A stretch of DNA of 64,000 nucleotides from Euprymna scolopes (Eukaryota). Numbering within the stretch: position 1 is the stretch's first letter; every line of letters begins with the position of its first letter. The position numbers and the translations under genes were made by a program. The stretch is taken from NCBI GenBank assembly GCA_053919585.1, contig CM132805.1, one strand, 5' to 3'. The notes beneath the pieces are model-generated. The model was not told the DNA's origin, searched no databases, and saw only the letters and a list, made by a program, of their open reading frames with translations. This document shows, piece by piece, positions 1 to 64,000 of this stretch.

Positions 1-125
1 TGTAATACTCAAGGAAGCAATGTGATCAGATAGTTTATGATCATGTGAGGTTGAATGTAATACCCAAAGAAGCAATGTGATCAGATAGTTTATGATCATG
101 TGAGGTTGAATATAATACTGAAGCT
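1..125. repeat. 55-bp tandem repeat, about 2.3 copies visible (may continue left of the window)
   Basis: 1-55 and 56-110 are near-identical (tgtaatacYcaaRgaagcaatgtgatcagatagtttatgatcatgtgaggttgaa). Confidence 0.85.
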
Positions 126-1470
126 GATAACTCCAATGAAAATGAAGAAGTCCGACCAATTTCTATTTGTAGGAATGCCCACAACAAACAACCACGTCCA
201 CAATGCCACATGTGTGATCTTGAGACCAGGAGGGAGTCTGGAGTTGAATGTGATAGTCAAAGAAGCAAGCGCCCACATGTGTGTGCCTTGTGTGGCTGTA
301 CAACTTACCTTCAGGTCGGATCTGATAGAGAGAGAGATTAAAGATAGCATCTGTGGCTTTATAAGGTGTGGTCTCATGGAATCGCACAGGATTGTACCGC
401 CCACTGCACACATATTCAAATAAAATGCCTGTTGGCAGAGGTAAGAGAGACAGACGCGTACTGGAAGTTGAGAGAGAAAATTGTGAGGAGGAGGAAATAC
501 AGTGACGAATTCTGTGAACTTTTGTTTTTGTTTTTTTTCGCCCATTTAACTGCAAATCAATAATGAAGCAAATAACGTAGCTTTCTGACAAAATGTTACG
601 TTTTGAAAATATTATATACTTTTTAAAGCAGTTAGATTTATTATATGCAAGCAAGAAAAGCAACAAGAATCATTGAATTAAGATCTCTTTAAAAATGTAT
701 ATATTAATATTACTTTCATATGTTAAATCCATTCAAATACAGTTAACATCTCGAATGGTTTGGCCATCCACCTCCTGCATCAACTCAGTAACATGTATGG
801 ATACCAGAGACACAATGATGTGTGGAAGATCAAGAAAATGATAACGACATTATTGCAATTCTGTACATTTTTCGACCTGGGCCATGTATTCCTTTTCTTT
901 TAAGCACATGCGTTAATGTGTTCTTCTAGTCAGCTCTTAACTTTTTTTCTATCCTCCATCATGTGGTTACGTTTAAAATAAATACATATTTATAGCATTC
1001 AAGTAAAAATGTCTGTGTGCATGCGTGTGTGTGCATGTGCGTGTGTGTGCATGCGCGTGTGTGCGCGAGTTTGTTCTCTATTGACTCCACGACAACTGGG
1101 CTGATTTTTATGAAATTTCACACAAAAGGTACTTTATATATCTGGCAGTAATTTTACATAGGTTTTGTACCGATAAGTATCGATAATCGAAAACTTCTGA
1201 TGAAAGAAGGAACAGGCGATTTCGTCCAAAGTTAACACCTTACACAGCCTAACATCACAAGTGCATTTGACAAGTTTTATTTTTCAATCAATCAATCAGA
1301 TCTTCTTGTTGGTCTTCTTTAATTGTTAGCATGGGTTAGCAAAGATGCAACTATTAGCTATTCTCTATCCATGCAATAGATTCATCATTCATACATTTTT
1401 AGTCGCGTGCAAGCGACTCTATAAGTCGGTCCGTTGGTCTGTCGGTTGGTCTGTCCGTAACACTTTTGTG

Positions 1471-1506
1471 CTTGGTCTTTTGGCCAAGATCAAAGTGTAG
1501 TATCTG
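1471..1506 (+). pseudogene. U2: U2 snRNA 5' fragment (stem I plus branch-point recognition region), copy 1
   Basis: cttggtcttttggccaagatcaaagtgtagtatctg versus U2 CTCGGCCTTTTGGCTAAGATCAA(A)GTGTAGTATCTG; no downstream U2 body or Sm site. Confidence 0.9.
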
Positions 1507-1712
1507 CCGGAACAGATACTGCAAGCAAAGACCATATGTGGGGGAAGCCCCACATATAAGACCTTGGTCAATGTAGGGGCAACCCTTCATACCAATTGTC
1601 ACTATCCAGCTCCCCTACTCCTCGGGGAGTTGCTCCCCATTTTCCCCTTCACTCCTCACATTAAAAATCGGTCTTGTGCTTAATTTGCTCAGTTGGGGAG
1701 CAAATAAATACT

Positions 1713-1745
1713 GCTTTTCTTGGCCTTTTGGCCGAGATCAAAGTG
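1713..1745 (+). pseudogene. U2: U2 snRNA 5' fragment, copy 2
   Basis: gcttttcttggccttttggccgagatcaaagtg matches U2 nt ~4-34; U2 sequence resumes at 1968-1987 and again at 8963-8984. Confidence 0.9.
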
Positions 1746-1967
1746 GGAGTTAAGTAGGACGTCCCCAAATATGAAAGGGTGAATGCGGTATTATGGTGAA
1801 AGAAGATACTAGCTGGGAGAAACTTTTGACTTTGTTTAGTTCTGGAGTGACAAGGATGACCAATGACCCCTAAAAATCCCCCCTTTTGAGTTGGCCATGT
1901 GCCTAAGTTTTTTGTTCATCGTTGATTTTGACTGTATTTTTTAACATGAATAAAAAATTTAATATCT
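1744..1967 (+). mobile_element. Short copy of the Tx1 element 3' tail (5'-truncated insertion or SINE-like unit) in the U2 site
   Basis: About 90% identical by eye to 8743-8962, contains AATAAA near 1949, and is flanked by duplicated tcaaagtg. Confidence 0.8.
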
Positions 1968-2360
1968 CAAAGTGTAGTATCTGTTCTGATACATACACCG
2001 CGCAAGGTAGTGCTGTTCTGGCAACACATTCTCGTGCCCGGAACACCTAACGAGCTTGATGGGTAGCGTTCTGTCCGCACCTCCACTTGGTCTGTCTTTC
2101 TCTGCTCTCCCCCCTCATGGGGAGGATCCGAGCTGATAATTTACGACCTTCCCGCGAGGGAGGGTCAGAAACACCTTCTCTCTTCCCTCCACTAACTTCC
2201 CACTCCCTCTCTCAGTTCCATCTCTCCTCTTGCCGCCTTTTGGCGCCACTTCTTTTTGGCGCCAAAGTCGGCTCCCCACTTTGGACGCTGACTCCACGTC
2301 ACTCTTTTCAGTGATTTTTTTTAAAAGAGGGAACCAAAACCCCAGCCCAGGCGCCACCAA

Positions 2361-4885
2361 TATGGATACCCCCAGCCAGGGAGCTACTGCTCCCCAAGAG
2401 GACGACTCCCCAACAGGAGAAAAAACAACCGCTGACGAGGTGTACCGCCCGGATATGACAGCATTGGTCGCTCCCCAGGAGGGGGAAAATTTAACAACAG
2501 CTCCTCCCGAGGGCGACTCCCCCCCCACAAAGGGTAGCAAAACCAAAATCGGTCGTAGCATCTCACTCCAACCATAAAAAGGAGGAGGTGCCAGACCAAA
2601 AGGAGAATAAAGGGGACAGCGCTCCCCAGGAGGGCTGCTCTCCCAAAAGGGGAGCAGATCAAGAAAATGAGGGGGCATACCGCCTGGACCTCACAAACGA
2701 GGAAGGGGTAGATGGCCTCAAAGTAAACAAAAAAGATCATGCTCCCCAAGAGGCCGACTCCCCAAAACGGGAAGCTGCTCCCGAAAAAGACTAACCAAGG
2801 AGAATCAGGCCCAAAAGACACTAAAAAGGGAACCACCCCCCCAAAAATGTGACACTCCTACAAAAGGACAGACCAAGAAATCTGGGGAGGCAGGAAGCGT
2901 CGCCAATAAACAGGCAGGGGCGACCTCCATAAAAGACCAAAAACAGTCTAACCCCACCAAAGACCCCATACCAACACCACCAAGAGGGTCTGCGTGGGGG
3001 AAGACCGTAGAAAAACAACTGTCCCCTCAAGAGTATAGAGACCTGTACCTGACAAAGTACGGACAATACATAGAGAGGGCAGATATAAAACCCATACCAG
3101 GTGCCTGGGAGGCGGTTAAGGGCAGAGTCCTGTCCTTTGCCATTTCCGATATACCAGAAAACCGCCTCCTGGGGATGAAGTAGGAAGACATGGCGGGGCT
3201 CCTCCACAAACTTAACATCCAGGTACTATACCTGTACCAGAGGAGCTTCGCCGTGTGGGACATCCTCCTACCCACCAAGGACGATGCGGAGAGACTCTCC
3301 CTCCAAGAAATAAAGCATGGGAGAGTCAAACTAATACCCGAATACCAGGGCAAGAGAAGGATTCGGGTGCAGGTATTTAATGTGCCAACCCAAATACCTG
3401 CGGAAGTGTTAGGATGCCTCTTCAGCCAATACGGTGAGGTGGAACAGGTGACCCCAGTACGGTAAAAAACTGGGACTCACCTGGTCTGCTACACAATAGC
3501 AGTGAGGCTGAAGAGGGAGGGTGTTCGAGCGATACCACCGCTGCTTACATATAAAGACGCCAGCATAACAGTAGTGGTGGAGGGCCGTCGTCCACACTGC
3601 TGGTTCTGCCAAAAGCAGGGCCACATGGCTAGGAGCTGCCCCCAAAGGGTAACCCCTAATCAAACAACCCAAAAGGTAATCACAACCCCTGAGACAGTGC
3701 CCACGCCAAAACAGGCGGCAACAACCCCTGCAACTGCAGCACCAACCCCAGCTCCAAGGAAAACCCAAGCCACCCAGGAGGCCAAGGGGGAAGAATGGAG
3801 CACGATAGTGAGACAAAAACGGAAGCACATAATCCTTTCTGCCACCGTCCCAAAAATCGAGGCAGCAGCCTCTGCAAATGCAGCAACAACAACAGCCACC
3901 GCAGCCAATGCCGCGGAAACAACTGCAGCAACAACAATTACCGCAGCAGCAAAAGCAGCAGCAGCAACGACACCAGCGAGAGCAGCAGCAACAAAAACAG
4001 CTGCAGCAGCAACTAGAGGAGTAGACACAACCAACGGTCTCCACACAAATCGAGACGGGGATCAAGCAGAGAAAAGACTGCTCCTCTGAGGATGAATCCG
4101 CAAGTGAGAGGGAGAGGAACTCAACTTCACCTCTCCCCGGTTCATTGGAAAGAATAAAAAAGAAAAACAAAAGAAGAAAAGAGGAAGAAAAGGTGGCCCC
4201 CCCACTCCCTGTGAACATACACCACCCCTAACAACAAAATCCACCTCCACCCCCCAAACCACACACTGCACCAACACCAAACACCGCACCAACACCAGAC
4301 ACCGCACCAACAACAAACATGGCACCAACACCAGACACCGCACCAACATCAGACACCGCACAAACACCCGTCCCCACACCAATGCAAACTGAGCCACCAC
4401 CCCAAAAAGAAGAGGAAAAGAATGAACCGAGGTAGGAGTGAGACTCCTCTGCCTCTCGCAGATCAACCAGATTAAAAGTCCTTGCCCCTGAGGAACTATG
4501 CTATGTAGACCCTCTATTTGTGGCCACAGACATTTCCCATCGGCAGAGGAAAAACTTAAAACCTCTGCTCGATTACAAACAGATAGAGAGGAAAGATGTA
4601 AATATCCTCTCAAATTTTCCGGACGCCCCACTCCTAATAACATTTGTCAGAACTCCAGAGGCCTGCAAGACCAACTTGTGGACAAGGCTGCAGGCCGCTG
4701 AAGGGGCGTTTCCGGGAATCAAACTGGTGAAAAAAAATGACCCTTCTCTTGACGAACTGTCAAAACAATACAAGGGAAGGGTCCCAGTGTTGGTCCATCC
4801 GTCACTCTACAGGGCCATAAAATTAATTTATCCTTTGGACGTCGGCGGCATTGCTGACTTTGGAGCTGAGTGTGACACACCCTAA
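2361..4885 (+). pseudogene. Tx1 ORF1 (gag-like nucleic-acid-binding protein), disrupted by stops and frameshifts
   Basis: APQExxSP repeats (2385-2770), RRM-like segment RIRVQVFNVPTQIPAEVL..LFSQYGEV, zinc knuckle CWFCQKQGHMARSC (3598-3639), Ala/Thr-rich tract, 18-bp repeats at about 4265-4385. Confidence 0.75.
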
Positions 4886-4895
4886 GGTAGGTACC

Positions 4896-7800
4896 ATGGC
4901 TTTGAATTTGGCTAGTTTGAATGCAAGGGGCTTGAGATCATCGGGCCGGGCGGCTCGCCTCCGGCACGACCTCTTGTCCCTGGGAGTGGATGTGATTCAG
5001 GAAACGCATTTCGTTTCCTCTGTGGACTGTCAGGTGCTGGCCCGAGATTTTGAGGTTTTCTCAGCATATGGCAGCCCGCGGGGGAAGGGAGTTTCCGTGC
5101 TAGTTAAACGTACCCTGTCGGCGACAGTCGACGTTGTCCATAGAGATGCGGTGGGAAGGCTGGTTGTGGCCGATGTTGCCGTAAAAGATTCTGTGTTTCA
5201 GGTGATCGCGGTTCATGCGTCTAGCACCGCTTGTGAGAGGGTCTCATTCTTCAGTCAGCTTGACGCGTTTGTAGATTGTCGGAAGCGGGTAGTGCTAATG
5301 GGAGATTGGAACGCCATCTTAGACCCTGAGATAGATAAGGTAGGAGGCGATGCTAGAGGATCGGAGAGGTGCGAGTCCAGTCTGGCTGATCTGATGGCTA
5401 GATGTGGTCTGGTTGACAGGTTTCGGGCTGAGCATCCGGGGCGGGAGATGTGGACATGGACCAATAGTGTTTCGTCTGATCCAAACACTTACTTGGAAAG
5501 GATGTTAGTTAGGAGAGGCGAAGTGGACTTCTTATCTTGTCCCACGTTCACTTGGCTAGGCCAGACAGATCATAAACTAGTTATGGCCCGGCTGAAGCTA
5601 GGAAATAGGCCTAAGTTAGTGGCTCACTGGAAGTTAAACACTTCCCTTCTGGAGATACAAGACTTCCAAGAGAAGCTAATAGAATTAATTCAAAAAGCAC
5701 TAGTGGGGGCGGTTACTGGGAGTAAGTGGTGGGTAGATTAGAACTTTCTCCATCAAGTATGCCCAGCACCTCGCACTAGATAAGGCCAAGACGAAGAAGA
5801 AGCTAGAACAGAAAGCCCGGGCTACGGGGGAGGGTTATAGGGTTAGTCAGGAACTAGCTAAGCAGGACCTTCTGCGTGAGAATAGTGAGCGTTATGAAGG
5901 TCAAGTAGTCAGAGCTAGGCTTAGAAAGGTAAGCAATGAAGCAGTCAACTCCAACACTGACACACGTCATGAAATTTCTAGGCGTGGCTTGGACAAGTGC
6001 ATTGCAAAGGTAAGACATCCAGATGGACACACCCTTGAATCAACTCGGGAGATCTGCAAGGGGTTTTGAGAACATTTTGAGGAGCGTTTTACGCAGCAGC
6101 CCGATCTTCCGGTCCTTGAGTTTAGCAACTATTTGGCCGACTCTCCCCGCTTCGAGGCGGCTAGAGCGGCTAGTTGCGAGGGCCAGGTGATGGAGCGGGA
6201 GGTTTTCACTGCGCTGAAGCAGGTCAGCTGTGACAGATCGCCGGGACTCGATGGTCTGCCATACAAACTCTATTTGAGGCTGTCGCCCATGTTTCTGCCT
6301 CTTCTGACGGATGTGTTCAACCATTGGTTTGCTCAGGGATCCATCCCAGGGCAACTCACCAAGGGAGTGATCACATTGCTGAGGAAAGGTGACGGGCATG
6401 GTGGGGAAGAGCTAGACGATTACAGGCCCATAACTCTGCTAAACACAGAGTTGAAGATTTTGGCCAAGGTCCTGTCGAATCGGCTGCAGGTTGTTATCGG
6501 CGAGTTGGTTGAACCGGAACAGAACTACGCTGTGGAGGGGAGATCGATTCAGAACAACTTGCACCTGATCCGCATGATCCTAGAGGGAAGGATAGATGAC
6601 GACACGGAAGCCACGCTGATCAACTTAGATCAATCTAAAGCTTTCGATAGGGTCGACCATCGTTTCTTGGCATCTGTCTTAGAGGCCGCCGGTTTTAAAC
6701 CGGACTTCTGCAAGTGGATCTCCGCAATGTATCGACAGCCCACAGCCGTCGTGCAAGTCAACGGAAAGCACTTGAAACCCTTTGTTATCTCTCGGTCGGT
6801 TCGTCAGGGTTGTCCGCTGTCGCCCCTGCTCTATGTCCTGGCTTTGGAGCCCCTGCTCCGCAAGCTGAGACGTGGCAGAATTGCAATACCCGGTGGCTCA
6901 GCCGCCAAGGTATCCGCGTTCACCGATGATGTCATGGTCTTTGTGTCGAGCATCAGAGACATCGAGATCATGTCGGAGGCGCTCGCTCAGTATGAAAGAA
7001 TTACAGGGACCCAGATAAACTGCAGCAAGTCGGTAGGACTGCAGTTGGGCGCCTGGAGTTGCAACACCAACCTCCCGGCGCCCTTCAGCTGGAAAGATGG
7101 CCCGGTTCGGATCCTCGGCGTGTGGTTCGGACCGGGTCTCCAGTTTGACAAAAATTGGTTGGAGGTACGGTCAAAAGTGGAGGCTGCAGTCAATTCGTGG
7201 CTTCCTAGGAAACTATCCTTAAAGGGTAGAGCTGAGGCGTGCATCACTTAGGTCTTTCCTCTCATCCTTTACCGACTAGCCGTACTTCCCCTGCCTGCAC
7301 AACACCTAACAGCTCTTGTCGAACTCTTGTCCTCGCTTCTTTGGGACAGAGGAAAACACTGGGTGAGCAGACAGGTCTGTATTCAACGTCTGTGTGAGGG
7401 AGGCTTGGGAATGCTATACTTGAAGTGTCATCAAGACGCTGAGAGGCTGGCCTTCCTGATCCACTATATGCAAAATGACCAACCGTGACACCCCGTGGTT
7501 ACTGCTGCCTTCTCCGACCTCGTTCTCGACCCTTCTATCGAGAGCCATCGCAGGCCGCGGGGAGAATCTGCCTACATGAAAGAGTGCTGAGCCGCGCTAA
7601 AACGACTACCAAGGTCCAGCGACCTTGTGACTGCTACCCGTAGGGAACTCCACAGGGATCTAGTGAGGGGGGCTGCTGATGACCCACTGTGCGCGCGTTT
7701 GGGTTGGCAGCAGAGTGAGATCCGCTCCGCGTGGAGCTGGGCGCCAGGTTCGAGTCATCTGAACAATTTGGAGTTCTCTCTGACCTGGCGATTGGCCTGA

Positions 7801-8292
7801 AATGCACTTCCACTTAACAATGTACAATGCAGTTCCGGGTTTTTGGAGTCACCTGATTGTCCCCGTTGTGGGACAACGGGCGTAGAAACGACTGATCATG
7901 CTTTCTTCGATTGCCGCGAACTCCACCGGTACTGGTCGTATGTCAGTGAGGTCACGGCTCGCATCGATCCTGAGCATCCTCGCCCAATTACTGTATTAAA
8001 TGTCGTGGACAACGTGAGGCCACCGTGGGACCAGGAAAGACATGGTCTACGTTACAATCCTGGCCGTGGCGAGAATGGTGATTTGGACGTCGCGTCTGCA
8101 AGATTGCCGGGGGGGGGAGGGTTGTCTTTTTCTGATCAGGATCTGATCGCTTTCTTTAAACACCAACTACGGGTGAAGATCAGATGTGATAGGAGAAGGC
8201 TGCATCGCACTGCATTTGACAGAAGATGGATACATGTGGCAAGTCTGTGTGTACGAAGAGGAGCCAAATTTGAATACGTGTTCCCCGCCTAG
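4896..8292 (+). pseudogene. Tx1 ORF2: AP-endonuclease, reverse transcriptase and C-terminal zinc finger, with several stops
   Basis: SLNARGL, IQETH, MGDWN, TDH (APE); SPGLDGLP, YRPITLLNTELKI, LDQSKAFDRVDH, SVRQGCPLSPLLY, FTDD (RT); CPRC..ETTDHAFFDC. Confidence 0.93.
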
Positions 8293-11020
8293 GTGTGGAA
8301 CGCGCAGTTCCGTAAAGTAAAATTTAACAAATAGCCTCTCAGCTAGCTGAGTGTGTGTTCCATCCCTCCCTGATTAGGAAGCCTGCAAGATCCCCACCCC
8401 CTCTTTCTTGCAATTTTTGTTTTCACCCCCTCCTCTAAACTTCACTCATCTTGGAGAGAAAGAAATACAAACTAACCCTCATTCCTTACCCACAAAATTT
8501 TCTTTTCTCCATTCACCCCCATCTAGAGGGCATCCCCACTTAGAGGCTGACCCGCAGAAGCCAGGTTCCTTTTACAAACCTAGTGGAACGGGCAGTCTAT
8601 CAACTAGACGGGTTGGGAGGGTCCTACTAATCGCCCCCTGCCCCCCCTTTCCCCCCCCCGTCCTCGACACAAATGAATTACTGTACCTTTTTTATTGTTA
8701 TCTTTTTTGTTTTTACACGTCAATAAAAAATGTTTTAAAAATTGGGAGTTAAGTAGGATGTCTGCCAGTATGAAAGGGTGAATGCGGTATTATGGTGAAA
8801 GATACTCGCTGGGAGAAACTTTTGATTTTGTTTAGTTCTGGAGTGACAAGGATGACCAACGACACCCACAATCCCCACCTTTTGAGTTGGCCATGTGCCT
8901 AAGTTTTTTGTTCATTATTGATTTTCAATGTATTTTTAACATGAATAAAGGATTTAATATCCCAAAGTGTAGTATCTGTTCTTACTACATGCTGTACTTA
9001 TGTTTGTAACTTTGTGATATAAAGTGGGGGATCACTTTTCTCTATTAATTTGATGTAAAATGATCACTCACTTTACAACCAGTCAGTCTCAACGTCATTC
9101 AAGTCATTCTCCAGATCATTCAAGTTGTTTTGGAAAGATTCAAGTTATTTTTTAAGCATTCAAGTCATTCTTAAGGTCATTCAATTCATCCTTAAGTTCA
9201 TTAAAGTCATTCTAAGTCATTTACTTTTTATTTATTTAAGTCATTTCAGCCCATTTTTCGGTCATTTTAGTTTATCTTTAAGAATTTCATGTCAATCCTA
9301 CATTCACGCATTCATTCATTACACGAGAGCACGGCCTTGTTTTTGAGTAAAATAGAAATTAAATATTTTTTATTGTGTTGTGGTCTAGAATTTAAAAAAT
9401 TGCAATCTTTAAATGAATATGGGGAAATGTTCAATTTATAATAGAATAATTATAAATTGGACATTTCCCATAATGTATTCTATAATGAATTTAACTAAAA
9501 CAAAAGCTTTTTATATTGCCATGACCTCAGCTAAAAATCGATATAGACATTCTTTTTACTTTAAATGCAATGAAAAATAAATTGCTTTTATGTATAGAAT
9601 GTTTATTCAACAGTCATAATATTTTCATAAAAATTGATTTGCCGTTTTGGCAATTTCTTTAAATATGCTTTAGATCAACCAGAAGAAAAATTATTTTTAC
9701 GTTGTCTTTGGTCAGTTTTTATTTAATTTTAAAACTTTTCACAAATATTATCATGTCGTCATTTTTACAATAGTTGACTTTTTTATTAAAATACTAGCAA
9801 GATATGTGCTCGAGTGTTGCCCAGGAAAATTAAGGAAACAAAGAATGGCAACCCCAAGAAATAAATTGACTGGAAAAACATTTTACATCAAAACTCCCAA
9901 GATTTGTAGAGGGTGAACTCACCCTCTATTGTTTGCAGTGGAATAATTTAAAAGGGTCGCTTGGTCCTCTAGGCCAAGAATGAATATACGAATATGCCAA
10001 GATTATAATTTACAACCAATGTACATTTATTTACAGAGATTGTTACAAGAGTAATGAAAAATAGTTCAATTCTGAAGAAGCATAAGAAAACATGACTTGC
10101 GTAGTAATTCTGAGAGTCTCTTTGCGGGAGTGCAAATGTTTTTTGCGAAGGTGCAGTACAGGAGCATGGTGTGACGTGTTTGCATACTTTGGCATCCAAA
10201 TCAAACAAGAGGGTGAGAAATATCAAGTGAATAGGGAAGTAAGGTGTTAATGCCACCTTGCAGCAAAGAATGATATTAAAGGGCGATAATTAGGTTTATT
10301 TTAATGTTACAGGTTTGTGTTCATGGATAGAGAGCGGTACAGGAAGTAGTAGAAAATGCCACCTGTTGAATAAATCTATAGAGACAAGGGCAATCAACTG
10401 GTGCGTAATTGAGATACATTTGTGTGCATGTGTGCGTGGCATATCTAATAGCATATCAGTCTGAAAAGCATCTGCCCATAGACTTTATATAAAATATATT
10501 TGTAAATAGAATTAAAGTTTATAGTAAACTAAAAACAATCATTGAATTAGAAAACAATAAAAATGAGTAGTTAATTAATGACATATGCTTTTTCAAAGCA
10601 ATACCCAAATTAGCTAATCTTACATACATTATAAGAATATTAGTTGTAGTGAATGTATTTTTAATATGAATTTGGTGTTTTAATCTCACTATGAATGTGA
10701 TAAATTTTATAAATAAATGAGATTATTACCCTTTATTAACTTTAAGTTTGAATTGTGGCCCAAAGATATTGGGGTCGACTTCAAGATTATATATTCAGTT
10801 TTGCTTCATAAAGATTGTCTGGAAGTCAAGATGGCTGCCGTACAAACGTGTGACTAAAGATTAAAATATGTTGAAAATTTTAAATAAAAAATCTACTTGT
10901 TTTTCATTCAAATTTGCAATAATGGTCAACACAAAAAATGACAACATGAATTGTGAAAAATGTTGAAAATCAAATTAAAAAGTGGAAACATAACACACAA
11001 ATATGAAAAATATTTCTCAA

Positions 11021-11053
11021 CTAGCAGGACCAGATTCTTGGCGTTGCTCTAGG
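11021..11053 (-). mobile_element. Helitron-like 3' terminus (minus strand); related copy at 9794-9825
   Basis: Reverse complement reads ...gcaacgccaagaatctggtcctgCTAG|t, similar to the plus-strand end at 22072-22102. Confidence 0.45.
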
Positions 11054-11999
11054 AGATTAAAAGGATTAACTAATTGAATTGCTAATTTTTTTATGTTTGC
11101 ATGTATGTATACACCCCTCCCCAATGGGAAATTTACCTGGAACCTTGCTTTGTGTTTGCATGAATATGTGAACTGGAAATATCCTATATATAATATTTTG
11201 ATTGCAGAAATTCCCCTCTATACCAATTTACTGTAGGTTTGCAATAATAGATGCCACATACAAATTTATTACGTCTGAACTATTACTCAACATTTTATGA
11301 AACTTTTGCACTGTTACAGACACATTTATTTGTTAAAATAAAATCTTACATTACATCCTACGAGCACCATCATCACGACTGACAACATATTTAGACGAAG
11401 TAGTTTGTATTTTTCCCTCTACTTCAAAAGTCCTCCTACTGCCCCCAGTAAAGACCGGGTAAAAATATACACAATATAAATATATTGCTCTGATACCTTT
11501 ATTAAGTGCATTAATCCCTGACAGACATACTACTACCTTTACACTTCCCTATTCGAAAATAATTATTTCTCCCCACTTACATTCCAGGTATTCTCATTGG
11601 CTGAAAATGTAAAAATATGTTATTTCAGATTACACATTCATACTAAAAACGAACACTTCACATCTTCACGAATATGTCCTTTACCTCAACACAAATCAAT
11701 ATTTTTCTGAATATTAAATAAAAAAATATTCTAGAACTGTCATAATTATAACTTTTCGTAATTACATCCTCACATTTAACTACACACACACACACACAAC
11801 GTCACCACACATTGTTTGAAAAAATATACTTTCCTATCGCCGCATTTTTGAGAAGTTAACAATGAATGTTTACATTACCTTACCATAACTTTTGTTTTTT
11901 CCTTATCAAAAAGTATCCATGATAACACTTTAGAAATAAGTTGCAAAATCTTCTTTCATAAATGTTTCCATCTATTAAAAATACCATTGGTTTGTTGGG

Positions 12000-14900
12000 G
12001 TTAGCGTCTTAAGTGTCCTAGATTATAAGAACAAATCTTAGTTGATGAGACAAGCTTTTCTTTATGTTTGATTTCAGTGTCCTAAACTATGAGATAACAT
12101 AATGAATGATTCTTAGTAAACAAGACAAACTTTCTTTCTTTAATGCTTGTTTCCAGCGTGATTATGAAGGAACTAAATGAACGAATCTTAGTAAATGAAA
12201 CAGACTTCCTTTTCTAAATGCTTGGTTTCAGCATCCTAAACTATGAGATGACCTAATGAACGAATCTTACGAAACAAGATGAATTTTCTTTTCTAAACGT
12301 TGGTTTCAAATTCCTAAATATTGAGATGGCTAAATGAACGAAACTTAGTAGATGAAACGAACTTTCTTTTTTTTAACTTTCTAAATTATGAGATGACATA
12401 ATGAACGAATATTAGTAAACAAGACAAAATTTCTTTTTTTGATGTTTGGTTTCAGTGTTCTAAATTATGAGATGACTAAATGAACGAATATTAGTAAACA
12501 AGACAAAATTTCTTTTTTTGATGTTTGGTTTCAGTGTTCTAAATTATGAGATGACTAAATGAACGAATATTAGTAAACAAGACAAAATTTCTTTTTTTGA
12601 TGTTTGGTTTCAGTGTTCTAAATTATGAGATGACTAAATGAACGAATATTAGTAAACAAGACAAAATTTCTTTTTTTGATGTTTGGTTTCAGTGTTCTAA
12701 ATTATGAGATGACTAAATGAACGAATATTAGTAAACAAGACAAAATTTCTTTTTTTGATGTTTGGTTCCAGTGTTCTAAATTATGAGATGACTAAATGAA
12801 CGAATATTAGTAAACAAGACAAAATTTCTTTTTTTGATGTTTGGTTTCAGTGTTCTAAATTATGAGATGACTAAATGAACGAATATTAGTAAACAAGACA
12901 AAATTTCTTTTTTTGATGTTTGGTTTCAGTGTTCTAAATTATGAGATGACTAAATGAACGAATATTAGTAAACAAGACAAAATTTCTTTTTTTGATGTTT
13001 GGTTTCAGTGTTCTAAATTATGAGATGACTAAATGAACGAATATTAGTAAACAAGACAAAATTTCTTTTTTTGATGTTTGGTTTCAGTGTTCTAAATTAT
13101 GAGATGACTAAATGAACGAATATTAGTAAACAAGACAAAATTTCTTTTTTTGATGTTTGGTTTCAGTGTTCTAAATTATGAGATGACTAAATGAACGAAT
13201 ATTAGTAAACAAGACAAAATTTCTTTTTTTGATGTTTGGTTCCAGTGTTCTAAATTATGAGATGACTAAATGAACGAATATTAGTAAACAAGACAAAATT
13301 TCTTTTTTTGATGTTTGGTTTCAGTGTTCTAAATTATGAGATGACTAAATGAACGAATATTAGTAAACAAGACAAAATTTCTTTTTTAGATGTTTGGTTT
13401 CAGTGTTCTAAATTATGAGATGACTAAATGAACGAATATTAGTAAACAAGACAAAATTTCTTTTTTTGATGTTTGGTTTCAGTGTTCTAAATTATGAGAT
13501 GACTAAATGAACGAATATTAGTAAACAAGACAAAATTTCTTTTTTTGATGTTTGGTTCCAGTGTTCTAAATTATGAGATGACTAAATGAACGAATATTAG
13601 TAAACAAGACAAAATTTCTTTTTTTGATGTTTGGTTCCAGTGTTCTAAATTATGAGATGACTAAATGAACGAATATTAGTAAACAAGACAAAATTTCTTT
13701 TTTTGATGTTTGGTTTCAGTGTTCTAAATTATGAGATGACTAAATGAACGAATATTAGTAAACAAGACAAAATTTCTTTTTTTGATGTTTGGTTCCAGTG
13801 TTCTAAATTATGAGATGACTAAATGAACGAATATTAGTAAACAAGACAAAATTTCTTTTTTTGATGTTTGGTTCCAGTGTTCTAAATTATGAGATGACTA
13901 AATGAACGAATATTAGTAAACAAGACAAAATTTCTTTTTTTGATGTTTGGTTCCAGTGTTCTAAATTATGAGATGACTAAATGAACGAATATTAGTAAAC
14001 AAGACAAAATTTCTTTTTTTGATGTTTGGTTTCAGTGTTCTAAATTATGAGATGACTAAATGAACGAATATTAGTAAACAAGACAAAATTTCTTTTTTTG
14101 ATGTTTGGTTTCAGTGTTCTAAATTATGAGATGACTAAATGAACGAATATTAGTAAACAAGACAAAATTTCTTTTTTTGATGTTTGGTTCCAGTGTTCTA
14201 AATTATGAGATGACTAAATGAACGAATATTAGTAAACAAGACAAAATTTCTTTTTTTGATGTTTGGTTTCAGTGTTCTAAATTATGAGATTACTAAATGA
14301 ACGAATATTAGTAAACAAGACAAAATTTCTTTTTTTGATGTTTGGTTTCAGTGTTCTAAATTATGAGATGACTAAATGAACGAATATTAGTAAACAAGAC
14401 AAAATTTCTTTTTTTGATGTTTGGTTTCAGTGTTCTAAATTATGAGATGACTAAATGAACGAATATTAGTAAACAAGACAAAATTTCTTTTTTTGATGTT
14501 TGGTTTCAGTGTTCTAAATTATGAGATGACTAAATGAACGAATATTAGTAAACAAGACAAAATTTCTTGTTTTGATGTTTGGTTTCAGTGTTCTAAATTA
14601 TGAGATGACTAAATGAACGAATATTAGTAAACAAGACAAAATTTCTTTTTTTGATGTTTGGTTTCAGTGTTCTAAATTATGAGATGACTAAATGAACGAA
14701 TATTAGTAAACAAGACAAAATTTCTTTTTTTGATGTTTGGTTTCAGTGTTCTAAATTATGAGATGACTAAATGAACGAATATTAGTAAACAAGACAAAAT
14801 TTTTTTTTTTTGATGTTTGGTTTCAGTGTTCTAAATTATGAGATGACTAAATGAACGAATATTAGTAAACAAGACAAAATTTCTTTTTTTGATGTTTGGT

Positions 14901-17900
14901 TTCAGTGTTCTAAATTATGAGATGACTAAATGAACGAATATTAGTAAACAAGACAAAATTTCTTTTTTTGATGTTTGGTTTCAGTGTTCTAAATTATGAG
15001 ATGACTAAATGAACGAATATTAGTAAACAAGACAAAATTTCTTTTTTTGATGTTTGGTTTCAGTGTTCTAAATTATGAGATGACTAAATGAACGAATATT
15101 AGTAAACAAGACAAAATTTCTTTTTTTGATGTTTGGTTTCAGTGTTCTAAATTATGAGATGACTAAATGAACGAATATTAGTAAACAAGACAAAATTTCT
15201 TTTTTTGATGTTTGGTTTCAGTGTTCTAAATTATGAGATGACTAAATGAACGAATATTAGTAAACAAGACAAAATTTCTTTTTTTGATGTTTGGTTTCAG
15301 TGTTCTAAATTATGAGATGACTAAATGAACGAATATTAGTAAACAAGACAAAATTTCTTTTTTTGATGTTTGGTTTCAGTGTTCTAAATTATGAGATGAC
15401 TAAATGAACGAATATTAGTAAACAAGACAAAATTTCTTTTTTTGATGTTTGGTTTCAGTGTTCTAAATTATGAGATGACTAAATGAACGAATATTAGTAA
15501 ACAAGACAAAATTTCTTTTTTTGATGTTTGGTTTCAGTGTTCTAAATTATGAGATGACTAAATGAACGAATATTAGTAAACAAGACAAAATTTCTTTTTT
15601 TGATGTTTGGTTTCAGTGTTCTAAATTATGAGATGACTAAATGAACGAATATTAGTAAACAAGACAAAATTTCTTTTTTTGATGTTTGGTTTCAGTGTTC
15701 TAAATTATGAGATGACTAAATGAACGAATATTAGTAAACAAGACAAAATTTCTTTTTTTGATGTTTGGTTTCAGTGTTCTAAATTATGAGATGACTAAAT
15801 GAACGAATATTAGTAAACAAGACAAAATTTCTTTTTTTGATGTTTGGTTCCAGTGTTCTAAATTATGAGATGACTAAATGAACGAATATTAGTAAACAAG
15901 ACAAAATTTCTTTTTTTGATGTTTGGTTTCAGTGTTCTAAATTATGAGATTACTAAATGAACGAATATTAGTAAACAAGACAAAATTTCTTTTTTTGATG
16001 TTTGGTTTCAGTGTTCTAAATTATGAGATGACTAAATGAACGAATATTAGTAAACAAGACAAAATTTCTTTTTTTGATGTTTGGTTTCAGTGTTCTAAAT
16101 TATGAGATGACTAAATGAACGAATATTAGTAAACAAGACAAAATTTCTTTTTTTGATGTTTGGTTTCAGTGTTCTAAATTATGAGATGACTAAATGAACG
16201 AATATTAGTAAACAAGACAAAATTTCTTGTTTTGATGTTTGGTTTCAGTGTTCTAAATTATGAGATGACTAAATGAACGAATATTAGTAAACAAGACAAA
16301 ATTTCTTTTTTTGATGTTTGGTTTCAGTGTTCTAAATTATGAGATGACTAAATGAACGAATATTAGTAAACAAGACAAAATTTCTTTTTTTGATGTTTGG
16401 TTTCAGTGTTCTAAATTATGAGATGACTAAATGAACGAATATTAGTAAACAAGACAAAATTTTTTTTTTTTGATGTTTGGTTTCAGTGTTCTAAATTATG
16501 AGATGACTAAATGAACGAATATTAGTAAACAAGACAAAATTTCTTTTTTTGATGTTTGGTTTCAGTGTTCTAAATTATGAGATGACTAAATGAACGAATA
16601 TTAGTAAACAAGACAAAATTTCTTTTTTTGATGTTTGGTTTCAGTGTTCTAAATTATGAGATGACTAAATGAACGAATATTAGTAAACAAGACAAAATTT
16701 CTTTTTTTGATGTTTGGTTTCAGTGTTCTAAATTATGAGATGACTAAATGAACGAATATTAGTAAACAAGACAAAATTTCTTTTTTTGATGTTTGGTTTC
16801 AGTGTTCTAAATTATGAGATGACTAAATGAACGAATATTAGTAAACAAGACAAAATTTCTTTTTTTGATGTTTGGTTTCAGTGTTCTAAATTATGAGATG
16901 ACTAAATGAACGAATATTAGTAAACAAGACAAAATTTCTTTTTTTGATGTTTGGTTTCAGTGTTCTAAATTATGAGATGACTAAATGAACGAATATTAGT
17001 AAACAAGACAAAATTTCTTTTTTTGATGTTTGGTTTCAGTGTTCTAAATTATGAGATGACTAAATGAACGAATATTAGTAAACAAGACAAAATTTCTTTT
17101 TTTGATGTTTGGTTTCAGTGTTCTAAATTATGAGATGACTAAATGAACGAATATTAGTAAACAAGACAAAATTTCTTTTTTTGATGTTTGGTTTCAGTGT
17201 TCTAAATTATGAGATGACTAAATGAACGAATATTAGTAAACAAGACAAAATTTCTTTTTTTGATGTTTGGTTTCAGTGTTCTAAATTATGAGATGACTAA
17301 ATGAACGAATATTAGTAAACAAGACAAAATTTCTTTTTTTGATGTTTGGTTTCAGTGTTCTAAATTATGAGATGACTAAATGAACGAATATTAGTAAACA
17401 AGACAAAATTTCTTTTTTTGATGTTTGGTTTCAGTGTTCTAAATTATGAGATGACTAAATGAACGAATATTAGTAAACAAGACAAAATTTCTTTTTTTGA
17501 TGTTTGGTTTCAGTGTTCTAAATTATGAGATGACTAAATGAACGAATATTAGTAAACAAGACAAAATTTCTTTTTTTGATGTTTGGTTTCAGTGTTCTAA
17601 ATTATGAGATGACTAAATGAACGAATATTAGTAAACAAGACAAAATTTCTTTTTTTGATGTTTGGTTTCAGTGTTCTAAATTATGAGATGACTAAATGAA
17701 CGAATATTAGTAAACAAGACAAAATTTCTTTTTTTGATGTTTGGTTTCAGTGTTCTAAATTATGAGATGACTAAATGAACGAATATTAGTAAACAAGACA
17801 AAATTTCTTTTTTTGATGTTTGGTTTCAGTGTTCTAAATTATGAGATGACTAAATGAACGAATATTAGTAAACAAGACAAAATTTCTTTTTTTGATGTTT

Positions 17901-20140
17901 GGTTTCAGTGTTCTAAATTATGAGATGACTAAATGAACGAATATTAGTAAACAAGACAAAATTTTTTTTTTGATGTTTGGTTTCAGTGTTCTAAATTATG
18001 AGATGACTAAATGAACGAATATTAGTAAACAAGACAAAATTTCTTTTTTTGATGTTTGGTTTCAGTGTTCTAAATTATGAGATGACTAAATGAACGAATA
18101 TTAGTAAACAAGACAAAATTTCTTTTTTTGATGTTTGGTTTCAGTGTTCTAAATTATGAGATGACTAAATGAACGAATATTAGTAAACAAGACAAAATTT
18201 CTTTTTTTGATGTTTGGTTTCAGTGTTCTAAATTATGAGATGACTAAATGAACGAATATTAGTAAACAAGACAAAATTTCTTTTTTTGATGTTTGGTTTC
18301 AGTGTTCTAAATTATGAGATGACTAAATGAACGAATATTAGTAAACAAGACAAAATTTCTTTTTTTGATGTTTGGTTTCAGTGTTCTAAATTATGAGATG
18401 ACTAAATGAACGAATATTAGTAAACAAGACAAAATTTCTTTTTTTGATGTTTGGTTTCAGTGTTCTAAATTATGAGATGACTAAATGAACGAATATTAGT
18501 AAACAAGACAAAATTTCTTTTTTTGATGTTTGGTTTCAGTGTTCTAAATTATGAGATGACTAAATGAACGAATATTAGTAAACAAGACAAAATTTCTTTT
18601 TTTGATGTTTGGTTTCAGTGTTCTAAATTATGAGATGACTAAATGAACGAATATTAGTAAACAAGACAAAATTTCTTTTTTTGATGTTTGGTTTCAGTGT
18701 TCTAAATTATGAGATGACTAAATGAACGAATATTAGTAAACAAGACAAAATTTCTTTTTTTGATGTTTGGTTTCAGTGTTCTAAATTATGAGATGACTAA
18801 ATGAACGAATATTAGTAAACAAGACAAAATTTCTTTTTTTGATGTTTGGTTTCAGTGTTCTAAATTATGAGATGACTAAATGAACGAATATTAGTAAACA
18901 AGACAAAATTTCTTTTTTTGATGTTTGGTTTCAGTGTTCTAAATTATGAGATGACTAAATGAACGAATATTAGTAAACAAGACAAAATTTCTTTTTTTGA
19001 TGTTTGGTTTCAGTGTTCTAAATTATGAGATGACTAAATGAACGAATATTAGTAAACAAGACAAAATTTCTTTTTTTGATGTTTGGTTTCAGTGTTCTAA
19101 ATTATGAGATGACTAAATGAACGAATATTAGTAAACAAGACAAAATTTCTTTTTTTGATGTTTGGTTTCAGTGTTCTAAATTATGAGATGACTAAATGAA
19201 CGAATATTAGTAAACAAGACAAAATTTCTTTTTTTGATGTTTGGTTTCAGTGTTCTAAATTATGAGATGACTAAATGAACGAATATTAGTAAACAAGACA
19301 AAATTTCTTTTTTTGATGTTTGGTTTCAGTGTTCTAAATTATGAGATGACTAAATGAACGAATATTAGTAAACAAGACAAAATTTCTTTTTTTGATGTTT
19401 GGTTTCAGTGTTCTAAATTATGAGATGACTAAATGAACGAATATTAGTAAACAAGACAAAATTTCTTTTTTTGATGTTTGGTTTCAGTGTTCTAAATTAT
19501 GAGATGACTAAATGAACGAATATTAGTAAACAAGACAAAATTTCTTTTTTTGATGTTTGGTTTCAGTGTTCTAAATTATGAGATGACTAAATGAACGAAT
19601 ATTAGTAAACAAGACAAAATTTCTTTTTTTGATGTTTGGTTTCAGTGTTCTAAATTATGAGATGACTAAATGAACGAATATTAGTAAACAAGACAAAATT
19701 TCTTTTTTTGATGTTTGGTTTCAGTGTTCTAAATTATGAGATGACTAAATGAACGAATATTAGTAAACAAGACAAAATTTCTTTTTTTGATGTTTGGTTT
19801 CAGTGTTCTAAATTATGAGATGACTAAATGAACGAATATTAGTAAACAAGACAAAATTTCTTTTTTTGATGTTTGGTTTCAGTGTTCTAAATTATGAGAT
19901 GACTAAATGAACGAATATTAGTAAACAAGACAAAATTTCTTTTTTTGATGTTTGGTTTCAGTGTTCTAAATTATGAGATGACTAAATGAACGAATCTCAA
20001 TAAACAAGACAAACTTTCTTTTTTTAATGTTTGGTTCCAGCTTCCTAAACTATGACTACATGAATGTCTTAGTAAGCGAGAATAACTTTCTTTTTTAATG
20101 TATGGTTTCAGCTTCCTAAATTATGAGATGAAAATTTGAA
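12000..20140. repeat. 79-bp satellite: about 96 near-identical units (12401-19996) with degenerate flanking units
   Basis: Unit aagacaaaatttctttttttgatgtttggtttcagtgttctaaattatgagatgactaaatgaacgaatattagtaaac. Confidence 0.98.
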
Positions 20141-20594
20141 CAAATCTCTTTCCACTCACAGAATAGGGTGTCTATTCTGAGTGCCGTTCTTAATATGGGG
20201 ATGTTGCAGGATATCAGAGGAGGTTGGGAGAGTCTGTTCTGAAAGGCATTCTTAATATGAAGAGGTGGAAGTGTCCGTTCCGAAAGCCATTCTTACCATG
20301 AGGAGCTTGGGGATTGGATGGCAGCAGCAACAACAACGACTGTTTTTTTACTGTTTTTACCTTAGATCCACCTACACACTTTCCATTAAAATGACGACTT
20401 AAAGGTTTTCCGCTGATTAAGAAAATCTGATTTCTATTTGCTGGATATAGTTTTCCCCCGTATTATGCACTTTATATCACTGGCTGCCAGATTAGTACGC
20501 ATGGGCATGGGGATCTTGACAGCGACTATCAAGGTTAAATTTGTGGCAAATATTTTGACAGTCACCTAAACTAGTAAAATGGGGTGTCTATTCC

Positions 20595-21957
20595 GAAAGC
20601 TGTTCTTAACATGGGAATATTGCCAGTGACCACTCTGAAAGCTGTTCTTAACATGGGAATATTGCCAGTGACCACTCTGAAAGCTGTTCTTAACATGGGA
20701 ATATTGCCAGTGACCACTCTGAAAGCTGTTCTTAACATGGGAATATTGCCAGTGACCACTCTGAAAGCTGTTCTTAACATGGGAATATTGCCAGTGACCA
20801 CTCTGAAAGCTGTTCTTAACATGGGAATATTGCCAGTGACCACTCTGAAAGCTGTTCTTAACATGGGAATATTGCCAGTGACCACTCTGAAAGCTGTTCT
20901 TAACATGGGAATATTGCCAGTGACCACTCTGAAAGCTGTTCTTAACATGGGAATATTGCCAGTGACCACTCTGAAAGCTGTTCTTAACATGGGAATATTG
21001 CCAGTGACCACTCTGAAAGCTGTTCTTAACATGGGAATATTGCCAGTGACCACTCTGAAAGCTGTTCTTAACATGGGAATATTGCCAGTGACCACTCTGA
21101 AAGCTGTTCTTAACATGGGAATATTGCCAGTGACCACTCTGAAAGCTGTTCTTAACATGGGAATATTGCCAGTGACCACTCTGAAAGCTGTTCTTAACAT
21201 GGGAATATTGCCAGTGACCACTCTGAAAGCTGTTCTTAACATGGGAATATTGCCAGTGACCACTCTGAAAGCTGTTCTTAACATGGGAATATTGCCAGTG
21301 ACCACTCTGAAAGCTGTTCTTAACATGGGAATATTGCCAGTGACCACTCTGAAAGCTGTTCTTAACATGGGAATATTGCCAGTGACCACTCTGAAAGCTG
21401 TTCTTAACATGGGAATATTGCCAGTGACCACTCTGAAAGCTGTTCTTAACATGGGAATATTGCCAGTGACCACTCTGAAAGCTGTTCTTAACATGGGAAT
21501 ATTGCCAGTGACCACTCTGAAAGCTGTTCTTAACATGGGAATATTGCCAGTGACCACTCTGAAAGCTGTTCTTAACATGGGAATATTGCCAGTGACCACT
21601 TTGAAAGCTGTTCTTAACATGGGAATATTGCCAGTGACCACTCTGAAAGCTGTTCTTAACATGGGAATATTGCCAGTGACCACTCTGAAAGCTGTTCTTA
21701 ACATGGGAATATTGCCAGTGACCACTCTGAAAGCTGTTCTTAACATGGGAATATTGCCAGTGACCACTCTGAAAGCTGTTCTTAACATGGGAATATTGCC
21801 AGTGACCACTCTGAAAGCTGTTCTTAACATGGGAATATTGCCAGTGACCACTCTGAAAGCTGTTCTTAACATGGGAATATTGCCAGTGACCACTCTGAAA
21901 GCTGTTCTTAACATGGGAATATTGCCAGTGACCACTCTGAAAGCTGTTCTTAACATG
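20595..21957. repeat. 42-bp minisatellite, 32 full units plus a partial unit
   Basis: Unit gaaagctgttcttaacatgggaatattgccagtgaccactct; one variant (c>t at 21601); degenerate units at 20165-20310 and 21958-22010. Confidence 0.98.
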
Positions 21958-22071
21958 AGGAGGTTGAGGGTGTCCATTCTGTAAACCTTTCTTAAGATGA
22001 GGAGATGGGGTGTTTGGGCAACAGCAGCTGTATTTTAAATTTTTCTACGAGAGAAGAATGGTATGCTTCCA

Positions 22072-22102
22072 CCAGGCAATGCCGGTTAGCGGGTCTTGCT
22101 AG
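22072..22102 (+). mobile_element. Helitron-like 3' terminus (plus strand)
   Basis: Short hairpin ggcaatgcc followed by gcgggtcttgCTAG|t. Confidence 0.5.
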
Positions 22103-23191
22103 TTTAATATAATTTATGCGTGTTATTAGCAAAAAAAATATATTTCCTGTTAGTTTCATAAATTAGTGACATTGTAATGTTTTTTTATAAAGCAATTAGG
22201 AATATAAAAGAAATTGTAAAAACAAAATATTTAAAATAAAAAAACAAAACAATAATTTCATGTATATTAAAAATTGTTAAAAGTGAAATGATACGTCAAC
22301 ATCACATTTACCTTATAAAATAAGATTTATGACTATACCACAAAAGAACGATTAAATTGAATTATTGAAAAGTGTTAAAACAATTAGTTCTGTTTGTTAA
22401 AAATAGGAAGAATGTTTGTCTTTACATGCACATGTGAATTGGAAATATTTTATATAAATTATGTTTTTCAGAGTTTTGTAATTCCTATTTTCATGTTGTA
22501 TTACTTTTCCTCCTAAATGATGAAAAATGAAACTACCAGCAACCAAAAAAAAAGAAAAGAAACTATTTGATTCTCCTAGATTAAGTTAATGATAAATATG
22601 TCTAAAATAAGTATTTGTTTTTCATTAACTTTTCATTGTTTGAGAATTTCTCCTAGACTGAGTTGATTTGATTGAATTCATATTTTGTTTCAGCAAATGA
22701 AAATGTGAAACTAATATTGTGTTTACACTATGGATGCCTTAAAACAACAGCCATTTGTAAAATGCATATATACATGTGTTGTTAATAAAAGTCATAAATC
22801 ATCATTAATGAATCTCTTGACAAAGGCTTCCTTTCTAGGGCAATTGCTCTTGACATATCAAAGGTCTTCGATAAGGTATGGCATAAGGGTATACTTCACA
22901 ATATTTCCAGCTACGGTATAACTGGAAATGTTTTCTCAATTATTAAATCATTTCTCTCTGATAGGCTCATAAGAGTAGTGGTTGATGGGCAGAAATCAGA
23001 GGCCCACAGTATTAATGCTGGAGTTCCTCAAGTGTCCATCCTGGGCCCAACTCTCTTCCTGATCTACATCAATGATCTCCCAACATACATACTTAAATCA
23101 TTCGTTGACATCTATGGCAACAAATCAAAGGCCGTAAATGACAAAGTTCTCTCGGATTATCTTTCATCTGATCTTGAGCGAGTGGTACAGT

Positions 23192-24763
23192 TGTAACACC
23201 AAAGAGGGGCCACATCAGATCAGTAGAGTCGATGTGACGTTTTTTGTTAAATGTGATAATCAATCCCGGGCGAACACCGGTTACAGAAAAAAAAAATAAT
23301 TTTTTTTAGTTAATATTTTTTTGTATCAAAATCTTGTTGTTGAGATACCATACGGTCGGGGGATAAAAATAGAAATCGCCTGCTAAACTTCAAAGCGAAA
23401 GATTACTTAAAACATTTTTTAACCAAAATACGCTCGCGTTTGAACTAAACGAGCCAAACACAAAATATTCCGAATCAGAGCTTTGAAATGTTGATCGGCT
23501 TGGAAATGTGTTGGTTGACAGGTGAAATGTCGGATCGTTTTTGATCCGAGAAACACACACACACGAAACAGATCGGGCCTGATAAAAGAATTCATGACGT
23601 CAGCCCAAGGTTCGACATGAATTGTTTTTCAATATGACCTATCTAAAAATGTCTTTTGGCAAATTGTTTTGGGCGCTAAAGGGAATTCTGACATGTAAAG
23701 AATATTTTTTAAAAATCACACGGATGTTTTTACAAAACAAATAAATTCAAAGGGGAAAGAATATCAAACGGATATTTTTAAATAGATGAAAGCTGGTGAT
23801 CTATTACAAGCTAAACAATATTTCCTCTGATTATCAGTTGATAATATGGAAAAAACCATTATAAAGAAGGCGGGGTCAGACAAGTTGGGGAGGAGTCAAT
23901 TTGATTTTGGAAATTGGGGGCGGAAAACTAATACCTGCCACAGGCCAAATTGACCAATGAGAAGGAATCAGGTGAATTGTTATCAATCAATTTGATTGGT
24001 CAAAGACGAACGTAGGCGTCGTCATTATTCAAGGGTTTTACTATATAAGATCTGTAAAACTCGATTTAATAAGAGAGATAGAAGAGTTAGAAGAAGAGAG
24101 AAGACAGAGAGAGATCCCTGGAGAGACAGAGATAAGGTCTCGGTAGAGGACTCCAGCCACCCAACTTCTCTCTCCCCCTCGCTGGTCGCCAGAGAGCTCA
24201 ATTTGCAACTTAATAGAATTCAGAGGACCTAGGAAGAGACCAGCCAGAACACCTTAGCGATAATTACAACGGTCCGCGACTCCAACCGAGTATTTCAACA
24301 ACAAGAAGCTCATTCACAAATCTAATTGCTTGCTTCCATTTAATCTTCAATTGTACATATGTCTGTAGATAATCATTTATGAATTTCCTAAATACATTAT
24401 ATATCAACCAACCTCCGGAGTTTGTTTGCTGATGTGCTGTTGTTCCATGTAATTTTAATTCTTTTACTTGCCACTTGTGACCCCGTTCCCGTCAACGAAC
24501 ACCCAGTCAACAGGACGACCAACTAGACGATCAAGAAGAACAGGCCTTGAGGACCGTGCAACCGAGAAGAGTCCCCCAACGCCTTGACGAGGACTCACTG
24601 GGTGACGCGACGTACCAACGGTTGGCAGACCTGGTTACCCAGTCGACATAATTAATTACCCGGTGACTAGGATAGTCATAATTGGGCATCGACCCAGGGT
24701 TAAGATCGTAACTGGGCCGCGATCAGAGGTTCAAGGTCGTGTAAGGTCACGTTCAAGGTCACA
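23192..24763 (+). mobile_element. Solo LTR, 1572 bp (Gypsy-like)
   Basis: TGTAAC...GTCACA termini; 4-bp TSD CAGT (23188-23191, 24764-24767) interrupting the LINE RT exactly; GC box, CCAAT boxes and TATA (ctatataag, 24041). Confidence 0.85.
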
Positions 24764-25399
24764 CAGTGGGGAAGAGGTGGCTGGTTACTTTTAATGCATC
24801 TAAAGCCAAGCTCCTATCTTTACATCATCAACGTTCTGATCCCCATCTGGCATCAATTGAAATGGATGGCTCTCGTCTTGGGGAGGCTCCATGTTTTGAC
24901 AAGCTTCTGGGTTTGTCCTTTACTCCTGATCTGAAATGGAACACGTACATCAAGTCTGTTGCCCAGGTCACTGGGAAAATGGTGGGATCCTTCTACCACT
25001 CCAGAAGATATCTCACTACTGATGCAATTCTCTATCTGTATAAAAGCCAAGTACATCCAAGGATGGAGTACTGCTGCCACATCTGGGCTGAAGCTGCTAA
25101 AAACAGCCTATCCTGTCTTGACAGAGTACAAAATAGACTTCGTGGCTTAGTGGGGGATGCCCTTTTCTCTTCCCTACAACCTTTCACCCACAGAAGAGAC
25201 GTTGCGAGCCTGTTTTTGTTTTATCATTATTTCCATGGCAAGTACTCGTTCAAGCTCCAGTCTCTGGTCCCCCCTCCCCAATCCTTCACGAAAAACACCT
25301 GTATAGCTGAAACCACTGTCATTAATTTTCCCCACTCTTTATCTGTGCCTAAATCAAAACGTAGATTCCATGAACAAAGCTTATTTCTTAGAAGTGCAC

Positions 25400-26476
25400 T
25401 AGCAGTGTCAGAAATTTCGTGAAAATAGTGAATAATTCCACCCCATCTTTCCAAGCTTATAACTCCTCGAAAAATGTAATTCAAGCCCTAATTTTTTTTT
25501 TCAATTAAAGGAGTAAGGACCAAGGTTTTATTTAAAAAAAAAACAAAACAAAACAATGTGTTTTTTTTTTTAAAAAAGGTTTTAAACTTCGGACTTTACA
25601 GGTAAATTTCTAAAAAACTGATTTTTTTTTTTGTTTTAAATTTGAATATATTATTTATTGACCTTTTCTCTTCAATTTGTGATATATAAACCTATTAAAC
25701 ATAAATTAATTATTTACTTTTTAATAGACATTTCAAAATGAGAGGCGTAAATTATTCGACCCCCTATCTTTCTAAGCTTATAACTCCTCGAAAAATGTAA
25801 TTCAAGCCCTAATTTTTTTTTCAATTAAAGGAGCAAGGACCAAGGTTTCATTAAAAAAAAAAAAAAAAAAGACAAAAAGAAAAAATGTGTTCTTATAAAA
25901 TAAGGTTTTAAACTTCGGACTTTACAGGTAAATTTCTAAAAAACTGATTTTTTTTTTTGTTTTAAATTTGAATATATTATTTATTGACCTTTTCTCTTCA
26001 ATTTGTGATATATAAACCTATTAAACATAAATTAATTATTTACTTTTTAATAGACATTTCAAAATGGGGGGGCGTGAAAATGGGGGGGCGTAAAAATGGG
26101 GGGGCGTGAATTTAAAAAAAACGTTTGTCTAAAATATTATATTCGGTTTATTGGAAAGAACATAAAATTTCACATTGACCCTGAAAATATCGTAAAAATA
26201 GAATCAATAGAAAAATTTTGATAGATTTTTAAAATTTAAAAATATTGAGTTTAAAAATTGAAAAATATTGAGTTCGGAAAATTCATTACTGTTTTAAAAA
26301 AAAATAAAAATATTTTTATTACTTTTAAAACAACTGTAATAGTTTATTTTGGAAGTATAATCCATAAAGAAAATAAATAACCCACTTTTAACAGAGAAAT
26401 TACGAGATTTTTATATTGTATTCGCAGTTTCGTGTTAGGGGTGTCAAAAATTCCTACAAAAATTCTGATACTGCTA
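25400..26476. mobile_element. Non-autonomous TIR DNA transposon, 1077 bp, with 9-bp TSD
   Basis: TIRs tagcagtgtcagaa / ttctgatactgcta; TSD gaagtgcac (25391-25399, 26477-26485); internal tandem duplication of about 320 bp. Confidence 0.9.
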
Positions 26477-29400
26477 GAAGTGCACGCCTGTGGAACTCTC
26501 TTCCGTTTTCCTGTTTCCCACCTGACTACAACTTGGATGTCTTCAAGTCCAACAAAAACAAATTCCTGATGAATCACCCCTTAAGTAAGACACTTTATCA
26601 AATCTCCAATACTAATAATGATTACTGTACACACAATAACCCTTAACCCCGAGTGGCTTCTGGGCCTTGATAAGTTGTGAACTCCATGTAAAAAAAAAAA
26701 AAGTCATAAAAATCAATTAATGGCCAGAATTTCATGAATTTTGATACTTATTCACAATTGGATGAATTTATATATAAAATAGAATTTTTGTGAAAAAATA
26801 CAGGTTTTGCAAACAAAGTATATTATAACAAGATGTGTCTCTCGGACAGCATCTGTTAATCAGATGGAGGGTGAGGTATGGTCGAAAGTTGTGTTGATAT
26901 TTTGTTAAAAATCGCACATGGCTAAAAGGAATGAGAGATTTCCTTTTTGCAAAGAAATTTAGATAAAAGACAATAATCTTGTCATCAAAAACTCTATTGA
27001 AACATAAACCAGGGGAAAATACCTATTTTATCTCATATTTAGATGTTTGAATGGTGGATCATCCAGGGTGGGATGACAACGAGTGCTAATTATGAATGTA
27101 GCCATCAAAAGTTTATTTTGAATGACCATAAACAGATTAGCTGACAGTCCTAGAAACAATAAGAATTCAAGTGCCCATTAATTGTGTTCAGGATTTTGGA
27201 TATCCTCAAAAGATTTTTTTTTTCTCATACAAAATGACATTTGAGAAAAACCCTTGGTTATGCAAATGAAGCAAAAGGAAGAGCGAATCTCACATGAGTG
27301 AAGGTGAAAGGTAGAGACCTATTGGAGGTTGAAGATAATGGCACCCTACTGGCAGTCAGAAATACAGATTTGAGAGAAAGGAAGAAAAAGGAAAAAAAAG
27401 AATTAAAGAAAGATATGGTTTAAGAGAAAGACAGAAGAGAAAGGATAATATCCAAAAAATAGAGGAGTAAATGCTAATCTCAAAGAGATGGTAGTCAGAA
27501 TTAGGATCCATAAAAAAAAAGCATTGTGTTTGAAAATGAGAAAGAACTTTTGCTGATCATCGAAGAGGAAGCAATTCGGCTTTAGGCTCCTGCCCAGGGC
27601 CGAATAACCTCTTCCAAAGAGGTAAGTTGAAAAGCTCTTCCTCCTCTGACTGAACAAACCTAAGTTGAAAACATTCAGCATCATGAAACTATTAAGAGCC
27701 CGAAGAATTAACTTTTCTATGCACAAAGTGTACCTTGAAATATTATGAATAATTAGTCTCGTTTTTTTTTTTTTAATAGAAGGATTTCTGAGTTATTATT
27801 GAATTGTTTGATTTGAAAACCCAGTTATTCATAGCACTGACACCACAACCAGCCATTCACCAAAGCATCTACAAAAAGAACTCAAACAACAGTATCTGAT
27901 GATGAATGGCCAACCAACATGCAAAAGGTATTGCCACATGGCTATGCGTGTTTTATGCACTGAGCATTGGAAGGAATAATATGAAAAATGATTACTATTT
28001 TCATTATTTAAAAAAAAAAAATCACAATATGTCTGTGTAGTGATATGACTAAGAACGTAAGTAATTAATAGAGAAAAACGGACAGTGAAATTGTTAATCT
28101 GTGAAGATGCTTTAGTCCCAAAAAGAAAAAATAAATAAAGTATTGCAGTTGATAAAATGTGAGCAAAACGTAAGTCAAGTACAAGGAGTCAAAGTCAAAG
28201 CTATACTTGAAACTGGCTAGCAGCCAGTATAAAAAACAACTTCAGTATTTACTTACAGGCGTTAAAAAAATAAGTAAATCTGTTACATATTAAGGCTCTG
28301 CAGATGAGAATGGTCATGTTTAGTTGTCTTTTAGCCTTACAGGCTACATTTTGAGTATTTCCATGAAACTGCAGGTATCGATGGACGATTGAACTAATGT
28401 ACAATGTGATTGAAATATAAAATATTTCGTAAGCAAAAAGGAATCCTACAATAACAAGAGAAGAATGTTTACATACGAGAAGAGTTTTTACAACATACGA
28501 AGGATTTCGGAATGTTACAAATAATTTCAAGTTAAGATGTAGCATAATGTAATTTCATTAGAAAAAAATATGACATCACAACATTTTACATTCATCTTGT
28601 GCTATTTGCTGCTAACCACTCAATTGTCCTCTCACATACGGTCTTTTTATGTTTTTTTAAGGCAGATAATTCATTGATATGTAAATCAATGAATATCAAA
28701 CTACACACCTTTATGATCCTTACTGATCGTCTCACATAAATGCATACTCAGATCGACTCACATCCCCAGGGCTTCTAGGCTCAACTAGCCTTGAAACACT
28801 GCTAAACACAGCTAACTCACACTACACGGTTAGACACAACTAACCTATACAACACAATGACGCCAATTCTAAAGAAAGGAAAAAAAACTAAAGTTCGGCT
28901 GGAATTGTAACTTAATCCTCTCCATAACTTAATGATGCACGTCTCAAAAGTGAACTTGAAATTTTAATCTATCCATGTCACAACGATGACACTTTTCATA
29001 AAGACCAACCGGAATCTTTTGTTAATTTATCCATTTCACAACGAAAATGTTTTCATAAAGTCTGACCCGAATCATTCTTTAGTCTCTCCATTTCATGACA
29101 AATTTTCACAAAATCCAACTCTCATATGAGTCATATCAACTTTATATTTCTGCCGAAATAGGGAGGAAAAAAAATTAATAATATACATTTTACATTTACC
29201 TTGTTATATTTGCTTCCAACCATCCTCTCGCCTACAACCTTTTTACGCCTTTTCAGGGCAGATAATTCATCGATATGCAAATCAATGAATATCAAATTAT
29301 TGACCGAATTTAGCTTGAACAAAACAAGGTAATATTAACCTTTTTAGGAAAGTGTAACAATGGCTTGTTTTTATAACTAGAGTTTTCTAGATTGGGAGAG

Positions 29401-29909
29401 AAATCAATTTATTGGAGATCTGATTTGATAATCATTGTTAAAGAACTGTCTCTAAAATGTTTGTTTGTCTCATTACATCCAATTGAATAGTAATCCATTA
29501 CAAAACGGCTATGGTGTAATTATGTTTTGCGACTTGTTTAATTGAATGTGTAAACACACACCCTTTCAAAGAACATTATACGTTATTTGTATTGCGATTG
29601 CAACTTGTTTGTATATATACCCATTATGTAAAACTTACTGTTGCACATTATTGATATGAACACTGATTATATACACACAAAGACGACGACGGTATATTTG
29701 CCCATTCATTATAAAAACTGTATACACGAGACAACTTTTGTGAATTCCGGGGGGGGGGCAAAAATTGTTGTGGAACACTGGAATATTTTAAATTTATACT
29801 TTCATATGAATTTTTGAATCTTTGTTCGTCATTGTGGGTATCCTCTTTGAGAATTTGAATCTCTCGTCTTGGTCTATTTCTACAGTTCATAAGAATCCGT
29901 CTTAAGAAA

Positions 29910-30531
29910 TTCTACAACTGCTTGAAGATGATATAATTGAACCAAGTCATTCTTCATGGTACGCTCAAATTGTTGAGACTTTGGCACCTAATAAAAAGAA
30001 ACGATTAACCATGTCATTTTGCTTGATGCATTCCCCTTGCTACAATTTGAAAGTCTTGTAAACCAAATAGCCCAATATCGTATCTTCAGTATAATGGACT
30101 TATCTAAAGCATACTACCAGATTGAAATTTACCCCGATGATCTCCTCTATACTACTTTTCAAACAGGAAATCATCTGTATGAATTGAAACAAATACTCAT
30201 GGGTATCATAAACAGGTTTTCTACATTTCAACGTTTCATTAATTCTTTTATTCTCTATAACAAATTATCTGTAATCTTTTTGTGTTTAGATGATATAACT
30301 ATTAGCAGTAAAATGCAGGACGAGCATATCAATTTGGAGTGTTTCTTAAAGGCTGCTTCATTATATAACCTCGAAAGAAACCAGGAAAAATAAAAGTTTT
30401 CACTTTGTTCTATTAACATGCTTGGTTATAAAATTTGTGATGGAACTCTTCAACCTGATCTTAAGCGCTTAAAACTTCTTTTGCAAATGCCTTCTCCTTC
30501 CGATTCTAAATCGCTAAAAAGGTTTCTTGGT
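29910..30531 (+). pseudogene. Ty3/Gypsy reverse transcriptase fragment
   Basis: LLEDDIIEPSHSSW, DAFPL, FSIMDLSKAYYQI, LDDITI, MLGYKI, LKRFLG across broken frames. Confidence 0.85.
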
Positions 30532-31752
30532 AAAGAAATATATGAACGATCAATTCTCATCTGAAAAATTCAAAGACATTACACTTCATTAATGTTTTTC
30601 ACATTCACGTCCACCTTAAATAGTCTCCACTTCCTGTATAATCATTCACTATTAATCAAGTTTATTCCTAACTGTAATGCAACATCTTCAGTGTCTTCGC
30701 TTAGTCGTTATCTGTTTTTGCTAAAATGGTGAAACTAAGCCAGATTGTTAATCATTTTTGTTTTTTTTTTAACTTTTTGTTCCCCCCTCCTTGAATATTG
30801 GTAAGGCCAATTTTTTTAAGTTGAATATAGGTAAAATAAATGAACATATTCCAAGTCAAAAACAATTTTTCTTCAGTACTAAATGTATTAAGCCATTTAA
30901 ACAAACACACCTTTTGTCTTTAACTATGCTCACATGCCAAATTTTACTGTTTTCTATGGACGTGCATTAGCCCTCTTTATGCAAAGAGTAACTATTATTT
31001 ATAGAGATTTCTGCTCAGGAACTAATCGTCTATCCAAGTTATTATCTACTATCATTTGATTGAAATAACAAATTAATAAACTCAGAGTTCTAGGATCCAC
31101 TACAACTCTAAGTAATCAATTTTGTATTTTGTGTTTGTGTTGAAACCCGCAATATTTAAGAGTCAATGAATCTATTAATCCATGTTGACATATTTAGGGC
31201 CGCAAGTGCAAGGTGAAGCCAAATTTAGGATCTTGACCCAGATCATCTAAATCATCACAACTGAATCAGGGTTAGATTTTGAGTTGATGAAGGATCTCAC
31301 AGTAATGAAGTAAATTTCACTGTAATAAAGAAACATTATCATTCAGTTGCATAATGTATGCCCGGATTCTGATGTAAATAGACTGGTGTACCACTGAATG
31401 ATTGGCCTACTAGCCAATGAAAGGCCCCGATATTGGAATACAAAAATTGTCAGATTGCTTTTTACAGCATCCACACATTTGCAGTTTCCTACTTGATAGT
31501 TGGAGCTAAGATATTTTCTAGACAAAACACATTTCATTAGTCTCTCCAAATCGCTAATGATATTCAAATCTACAAAGATTGACTCTTAGCCGTTTTTAAT
31601 TCCTTTTCAGCACAGTTATTTCTATGTAAACTTTGAAGTTGTCTGCTATCATCTATTAATTCATCTACGAAGATAAACTTGTGTTGTTGCAAAGAAAAAA
31701 AGAGTACACAAAACCTCAGCTCATTGCAGTAGCGTCGTTCATCAGTACTTTC

Positions 31753-32290
31753 TGTAGACTCGTTTTCACATCTGTCCCATCTGCTCCAGTGGCCTGTTTT
31801 TATAAATAACAGAGTCCACCAAATTTACATACGTGCGCGAGAGCACACAAGATTCTGCGAGACTGTATTGTTATATAAGGCCACAGGTGCCATCCGTTTT
31901 GGCATCCTGACACTGCGTCGGCAAAGCGCACACTAAGACCATTTAAGAGGTAAGCCTGCTGTTATATTGGTTTTGTAGGTTAACTTTGTTGTTACTGTGA
32001 CATTTTCATACTTCGCTAGCGAGCCTTTTCATATTTGTTTATGTTTTGGAGACTGGCGGGAAACAAGCTCAGCATCGGTGCAGACATATGGGTGTCTCGC
32101 TTTCATTACTTACTTTACCTTACTATTTATTTATTCTTGTATATGTACATTGTTCATATGTCACTGTCTTTACAATATGTCTCAGGAGCGTTATGTTCTT
32201 TTGTATTGCAGGCTGTACCTTGCGTTTAACTTGAGTAAAGCTTGGTCTGCACAACCAAGTTTCCTTGCCCTACAACACCTGCGTTCCACA
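31753..32290 (-). mobile_element. 3' LTR of a minus-strand Gypsy element
   Basis: On the minus strand TGTGGA...TCTACA termini, preceded by polypurine tract gggaagagtggggcgaaaat (32291-32310); TATA-like at about 31871. Left boundary is less certain. Confidence 0.6.
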
Positions 32291-32496
32291 ATTTTCGCCC
32301 CACTCTTCCCTGATATCATTATCACAGAGAGGACAGGGATGTGGTGACCTTTTTCTTCAGGTGCTTCTTCGGAGATGGGAACCGGGGGGCTTAGTCCTTG
32401 CCTGTGCTTTCGTCCTTGGTTTCAGGGTCGGTGAACCTAAGGCTGCTAATCTCGGGGTTGTTGTCTGACAAAGGCGACATAACCCAGAATGATGGT

Positions 32497-33470
32497 TCAC
32501 TGATCTCGGATCTCATCGCCGAGTGGCGGCTGCGCTTGTGATGTCAATCGAAGATCCTTGATGTGACGGGACACCCCGTCAACCCGCACCGATTGCAGGC
32601 TGATCACCTCAGTAACACGCCCAGTTCCATAGCATGTGCTGCACTTGCCATGGGGGTTCTTAACCCAGACGACATCCCGCTCTTTGATACTCTCTCTCAT
32701 CGTTGTCCGGCTCGGGCAGTGGGCTGGTCTCCATGCCTCTCACCCTGACGTGGTACTTGTGCAATGCTTTGGCTGGCACGGTAGAGGATGAAATGTCGTC
32801 CTTAGGGATGACGTTATACCAATAAACTGCCTCAGGTACCATACCCCCCCCCTTCCTAGCTGTGATAGTTTTGATGGTCATGTGGTTTCTCTCAATAATT
32901 CCGTTCCCGCTAGGCACATGGTTGCACCGAAATTGCAGACGTATACCCTAGCCGTCTGCAAGCTGTTTGAACTGCTCACTAACAAAGGTGGTGCCAATTT
33001 CGGTCAGTATCTTAGATGGGGGACCACGCTCTAGGAAGACACTTTCTAGCTCACGGAAAACACTGCAAATCTAGACGGTCCGCAATCGATAAGCGTAAAA
33101 AAATTCTTGCCACATCCATTACGAGCCTCTTAATTTCCTCTCACACTCAGTTTTCCCTTCTTTTACCGGACAGGTGCCGGGTCGATCGACCGGCAGGTTT
33201 TGCAGCTCCTCATAACAGATTTCACATCTCTCTTTGACACATAGGAGTCGACCAGCTTGGCGAAGTAAAGGGTTTGGTTTACACTGCTTTGGCAATGGGC
33301 ATCAGCAACACGGCCTGAGCTAAGCCGACGCCCCACCATGGCGCAATTCACAGGTGCCGGTTCGTCCACTTCTTTTGGCAGGTTCAGCCAACGGCATGGC
33401 ACTCTGGTCAGGTGATCCGCGCGATTCTGACAGGACTGCACCCGCGTCACATCTACGGCCAGGTTGAATT
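32497..33470 (-). pseudogene. Gypsy pol remnant (RNase H end, integrase zinc finger, core and C-terminus)
   Basis: NRADHLTR; CKTC zinc-finger half; GNGIIERNHMTIK; VYWYNVIP; VWVKNP. Confidence 0.88.
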
Positions 33471-35770
33471 GCGAGCAAGGAAATTATTAAAAATATTGCA
33501 GATAAAAATATGCGAAACCCGTAATTAAAAAAAAAAAAAAAAAAGTAGAAATATTTTTTGCAATTATAATTTTTTGTGTGAAAATATTAAATAAGCAATG
33601 CTTAATTCAATGGCAATATCGGTAGTTCGAGATATTTATTTTTCTTCGAGTTATATAGAATTCATTAATACGGATTTAGGTTTTTTTTTTCGTAATGTTC
33701 CTATAAAAATTATTTTATTTTTATTGTTACAAATTACGAAGCTTTATTTGTATAAAATAAGCAAAAATAAAGTCTTGCATTTTTTATTTACATCTGAAAA
33801 CTATAACTTTAACAAAGGTATTTTTTTTTTTTTTTTTTTTTTAAATAAAATAATACATTTCCACTCGGGTTTAAATAAAAATAATTAGTTCATTATATTC
33901 CACGATCATCATTTGATAAATACTGAAAATTTCATTAAAATTGGTTAATTTCCTGATTTTTTGGTGATTTTTTAAGTAAAGGGAGGGGTCAAAATGTTTA
34001 TAGATTTTGAGCATCGGCATTCATTTTGCACGTACCTATTGTTTAATGATAATATGTGGGAGGGAAAAAACAAATGGTTGTCAGCATTGAATTAGTTACA
34101 TCATTAAAAAAATAAATTAGTTTTATTTCATGACCAAAACTATATCGAAAAAGCAACAATCGATCATATCCAATATGTGTGCGAAAACCAAGAAAAATCG
34201 TTTTTGTTTGTATTTTTTTATTCCGGTGTCTCGAATTAAAAGGTTGAGATTGAAACGATTTTGCCAAAGCAAATATGAGTTTTAACGAAAGAAAACAGCT
34301 AAACAGGGCCGAATCATAATGGAAGTATTTACAATTTCGTATATGTTCGATTTAAAAATGTTATTTATATAAAATGTCACTCCGCAAATATCTTCAAATT
34401 TTGAAAACTCGAAAATATTTGCAATTTGAAATTATTCAATTCAAAAAGAAAGGCGTGTCGGGTCACGTGACGATTTGCAAACAGGTATTTCTTTTCTAGC
34501 AATGACACACACGCAAGAGTAAAAGTTATAATTTGCTTTTTATTTCAAACTTTATTTTTTTTTAAACTTTTTCTAATTTAAAACTTTGGCGAAACTTCGT
34601 ATGAAATTTTGTCAGCGACTTTTTCTTCTTCAAAAATATTTGTTTCGGTTTTAGTATCGATTAGGCAAGACAGTAAAAAAGTGGTTAAATTCAAGATTAG
34701 TTCCCCAATATTTACGAATGTTTTACTCAGAGCTGTAAAATGAAACGAGTTGTTTGTTTTTACTTTTCCTTTTTTTTTTTTAATTATATTTTTTAATAAG
34801 TAAACGAACAAATAAAAAATTGGGTTATCAATTTTTCTGTTCGTTTGCTTATTTTGAAAATACAATTTGAAAAAAATAAATGAAAAAATAATCGTTCCTG
34901 CAGATGACAGACAGCTCTGGGCAAAATCTTTGTAAACATTGGGGGACTAATCTTGAAATTATCAAGTTTTGTTATGTTTTTCGATGATCGTGAACTTTAA
35001 TGCCTACATTAAATGATATATTTTTTTAGAGAAAAAAGGCAAATTTGTTGATTAGCACAATCATCCATGTAGAAAAAAAAAACTTAGGCGATTACGTGTG
35101 AAACAACTGAAACATCCTGGGAAAATTTGGCAGAATAAGTGTTTTGAATTTGAACTAAACTTTTGTCGAACGAAACCTAACACGTAAGTTAGAGTTAGGT
35201 AAATGTTAAAAATAACAAAAACAGTTCGATGATCAATTTTTTATGATTACCGAAAAAAAAAATATTTAGAATTTAGAGTGATTTTTCAAACATAGGTGTG
35301 AAGGTAGGTGTGTCCTCCTCCTTCAAAAACGTCACTACATAGGAAAGTGTCGATAATGTAAACACGATTTTTGTCTCGCATCATTTTTGTATGCTGTGAA
35401 AATTTTTTGGTACTTCACGGGGAACGTAGACTCTGCGTTAAGGTTTTTTTTAATGGCTGCTTCCTAGGGTTTTTTATAATTTAATGGCTGCTTCCTGGGG
35501 TTTTCTTTCACTTTCTTTGTATATATCTCATATACTTTTTTTTTTAATCGAGCATGTATTTATTTTATTTTTTGAATTTTTTAAATTTCTTTAATTAAAT
35601 TTGGGTATTTTTTTAGTTTACCGACCCCTCGGCATTCACCTTTACTTTATCGACTTATTTCGGCTTTCGGGTACGCTGAGAACGAATATCGCATTCATTT
35701 TTTGGGCAAACACGCAGTTATCCATATTTGAAGACATTCAGTATCCAACGTAATCACTATTGTTTTTGCT

Positions 35771-36012
35771 GGCGGCCATCTTGTTTCCATTTAGGAAAAA
35801 ACGCTAAAAAGAGCTAAACAGAGCCAAAAGGGCCAAAATGTGACCCAAAAAACATTTTTCGGCTTCAAGGCAGAAATGTCCCCTTCCCTCATCCTTCCGA
35901 ATATTTTTCCGCTTTCCGATATCGAAACGGACAATTTTTCACTTTCTTACTAAACTGCGCGCACGCGCGTAGTCACTTGACGTTTCACAAGGTGCATGAA
36001 TACATGGCGGAC
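35771..36012. promoter_or_regulatory. Candidate bidirectional promoter in a CpG-rich region
   Basis: Divergent YY1-like motifs GGCGGCCATCTT (35771) and ACATGGCGGAC (36002) flank tgcgcgcacgcgcg (35956) and gtcacttgacg; splice-donor-like sites on both sides (36083 plus, about 35638 minus). Confidence 0.45.
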
Positions 36013-36752
36013 ATTTTAAATGACAAATATTTTTCATAAAATAAAGTTTTCACTTCATTTAAGAGTAAAAATATTGCTGTCAGTAAGTTTTCACGAGCGG
36101 TTTACACAAGCATATTTTATGTTTTTTGTTCTTCTTTTGGGGGGAGGGGGATTCAAATAGAGAATTTGTGTAGTTTCACAGGTGCTTCTGCTGTTTAATT
36201 AACCGTTTTTCCATAAGTAACGCGCCGACATTTACCGAGTAGAATACTGTTTAGCATTTCACAGAACGCGAATTCATTTTTTGAAATCGTATTTCCAAGT
36301 TTAATTAAAGTTTTATGATATGTTTTTTTTTATTATTCAATTGTAAGGTTAAAGTATAGAATAGGTACAAAACACTCTCCCCTCCCCATGTTAAGAATGG
36401 CTTTTTAAATAACGTTATTATTTACGTCCGGATCACTCTCTGCACTAGTACCTTAAATTCTTAGGTGAAAGTACAGAATAGTTACAATACACCTGTCAGC
36501 CCGGTAACCTAAGTGAAGTCACTGAAGTACCAATAAAGTGATTTTTAATATCGTATTCAGCTAAATCCATAACAAGCGATACTTTGAATGAATGGTTTAT
36601 TTTATTGGCTCTACACCGTAATCACGTGATTAAAATTTTAGCAGACGAAAAATTGGGAGACAAAAGAGTAAAGAGTTCCCGCGCTTGTTTTTATTTTTTT
36701 TTTTTTTTTTTACTTTTTGAAGGTACTATTTGAGGCAGAAAAAAAAAACATT

Positions 36753-36795
<43 letters not shown>

Positions 36796-38988
36796 TAAAT
36801 GTAACAAAAAAATAAAAATATTTAGTGGGGAAATATAATAAAATGAAAATAAAATAAAAACAAGCACGAAATAAAAGTATGAATCAAATTTGATTAAAGA
36901 AATTCAAAAAATAGAATAAATACAGCCTCGATTTAAAAAAAAAAAAAATTAAATTAAAACCAGTTTACGCAGGGTCCATGTTCCCCGTAAAGTGCCAATA
37001 TTTTATTATTATTTTTATTTATTTTATTTATTTATTTATTTATTTTTTTTTTGTACTAGTGCAGAGAGCGATCCGGACGTAAATAACGTTATTATTTAAA
37101 AAGCCATTCTTAACATGGGAGGGTGTTTTGTACATATTCTACACTTCAACGTTACAATTGAATAAAAAAAATATCATAAAACTTTAATTTGGAAATACGA
37201 TTTTAAAAAAATAGCGCGGCACGCGGCACTCTGCTGCAGTGCTGCAGTCTGCACTAGTACCTTTTTTTTAATATTCGCAGTTTATTTGGAGCTTTTTCTT
37301 TTAAATGATAAAAAAATTAGGGTGATAATATTAAATTAAATTAAATTACATCGTGTTACAACTGTGACGCGCGTTGGAGGTACCTACACATCAGTTTCAT
37401 ATGTTTAAAATTATCCTCTAATTCTCGGCCATTCTAACATTTCAGAGCTAACGAAATTCAAGTGATCTGATCGTGTAACCACAGGTAATCGCCTAAAAAA
37501 AAAAAGTAGAATCCTCGTCTCACGCACAAAAAAAGCATAGAATTTATCTCCCATAATAAATAAACTATTTATTATTATTATTATTATTATTATTAACTGC
37601 TGTAAAACACTAGTATGACTTGGAAATGGGGAATCATTTTACGTTAAATTTATCTTTAAAACTGATCCCTCATTCTAAATTCTAACTTTCGCTATGTTTT
37701 TCAGTATGTTCACACGTAATCGTCTAAAAATGTAGAATATTATTTGGGGAAGGAGGTGATCTATTTGTTATTATTTATCTACAAAAATACCAAATCTTTT
37801 ATATTTAAAATATCTCTAACAAACATTTCAAAAGTTAGCTTCATCAGAAATTTGAAGGGTGGGGGTGATTTATTTGATAAAAATAAAGGAAACAAATTGA
37901 AGCGACCAATTAAGTTACAAATGTATTCAATCGCGATCTGACTAAAAATGCCAATTGATCACACGGAACGTCAAAGGAAAATCAAAATGATATGTGAAAT
38001 TGTGAACATTAACAAAGTTCGGTACTTTTATAAAATTTGAACCAAACTGCTTCTTTTTTTTTCTTTCTTCTTCTTTTGCCTTAAACTAACCCTAACTTAA
38101 GTTTTAGGTTTAGTTCGATAAAAGTCGGTTTTGTTAAAATTCTGTAAAAGCGCCAAAATTCAATTCAACATTCGACGAATTGGTGCTTCTTCTTGTGCAC
38201 TTTTGCCACAGCTATTTTTTTTTTTTTTTTTTTTTTTTTTTAGGTTAAATTCAAACTTCACGATATCTTTTTTATTATCAAATTGTTAGGTGGGAGCACA
38301 GAATAGTTACAAAGCACCCTCCCTATGTTAAGAATGGTTTTCAAAATAATAACGTTATTATTTCAGCACGGTGGCAAAAGTGCACAAGCACAAGTACCGA
38401 TAAATTTAAATCAAGAAGCAACTAATAATTAAACAATAATATAAAAAAGAAAGGTAAGCAGCAGCGTCGAAAACAAAAGTGTCAATATTGATTATCAAAA
38501 AATATTGAAACTTTTTAACGAGTTACTTTAGCAAAATCAAGTCCATGTTATGAATATTTTATGTAAGATTAATAATTCTTGATAAAAGTCGAGTTTTCAA
38601 TTTAATTCACTTAAAACGAAATGTTATTTCTGTGTCGTAACGTCATCTGGGAAACCAAAAAAAAAAAAGGTAGCAACATGTGCGCGCGTTTCATTTCTCA
38701 CGCATTATTACGTGCAGTAATCGACAATGGACGTACGATTATTCAACAGGTGTTTGTGGGAGAGACAGAAGAAAATGACACTTACCCGAATTTTTTAATA
38801 TCTCAACGAGGTGTCCTTCTTTTTGGGTGCGTACGTTTGCGGTGTGTTTATACACAGGTTAACTCCAGCCTGACGTGATGGCCGAACGACTAATGTTTAT
38901 TTTAGTGGCACAGGGCCATATTTTTTTTTCATTCTCGAAGATGACACTATCCTTCTAATTCTGGGATAACACGAAATAGAAGTAATAG

Positions 38989-38991
<3 letters not shown>

Positions 38992-39030
<39 letters not shown>
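38992..39030. repeat. (CT)n microsatellite
   Basis: Direct reading. Confidence 0.95.
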
Positions 39031-39034
<4 letters not shown>

Positions 39035-39917
39035 GAGGGAACGTGTAACTCTTCTTCCTAAGTCACTCCTACTAATCGTGGCCAGAGAAAGAAAGAAAAA
39101 AGAAAACATATTGGAAAGTAATGATAATAATCAGTTGACAATAGTGGAAAGGTGGGTGTGTGTGACTGAAATGAGGTCTCATAACATGTTCAAATTGTTA
39201 ACTATATTGAAAGGTTAATGTATACATTTATTTAATCAACGTGGATACTGGATCACAAGTTGTTTTTTTTCTTTGTTTTGTTTTTTAACCCCAAAAGTAC
39301 CTCATTCTTGGCGTTGTGGATTGTTTTTAATGGGCGATTTTTTTTTGGGGGGGGGGTACTCTTTTGGTAAGCACTGCCACTGCGATGTCTGTCAGGAATT
39401 TTTTCTCGAATAAGCTAATGTGCATAACTTGAGCCATTTTTTTTTTTACATAATAATTAAATTGTTTTCATCATCATCCCGAGTTTGATTTATTAATTTT
39501 ACAAATGTTAAAAGACATAATGATTTATATTAATTTGTAGGGTTTTTTTTTTTTTTTTTTTTTTTGTTATTTTGCTGTTGTTTTGTTTTTGTTTTTTATA
39601 TACTGGTTATTTCTAAATGATCCGGATGATGCAGAGGAGCGAGAGGCGTGTGAAGGTGCAAAGATCATACAACTAAACACAAGGCAAAAAGGTAACGGCA
39701 ATAGCAAAGAAGAATGACAAACACAAATATTCGGTTTAAGATGATAGGATATCGTGTTTTATTATTTGCCCAGAAACGGTAAAATGTACGATAATAGATT
39801 AAGGATCAGCTGGAGCGAGAACGAACGGGCGTCTCGCGAGGTTGAGATTCTTGGTCCTTGAGATAGGAACTGGGAGCTGCTGGAGTCGCTGGAAGCTGTA
39901 GAAACTGGCGTGACAGG

Positions 39918-40268
39918 TGCTGTGGACAAGGCTATAAAATACCCTAACTCGCTACAAGAAAAAATAATGAAACGAATTGAATAAAGGAAACAAAGAACTC
40001 AAATGCTGGAATAAAATAAACTTGTCGTTTATTTTCTGTTGAGAAATGAAAATCTTCGGTGTCACGTGTTCATTCAGCTGTTGACGACTACGCGCGTGGA
40101 AAGAAAAGGGAATGCAATAGAGAAACGCAAAGATTTTCATTTCTCAACAGAAAATAAACGACATGTTTATTTTATTCCAGCATTTGAGTTCTTTGTTTCC
40201 TTCATTCAATTCGTTTCATTATTTTTTCTTGTAGCAAGTTAGGGTATTTTATATCCTGGTCCGCAGCA
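39918..40268. repeat. Long near-perfect inverted repeat (139-bp arms, 73-bp spacer)
   Basis: 39918-40056 is the reverse complement of 40130-40268 with few mismatches. Confidence 0.93.
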
Positions 40269-42633
40269 TGAAATGGTGACCTCGACATGATATGAACACG
40301 CAATCTTCTGACAGGCTTAAGGAGTTCCAGGTGGCAGGCAGCAATAGAGAATAGAATGTGTATCACACACAGGCAGTTTGTGACTCGCATAATTAGTTTG
40401 TTGAGTATCCCTGAAAAAGGCTACTTGGGTACTGCTGCTTCTTGTCCTCACGGCGACTGAGTCTGCAGACTTAACAAGAGTCAAGTCTGGATTTGGGCGG
40501 TTCCTAGCTCCCAAACCAAGTTAAAGATTTGTTGTGAAAGCTGCTAACTTTCTGGAGAGTCATTCGTGATACAGGCCCCACGGCCAGTGATGGTATCACT
40601 AAACAATGAATGACTATAATTGTGAAATTTCACACCATATTATTTACAGTTTAAAGTGTCTTTGGTTTTTATTAACTATATTTATTTTAATCTAGGTTCG
40701 AAATAATAGTCATTTACTTTTATTTAATTTGATGTTTTTGTGTTTTCTCTATGTTGTTTGAGAACGGGCGGTGCTATTTTTAGCAAACGTGGGTGTGGCA
40801 TATTTTCGGAGTGTTGAGTTTCAGCCAACAGCATGTTTTTGTTTACAAACATAAGAGTGGTTAGTTGATAAACCACGACACAGGTTTGCAGTTTATTTAT
40901 TTTATTTTTTGAAAAATAAAAAGAAAGAAATCAAACAAAAAAATTCTGATTGATGCGATTGTAACAAGAGTGAGGCGAACACAGATGACGATAGTCTGTC
41001 ATTCTATGTATCATGACTCATGCTAACAAAAAAGATAATGTAAAGGCGTGACAGAACATAACAAAGAAAAAGAAGAAAATAAATTTGTCTAACAGAATTT
41101 TATTTCAGCGAAATGAAATGCGTCTCTAGGAAAGAGCTTCTTAAGTTGATAATAATGAAGAGGGTTGCTAAGCAGCATCAGAAACTGCTGCTTGCTGTAG
41201 ATTTAAAAGATCGTAATTAGGGATGTACTAATTATCAAATTGGTTAAGTACCGATTACTGATTAATCGGCTGATTAATAGATTTTCTAATGCCGATTTAT
41301 CAGCAAATTTTTTTGTCATAAATGATACTAATCTTAATTATATTGGATAGGAAGACAATTAACTCTCTTTTTGTGAAAATTTATCAAGGAGCCATGCATC
41401 GTCTAAACCATATTATCAAATAACAGGCATGATGCGCTGTTAACATGTAAACTTTTACAACTGCACTGAATTTGAGGCAAATAGATGAAAACATAGAAAA
41501 TTTCCCTCCTTTCTCTTCCTATCAAACTAACATTATTATTTTTTACTTTAAATCACTGTCCATGTCCAGGAAAATTATTACTTCATCTTTCAGTTTTCAT
41601 GTTGAGGAATTGTACAGTAAATTGTGACGATGTGTGAACCGAAAATAAATCATTCTTCATCAGTCATACTCTTGTTTCTCAGATTTGGACTCTCGCTACC
41701 GTTATGTATATTTTTATTTTTCTGATTTAAATAATGTATATTGAGATAAATTACTAATTAGATATCAGACATAAGTAATTTAAATACTTAAAAAAATTAA
41801 CTAAATATTAACAACCTTCAACCATTATGGCAACCAGTTTCTGGTGGAAGTATTTTGATGTCAATCCCAAGAATAAGAATACAGCTGCTTGCAAGTTATG
41901 TCAAACCATCACATCAAAAGGTGACAAATCAGCAAAACTTTTACAATGCATAATATGTGAAATCATCCTAGAAAAAGGTTCGTTCAAAAGAAGCAAAAGT
42001 TGCAAATAAGAAAAGAAAGCACAATGAATATTCAGGGACGGACATTCCAGGAACAAGTGGCAGAAATCATGAGCCTCCAGTGAAACACCAAACTACTATA
42101 GAATCAATATTGGCCAAAAAAAAATGGGAATATTAATGATCACAGGTCACAAGCAATTCATTATCTGATAAGAGAAATGATTGCTGTTGATATTAAACCA
42201 TATTTTGTAACATCTGACATTGGATTTAATAGGTTTGTTGTAAAACTTTGTTCAAATTACAGCATTCCATCATACTTCATTGAAAAATAATTTTCAATAT
42301 ATTTACAAAAGTAAAACAAAATTCATCTGTTTCTTGTTAACATTTCATGAACTACAGACATTTGGACTGTTACAACAGATAATGCTCTCTTTCTGAGTTT
42401 GATAGGTCATTGGTTTTCAAATGACTTTGAACAGTGCAGAGCTGTGCTTCGAGTTGTTCCATTCCTTGGTGCACACACAAGTGCAAGAATAAGTGAAGAA
42501 TTGCACAATGTTCTGGATGAGTATAAAATCAATAAAGTTTTCTTAGTCTTGCGGGATTAAGATATAAATATAGTTTCTAATGTCAGAGAATGTGATTTAG
42601 AATAACTATCATATGTTGTAACTCAGTCTGTGA

Positions 42634-43962
42634 AAACAACCATTACAGCAATAATAAGACAACCATTACAGCAATAATAAGACAACCATTACAGCAATAA
42701 TAAGACAACCATTACAGCAATAATAAGACAACCATTACAGCAATAATAATACAACCATTACAGCAATAATAAGACAACCATTACAGCAATAATAAAACAA
42801 CCATTACAGCAATAATAAGACAACCATTACAGCAATAATAAAACAACCATTACAGCAATAATAAAACAACCATTACAGCAATAATAATACAACCATTACA
42901 GCAATAATAAGACAACCATTACAGCAATAATAAGACAACCATTACAGCAATAATAAGACAACCATTACAGCAATAATAAGACAACCATTACAGCAATAAT
43001 AAAACAACCATTACAGCAATAATAAGACAACCATTACAGCAATAATAATACAACCATTACAGCAATAATAAGACAACCATTACAGCAATAATAAAACAAC
43101 CATTACAGCAATAATAAAACAACCATTACAGCAATAATAATACAACCATTACAGCAATAATAAGACAACCATTACAGCAATAATAAAACAACCATTACAG
43201 CAATAATAAGACAACCATTACAGCAATAATAAGACAACCATTACAGCAATAATAAGACAACCATTACAGCAATAATAAGACAACCATTACAGCAATAATA
43301 AGACAACCATTACAGCAATAATAAGACAACCATTACAGCAATAATAAGACAACCATTACAGCAATAATAAAACAACCATTACAGCAATAATAAAACAACC
43401 ATTACAGCAATAATAAAACAACCATTACAGCAATAATAAGACAACCATTACAGCAATAATAAGACAACCATTACAGCAATAATAAAACAACCATTACAGC
43501 AATAATAATACAACCATTACAGCAATAATAAAACAACCATTACAGCAATAATAAAACAACCATTACAGCAATAATAAGACAATCATTACAGCAATAATAA
43601 AACAACCATTACAGCAATAATAATACAACCATTACAGCAATAATAAAACAACCATTACAGCAATAATAAGACAACCATTACAGCAATAATAAGACAACCA
43701 TTACAGCAATAATAAAACAACCATTACAGCAATAATAAGACAACCATTACAGCAATAATAAAACAACCATTACAGCAATAATAAGACAACCATTACAGCA
43801 ATAATAAGACAACCATTACAGCAATAATAAAACAACCATTACAGCAATAATAAAACAACCATTACAGCAATAATAAGACAACCATTACAGCAATAATAAA
43901 ACAACCATTACAGCAATAATAAGACAACCATTACAGCAATAATAAGACAACCATTACAGCAA
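42634..43962. repeat. 23-bp minisatellite, about 57 units, inside the hAT transposase
   Basis: Unit acaaccattacagcaataataa(g/a/t). Confidence 0.97.
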
Positions 43963-44388
43963 GCAGAAATACAGTTTCTTACTTTAATTGCTAAATGTTA
44001 GCAATTAGTAAATTAACTGAAACACAGGATCAGCTTAATTTGGAAAAACAAACTCATTCAAGATGTGGTGGAATTCAACATATTATATGCTGAAAATAAA
44101 TTAAGAACAATGAAAAGCTCTTGCAATGTGCACTGTTGATAAAATTCCTACCTTTAACAACTTACCAATAGGGATTTGTTTGAAAGAAATATCCAGTTCC
44201 TGTGTCCATTTGAAGAAGAAAGTCACAAAACACCAACTATATCAATGATAATACCTACAAATTTAACTGTGAGGTTATTTTTGTCAAAAGTTGTCCAATC
44301 TAATTCTTACCATTGTTGAACAATTCATTGAATCAATAGAAACAAATAAAACTGAATTAAATGAGTAAATATGAACATTCAATTTTAT

Positions 44389-47300
44389 GGAGAGTAGATA
44401 ATACAGTGGATGTGTTATCGGCAGCTCCAGTAACTCTCGCTTCTCCTATTTTGTCATTCAGTCCTCATTCAATGAGTGATTTTTCTGACAAAGGGTGAAG
44501 AAAAAGCTGCTTAAAGGTCGGTAGTACTTGGTGACCAGTAGTCTGAGATGTCGGAAATTTTTCTGTCTCTGTCTGTCCTTGTGGCCATGTCACTAGTAAG
44601 GGTGCTGGAGGTAAACGTTTTGTCTAGGCTGACGTTATCCGCCTGATAGTCAGGGACCCGAACCTTGGATTAACCACTAAGGAGGCTGTCCTATCAGCAG
44701 GCGCAAAGTACTGGGACTGCTGTATTGCCATTTGGTGAGTGGATCTGGACCATGCAGTAGTCTCTGGTGGGGCCTCTCGATGCCATACTAGTGGGTAATT
44801 GTTACGGCTTTACCTTTTCGTGTGCTACAAAAAAAAAAAAAATTTTCCTGTCTTTTTCTCTCTTACTTTTCCTCTCTGTACTGCTCTAACCAAGTATGCC
44901 GACCTATTCCAAAAATCCCAAAACCTCAACATGAAATATCTCCAGAATAAAAACTCGATTAAACCTAGAAACCCATCTTCCAACGTAGACCCCTACTACC
45001 AGGTCTCCTCCTCCAACATCAGGGGTCTACGTTCCAACCTTCCAGAGGTTGAAACCCAATTACAGGAGACGAAACCGAATATATTATTTCTAAGTGAAAC
45101 TGGAATAGGGCCGACCACTTCCCTAGATGAGTTCATAATTAACAGATACTCTAATTTAACAGCTAAATCTGACACCCAAGATCGCCATGGGCATGGAATA
45201 TGTGCCTACATTAAGGATGGCTTCCCATGTGGCAGGGATATCTCTAGAGAAGATCCTAATTTACCCTATATGTGCTTCAGGGTTGCACTTGCTAACACCA
45301 CTGCATTTATATTTTCCCTCTATAGGCCCCACAACAGCGGAGTTACTATCTTTAAGAGCATATCTGAGAAAATAGACCACATACTGTCTTCACATCCCTC
45401 GGCTAACATCCACATCTGTGGTAACTTCAACGTCCATAACGTGGAATGGCTGACCCATTCAAATAAGACAGATGATGAGGGGAGGTTCTGTCATGATTTT
45501 GCCATTGCTTATGACCTCACTCAGATTGTTCGTGAACCCACCCGTGTGCCCGATACACCCGATCAATATGCAAGCCTCCGAGACCTTTTTCTCTCAACTT
45601 CCCCTGAGCTATGTTCATGTTTCATTCATTCTCCTCTAGGATCCTCCGACCACTCCGTCGTATCAGTTAAGATAAAAACGAAATGTAAGAAGCCCCCAGA
45701 CGTACCCCTCCACCGTACTGTATACCAATAATCTATGGCTGACTGGGATAGCTTCCGTACATTCATATCTGATTTACCTCTGCACTCCATGTTTAAAAAG
45801 GAAGTGTCCTCTACAGTATCAGATCTGACCGAATGGTTAATTATAGGCATAGACCAATTCATACCATCTAAAAAATTCCAACAAAAACCTAACAGCCAGC
45901 CATGGTTCTCCCCAGAATGTGCTGCTGCTATCGCGCACAGAAATCACTTTTTCCATAGCTACCAATGTAATAGATACACTGAGACTAAAGTTGCTTTCAG
46001 GACTGCCAGCAACTACTGTAAAAGAGTAATAAAAATGCAAGAGAGCTATATCCCCAGTCTGTTAAATCCAAGGTAGCGGATCAGCGGCTTGGTTACCACC
46101 AGTTTTGGCAAATAACAAATAGGATCCTGAACAGAAGTGTGTGTTCTATCCCAACCATTATCAATGGACCAGAGGTCATCTCGTCAGCGTCAGATAAGGC
46201 CAAACTATTTGCAAAGAACTTTGCAGCTAATTCTACCCTATGCGACGAAGGCCATCAACAATATTTCCTCCTATAACACAGAACAAGCTAGGTAACATAC
46301 AAATATCCATGCATGAGGTCGCCAAGCTAATCAAGAACCTAGATTCCAGTAAAGCAACTGGCCCTGATGGCATCCCAATTATAGTGTTAAAAAAGCTTCA
46401 ACCAGAACTTGCTCCCATACTTACAAAACTGTTTAAGCGCTGCCTTAAGGAGAAGTGCTTTCCGACTCCCTGGAAGACCTCATCAGTTTGCCCTGTATTT
46501 AAGAATTCAGGTGATAAGTCATCTCCCTCTCAGTACAGACCAATAAGTCTCCTGTATGTTATGAGTAAGTTGCTGGAATCCATATTAAATAGAGAAATAG
46601 TCAACCACCTCAGCAGGAATAACCTTCTTAGTGACACACAATATGGTTTCCACTCTGCAAGATCTACCGCAGATGTGCTGACAGTTATATCCCACAGGAT
46701 TAGTGAATCTCTTGACAAAGGCTTCCTTTCTAGGGCAATTGCTCTTGACATATCTATCAAAGGCCTTCGACAAGGTATGGCATAAGGGTCTACTTCACAA
46801 GATTTCCAGCTATGGTATAACTGGAAATGTTTTCTCAATCATTAAATCATTTCTCTCTGATAGGCTCATAAGAGTAGTGGTAGATGGACAAAAATCGGAG
46901 GCCTGCAGTATAAATGCTGGAGTCTCTCAGGGATCCATCCTAGGCCCAACTTTCTTCCTGATCTACATCAATGACCTCCCTAAAGACATACTTAAATCAT
47001 TCGTTGACATCTATGCTGATGACACGACCATCTACGGCAACACATCAAAAGCTGTAAATGACAAAGATCTCTCTGATTCTCTCTCCTCTGATCTCGAGCA
47101 CGTAGTTCAGTGGGAGAAGATGTGGCTGGTTACCATTAATGCATCCAAAACCAAACTCCTATCCTTACATCATCAACGCTCTGATCCCCATCTGGCATCA
47201 ATTGTGATGGATGGCTCTCGTCTGGGTGAGGCCCCGTGTTTTGACAAGCTTCTGGGTTTGACCTTTACTCCTGATCTGAAATGGAACACGTACATCAAGT

Positions 47301-47951
47301 TTGTTGCCAAGGTTGCTGGAAAGATGGTGGAATCCTTCTACCGCTCCAGAAGGTATCTCACTACTGATGCAATTCTCTATCTATATAAAAGCCAAGTACG
47401 TCCAAGGATGGAATACTGTTGCCATATCTGGGCAGGAGCTGCTAAAAACAGCCTATCCTGCCTTGACAGAGTACAAAATAGACTTCGTGGCTTAGTGGGG
47501 GATGCCCTTTTCTCTACCCTGCAACCTCTCTCCCACAGAAGAGACGTTGCGAGCCTATCCTTGTTTTATCGTTATTTCCATGGCAGGTGCTCGTCTGAAC
47601 TCGAATCTCTGGTCCCCCCTCGCCAATCTTTCACGCAAAACACCCGTCTAGCCGAATCCACTGTGAAAAACTTCCCCCACTCTTTATCTGTGCCTAGATC
47701 AAAACGTGGATTCCATGAACAAAGCTTCTTTCTTAGAACTGCACGCCTGTGGAATTCCGTCTGCCTGCTTCCCACCGGACTACAACTTGGATGTCTTCAA
47801 GTCCAATGTTAACAAATTCCTAATGAACCGCCCCCTTAAGTAAACACTTCATCAAATCTCCACACTAACGTAATGTACTTGCAATAACCCTTATCCCTGA
47901 GTGGCTTCCAAGCCTTGATAAGTGGTGATCACTGTGTAAAAAAAAAAAAAA
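44389..47951 (+). mobile_element. Near full-length single-ORF CR1-group LINE (CR1/L2/Crack/Daphne-like), APE plus RT, frameshifted
   Basis: NIRGL, LSET, GNFN, SSDH (APE); KATGPDGIP, YRPISLL, SKAFDKV, GVSQGSILGP, YADD, RLWNS (RT and tail); poly(A) 47938-47953; TSD aattttat / aattctat. Confidence 0.92.
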
Positions 47952-48729
47952 AATTCTATACATAATGATTATTATACCTATTTTTAAACAATTCTAGCCC
48001 CAACTTACTTCATTATAAGTTGATAAAAATGCTGATGTGTTCAATTTTGGTGGCAGAAGTAAAGTACAAAATGTCATAAATATATACTAATTTCAAAATT
48101 ATATATCACAAAAAATATTAAAAGATCTGGAATTTTGCATGTCTAATCAATACATATTGTAGAATGCTATATCCAAATGTCAGCTCTTTACACCATGCAT
48201 TTCTTAAATAGTATCTTCAAGACAATGTAATAATTTTATGTAGTATTTTTCTGTAATGTAATAATTTTATGTAGTATTTTTCACTTTGTTTATCATGGTG
48301 ATGTAATTAAGTAAATGTACATGTTCAACATCAGTTTAATTTCAATAAAAGAACTGCATGTTATCAATGATAGAGTTCTTTATACAATTGGTATTTCTTT
48401 ATGATTCTGTTGAATTCTTCGCTTGGCATTGATCACATTCGTCCATTTGAGGTGGTTCCCTCAACCCCTTCTCAAACATATATAGAGAAAAAAACAGTTG
48501 TCCTTCTTCAATGGTTGTAGCACAAATCAATTGTTTTGCATTGTTTATTAAATTTTTAGGTGAAAGTACAGACTAGTAAGAAAAACACCCTCTTCTCCAC
48601 ATGTTAAGAAATGGGTTGGCAATAACTTCTCTGCATAAGAACTATTGTTTTTTTTTTGGTTTAACATCTTTACTTTATTTTTGTATTGGCTTTGTTCAAC
48701 TAACGCTGTGATTGTTTACAAATCATTAT

Positions 48730-48918
48730 TTCTGGTTTGTGCAAACCGTTCTGCTTTATGTTGAATGCCCAGAAAAATTCCCTTCTGATTAATGTTTTCC
48801 AGTTTTAAAATAAGCAAATGAACTTGCCTGTTTTTCAGAATAACAGAATATTTTTATCTGGCAAACATTAATCAGAAAGGACTTTTTCGTGAAGCAGAAT
48901 GGTTCGCACAAACCAGAA
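48730..48918. mobile_element. Foldback/MITE-like palindrome
   Basis: ttctggtttgtgcaaaccgttctgctt pairs with aagcagaatggttcgcacaaaccagaa; inner pair ttctgattaatgttt / aaacattaatcagaa. Confidence 0.75.
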
Positions 48919-51114
48919 TTTTTAAATATGAGATTCATTCATTTTTTCATACAAGAATTTGCGACGCTATAAAATTCCTACCTTAACAACTTACCATTGG
49001 GGATTTGTTAAAAAAATTGTCCATTTGAAAAAGTCACCAAAGAAGCAAATCACAGAACTTCAACAATATCGATGATAATACTAACAATTTTAGCTTTGAA
49101 GTTATTTCTTTCAAAAGCTGTCCAATCTAATTCTGATATTTCTGATTTTAATGGAATCCTTGCTACTGTTGAACAATTCAATGAATTAATGGAAACAAGT
49201 TTTTTATTCTATCTAAATGATAAAAACTTGTGTGTTTTTACTTTCTTAAATCTAAGATTCACATTTAAATTTTGAAAGAATGACATGGAAAACACTAAGA
49301 ATTGGATTCTACATCTTCTACTTTCCTGATGATAATGACGCAGAATCGGCAGGATACACTTCAAGCTCTGTTGAGAGTCAAGAAGATCACAGTCAAAGTA
49401 AAACTGTATCTCTTTCAAGCCTGTTTGATGAATTAGTTTTAGATAAGCCTACAGTAACAAATCAAAACTTAGAACAGGTAGAAGCTGAGTTAAACCTGGA
49501 AATTGCAACTACAACAGAAATACAAGAATCACAATCTAAACTCAAAAGGAGTAAATCTCTTATGCTTAAGTGCACAAAAGAACTTGAGCATTATGTAGCT
49601 TTACAACTACTCGCAAGTGTTGATGATCCATTTCAGTGGTGGAAGAAGATACAGGAGACTTTACCACTGCTTACCGAGCTTCAGAATATTTAATTGCACC
49701 ACCTTCATATTGGAGATTGACAGGCTCTTTAGTACAGGTGGTAATGTGTATGAACGTATGAGGAACAGGCTGCATCATGAGATTAGGGAAAGTCTAATGT
49801 TTCTACATTGCAAATTAAAAGTATTCAACTTTAAATTATGAGAGCAGAGGAAGCAGGCATCTAGAATAGAAGAGGAAGTAGAGCAGCAGCAGGTGCAGAA
49901 CTTCAGCTTATAATGATTCACTTAAAGTATTATAATTTATACTTTGTAGTTGGTTTGTAATTTCTTTTGCTTATCTAATTGTTTAATTATATTCATTTAA
50001 GAATTAAAAATTGTATTTTGTAATTTTATTTAATAAAGACAAAAAGACATAATAATAGCCAGAAAATTAAGTGTTCAGTATAATTAGCAGTTACTATGTT
50101 AATGTGTCGAAGCTATCTGTTGAGTCACTTGGCAATGATGAAATGATTTAAATTTAATAAGAAAGAGAAAAGTAATTCATCGGCAAAGTGGCCGATTAGG
50201 CTGATTACCGATTACATTTATTAATCGGTACACCCTTAATTATAATGTTTCTGAAGGTAGGATTGGGAACTGTTGCTCAACATGCAGGCAGGAGCACTGT
50301 TGATAATTGTAGAAAAGAACAGAGATGTTGATGATAATAGCTTTGCAGTATGCAAAGGTCATCTTGAAGTAGATTAAGACTTGGCTCATTACAGTATATA
50401 ATGGCAATTCATGCAGCAGTGTTTGTTTTGTATCAAAGACTTAGATGTTATCATGATGATAACGGGCAGAAGAGAGTTACTGGAAAGAACAATTATATCA
50501 AAGTGAATTGTGGATCAATTTGTTAGAGTGATGATTCATGCAGCATTGTTTGTTATATAACAGATGTGTTGGTGCTAGGAACAGAGTAGCTCTAGATGCT
50601 GTAATGGTAGCAGGTAGGAGAACTAGTGGTAGAAGGAACAGAACCACCATAGATGCTGTGATTATGATGGTGTATAACTATGGCTGCTCCTCGCACCGAC
50701 TGCTTACCTCAAATGTATGTGCTGCGATTTTTCTCTTCATCTAATCGTAACTCACTAAGCAGGTGTGAAACAATTTACAATTTGCATGATTAGTAAGAAA
50801 CAACAGATATAAATATTGTATACAAGACTTGTTGAACATAAGTTTGTGTGTGTGTGCTGTTGGGGTCCCATTAACAGTGTCTCTACTTCTGAGCTAAATT
50901 TTCACCTCTTTTCTAGGATCTCAGCTAAGACTCGCTCCATCATTCACCTCTTTTTGCCTTCCAACTTTATTCAATCAAGTTCGTCGCTGTTTTATTATTA
51001 GATGGTGTCAGTTTCTTTATGCATATTGACTTTCTTGTGTAATTACAAAATATGGTCTTGGTGTGTCTAGTTTTTTTACTATTTATGCTTTCCTTTTCCA
51101 GTAATTATTATATA

Positions 51115-52437
51115 TACACCCATGAGCAAAAAAAAAATGGGCCAAACAAATTTTATACATTTTATTGCACTAAAAGCTATATTGAACAATTGAACAAGGA
51201 AACTTAAACGAGACTAATAACACAGAACAAGACATTTACCTTAATAAATGCTTAGGATGGAATCGCATTCCCTTTTGATTTCTTTAAAAGATCAACCCAT
51301 GCTCTCAACCAAAGTGGAACACTGTGAAGAGGAGATGCTATTCCATTCGATTTGCACAGCTTCCCACAGTTTGTCATTGTTCAAAAAAGTTCTTCCGGCC
51401 AATGCACGAGATATGAACCAAATATTCTTGATTAGGTTTAAATCGGGGCTTTGACCTGGCCAAAATATCACATCAATTGAGTTATCAGAAAACCATTTTT
51501 CTGTGACTTTAGCAGTGTGTGCGGGGGCATTATCATGTTGAAAAATAATGTTCTGGGATATTCCCAGCTTCTTAATACTTAGTAACAGTTCTGTTTCTAA
51601 TATTCAAATGTATTCCTTTGCATTGATTGACTTTTCACATCTAATAAGTTCCCCAACTCCTGCTGCAGTAAAAGTTCCTCATACCATTATCCCTCCATTC
51701 CTGTGTTTAACTGTCGTCTTTATGCAACTTGGCGAAAATCTTTTTCCAGTTCTTCGATTGCACCATTCAGGAGCATCGGGAGCATCACTAACAAGTCAAA
51801 ATCTTGATTCATCTAACCAGAAAACATTCCTGAACCAGTCTGTATCTTTCTTGCCATAACATGAGAAAAATCTCTTTCTATCATTGATGTTTTTCTTAGA
51901 TAAAAATGGCTTCTTGGCACACCTTTTAGAGGAAACTCCCATTTCGTTCATTCGTCTAGATATTGTATATCTAAAAAGAGAATTTCCAGCCCCTGTTTTG
52001 AATTCTTTCCTATGGTCAACATAAGCTTTCTTTCGATCCTTCAAAACAGTTAATTTAAGTCTAGGGTCGTCCTTCAAAGTGGATGCTCTAGGGCGACCAG
52101 ATCCAGATTTCCATTTTACCAAGCATTCGCCTTTGAAACTTTGACCAATTCGCTTCACTGCAGAAAAAGATGTTTTCACATTTTCTTTTCTTAAAATATC
52201 AAAAATCTGCTAGCAAGTCCTTTTGGACTGCCTTAATCCTGCAATTCGTTTTTTTTTATATCCTCGCCAAGATGCGATCTTACCATTTTTAGGATGAATT
52301 TTTTCACTTATTATTATTATATGCTATAATAATAATGATCTGTAAAATAGAAAATTTCAGTTAAAATTAACAAAGATTCATGGAAAAATATTGAAAAATA
52401 GATTTCTTGGCCCATTTTTTTTTTTTTTGCTCATGAT

Positions 52438-52441
<4 letters not shown>
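51115..52441 (-). mobile_element. Tc1/mariner transposon; transposase (about 52286 to 51252) is inactivated
   Basis: TIRs catgagcaaaa..atgggccaa at both ends next to TA runs; GSGRPR, WLDESRF, FQHDNAPAH, WPGQSPDLNLIKNIW (catalytic E replaced by K). Confidence 0.93.

Positions 52442-52447
<6 letters not shown>

Positions 52448-52512
<65 letters not shown>
52448..52512. repeat. (TA)n microsatellite at the Tc1 target site
   Basis: Direct reading. Confidence 0.95.
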
Positions 52513-52515
<3 letters not shown>

Positions 52516-52899
52516 GTCATTTAATTTAAGTGTATTTAGTTCACTTAATTTTTTGCTGTTTATTTGTTTTATGAAGATTAATTTGTTTTTTATTGTTTAA
52601 TGTTTGGTTTCTGGTCATTAAGATTTCAGTTGGTGAAGTTGCATTTTTACTAGTATACATAGTATGATGCCATAAATATATAAATATATTCAAATTATTT
52701 TCTATATTTTTTTTTCAGTTCTTTTGACAATTTGTATGGTTCTTTCAATCATCCAATTTGACTGTGGATAATTTGGGCTTGTGATTACATGTTTAATATC
52801 CTATTATTTCGAAAATATTTTCTTTTGTTGGAACTATTATATTTTTCATATTTTATTATTATTTTTTTTTTTTTTTGCTGTTGTTATCTCACCTCTAAT

Positions 52900-54300
52900 T
52901 GAGTTGCAAGGTTTAAATCGCAATGATATATTCTTATTGTTTGGCCATCCATTTCTAATATATTCGTTTATTAGATGTAAATTTGAATCAGTTGCAAAGG
53001 CTTCTCTATTTTCTTCTAACTTGGCACTTATTCAGAATGTATTTGTGACTAAATGGATAGGCACTTCCACATCTTCTTCATGTATTTCTTGAATGTTGTC
53101 TGAAAGATATTTTCATGTCTGCAACTATTTTTTTGTCTGGCACTTGTATTATAATGCTTGTGTAAATCTTTGAATTCTGTGTGAAGTTTTTAGGATTTTT
53201 TTTTAATATTTAATGTTTTTTCGATTTTCAATTTTGAAATTTATTGAATATATGAATTCATGAAATTTTTTACACTCAAAAACTACAATAATCTTTCAAT
53301 TTACTCTTTGGAATCATTGCACATGCTGCATATGTAATAAGGTAACTAGCTGCCATTTGCCATTATTTTCTTGCACCTACTTCATATTTGTTAGAGTCGT
53401 AGTTGGAAGATTTTAAGTTTTTGCTAAGGGTATGTTTATTATTCCATTTTGGATTGTTTTTATTCCTTCCTATGATTTAGATATCTTATTTTGTTTCAAT
53501 GAATTTGCATTTGTTTTTATTTAATTTCAAACTATTTCTTTTTATTGTTTCACAAATTTTTCTAACGTTTCTATAAGTTTTTCTGAACCATATGATTATG
53601 TCATTTTTGTATCCTTTAATATTTTCTATGATTTGAGATATTTTGATTTGAAATACTTTACTGCAATGTGTACTCCATATGAAAGTCTTAAAGATATGTA
53701 TCTTCTAAATAGTAAATTAAAAAGAAGCTTGTAAGAGTTTACCATGTTGACTGAGATTTGCTAGTATCTATTTCATGTATCAAGTTTTGAAAAATATTTT
53801 ACTTTTTCATTTCTGTGAATATTTCGTCTGAAAATGTAAACTTATAACTATTACATGACTCAAGGTCATCACTAAAGTGACACTGTAATCATTTCGTTTT
53901 AAAAGTCATTTAGTCATTAATATTTAAATCAAATCAAGATTATACCTTGTGCTCTTGCTGATATTATCATTGCTTTTCCAAGGTCATTTCATAACTGTAA
54001 AAGATTGTCAGCATCTTCATACATTAAGTTGCAATTCATTCAAAACGATCCTAGAAAATGAATGATTTATTCACCATGATTGTCTAGTAACTTGCAAGAT
54101 TAAAGGTTTGGGAAACTTATTTTAAGCTGATGACTGAATTACTTAGTGTTTTTGTTAGGCTATGTTCAATACATCTTTTCATCCTGGTTGCTTCCTCTGA
54201 ATTGTCTAGAATCACACTTGCCACATTTTTTCATATGTCTTACATCAAATCTGATGAAGCAATATAAACTTATTTCTCACAAATGTATTAACTTATAAAA
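52900..54300 (-). mobile_element. Possible very old LINE RT remnant
   Basis: Minus-strand traces DLGKA (about 53975) then FSDDL (about 53865) in RT order; otherwise unalignable by eye. Confidence 0.3.
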
Positions 54301-57300
54301 GAAATATTAAACGTTTGAACTCTTCATGATACTTTGTTGGAAATGTTTTTTTGTTTTCAACATCATACCAAATCTATCTAAGTAAATATTTTTGCTAATA
54401 TTTACATGAGCAAATATACCCACCCACTCTCTTAAAACTATATTTAAATTTTTTTGGTCAAAAGACATAGTTTTAGTTTTCTATTTGGTTCTCAATTATT
54501 TGAAATGAATTAACCCATTTTTTCTGTTTTAATATATGTCTTATAATTACAATTCATTGGTTTTGCATTTTGTTTAGTTCTGTTGTAATTTTATTTTTCA
54601 TTGAATCTTTTCATGCTGAGTGTATTGTTGGCAAAGTATATTTGTCTACCGTGATACGAGTATGGTAATTTGGCAGTCTTCATATTTTGTTAACAGTTTG
54701 TTTCTGTATTTGATTTCTCTGTTGTATTTGCATCTAATACTGAAGTTGAGCTTAGTTTTACAACAATAAATGTTGCTATTATATTTGAATTTTTATGTGT
54801 TATATTTAGTGTACATTTTTTGCTGGACCCAATCGATCTCACAAATAAGAAAAGAGACATGAACAAAACTAGTGCAATGAAAAACAAACATGCATACAGC
54901 ACAATATAGATGTGGCATTTATTTAAAAGAAATCAATATGTGACTATTCGTTAGGAAAGATGATGGATCGTTATTATAGGATGGTGATGATGACTATCTT
55001 TGGGTTTTAACTTAGGAGTTGTTGCTTGTGATATAGCTGTTGATAATAGCGACAGTGAGGATCGCAGACATTGTTGATGTACTGTTCAAAGTGGCTCTCG
55101 CATTTGTTCACAATCAATGAAAAAACAGCAATGACGATTTAAAGTGTTGTAACTGTTTCAACACAATTTTTTTAATCAACATGTGACAATGGATGGGACA
55201 AGGATCATCACTTCACTCTGGGATCAAATTGGCAATTGAATCATCAGCAGCAGTTGTAATTCGCTCAAAGCAACCAAAAGCACAAGCATCAGTAAGCAAG
55301 GTTTTAGCTTCTTTGTTTTAGGATATGCATAGTATTGTACTCATCAATTAACTTGAGAAACAAAGAACCATCAATAGTGAATATTATATAGTATTATTGG
55401 TATTATTCTGAAGGAAGGATTTTACTCAAAATAACTGAAGAAGAAAAAATGTACTTGCATAAAGACACAAATTGGTTGCAATGCTGGCAAAATTACATAA
55501 ATGTCACTTCAAATTGCTCCCACAACCATATTATTGTCTGCATCTAACTGAAAGTGACTATTGGCTGCTTGCAAATCTCAAAAGAATTCTCCAGATTTGG
55601 TTCTAATGAACTAGTGATATTGGAACCTGGGTGTATTTTGCTTCAATTGTAGAGCTGTTAGTTACTGTGCACTGTAGTCGATGCATACAAATTATAAATT
55701 CCTTTAGATTCGGTAAAACTTCCAATTTTTTAATGAATTTCTTTGACACCATTTTATCCTTTGACACCATTTTATATTTGTTTTCTTGTTTAACCTTGAA
55801 AGATGGACATGGACTAACAACACGACTGCAATAAGTAGACAGAGCACAAGGTTACGAAAAGAACTTCATTAACAGACAGAGGAAGACAATCTAGCTGTGT
55901 ATGTAATGGGTTGACAGCAGGAAAACAGAGCATGCATTACAAAAGTGTGATATAAAATAACCATTTATTGTTTGATGCTGATCTGGTCCAATTAAGGGGT
56001 GAAACCTTCACAAAATCTCAGAAGAGATTAAATCTAAATAATATATGGAGAGGTGTGCAGAACAAGAAACTCTGTTGGTTTGGTCACACCAAAAGAATGA
56101 ATTAGTAGATGTAGAACAGTGTAGATAGCAAAATCAGTTGGCAAGAATAACACAAGAAAAAGTGATAAGAATGGGTTAAAGATCTGTTAGGTTAGTTTGA
56201 AAGTCAATTTCTAAAAGTCATTTAACATGTTATCATGTAAAACAAATGTTAAACGAATGATGATCATGATCTTTCAGCAGTTTTATTTCGATGAGATGTT
56301 TTTATGGTGTAGAAATTAAATGCCTTTGTCTGTGTCTTGATAAGAAGAGATTTGAATTTTCAGCTAAGAATCGTTCTACAGTTTCTTCTGGATTATATAT
56401 GAGCAAGTTTGTCATTTTTTCAGTTATCAATTGTCAATGAGTCTGAAAATACTTTTGAATAAATCAGCTATTCTCAGTGACGCCGAGTATCAAAACGAAT
56501 TCATGAAAATAATTACAAGTCAGCGTACATGCATTTAGGAACTTCAGTCACAAATGTGTAAATTAGCATTCTTTGGTATCAATTACATTTACTGATTTGC
56601 TTTATTACAGTTTTATATTGTTCTTACCAAACCGAGTTTGCAATTATCTTAGTGCTGCATATAAATGCCCTGTTTCTATTGTGGTTAATAATTACAATCA
56701 TAAACGTATCTTAAGTATTGACCAATTAGATCAACACAGATTAGCATTTTCTTCTGCTATTATTTCTTTGTTACAGAACACATTTTTCTTTTCTTTTTTT
56801 AGATCTCATTCAACTTAGTTAATGTTCAATTCTTTTAGTTTGCCTGATTTTATCATAGTGTCACATTAGGTTAACTGTTTTTCGTTTTAGATTTTTACAA
56901 TTGAATGAACTCTTATAGAATATAACATTAGGAATATAAACGGAATTTCAAATGCTGAAGCTTTCAGAAATTCTTGAACTGGTACCTGAGTCTGAGTTTT
57001 TGTCTAAAAGAATTGTAGAGCCAGTTCTTTCAAAAGTCTTCTTTTCTTAAGATAGAAATATTGTCTATTTGAATTTGGGTTTTATCAGACAATTTCAAAA
57101 TATTATTTGCAGAATTAATACAAGATTATAGAAGTACAGGAGGTTCAAACAAGAGAAATGAAAGCATGCTGACTGAATTCTTGAAGCAACACAGGTTCGA
57201 TAGAAATGGTGTGATATCACAAAGAAAGCACACTAGAATTTTGATGAGTGCTACAACATGACCAGAATATAGTCATAAGATAGATCTCATTTCCTCACCA

Positions 57301-57667
57301 TCTGCAGATTACGTTTATTTATGTCTCTGAAAATTTAGATTTGGTTTCACTATCTGATACACAAATGTGTTTTCCGTAAATCGACTACTACTATTTATCT
57401 TGCTACTACAACTATTATGACTCTTTCTCCAACTATTGTCACTATTACTGATATTATCAAGCCAGTAAAATTAAGAACAAATAATTTATTAAAGCTGATT
57501 ATTTATTTATTATTTATTTATTATTTATATTTGTTATTTTTATACAATAAGCCCACTTATTGACTTTTTATTCTTTTCGTTTTTTGGTTTAAAATGGCTT
57601 CTACTTTCCAGTGACGTTGACCTGAGGGACTAGGGCTCAATGGATTGAACACTCTATCAAAAGCAAC

Positions 57668-57813
57668 ATGGGGAGAGTGACAACCTGTCCGACAGGATTA
57701 TCTCATCAATCAAGACCCTCGTTGAAGAAACAGCTCAGTTTGGCAACCAAACAAGAGCCAGAGCAGACAAATCTGGTGACATTTCTCATTGGATGTCATT
57801 CGGAGAGAAAGGG
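57668..57813 (+). CDS. Candidate first coding exon of an unidentified host gene (MGRVTTCPTGLSHQSRPSLKKQLSL...)
   Basis: Pyrimidine tract plus ttccAG acceptor (57611), good-context aacATGG at 57668, open frame to a GT at 57814, higher GC than flanks. Confidence 0.4.
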
Positions 57814-58502
57814 GTACATTAGTTTTTTTTTTTAGTTTTCTGTTAAAACAAAACTAATTTGCATATAATGAATAATATTTTCATTTCAAATTGTCTGGAT
57901 TCATTCAGATAATTTGCTGTAATCACACCAGCCCAAGTTTATAAAGAAATCATCAAAATATTTTCATAATCATTTTGTTCACACAATGATTAAATGAAGC
58001 TTCATGCTATAAACGCATGCACAAAATGCAAACAATAAAATGTATAGCAACAAAGGCTTGATATCCTTTCAGATAGATGTTCAGAATAATAATAAAAATA
58101 ATAATTTTAAAATACTTATCGTAACACTTTACATCGATTTAATGCTAACTCAGGTCATCAAAGACATATTCCTATCCAATATATTTAAACAAGCTAGAAT
58201 TGAATTTTAACGTTACATTTCCAATGTCAGATAGCAATACAGTTTTTGACAATCAGATTTACCGTGAAACTGCAGTAAAGTGTTAAGCCCCTTATTTACT
58301 ACTTTACTTAGCTCAGAATCCCATATTACACTTTTATTCAATTATTACTATTTTCTGTTATATAAAAGGCAGTTGTTAGTGTGTGTGTGTGCACATGTGT
58401 GTATGTTTCGCTAAAAGTCAAAAACTACACAACAAACGCTCACAAAGTTGCTATATACTTGATTGGCATTGCTTGGGATGAATATCTACTTTACTGAAAA
58501 GG

Positions 58503-58675
58503 GGGAGAGTAGACAATGCATGGTGGATGCATTGTTGGCAGCTCTCGTAACTCTCGCTTCTCCTAATTTGTCTCTCAGTCCTCATTTAGAATGAGTGATT
58601 TTTCTGACAAAGGGGGAAGAAAAAGCTGTATTCTAGGTTAGCAGTATATTTGCATGAGCAGTCGCCTGAGATGTT
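58503..58675 (+). mobile_element. Isolated copy of the 5'-most segment of the CR1-group LINE
   Basis: Aligns with 44389-44555. Confidence 0.85.
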
Positions 58676-59999
58676 GGTTCTAATTAGAGTATGACAAATG
58701 ATGGGAACAAAACAACAAGAGGACTGAACTATGGAGAGAGATATATTTAGTTTTAATGACAGCCATGAGTTGGATTTGACAATAGCTGGAACTTAACGCC
58801 AGTTGTGAGCTGGATGCAGTTGAACACAGATCATGGCTCAGAGCAATTGGCGAAGTGAATTGTTCAATCGACTGAAAAACCCAACCTCAAAAGTAGATAT
58901 AGACGTGAACGTTAGCATTTAGTCAATGGTGAGAGTCTAACTGACATATGTGTAAAGCATTAAAGTCTGTGTTTCATTTTATTTCTATACATATTAGCTC
59001 ATATTCTCCCCTGAACAGCTGTCAGTGTGAGAAACTATGACGATATGGCCATAAGAACACAAGATGGAGAAGAAATCCATGACACACAATGTTGGAGTTA
59101 GCAAGTTGAGTGGGAAATGCATAATGTCATAATTCTTTATTGCCTTCATATTAAAATTTTCACAATTGATAATTATTTTCAGCTTGATGGAAGAAATAAA
59201 ATCAGATGAATGAATAGAGATATTTTTTAGCACGGCAAAGTTCTCCTTGGTTAGGAATTACTGAATGTTCATGATGTTGTGATCAGGAGCAGTGTCATGG
59301 GTAAGAAGAGAAAGTGTAAAGAAAACTGAAAAAATGCAATGTTTGCTAAAAGTTAAAATTATAGATTCACAAGATTTCATAATTTATGTCTGCCTTTTCG
59401 AGTGATAACTCACACAATATACGCTGTTCTGTTACTTTTCAAACACCCAAGTTTACATTTCATCCCTTTGAAATAGCAAATGTTCACATAAATAAAACAA
59501 ATAAAAACCATAAAATGAACATAAAATAATTAATTCAATACAGATTTTATCATTTTTGTTTTACAAATCAACAAATCAGTTGTGCAAACAAAAATAATAT
59601 ACAAATTCGCTTTTGTTTATGATAAGAAAACATCGAATTTGTTTTATATTTCAGAATTTTTTGGATGAGGATTGAGTATTTGGTTCATTCAAAATACCAT
59701 TTTTACCTTAATTGTTATTTTAACAACGTTTCAGTTGATATAACCTCCAACCTTTTTTTTAAACTTCAGGAATCTATACAAAATTTCAAATTGAATCCTT
59801 TATTTAATCTGACCAAGTTGATCCAAATAATCTAAATCGAATTTTTTATGGTTTCATACAGATTAACTTATTTATCGCATCTACAGTATCATTATCATTA
59901 TCATAATCATTATCATTATCATGATCATTATCACTATCATAGTAGTACACAACGATTTGGGGTGATCTTTGGAATGTTCAAAAGGAACATAACAGAAGT

Positions 60000-60605
60000 G
60001 CTTTGTGTCTGAAAGATTTGAAGAATGAAATAGAAAGTAAGTTTAAGCAAATCCAAGATGTGGTGAACGTGGACAAGGAGAAAGCTCAGAAATTGAAAAA
60101 TTCCAAATTGGAAGACTCTTGAACCAGATCGTGTTCAAGGATATTGGATAAAAATCCTTACCAACTTGCATGTGAGGATTTCATCTCAAATCGATGGAAT
60201 TTTGACAGGGGATGTAATTCTTGAATACAACACGCATGGACAAACAATGCTCTGTTAGGTCACATTAAAAGACACCGCAGTCAATAACTATCGGTCTATC
60301 ACTTGTTCAACATTGATGTGGAAACTTCTGATAGTCATTTTGGCAGATGAGATTTACCAACATCTGAAACAGCAAAATATTTTACCTGTGGAACAGAAGG
60401 GATGTAGGCGAGGTAGTAGAGGGACCAAAAATCAATTGCTTATTGATAAAACATTACTTCAGGATTGTAAGAGAATAGTCACAAATCTATCCATGTCATG
60501 AACAGATTTTTGCAAAGTAGAGGATTAAGGAATGTATTGAAATATTTGGAATAATGATAATTGTGCGAGATTTCTTGAAGAAAAGTATCAAACAATGGAA
60601 GGTGT
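60000..60605 (+). pseudogene. R4/Dong-like non-LTR RT fragment
   Basis: [48 protein letters not shown]. Confidence 0.8.
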
Positions 60606-60689
60606 CATGTAATTTTCTAACAAAATCAAATATTTATTGTAATATTAAAATTCAAAATAGAAGCAAGATTTTATCATTTTTTTAATTTA

Positions 60690-61955
60690 AAATTTTTCCA
60701 AATTCCATCATCAGAAATTGTGTTCTTTTTTCTTGATGAATAAATAAATATTTTTTTAATCTTCAATTTTTCTAAATTCCATCATCAGAAATTGTGTTCT
60801 TTTTTTTTGAAGAATAAATAAATATTTTTTTAATCTTCAATTTTTCCAAATTCCATCATCAGAAATTGTGTTCTTTTTTCTTGAAGAATAAATAAATATT
60901 TTTTTAATCTTCAATTTTTCTAAATTCCATCATCAGAAATTGTGTTCTTTTTTCTTGAAGAATAATAAATATTTTTTTAATCTTCAATTTTTCTAAATTC
61001 CATCATCAGAAATTGTGTTCTTGTTTTTCTTGAAGAATAAATAAATATTTTTTTAATCTTCAATTTTTCCAAATTCCATCATCAGAAATTGTGTTTTTTT
61101 TTCTTGAAGAATAAATAAATATTTTTTTAATCTTCAATTTTTCTAAATTCCATCATCAGAAATTGTGTTTTTTTTTCTTGAAGAATAAATAAATATTTTT
61201 TTAATCTTCAATTTTTCCAAATTCCATCATCAGAAATTGTGTTTTTTTTTCTTGAAGAATAAATAAATATTTTTTTTAATTTAAAACTTTTCCAAATTCC
61301 ATCATCAGAAATTGTGTTCTTTTTTGAAGAATAAATAAATATTTTTTTAATCTTCAATTTTTCCAAATTCCATCATCAGAAATTGTGTTTTTTTTCTTGA
61401 AGAATAAATAAATATTTTTTCAATCTTAAATTTTTCTAAATTTCATCAAAAATTGTGTTATTTTTTTTGAAGAATAAATAAATATTTTTTTAATCTTAAA
61501 TATTTCTAAACTCCATCATCAGAAATTGTGTCCTTTTTTTTCTTGAAGAATAAATAAATATTTTTTTTAATTTTAAATTATTCTAAATTCAATCATCAGA
61601 AATTGTGTTCTTTTTTCTTGAAGAATAAATAAATATTTTTTTAATCTTAAATTTTTCTCAATTTAATCATCAGAAATTGTGTTCTTTTTTCTTGGAAAAT
61701 AAATGAATATTTTTTTAATCTTAAATTTCTCTATACTCCATCATTAGAAATTGTGTTCTTTTTTTGAAAAATAAATAAATATTTTTTTTATTCTTAAATT
61801 TTTCTAAATTCCATCATCAGAAATTGTGTTCTTTTTTCTTGGAAAATAAATAAATATTTTTTGAATCCTAAATTTTTCTATATTTTATCATCAGAGATTG
61901 TGTCCTTTTTTCTTGAAGAATAAATAAATATTTTTTTTATCTTAAAATTTTCAAA
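60690..61955. repeat. About 74-bp AT-rich tandem repeat, about 17 diverging units
   Basis: Unit aaattccatcatcagaaattgtgttcttttttcttgaagaataaataaatatttttttaatcttcaatttttct. Confidence 0.95.
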
Positions 61956-62857
61956 ATTCAAAATTTTCTTCTTTATAACTTGTCAAAATGAACCAGTCTT
62001 AAATTCCTGATGCAACCAAATCTCACCACTCACATTCTATTTGCTAACCTTATTTTGTATAACCTACTTGTGATTACATTAAATATTGTTCTAAGATGAC
62101 TTATCCAACAAAATTATATTAAAAAGATTTAACAGCTTTTTGACTGGTATTAGCAGTATTTTATATTATTATTATATATGAAATTTAAAAAGTGTTGTGA
62201 AACATTTTACTCTTACTTTCATCCATATTGAAACAAAATATTTTTAAAAATTAGTCTAGTAGTAATCGCTTCTCTTACATACTGGTTTCTTATCTTGTTA
62301 AGCAGTTTTTATGCTTTACTCATGATAATTAGTTAATTTATGTATTATTACTTTAAAATTGACAATTCTGAACATTGTGTACTAAAATTAGTTTGATTTT
62401 CAAAAAATGTAATTATCTTTATATAAAACTTTAAAAACTTATTGTTGATCATCAATGAAATCGAAATTTCTTGTATGATTTCATCAGAAAATATATTTCA
62501 TTTCTCCTCAGCCTCGGGAAGAGGAATAATATGAACTGTAAGACGATTATAAAAAGTAAAAATCAAAGAGATTTTCGTCATAAGCAAATTCACATCGAAT
62601 AAATATCCTTAAGATTGCTAGAAAATAACTTATAAATATGGAAATTGGTGGTGATTATAAATAAGTCATAAAAAAGATTTGTATTATATGTATAATTATT
62701 TTCATTTTGAATGTTATTCTCACGTTTTGGTTGATGTAATCCCCTGTTTTCTTCAGGAATGTCTTGTCAAATTTGTGAATTTCGAATGGAACCCTTTATT
62801 TAATCCAAAAGACTAGCTTTCTCTTGTTCTATCAGCCTTCAGAGCATAGAAGTTTTA

Positions 62858-64000
62858 ATTACAGGAGACAAAACCGGACGTATTCTTTCTAAGCGAAACT
62901 GGAATAGGGCTGACCACCTCCCTAGATGAGTTCATAATTAAAGGATACTCTAACTTAACATTTAAATCTGACTCCCAAGATCGCTGTGGGCATGGAATAT
63001 GTGCCTACATTAAAGATGGCTTCCCGTATGGCAGGGATATCTCCACAGAAGACCCTAATTGACCTTATATGTGCTTCCAGGTTGCACTTGCTTACACCTC
63101 CACATTTATATTTACCATCTATCGCCCCCACAACAGCAGAGTTACTATCTTTAAGAGTATATCTGAGAAAATAGTCCACATCCTGTCTGCTCATCCCTCG
63201 GCTAACATTCACATTTGCGGTGACTTCAATGTCCATAATGTGGAATGGCTGACCCACTCAAATAAGACAGATGATGAGGAGAGGTTCTGTCATGATTTTG
63301 CCATTGCCTATGACCTCAATGTCCATAATGTGGAATGGCTGACCCACTCAAATAAGACCGATGACGAGGGGAGGTTCTGTCATGATTTTGCCATTGCCTA
63401 TGACCTCACTCAGATTGTTCACGGGTCCACTCGTGTGCCCGATACTACCGGTCAGTATGCAAGCCTTCTAGATCTTTTTCTCTCAACTTCCCCTGAGCTA
63501 TGTTCATGTTTCGTTCTATCTCCTCTGGGATCCTCCGACCACTCTGGTATATCAGTTAAGATAAAAATGAAATGTAATAAGTCTTCAGACATACAATTCC
63601 ACCACACTGTATGCCGATATTCTATGGCTGACTGGGATAGCTTCTGTACATTCATATCTAATCTACCTCTGTATTCCATGTTTAAAAAGGATGTGTCCTC
63701 TATAGTGTCAGACCTGACTGAATGGTTAATTGTAGGCATAGACCAATTCATACCATCCAAAAAATACCAACAAAAACCGAACAGCCAGCCATGGTTCTCC
63801 CCAGAATGTGCTGCTGCTATCGCGCACAGAAATCACTTTTTCCATAGCTACCAACGTAATAGATGCACTGAGACTACAGCTGCTTTCAGGAACACCAACA
63901 ACCACTGTAGAAGAGTAATAAAAAATGCAAGAGAGCTATATGCTCAGTCTGTTAAATCCAAAGTAGCTGAGCAGCGGCTTGGTTACCACCAGTTTTGGCA
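62858..64000 (+). mobile_element. Third copy of the CR1-group LINE (endonuclease region, 5'-truncated, runs off the window)
   Basis: Aligns with 45059-46110; internal 90-bp duplication. Confidence 0.92.

What the first reader, a model, noticed from the sequence alone, without database searches (positions are those of the whole stretch)
1397..9341. Portable U2 landing pad: a Helentron-like element carries a U2 5' fragment that is repeatedly hit by a U2-specific retrotransposon
Seen: U2 sequence occurs four times (1471, 1713, 1968, 8963) but never extends past about nt 49, has no Sm site, and directly follows a DINE/HINE-type 5' end; HINE-type internal repeats and terminus follow the last copy. 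Known: Keno (Tx1 clade) and Utopia elements insert site-specifically in U2 genes. Inference: a non-autonomous rolling-circle element captured the target site and may spread decoy or safe-haven sites, letting a site-specific retrotransposon multiply, and perhaps hitch-hike, without disrupting real U2 genes.
Basis: partly seen in the sequence, partly recalled or inferred. Interest (0 to 1): 0.85.

Follow-up and report, generated by a model that had tools for sequence, protein, structure and literature searches.

The report
Rolling-circle transposon carrying a U2 landing pad
A short DNA transposon present about 6,000 times in this mollusc genome carries the first ~46 bases of U2 spliceosomal RNA, and U2-homing retrotransposons keep inserting into that borrowed piece instead of into the real U2 genes.

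Summary
Window 1397-9341 is one copy of a high-copy non-autonomous Helentron-type element (HINE). It has 12-nt subterminal inverted repeats, T-run ends, no target-site duplication, a (GGTC)n tract and 21-nt central repeats.

Its interior always contains U2 snRNA nt 4-49: 5,598 pad/3'-arm junctions, 6,237 5' termini and 0 padless junctions genome-wide.

In the window this pad was hit three times, always in sense orientation:
- a U2-headed SINE-like unit;
- a 5'-truncated LINE copy;
- a dead full-length 7-kb APE+RT LINE ('KenoW') with a perfect 20-bp duplication of U2 nt 28-47.

In 59 other copies the pad content differs almost every time, so the hits are independent.

LINE 3' ends of this type abut the HINE pad 734 times and SINE U2 heads 4,917 times. 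They abut a genuine U2 continuation only 6 times, although there are about 1,190 real-type U2 copies. Related intact LINEs do sit in the real 764-bp U2 array.

Not shown: that the HINE captured the piece from a gene, any decoy benefit, hitch-hiking of live elements, or Tx1/Keno clade membership. HINE pads are a minority, roughly 15%, of non-genic U2 pads.

The scan had already met the SINE/LINE part of this system on other DNA of this genome.

The parts
1397..1469 (+). HINE 5' arm. T-run start (T at 1396-1400, exact boundary ambiguous); 5' subterminal inverted repeat TTAGTCGCGTGC at 1399-1410; nested palindrome AGTCGC..GCGACT at 1401-1418; (GGTC)n-like tract at ~1427-1459.
   Evidence: 6,237 genome matches to the 31-nt terminus. 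Flanks of 38 complete copies: T before the element in 36, no target-site duplication. 12-nt inverted repeat with the 3' arm.
1470..1506 (+). HINE-borne landing pad, left part: U2 nt 4-43. HINE-type variant: GCTTGG with a 3-nt deletion, C at nt 22.
   Evidence: The same pad type directly follows the 5' arm in L002, L004 and L005.
1507..1712 (+). Body and tail of a SINE-like non-autonomous unit ('SINEa'). It starts with a hairpin that completes GTATCTG..CAGATAC and ends ..GCAAATAAATAC(T). It contains the 3'UTR box shared with the LINEs.
   Evidence: 30,711 genome matches to the head-body junction. Units in 40+ of 59 HINE loci with many different 5' truncation points. Box comparison. No significant similarity to the U2 3' half.
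1713..1745 (+). Second U2 piece (nt ~4-34) of the retroelement-associated type GCTTTTCTTGG, following the SINEa tail.
   Evidence: In other copies this post-tail U2 starts at nt 1-3 (ATCGC/CGC), which the HINE pad lacks.
1746..1966 (+). 5'-truncated copy (last ~220 nt) of the LINE family 'KenoW', ending ..TTTAATATC.
   Evidence: 89-91% identical to 8741-8961.
1967..1987 (+). U2 nt 27-47. This is the downstream flank of the truncated copy and the upstream flank of the full-length copy. 1968-1987 is the left copy of the 20-bp duplication.
1988..8961 (+). Full-length but dead non-LTR retrotransposon 'KenoW' (6,974 nt). ORF1 remnants with a CCHC knuckle at ~2362-4885; ORF2 in pieces: APE 4851-5741, RT 6133-7251, zf-RVT 7843-8292.
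   Evidence: Pfam. ORF list shows frame changes and stops. 116 genome copies of this 5' junction. 4,549 of the 3' tail+U2 junction. Dozens of dispersed relatives with a 1,170-aa open frame.
8962..8984 (+). Landing pad, right part: U2 nt 27-49 (nt 27 mutated to C). 8963-8982 is the right copy of the 20-bp duplication.
   Evidence: 734 genome copies of tail|U2 27-49|HINE 3' arm.
8985..9341 (+). HINE 3' arm. 19-nt hairpin near its start; 21-nt tandem repeats at 9081-9221; remnant of the 3' subterminal repeat (GCACG at 9329-9333); 16-nt deletion at 9333/9334; terminal GCCTTGTT at 9334-9341.
   Evidence: 96-97% identical to 40 scored copies out of 1,263 first-look candidates. Full 3' end read in 29 loci. 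Tandem repeats.

Best explanation
A non-autonomous Helentron-type rolling-circle transposon (HINE) carries U2 snRNA nt 4-49 as a fixed internal segment. It has spread to about 6,000 T-rich sites on all chromosomes.

That 46-nt segment contains everything the genome's U2-site-specific APE-type LINEs need to cut and prime. These LINEs nick the bottom strand before U2 nt 1, 22 or 27, depending on family, and the top strand after nt 47. Every HINE copy is therefore a gene-free target.

LINEs and their U2-headed SINE-like dependants insert there by target-primed reverse transcription, always in the sense orientation. Each insertion duplicates or brings in 20-47 nt of U2, which leaves usable targets on its flanks. 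Pads are therefore hit again and grow into stacks such as 1397-9341.

Shown: the anatomy, the copy numbers, the independence of the hits, and the depletion in real U2 genes.

Inferred: rolling-circle mobilisation, the nick positions (deduced from junctions), and that the pad acts passively. It is an accidentally acquired fragment, not an adaptation.
For: HINE features:
- 12-nt subterminal inverted repeats.
- Nested 5' palindrome, microsatellite and 21-nt central repeats.
- T-run ends, 5' flank T in 36 of 38 copies, no target-site duplication.
- These match the criteria in PMC4067079.
- Rolling-circle Rep genes are abundant, many with open frames of about 1,500-1,600 aa.

The pad is constitutive:
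- All 59 sampled copies have it.
- 5,598 pad/3'-arm junctions against 6,237 5' termini and 0 padless junctions.

The hits are independent:
- The content between the arms differs in nearly every copy.
- KenoW pieces start at 9 or more different positions and KenoA pieces at 5.
- SINEa units number from 0 to more than 8, with many truncation points.
- All are in sense orientation.
- 22 of 27 independent copies from the 3'-arm sample carry at least one such insertion.

Site specificity:
- 13 of 14 perfect KenoW 3'UTR ends on contig C1 are followed by a perfect tail+U2 nt 27-37.

The same kind of element uses real U2 genes:
- KenoA and KenoB, with intact ORF1 and ORF2, interrupt the 764-bp array with the same 5' junction after nt 47.

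Depletion in genes (ATATC-tail junctions per target):
- SINE heads 4,917/30,711 = 0.16.
- HINE pads 734/5,598 = 0.13.
- Real U2 6/1,189 = 0.005.
Against: - No autonomous Helentron with these termini was linked to the family.
- The 3' terminal stem-loop expected of HINEs is not convincing (z = -0.36).
- The origin of the pad is open. The pad and the SINE heads share C at nt 22, whereas all real U2 genes seen have T. The pad's extent nearly equals the U2 head carried by the retroelements.
- Depletion in real genes may reflect purging by selection or array homogenisation rather than target choice.
- SINE heads, not HINE pads, are the commonest target.
- Only about one fifth of SINEa units seem to lie in HINEs. 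This is a rough estimate.
Confidence: 0.75

Rival explanations
1. The pad was not captured from a U2 gene. It is the left-over U2 'head' of a U2-headed retroelement that once inserted into an ancestral, padless HINE. The retroelement system made its own foothold, and the HINE merely amplified it.
For: The pad (nt 4-49) is nearly co-extensive with the U2 head carried by the SINEs and LINEs (nt 1-46/47). The pad and the SINE heads share the derived C at nt 22, whereas array U2 and variant U2 genes have T. No U2 promoter or flank sequence accompanies the pad.
Against: No retroelement body or tail adjoins the pad in empty copies (L005). No similarity between the 3' arm and any LINE or SINE part except one 11-mer. 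The pad runs 2 nt past the usual head end and has its own 3-nt deletion. No padless relatives were found.
Confidence: 0.3
2. The nests were mostly not built by repeated hits. One or a few HINE copies that already contained retroelement pieces were multiplied by HINE transposition or by segmental duplication.
For: The major HINE subfamily has an inherited internal duplication: a degenerate first pad plus about 35 nt, with the same junctions in most copies. L067, L068 and L069 are identical composites with identical flanks, so they are segmental duplicates. The architecture pad-SINEa-pad recurs in 9 or more loci.
Against: Truncation points, numbers and families of inserts differ in nearly every copy at different loci. 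Recurrence of one architecture is expected for a site-specific full-length insertion.
Confidence: 0.1
3. The HINE-borne U2 fragments are an adaptation: either a host or HINE 'decoy' that protects U2 genes, or a retrotransposon 'safe haven' favoured by selection.
For: Non-genic pads outnumber real U2 copies by about 30 to 1. Per-target occupancy is about 30-fold lower in real genes.
Against: The same numbers follow from passive dilution plus removal of insertions from an essential tandem array. Related intact LINEs still occupy about 5% of the array units inspected. Nothing here measures fitness.
Confidence: 0.1
4. The host repeat is not a Helentron derivative but another kind of repeat, such as a tandem-repeat-containing MITE or a SINE, that happens to have short inverted repeats.
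For: The 3' hairpin is weak. No autonomous partner was tied to it. The last 11 nt resemble the retroelements' 3'UTR box.
Against: No target-site duplication in 38 copies. Asymmetric ends with T-runs and T-flank preference. Subterminal rather than terminal inverted repeats with a nested 5' palindrome. Microsatellite plus central repeats, exactly the DINE-1/HINE layout.
Confidence: 0.08

Closest known systems
Tx1-Mar LINEs and SINEU elements inserted in the DNA transposon Mariner-N4_AMi of crocodilians (Kojima 2015, PMC4494074)
   Same: Keno-related, APE-type, target-specific LINEs live together with short elements that have U2-derived heads. They pile up in tandem inside one family of non-autonomous DNA transposon, and insertions were shown to be independent by 5'-truncated copies.
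   Different: In the passages read, the Mariner target (TSD AGGTTCCCATCAGCAT) is not presented as U2-derived. The two preferred Mariner regions are said to share no recognisable similarity with each other. Here the DNA transposon physically carries U2 nt 4-49 and is cut at the same U2 positions as the real genes. The carrier is a rolling-circle element rather than a Mariner, the host is a mollusc, and the tails are not poly(A).
Tx1L inserted in Tx1D in Xenopus laevis (composite elements; cited in PMC4494074)
   Same: The founding member of the clade is a site-specific LINE whose only target lies inside a non-autonomous DNA transposon.
   Different: From my own knowledge, not checked here, no gene-derived target in Tx1D is known. 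The present case shows a gene fragment as the target inside the transposon. It could be the kind of intermediate by which such a switch arises.
Keno (APE-type) and Utopia (restriction-like endonuclease) U2-gene-specific LINEs (PMC4640811)
   Same: Specific insertion in the conserved 5' 50 nt of U2, in sense orientation, sometimes with 20-bp duplications and tandem insertions. The paper also reports YURE elements inserting into a U2-derived satellite in Ciona, so a non-genic U2 copy as a target has a precedent.
   Different: In that paper the downstream U2 starts at nt 39 in the Phytophthora Utopia insertions, and Keno is said to share the same 3' flank. Here it starts at nt 1, 22 or 27. The paper calls U2 a poor, low-copy target. 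Here the target has been multiplied about 30-fold by mobile carriers. RT phylogeny was not done here.
DINE-1 / HINE non-autonomous Helentrons (Thomas et al. 2014, PMC4067079; oyster HINEs, PMC7492417)
   Same: Subterminal inverted repeats of 11-13 nt, a nested 5' inverted repeat, a microsatellite, central tandem repeats, T-run termini, TT-type insertion without duplication, and very high copy number.
   Different: No snRNA fragment or retrotransposon target is mentioned in PMC4067079 (0 occurrences of 'snRNA'). None turned up in three literature searches. The 3' stem-loop is weak here.

Membership tests
HINE (non-autonomous Helentron; criteria of PMC4067079) | Subterminal inverted repeats of at least 11 nt | tested here: met
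   TTAGTCGCGTGC at nt 3-14 of the element and GCACGCGACTAA about 20 nt from the 3' end. Perfect in the family consensus, 11 of 12 in L074. The window copy has lost the 3' one through a 16-nt deletion.
HINE (non-autonomous Helentron; criteria of PMC4067079) | Short inverted repeat or palindrome nested in or next to the 5' subterminal repeat | tested here: met
   AGTCGC-GTGCAA-GCGACT at window 1401-1418. The 5' end folds well above shuffles (z = -4.8).
HINE (non-autonomous Helentron; criteria of PMC4067079) | Insertion at T/TT with T-runs at the ends and no target-site duplication | tested here: met
   38 complete copies start TTTT and end TTGTT. 36 have T just upstream. Flanks are unrelated. 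No paralogous empty sites were examined.
HINE (non-autonomous Helentron; criteria of PMC4067079) | Stem-loop (palindrome) at the 3' end after the 3' subterminal repeat | tested here: inconclusive
   Only a 3-bp GGC..GCC stem is possible. Folding of the last 43 nt is no better than shuffles (z = -0.36).
HINE (non-autonomous Helentron; criteria of PMC4067079) | Central tandem repeats and/or a microsatellite | tested here: met
   21-nt unit x 6.9 at 9081-9221. (GGTC)n of variable length in the 5' arm.
HINE (non-autonomous Helentron; criteria of PMC4067079) | An autonomous Helentron partner with the same termini | not tested
   Rep (PF14214) genes are abundant and many are open.
Keno / Tx1 clade of non-LTR retrotransposons | APE-type endonuclease + RT ORF2, with an ORF1 carrying CCHC knuckle(s) | tested here: met
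   Exo_endo_phos, RVT_1, zf-RVT and zf-CCHC in the window pieces and in the intact KenoA and KenoB copies.
Keno / Tx1 clade of non-LTR retrotransposons | Specific insertion into U2 snRNA sequence | tested here: met
   4,549 tail+U2 junctions. 13 of 14 perfect 3'UTR ends on C1 are followed by U2 nt 27-37. Relatives sit in the real array.
Keno / Tx1 clade of non-LTR retrotransposons | Same insertion site as published Keno/Utopia (downstream U2 starts at about nt 39) | tested here: not met
   Downstream U2 starts at nt 27 (KenoW), nt 22 (KenoA) or nt 1 (KenoB, SINEa). The 5' junction is after nt 46-47, compared with PMC4640811.
Keno / Tx1 clade of non-LTR retrotransposons | RT phylogeny places it within the Tx1 clade, next to Keno | not testable with these tools
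   No named reference sequences were obtainable. The 77 homologues found carry no telling names.
SINEU-like (SINE with snRNA-derived head; PMC4494074) | 5' head derived from U2, body unrelated, 3' tail shared with a partner LINE | tested here: met
   Head = U2 nt 1-46. Body not similar to the U2 3' half. The 3'UTR box GGCCTTGTGCCTAA is shared with KenoW, KenoA and KenoB by inspection of the printed 3' ends; no alignment statistic was computed. The ..AAATAC tail resembles that of KenoB.
SINEU-like (SINE with snRNA-derived head; PMC4494074) | Poly(A) tail, and descent from the crocodilian SINEU families | tested here: not met
   The tail is ..GCAAATAAATAC, with no poly(A). The host is a mollusc. 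This is an analogue, not a member.

The most novel reading that the evidence does not exclude
This HINE is a living example of how a gene-specific LINE lineage escapes its gene. Once a DNA transposon acquires the target sequence, it seeds gene-free targets at thousands of new loci, and the LINE/SINE community moves onto them. From there it can lose its dependence on the gene altogether. This is the missing intermediate behind Tx1L-in-Tx1D and Tx1-Mar-in-Mariner. A stronger version holds that the HINE is the vehicle that founded most dispersed U2 nests in this genome.
Probability: 0.35. Interest if true: 0.8.

Novelty: new variant of a known kind. Interest (0 to 1): 0.66.

Why it matters
Site-specific retrotransposons are usually thought to be limited by the copy number of their target. 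The Utopia/Keno paper (PMC4640811) calls U2 a poor, low-copy target.

Here the limit has been lifted. A rolling-circle DNA transposon, together with the retroelements' own U2 heads, has multiplied the target about 30-fold and scattered it over all chromosomes. The LINE family found in the window now sits almost wholly outside the genes.

This gives a concrete, sequence-level route for a long-noted oddity of the Tx1 clade: some members target small-RNA genes while close relatives target DNA transposons.

It also provides a natural experiment on target choice versus post-insertion purging. The same 46-nt target exists in genic and non-genic contexts in the same nucleus.

Tried and rejected
- **Rfam U2 on the whole genome.** The search failed three times. 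It was replaced by pattern searches.
- **SINEa as an internally deleted U2.** cmscan aligned 1464-1588 to the full U2 model, which suggested a derivative like SINEU-3. A local alignment of the body to U2 nt 48-193 is not better than shuffles (84 of 500 reach the score). Rejected.
- **3' arm as the 5' UTR of a LINE captured with a U2 head.** There is no similarity to KenoW, KenoA, KenoB or SINEa beyond 11-15-mers. Rejected.
- **KenoB 3' end as a copy of the U2 promoter region.** The best local match, CCCCA..TGAGGG, is not significant (140 of 500 shuffles). Not supported.
- **Context of related LINEs in other assemblies.** One record had no DNA. Two relatives (L085, L086) are flanked by a different, non-U2 sequence, so they say nothing about HINE pads elsewhere.
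- **Naming the clade through homologues.** The hits carry no telling names.
- **Internal 3'UTR pattern as a denominator for site specificity.** It proved subfamily-specific (1,740 hits). It was used only for the C1 cross-check.
- **Reads.** None were laid, because the nest (7.9 kb) exceeds the 6,000-letter limit needed to see an empty-site joint.
- **Complex prediction and structure prediction.** Neither was relevant.


Full report
**What is in the window**

Coordinates below use this genome's own U2 numbering. That was read from a 764-bp tandem array on G000:C9, where a pattern for U2 nt 35-68 finds 1,189 copies genome-wide. The stretch 1397-9341 reads as follows:

| Window | Content |
|---|---|
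| 1397-1469 | 5' arm of a repeat |
| 1470-1506 | U2 nt 4-43 |
| 1507-1712 | 206-nt unit ending ..GCAAATAAATAC(T) |
| 1713-1745 | U2 nt ~4-34 |
| 1746-1966 | last ~220 nt of a LINE |
| 1967-1987 | U2 nt 27-47 |
| 1988-8961 | the same LINE at full length |
| 8962-8984 | U2 nt 27-49 |
| 8985-9341 | 3' arm of the repeat |

The full-length LINE is flanked by a perfect 20-bp duplication of U2 nt 28-47. Its reading frames are broken. Pfam finds a CCHC knuckle, an AP-type endonuclease, a reverse transcriptase and zf-RVT in separate pieces and frames. No U2 piece passes nt 49. Rfam gives only sub-threshold U2 hits, as expected for fragments.

**The host repeat**

Searching the genome with the 5' arm plus U2, or with the 3' arm alone, returned more than 1,200-1,500 first-look candidates each. 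The scored 3' arms were 96-97% identical.

Reading 59 copies gave the full structure:
- a TTTT start;
- TTAGTCGCGTGC, with a nested palindrome AGTCGC..GCGACT;
- a variable (GGTC)n tract;
- the U2 piece;
- a 375-nt arm with 21-nt tandem repeats;
- GCACGCGACTAA, the exact inverted copy of the 5' motif;
- a ..GGCCTTGTT end.

In 38 complete copies there is no target-site duplication, and the base before the element is T in 36. These are the features by which Thomas et al. defined DINE-1/HINE non-autonomous Helentrons (PMC4067079).

Two items remain open. The 3' stem-loop is not convincing. No autonomous partner was tied to these ends, although Rep genes of rolling-circle transposons are very abundant and often open. 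The window copy has lost 16 nt, including most of the 3' inverted repeat.

**The U2 piece belongs to the family**

Every one of the 59 copies has it next to the 3' arm. Genome-wide counts, each allowing up to 3 mismatches and each with 0 hits for the reversed control, were:
- 5,598 junctions of U2 nt 34-49 with the 3' arm;
- 6,237 5' termini;
- 0 junctions of the 5' arm directly with the 3' arm.

The second criterion, that the two arms are unrelated repeats, is excluded by the inverted repeats and by complete copies such as L005. L005 is exactly the predicted empty element.

The major subfamily has an inherited internal duplication: a degenerate first pad and about 35 nt before the second pad. 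This is the only thing I saw being carried along by the HINE.

**The pad is hit repeatedly and independently**

I mapped the 59 copies against a small library. What lies between the two arms differs in almost every copy:
- from none to more than eight of the 206-nt units ('SINEa'), with 5' truncations at many positions;
- 3' pieces of the window's LINE ('KenoW') starting at nine or more different positions;
- pieces of a second LINE ('KenoA') starting at five different positions;
- at least one further family with a different tail (L010, L030).

All are in the sense orientation of the U2 piece. In the sample drawn with the 3' arm alone, 22 of 27 independent copies carry at least one such insertion. 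Three identical composites (L067-L069) have identical flanks and are segmental duplicates.

**The retroelements are U2-specific and also use real genes**

Gaps of about 8 kb in the real array are LINEs about 70% identical to KenoW, with intact ORF1 and ORF2.
- KenoA is joined after U2 nt 47 and before nt 22.
- KenoB is joined after nt 47 and before nt 1, so a complete U2 sequence follows the element.

KenoW, KenoA, KenoB and SINEa share a 3'UTR box, GGCC(T/A)TGTGCCTAA. This was seen by inspecting the printed 3' ends; no alignment statistic was computed. SINEa and KenoB also share the ..AAATAC tail. SINEa is therefore best read as a non-autonomous dependant with a U2 nt 1-46 head. Its body is not U2-derived.

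After SINEa tails the U2 copy often begins at nt 1-3. The HINE pad lacks those bases, so that copy comes from the retroelement RNA and not from the pad. Each such insertion thus adds a fresh target.

On contig C1, 13 of 14 perfect KenoW 3'UTR ends are followed by a perfect tail+U2 junction.

**Where the window's LINE family lives**

Junctions of the ATATC tail with U2 nt 27 onward, by what follows:

| Context | Junctions | Targets of that kind | Per target |
|---|---|---|---|
| SINE body (LINE sits in a SINE's U2 head) | 4,917 | 30,711 | 0.16 |
| HINE 3' arm | 734 | 5,598 | 0.13 |
| Genuine U2 continuation | 6 | 1,189 | 0.005 |

There are 116 copies of the full-length 5' junction. Dozens of dispersed relatives carry a 1,170-aa open frame. 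None of the 110 scored lies in the C9 array, and some are in tandem at about 7.4 kb.

The family therefore thrives outside the genes. Whether the 30-fold deficit in genes is due to target choice (pads have C, genes T, at nt 22) or to purging cannot be decided here.

**How large is the HINE's role?**

HINE pads are about 15% of the non-genic U2 targets counted. Two rough estimates put about one fifth of SINEa units inside HINEs:
- about 1.2 units per HINE in the sampled loci;
- 7 of 100 SINEa sites on C1 lying next to a perfect-match HINE end, with about 36% detection.

The HINE is a real and sizeable carrier, but not the only one.

**Origin of the pad**

This is unresolved. Direct capture is typical of rolling-circle elements. 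Against that, the pad's extent nearly equals the retroelements' U2 head, and it shares C22 with them. I give the 'left-over head' rival 0.3.

**Comparison with what is known**

- The nearest described system is crocodilian Tx1-Mar plus SINEU in Mariner-N4_AMi (PMC4494074).
- Next is Tx1L in Tx1D.
- The Utopia paper also reports YURE elements in a U2-derived satellite, and it calls U2 a poor low-copy target (PMC4640811).

I found no report of a Helitron or Helentron carrying an snRNA target. The library searched is incomplete.

Membership of Keno or Tx1 is not established. The domain set and the U2 specificity fit. The 3' junction sites differ from the published one, and no phylogeny was possible.

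**Earlier notes of this scan**

The scan has met the U2-headed SINE plus LINE system before on other DNA of this genome. Two follow-ups exist (s1-295483, s1-279846). One first-reader note elsewhere gives the same three-tier HINE idea (s1-241397). My counts agree with the self-targeting picture and add the HINE layer quantitatively.

**Limits**

- All genome-wide figures are pattern counts with up to 3 mismatches, so they are lower bounds.
- The organism name is coded. Runs labelled 'mollusc metagenome' hold the flank.

Noticed in passing
L052-L054 (G000:C9 real U2 array): The LINE 'KenoB' sits as U2(1-47) | element | complete U2(1-193), so its insertion leaves a whole U2 coding copy downstream. 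In two of three copies the upstream 47-nt piece differs from the array sequence (GGTCAAG instead of GGCTAAG). The element's 3' end shows no significant similarity to the native U2 upstream spacer.
   Followed up: partly
window 1700-1720; L004, L020 and others: The U2 copy that follows SINEa tails often begins at U2 nt 1-3 (ATCGC or CGC). The HINE pad starts at nt 4 and lacks these bases. That U2 copy must therefore be templated by the retroelement RNA (a head or read-through) rather than being a duplication of the pad.
   Followed up: partly
window 9326-9341 versus 1668-1690; L060 3' end: The HINE's last bases (ATCGGCCTTGT) share an 11-mer with the SINEa version of the 3'UTR box conserved in the LINEs. 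Chance is about 0.02 for sequences of these lengths. Unexplained.
   Followed up: no
pads and SINE heads in L001-L084 versus L031-L054: HINE pads and SINE heads have C at U2 nt 22 (GGCCAAG). The array U2 and three dispersed variant U2 genes have T (GGCTAAG or GGCTTAG). This could mark common descent of pads and heads, or a target preference.
   Followed up: no
L031-L033 (G000:C2:12.08 Mb, C4:166.59 and 166.61 Mb): Dispersed full-length U2 variant genes, 81-87% identical to the array U2. They have their own flanks and a shared downstream AAAAACAGACT box.
   Followed up: no
L085 (ENA ERZ26693861) and L086 (JGI 3300030226): LINEs with 58-61% ORF2 identity to KenoB lack any U2 flank in both loci. 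In L085 the sequence ACACCTGTGAACTGCGTGTCTT is seen on both sides. This looks like a sister lineage with another specific target.
   Followed up: partly
ENA ERZ21867824, 31.5-kb contig (no DNA served): Head-to-tail array of full-length relatives (ORF1 718 aa + ORF2 1,155 aa) with a period of about 6.82 kb. Similar tandems of about 7.4 kb occur in this genome, for example three on C18 near 103.11-103.14 Mb.
   Followed up: no
window 4235-4396: An 18-nt tandem repeat (about 9 copies) lies inside the ORF1 remnant of the LINE, encoding a Pro/Thr-rich repeat.
   Followed up: no
window 9422-9469: A 21-nt inverted repeat (95% complementary, 6-nt loop) lies just downstream of the HINE. It gives a weak sub-threshold mir-310 hit (24.6 bits against a cut-off of 48).
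   Followed up: no
window 1-110 and 1005-1071: A 55-nt direct repeat (2 copies, 96% identical) at the window start, and a (GT/GC)-rich microsatellite upstream of the HINE.
   Followed up: no
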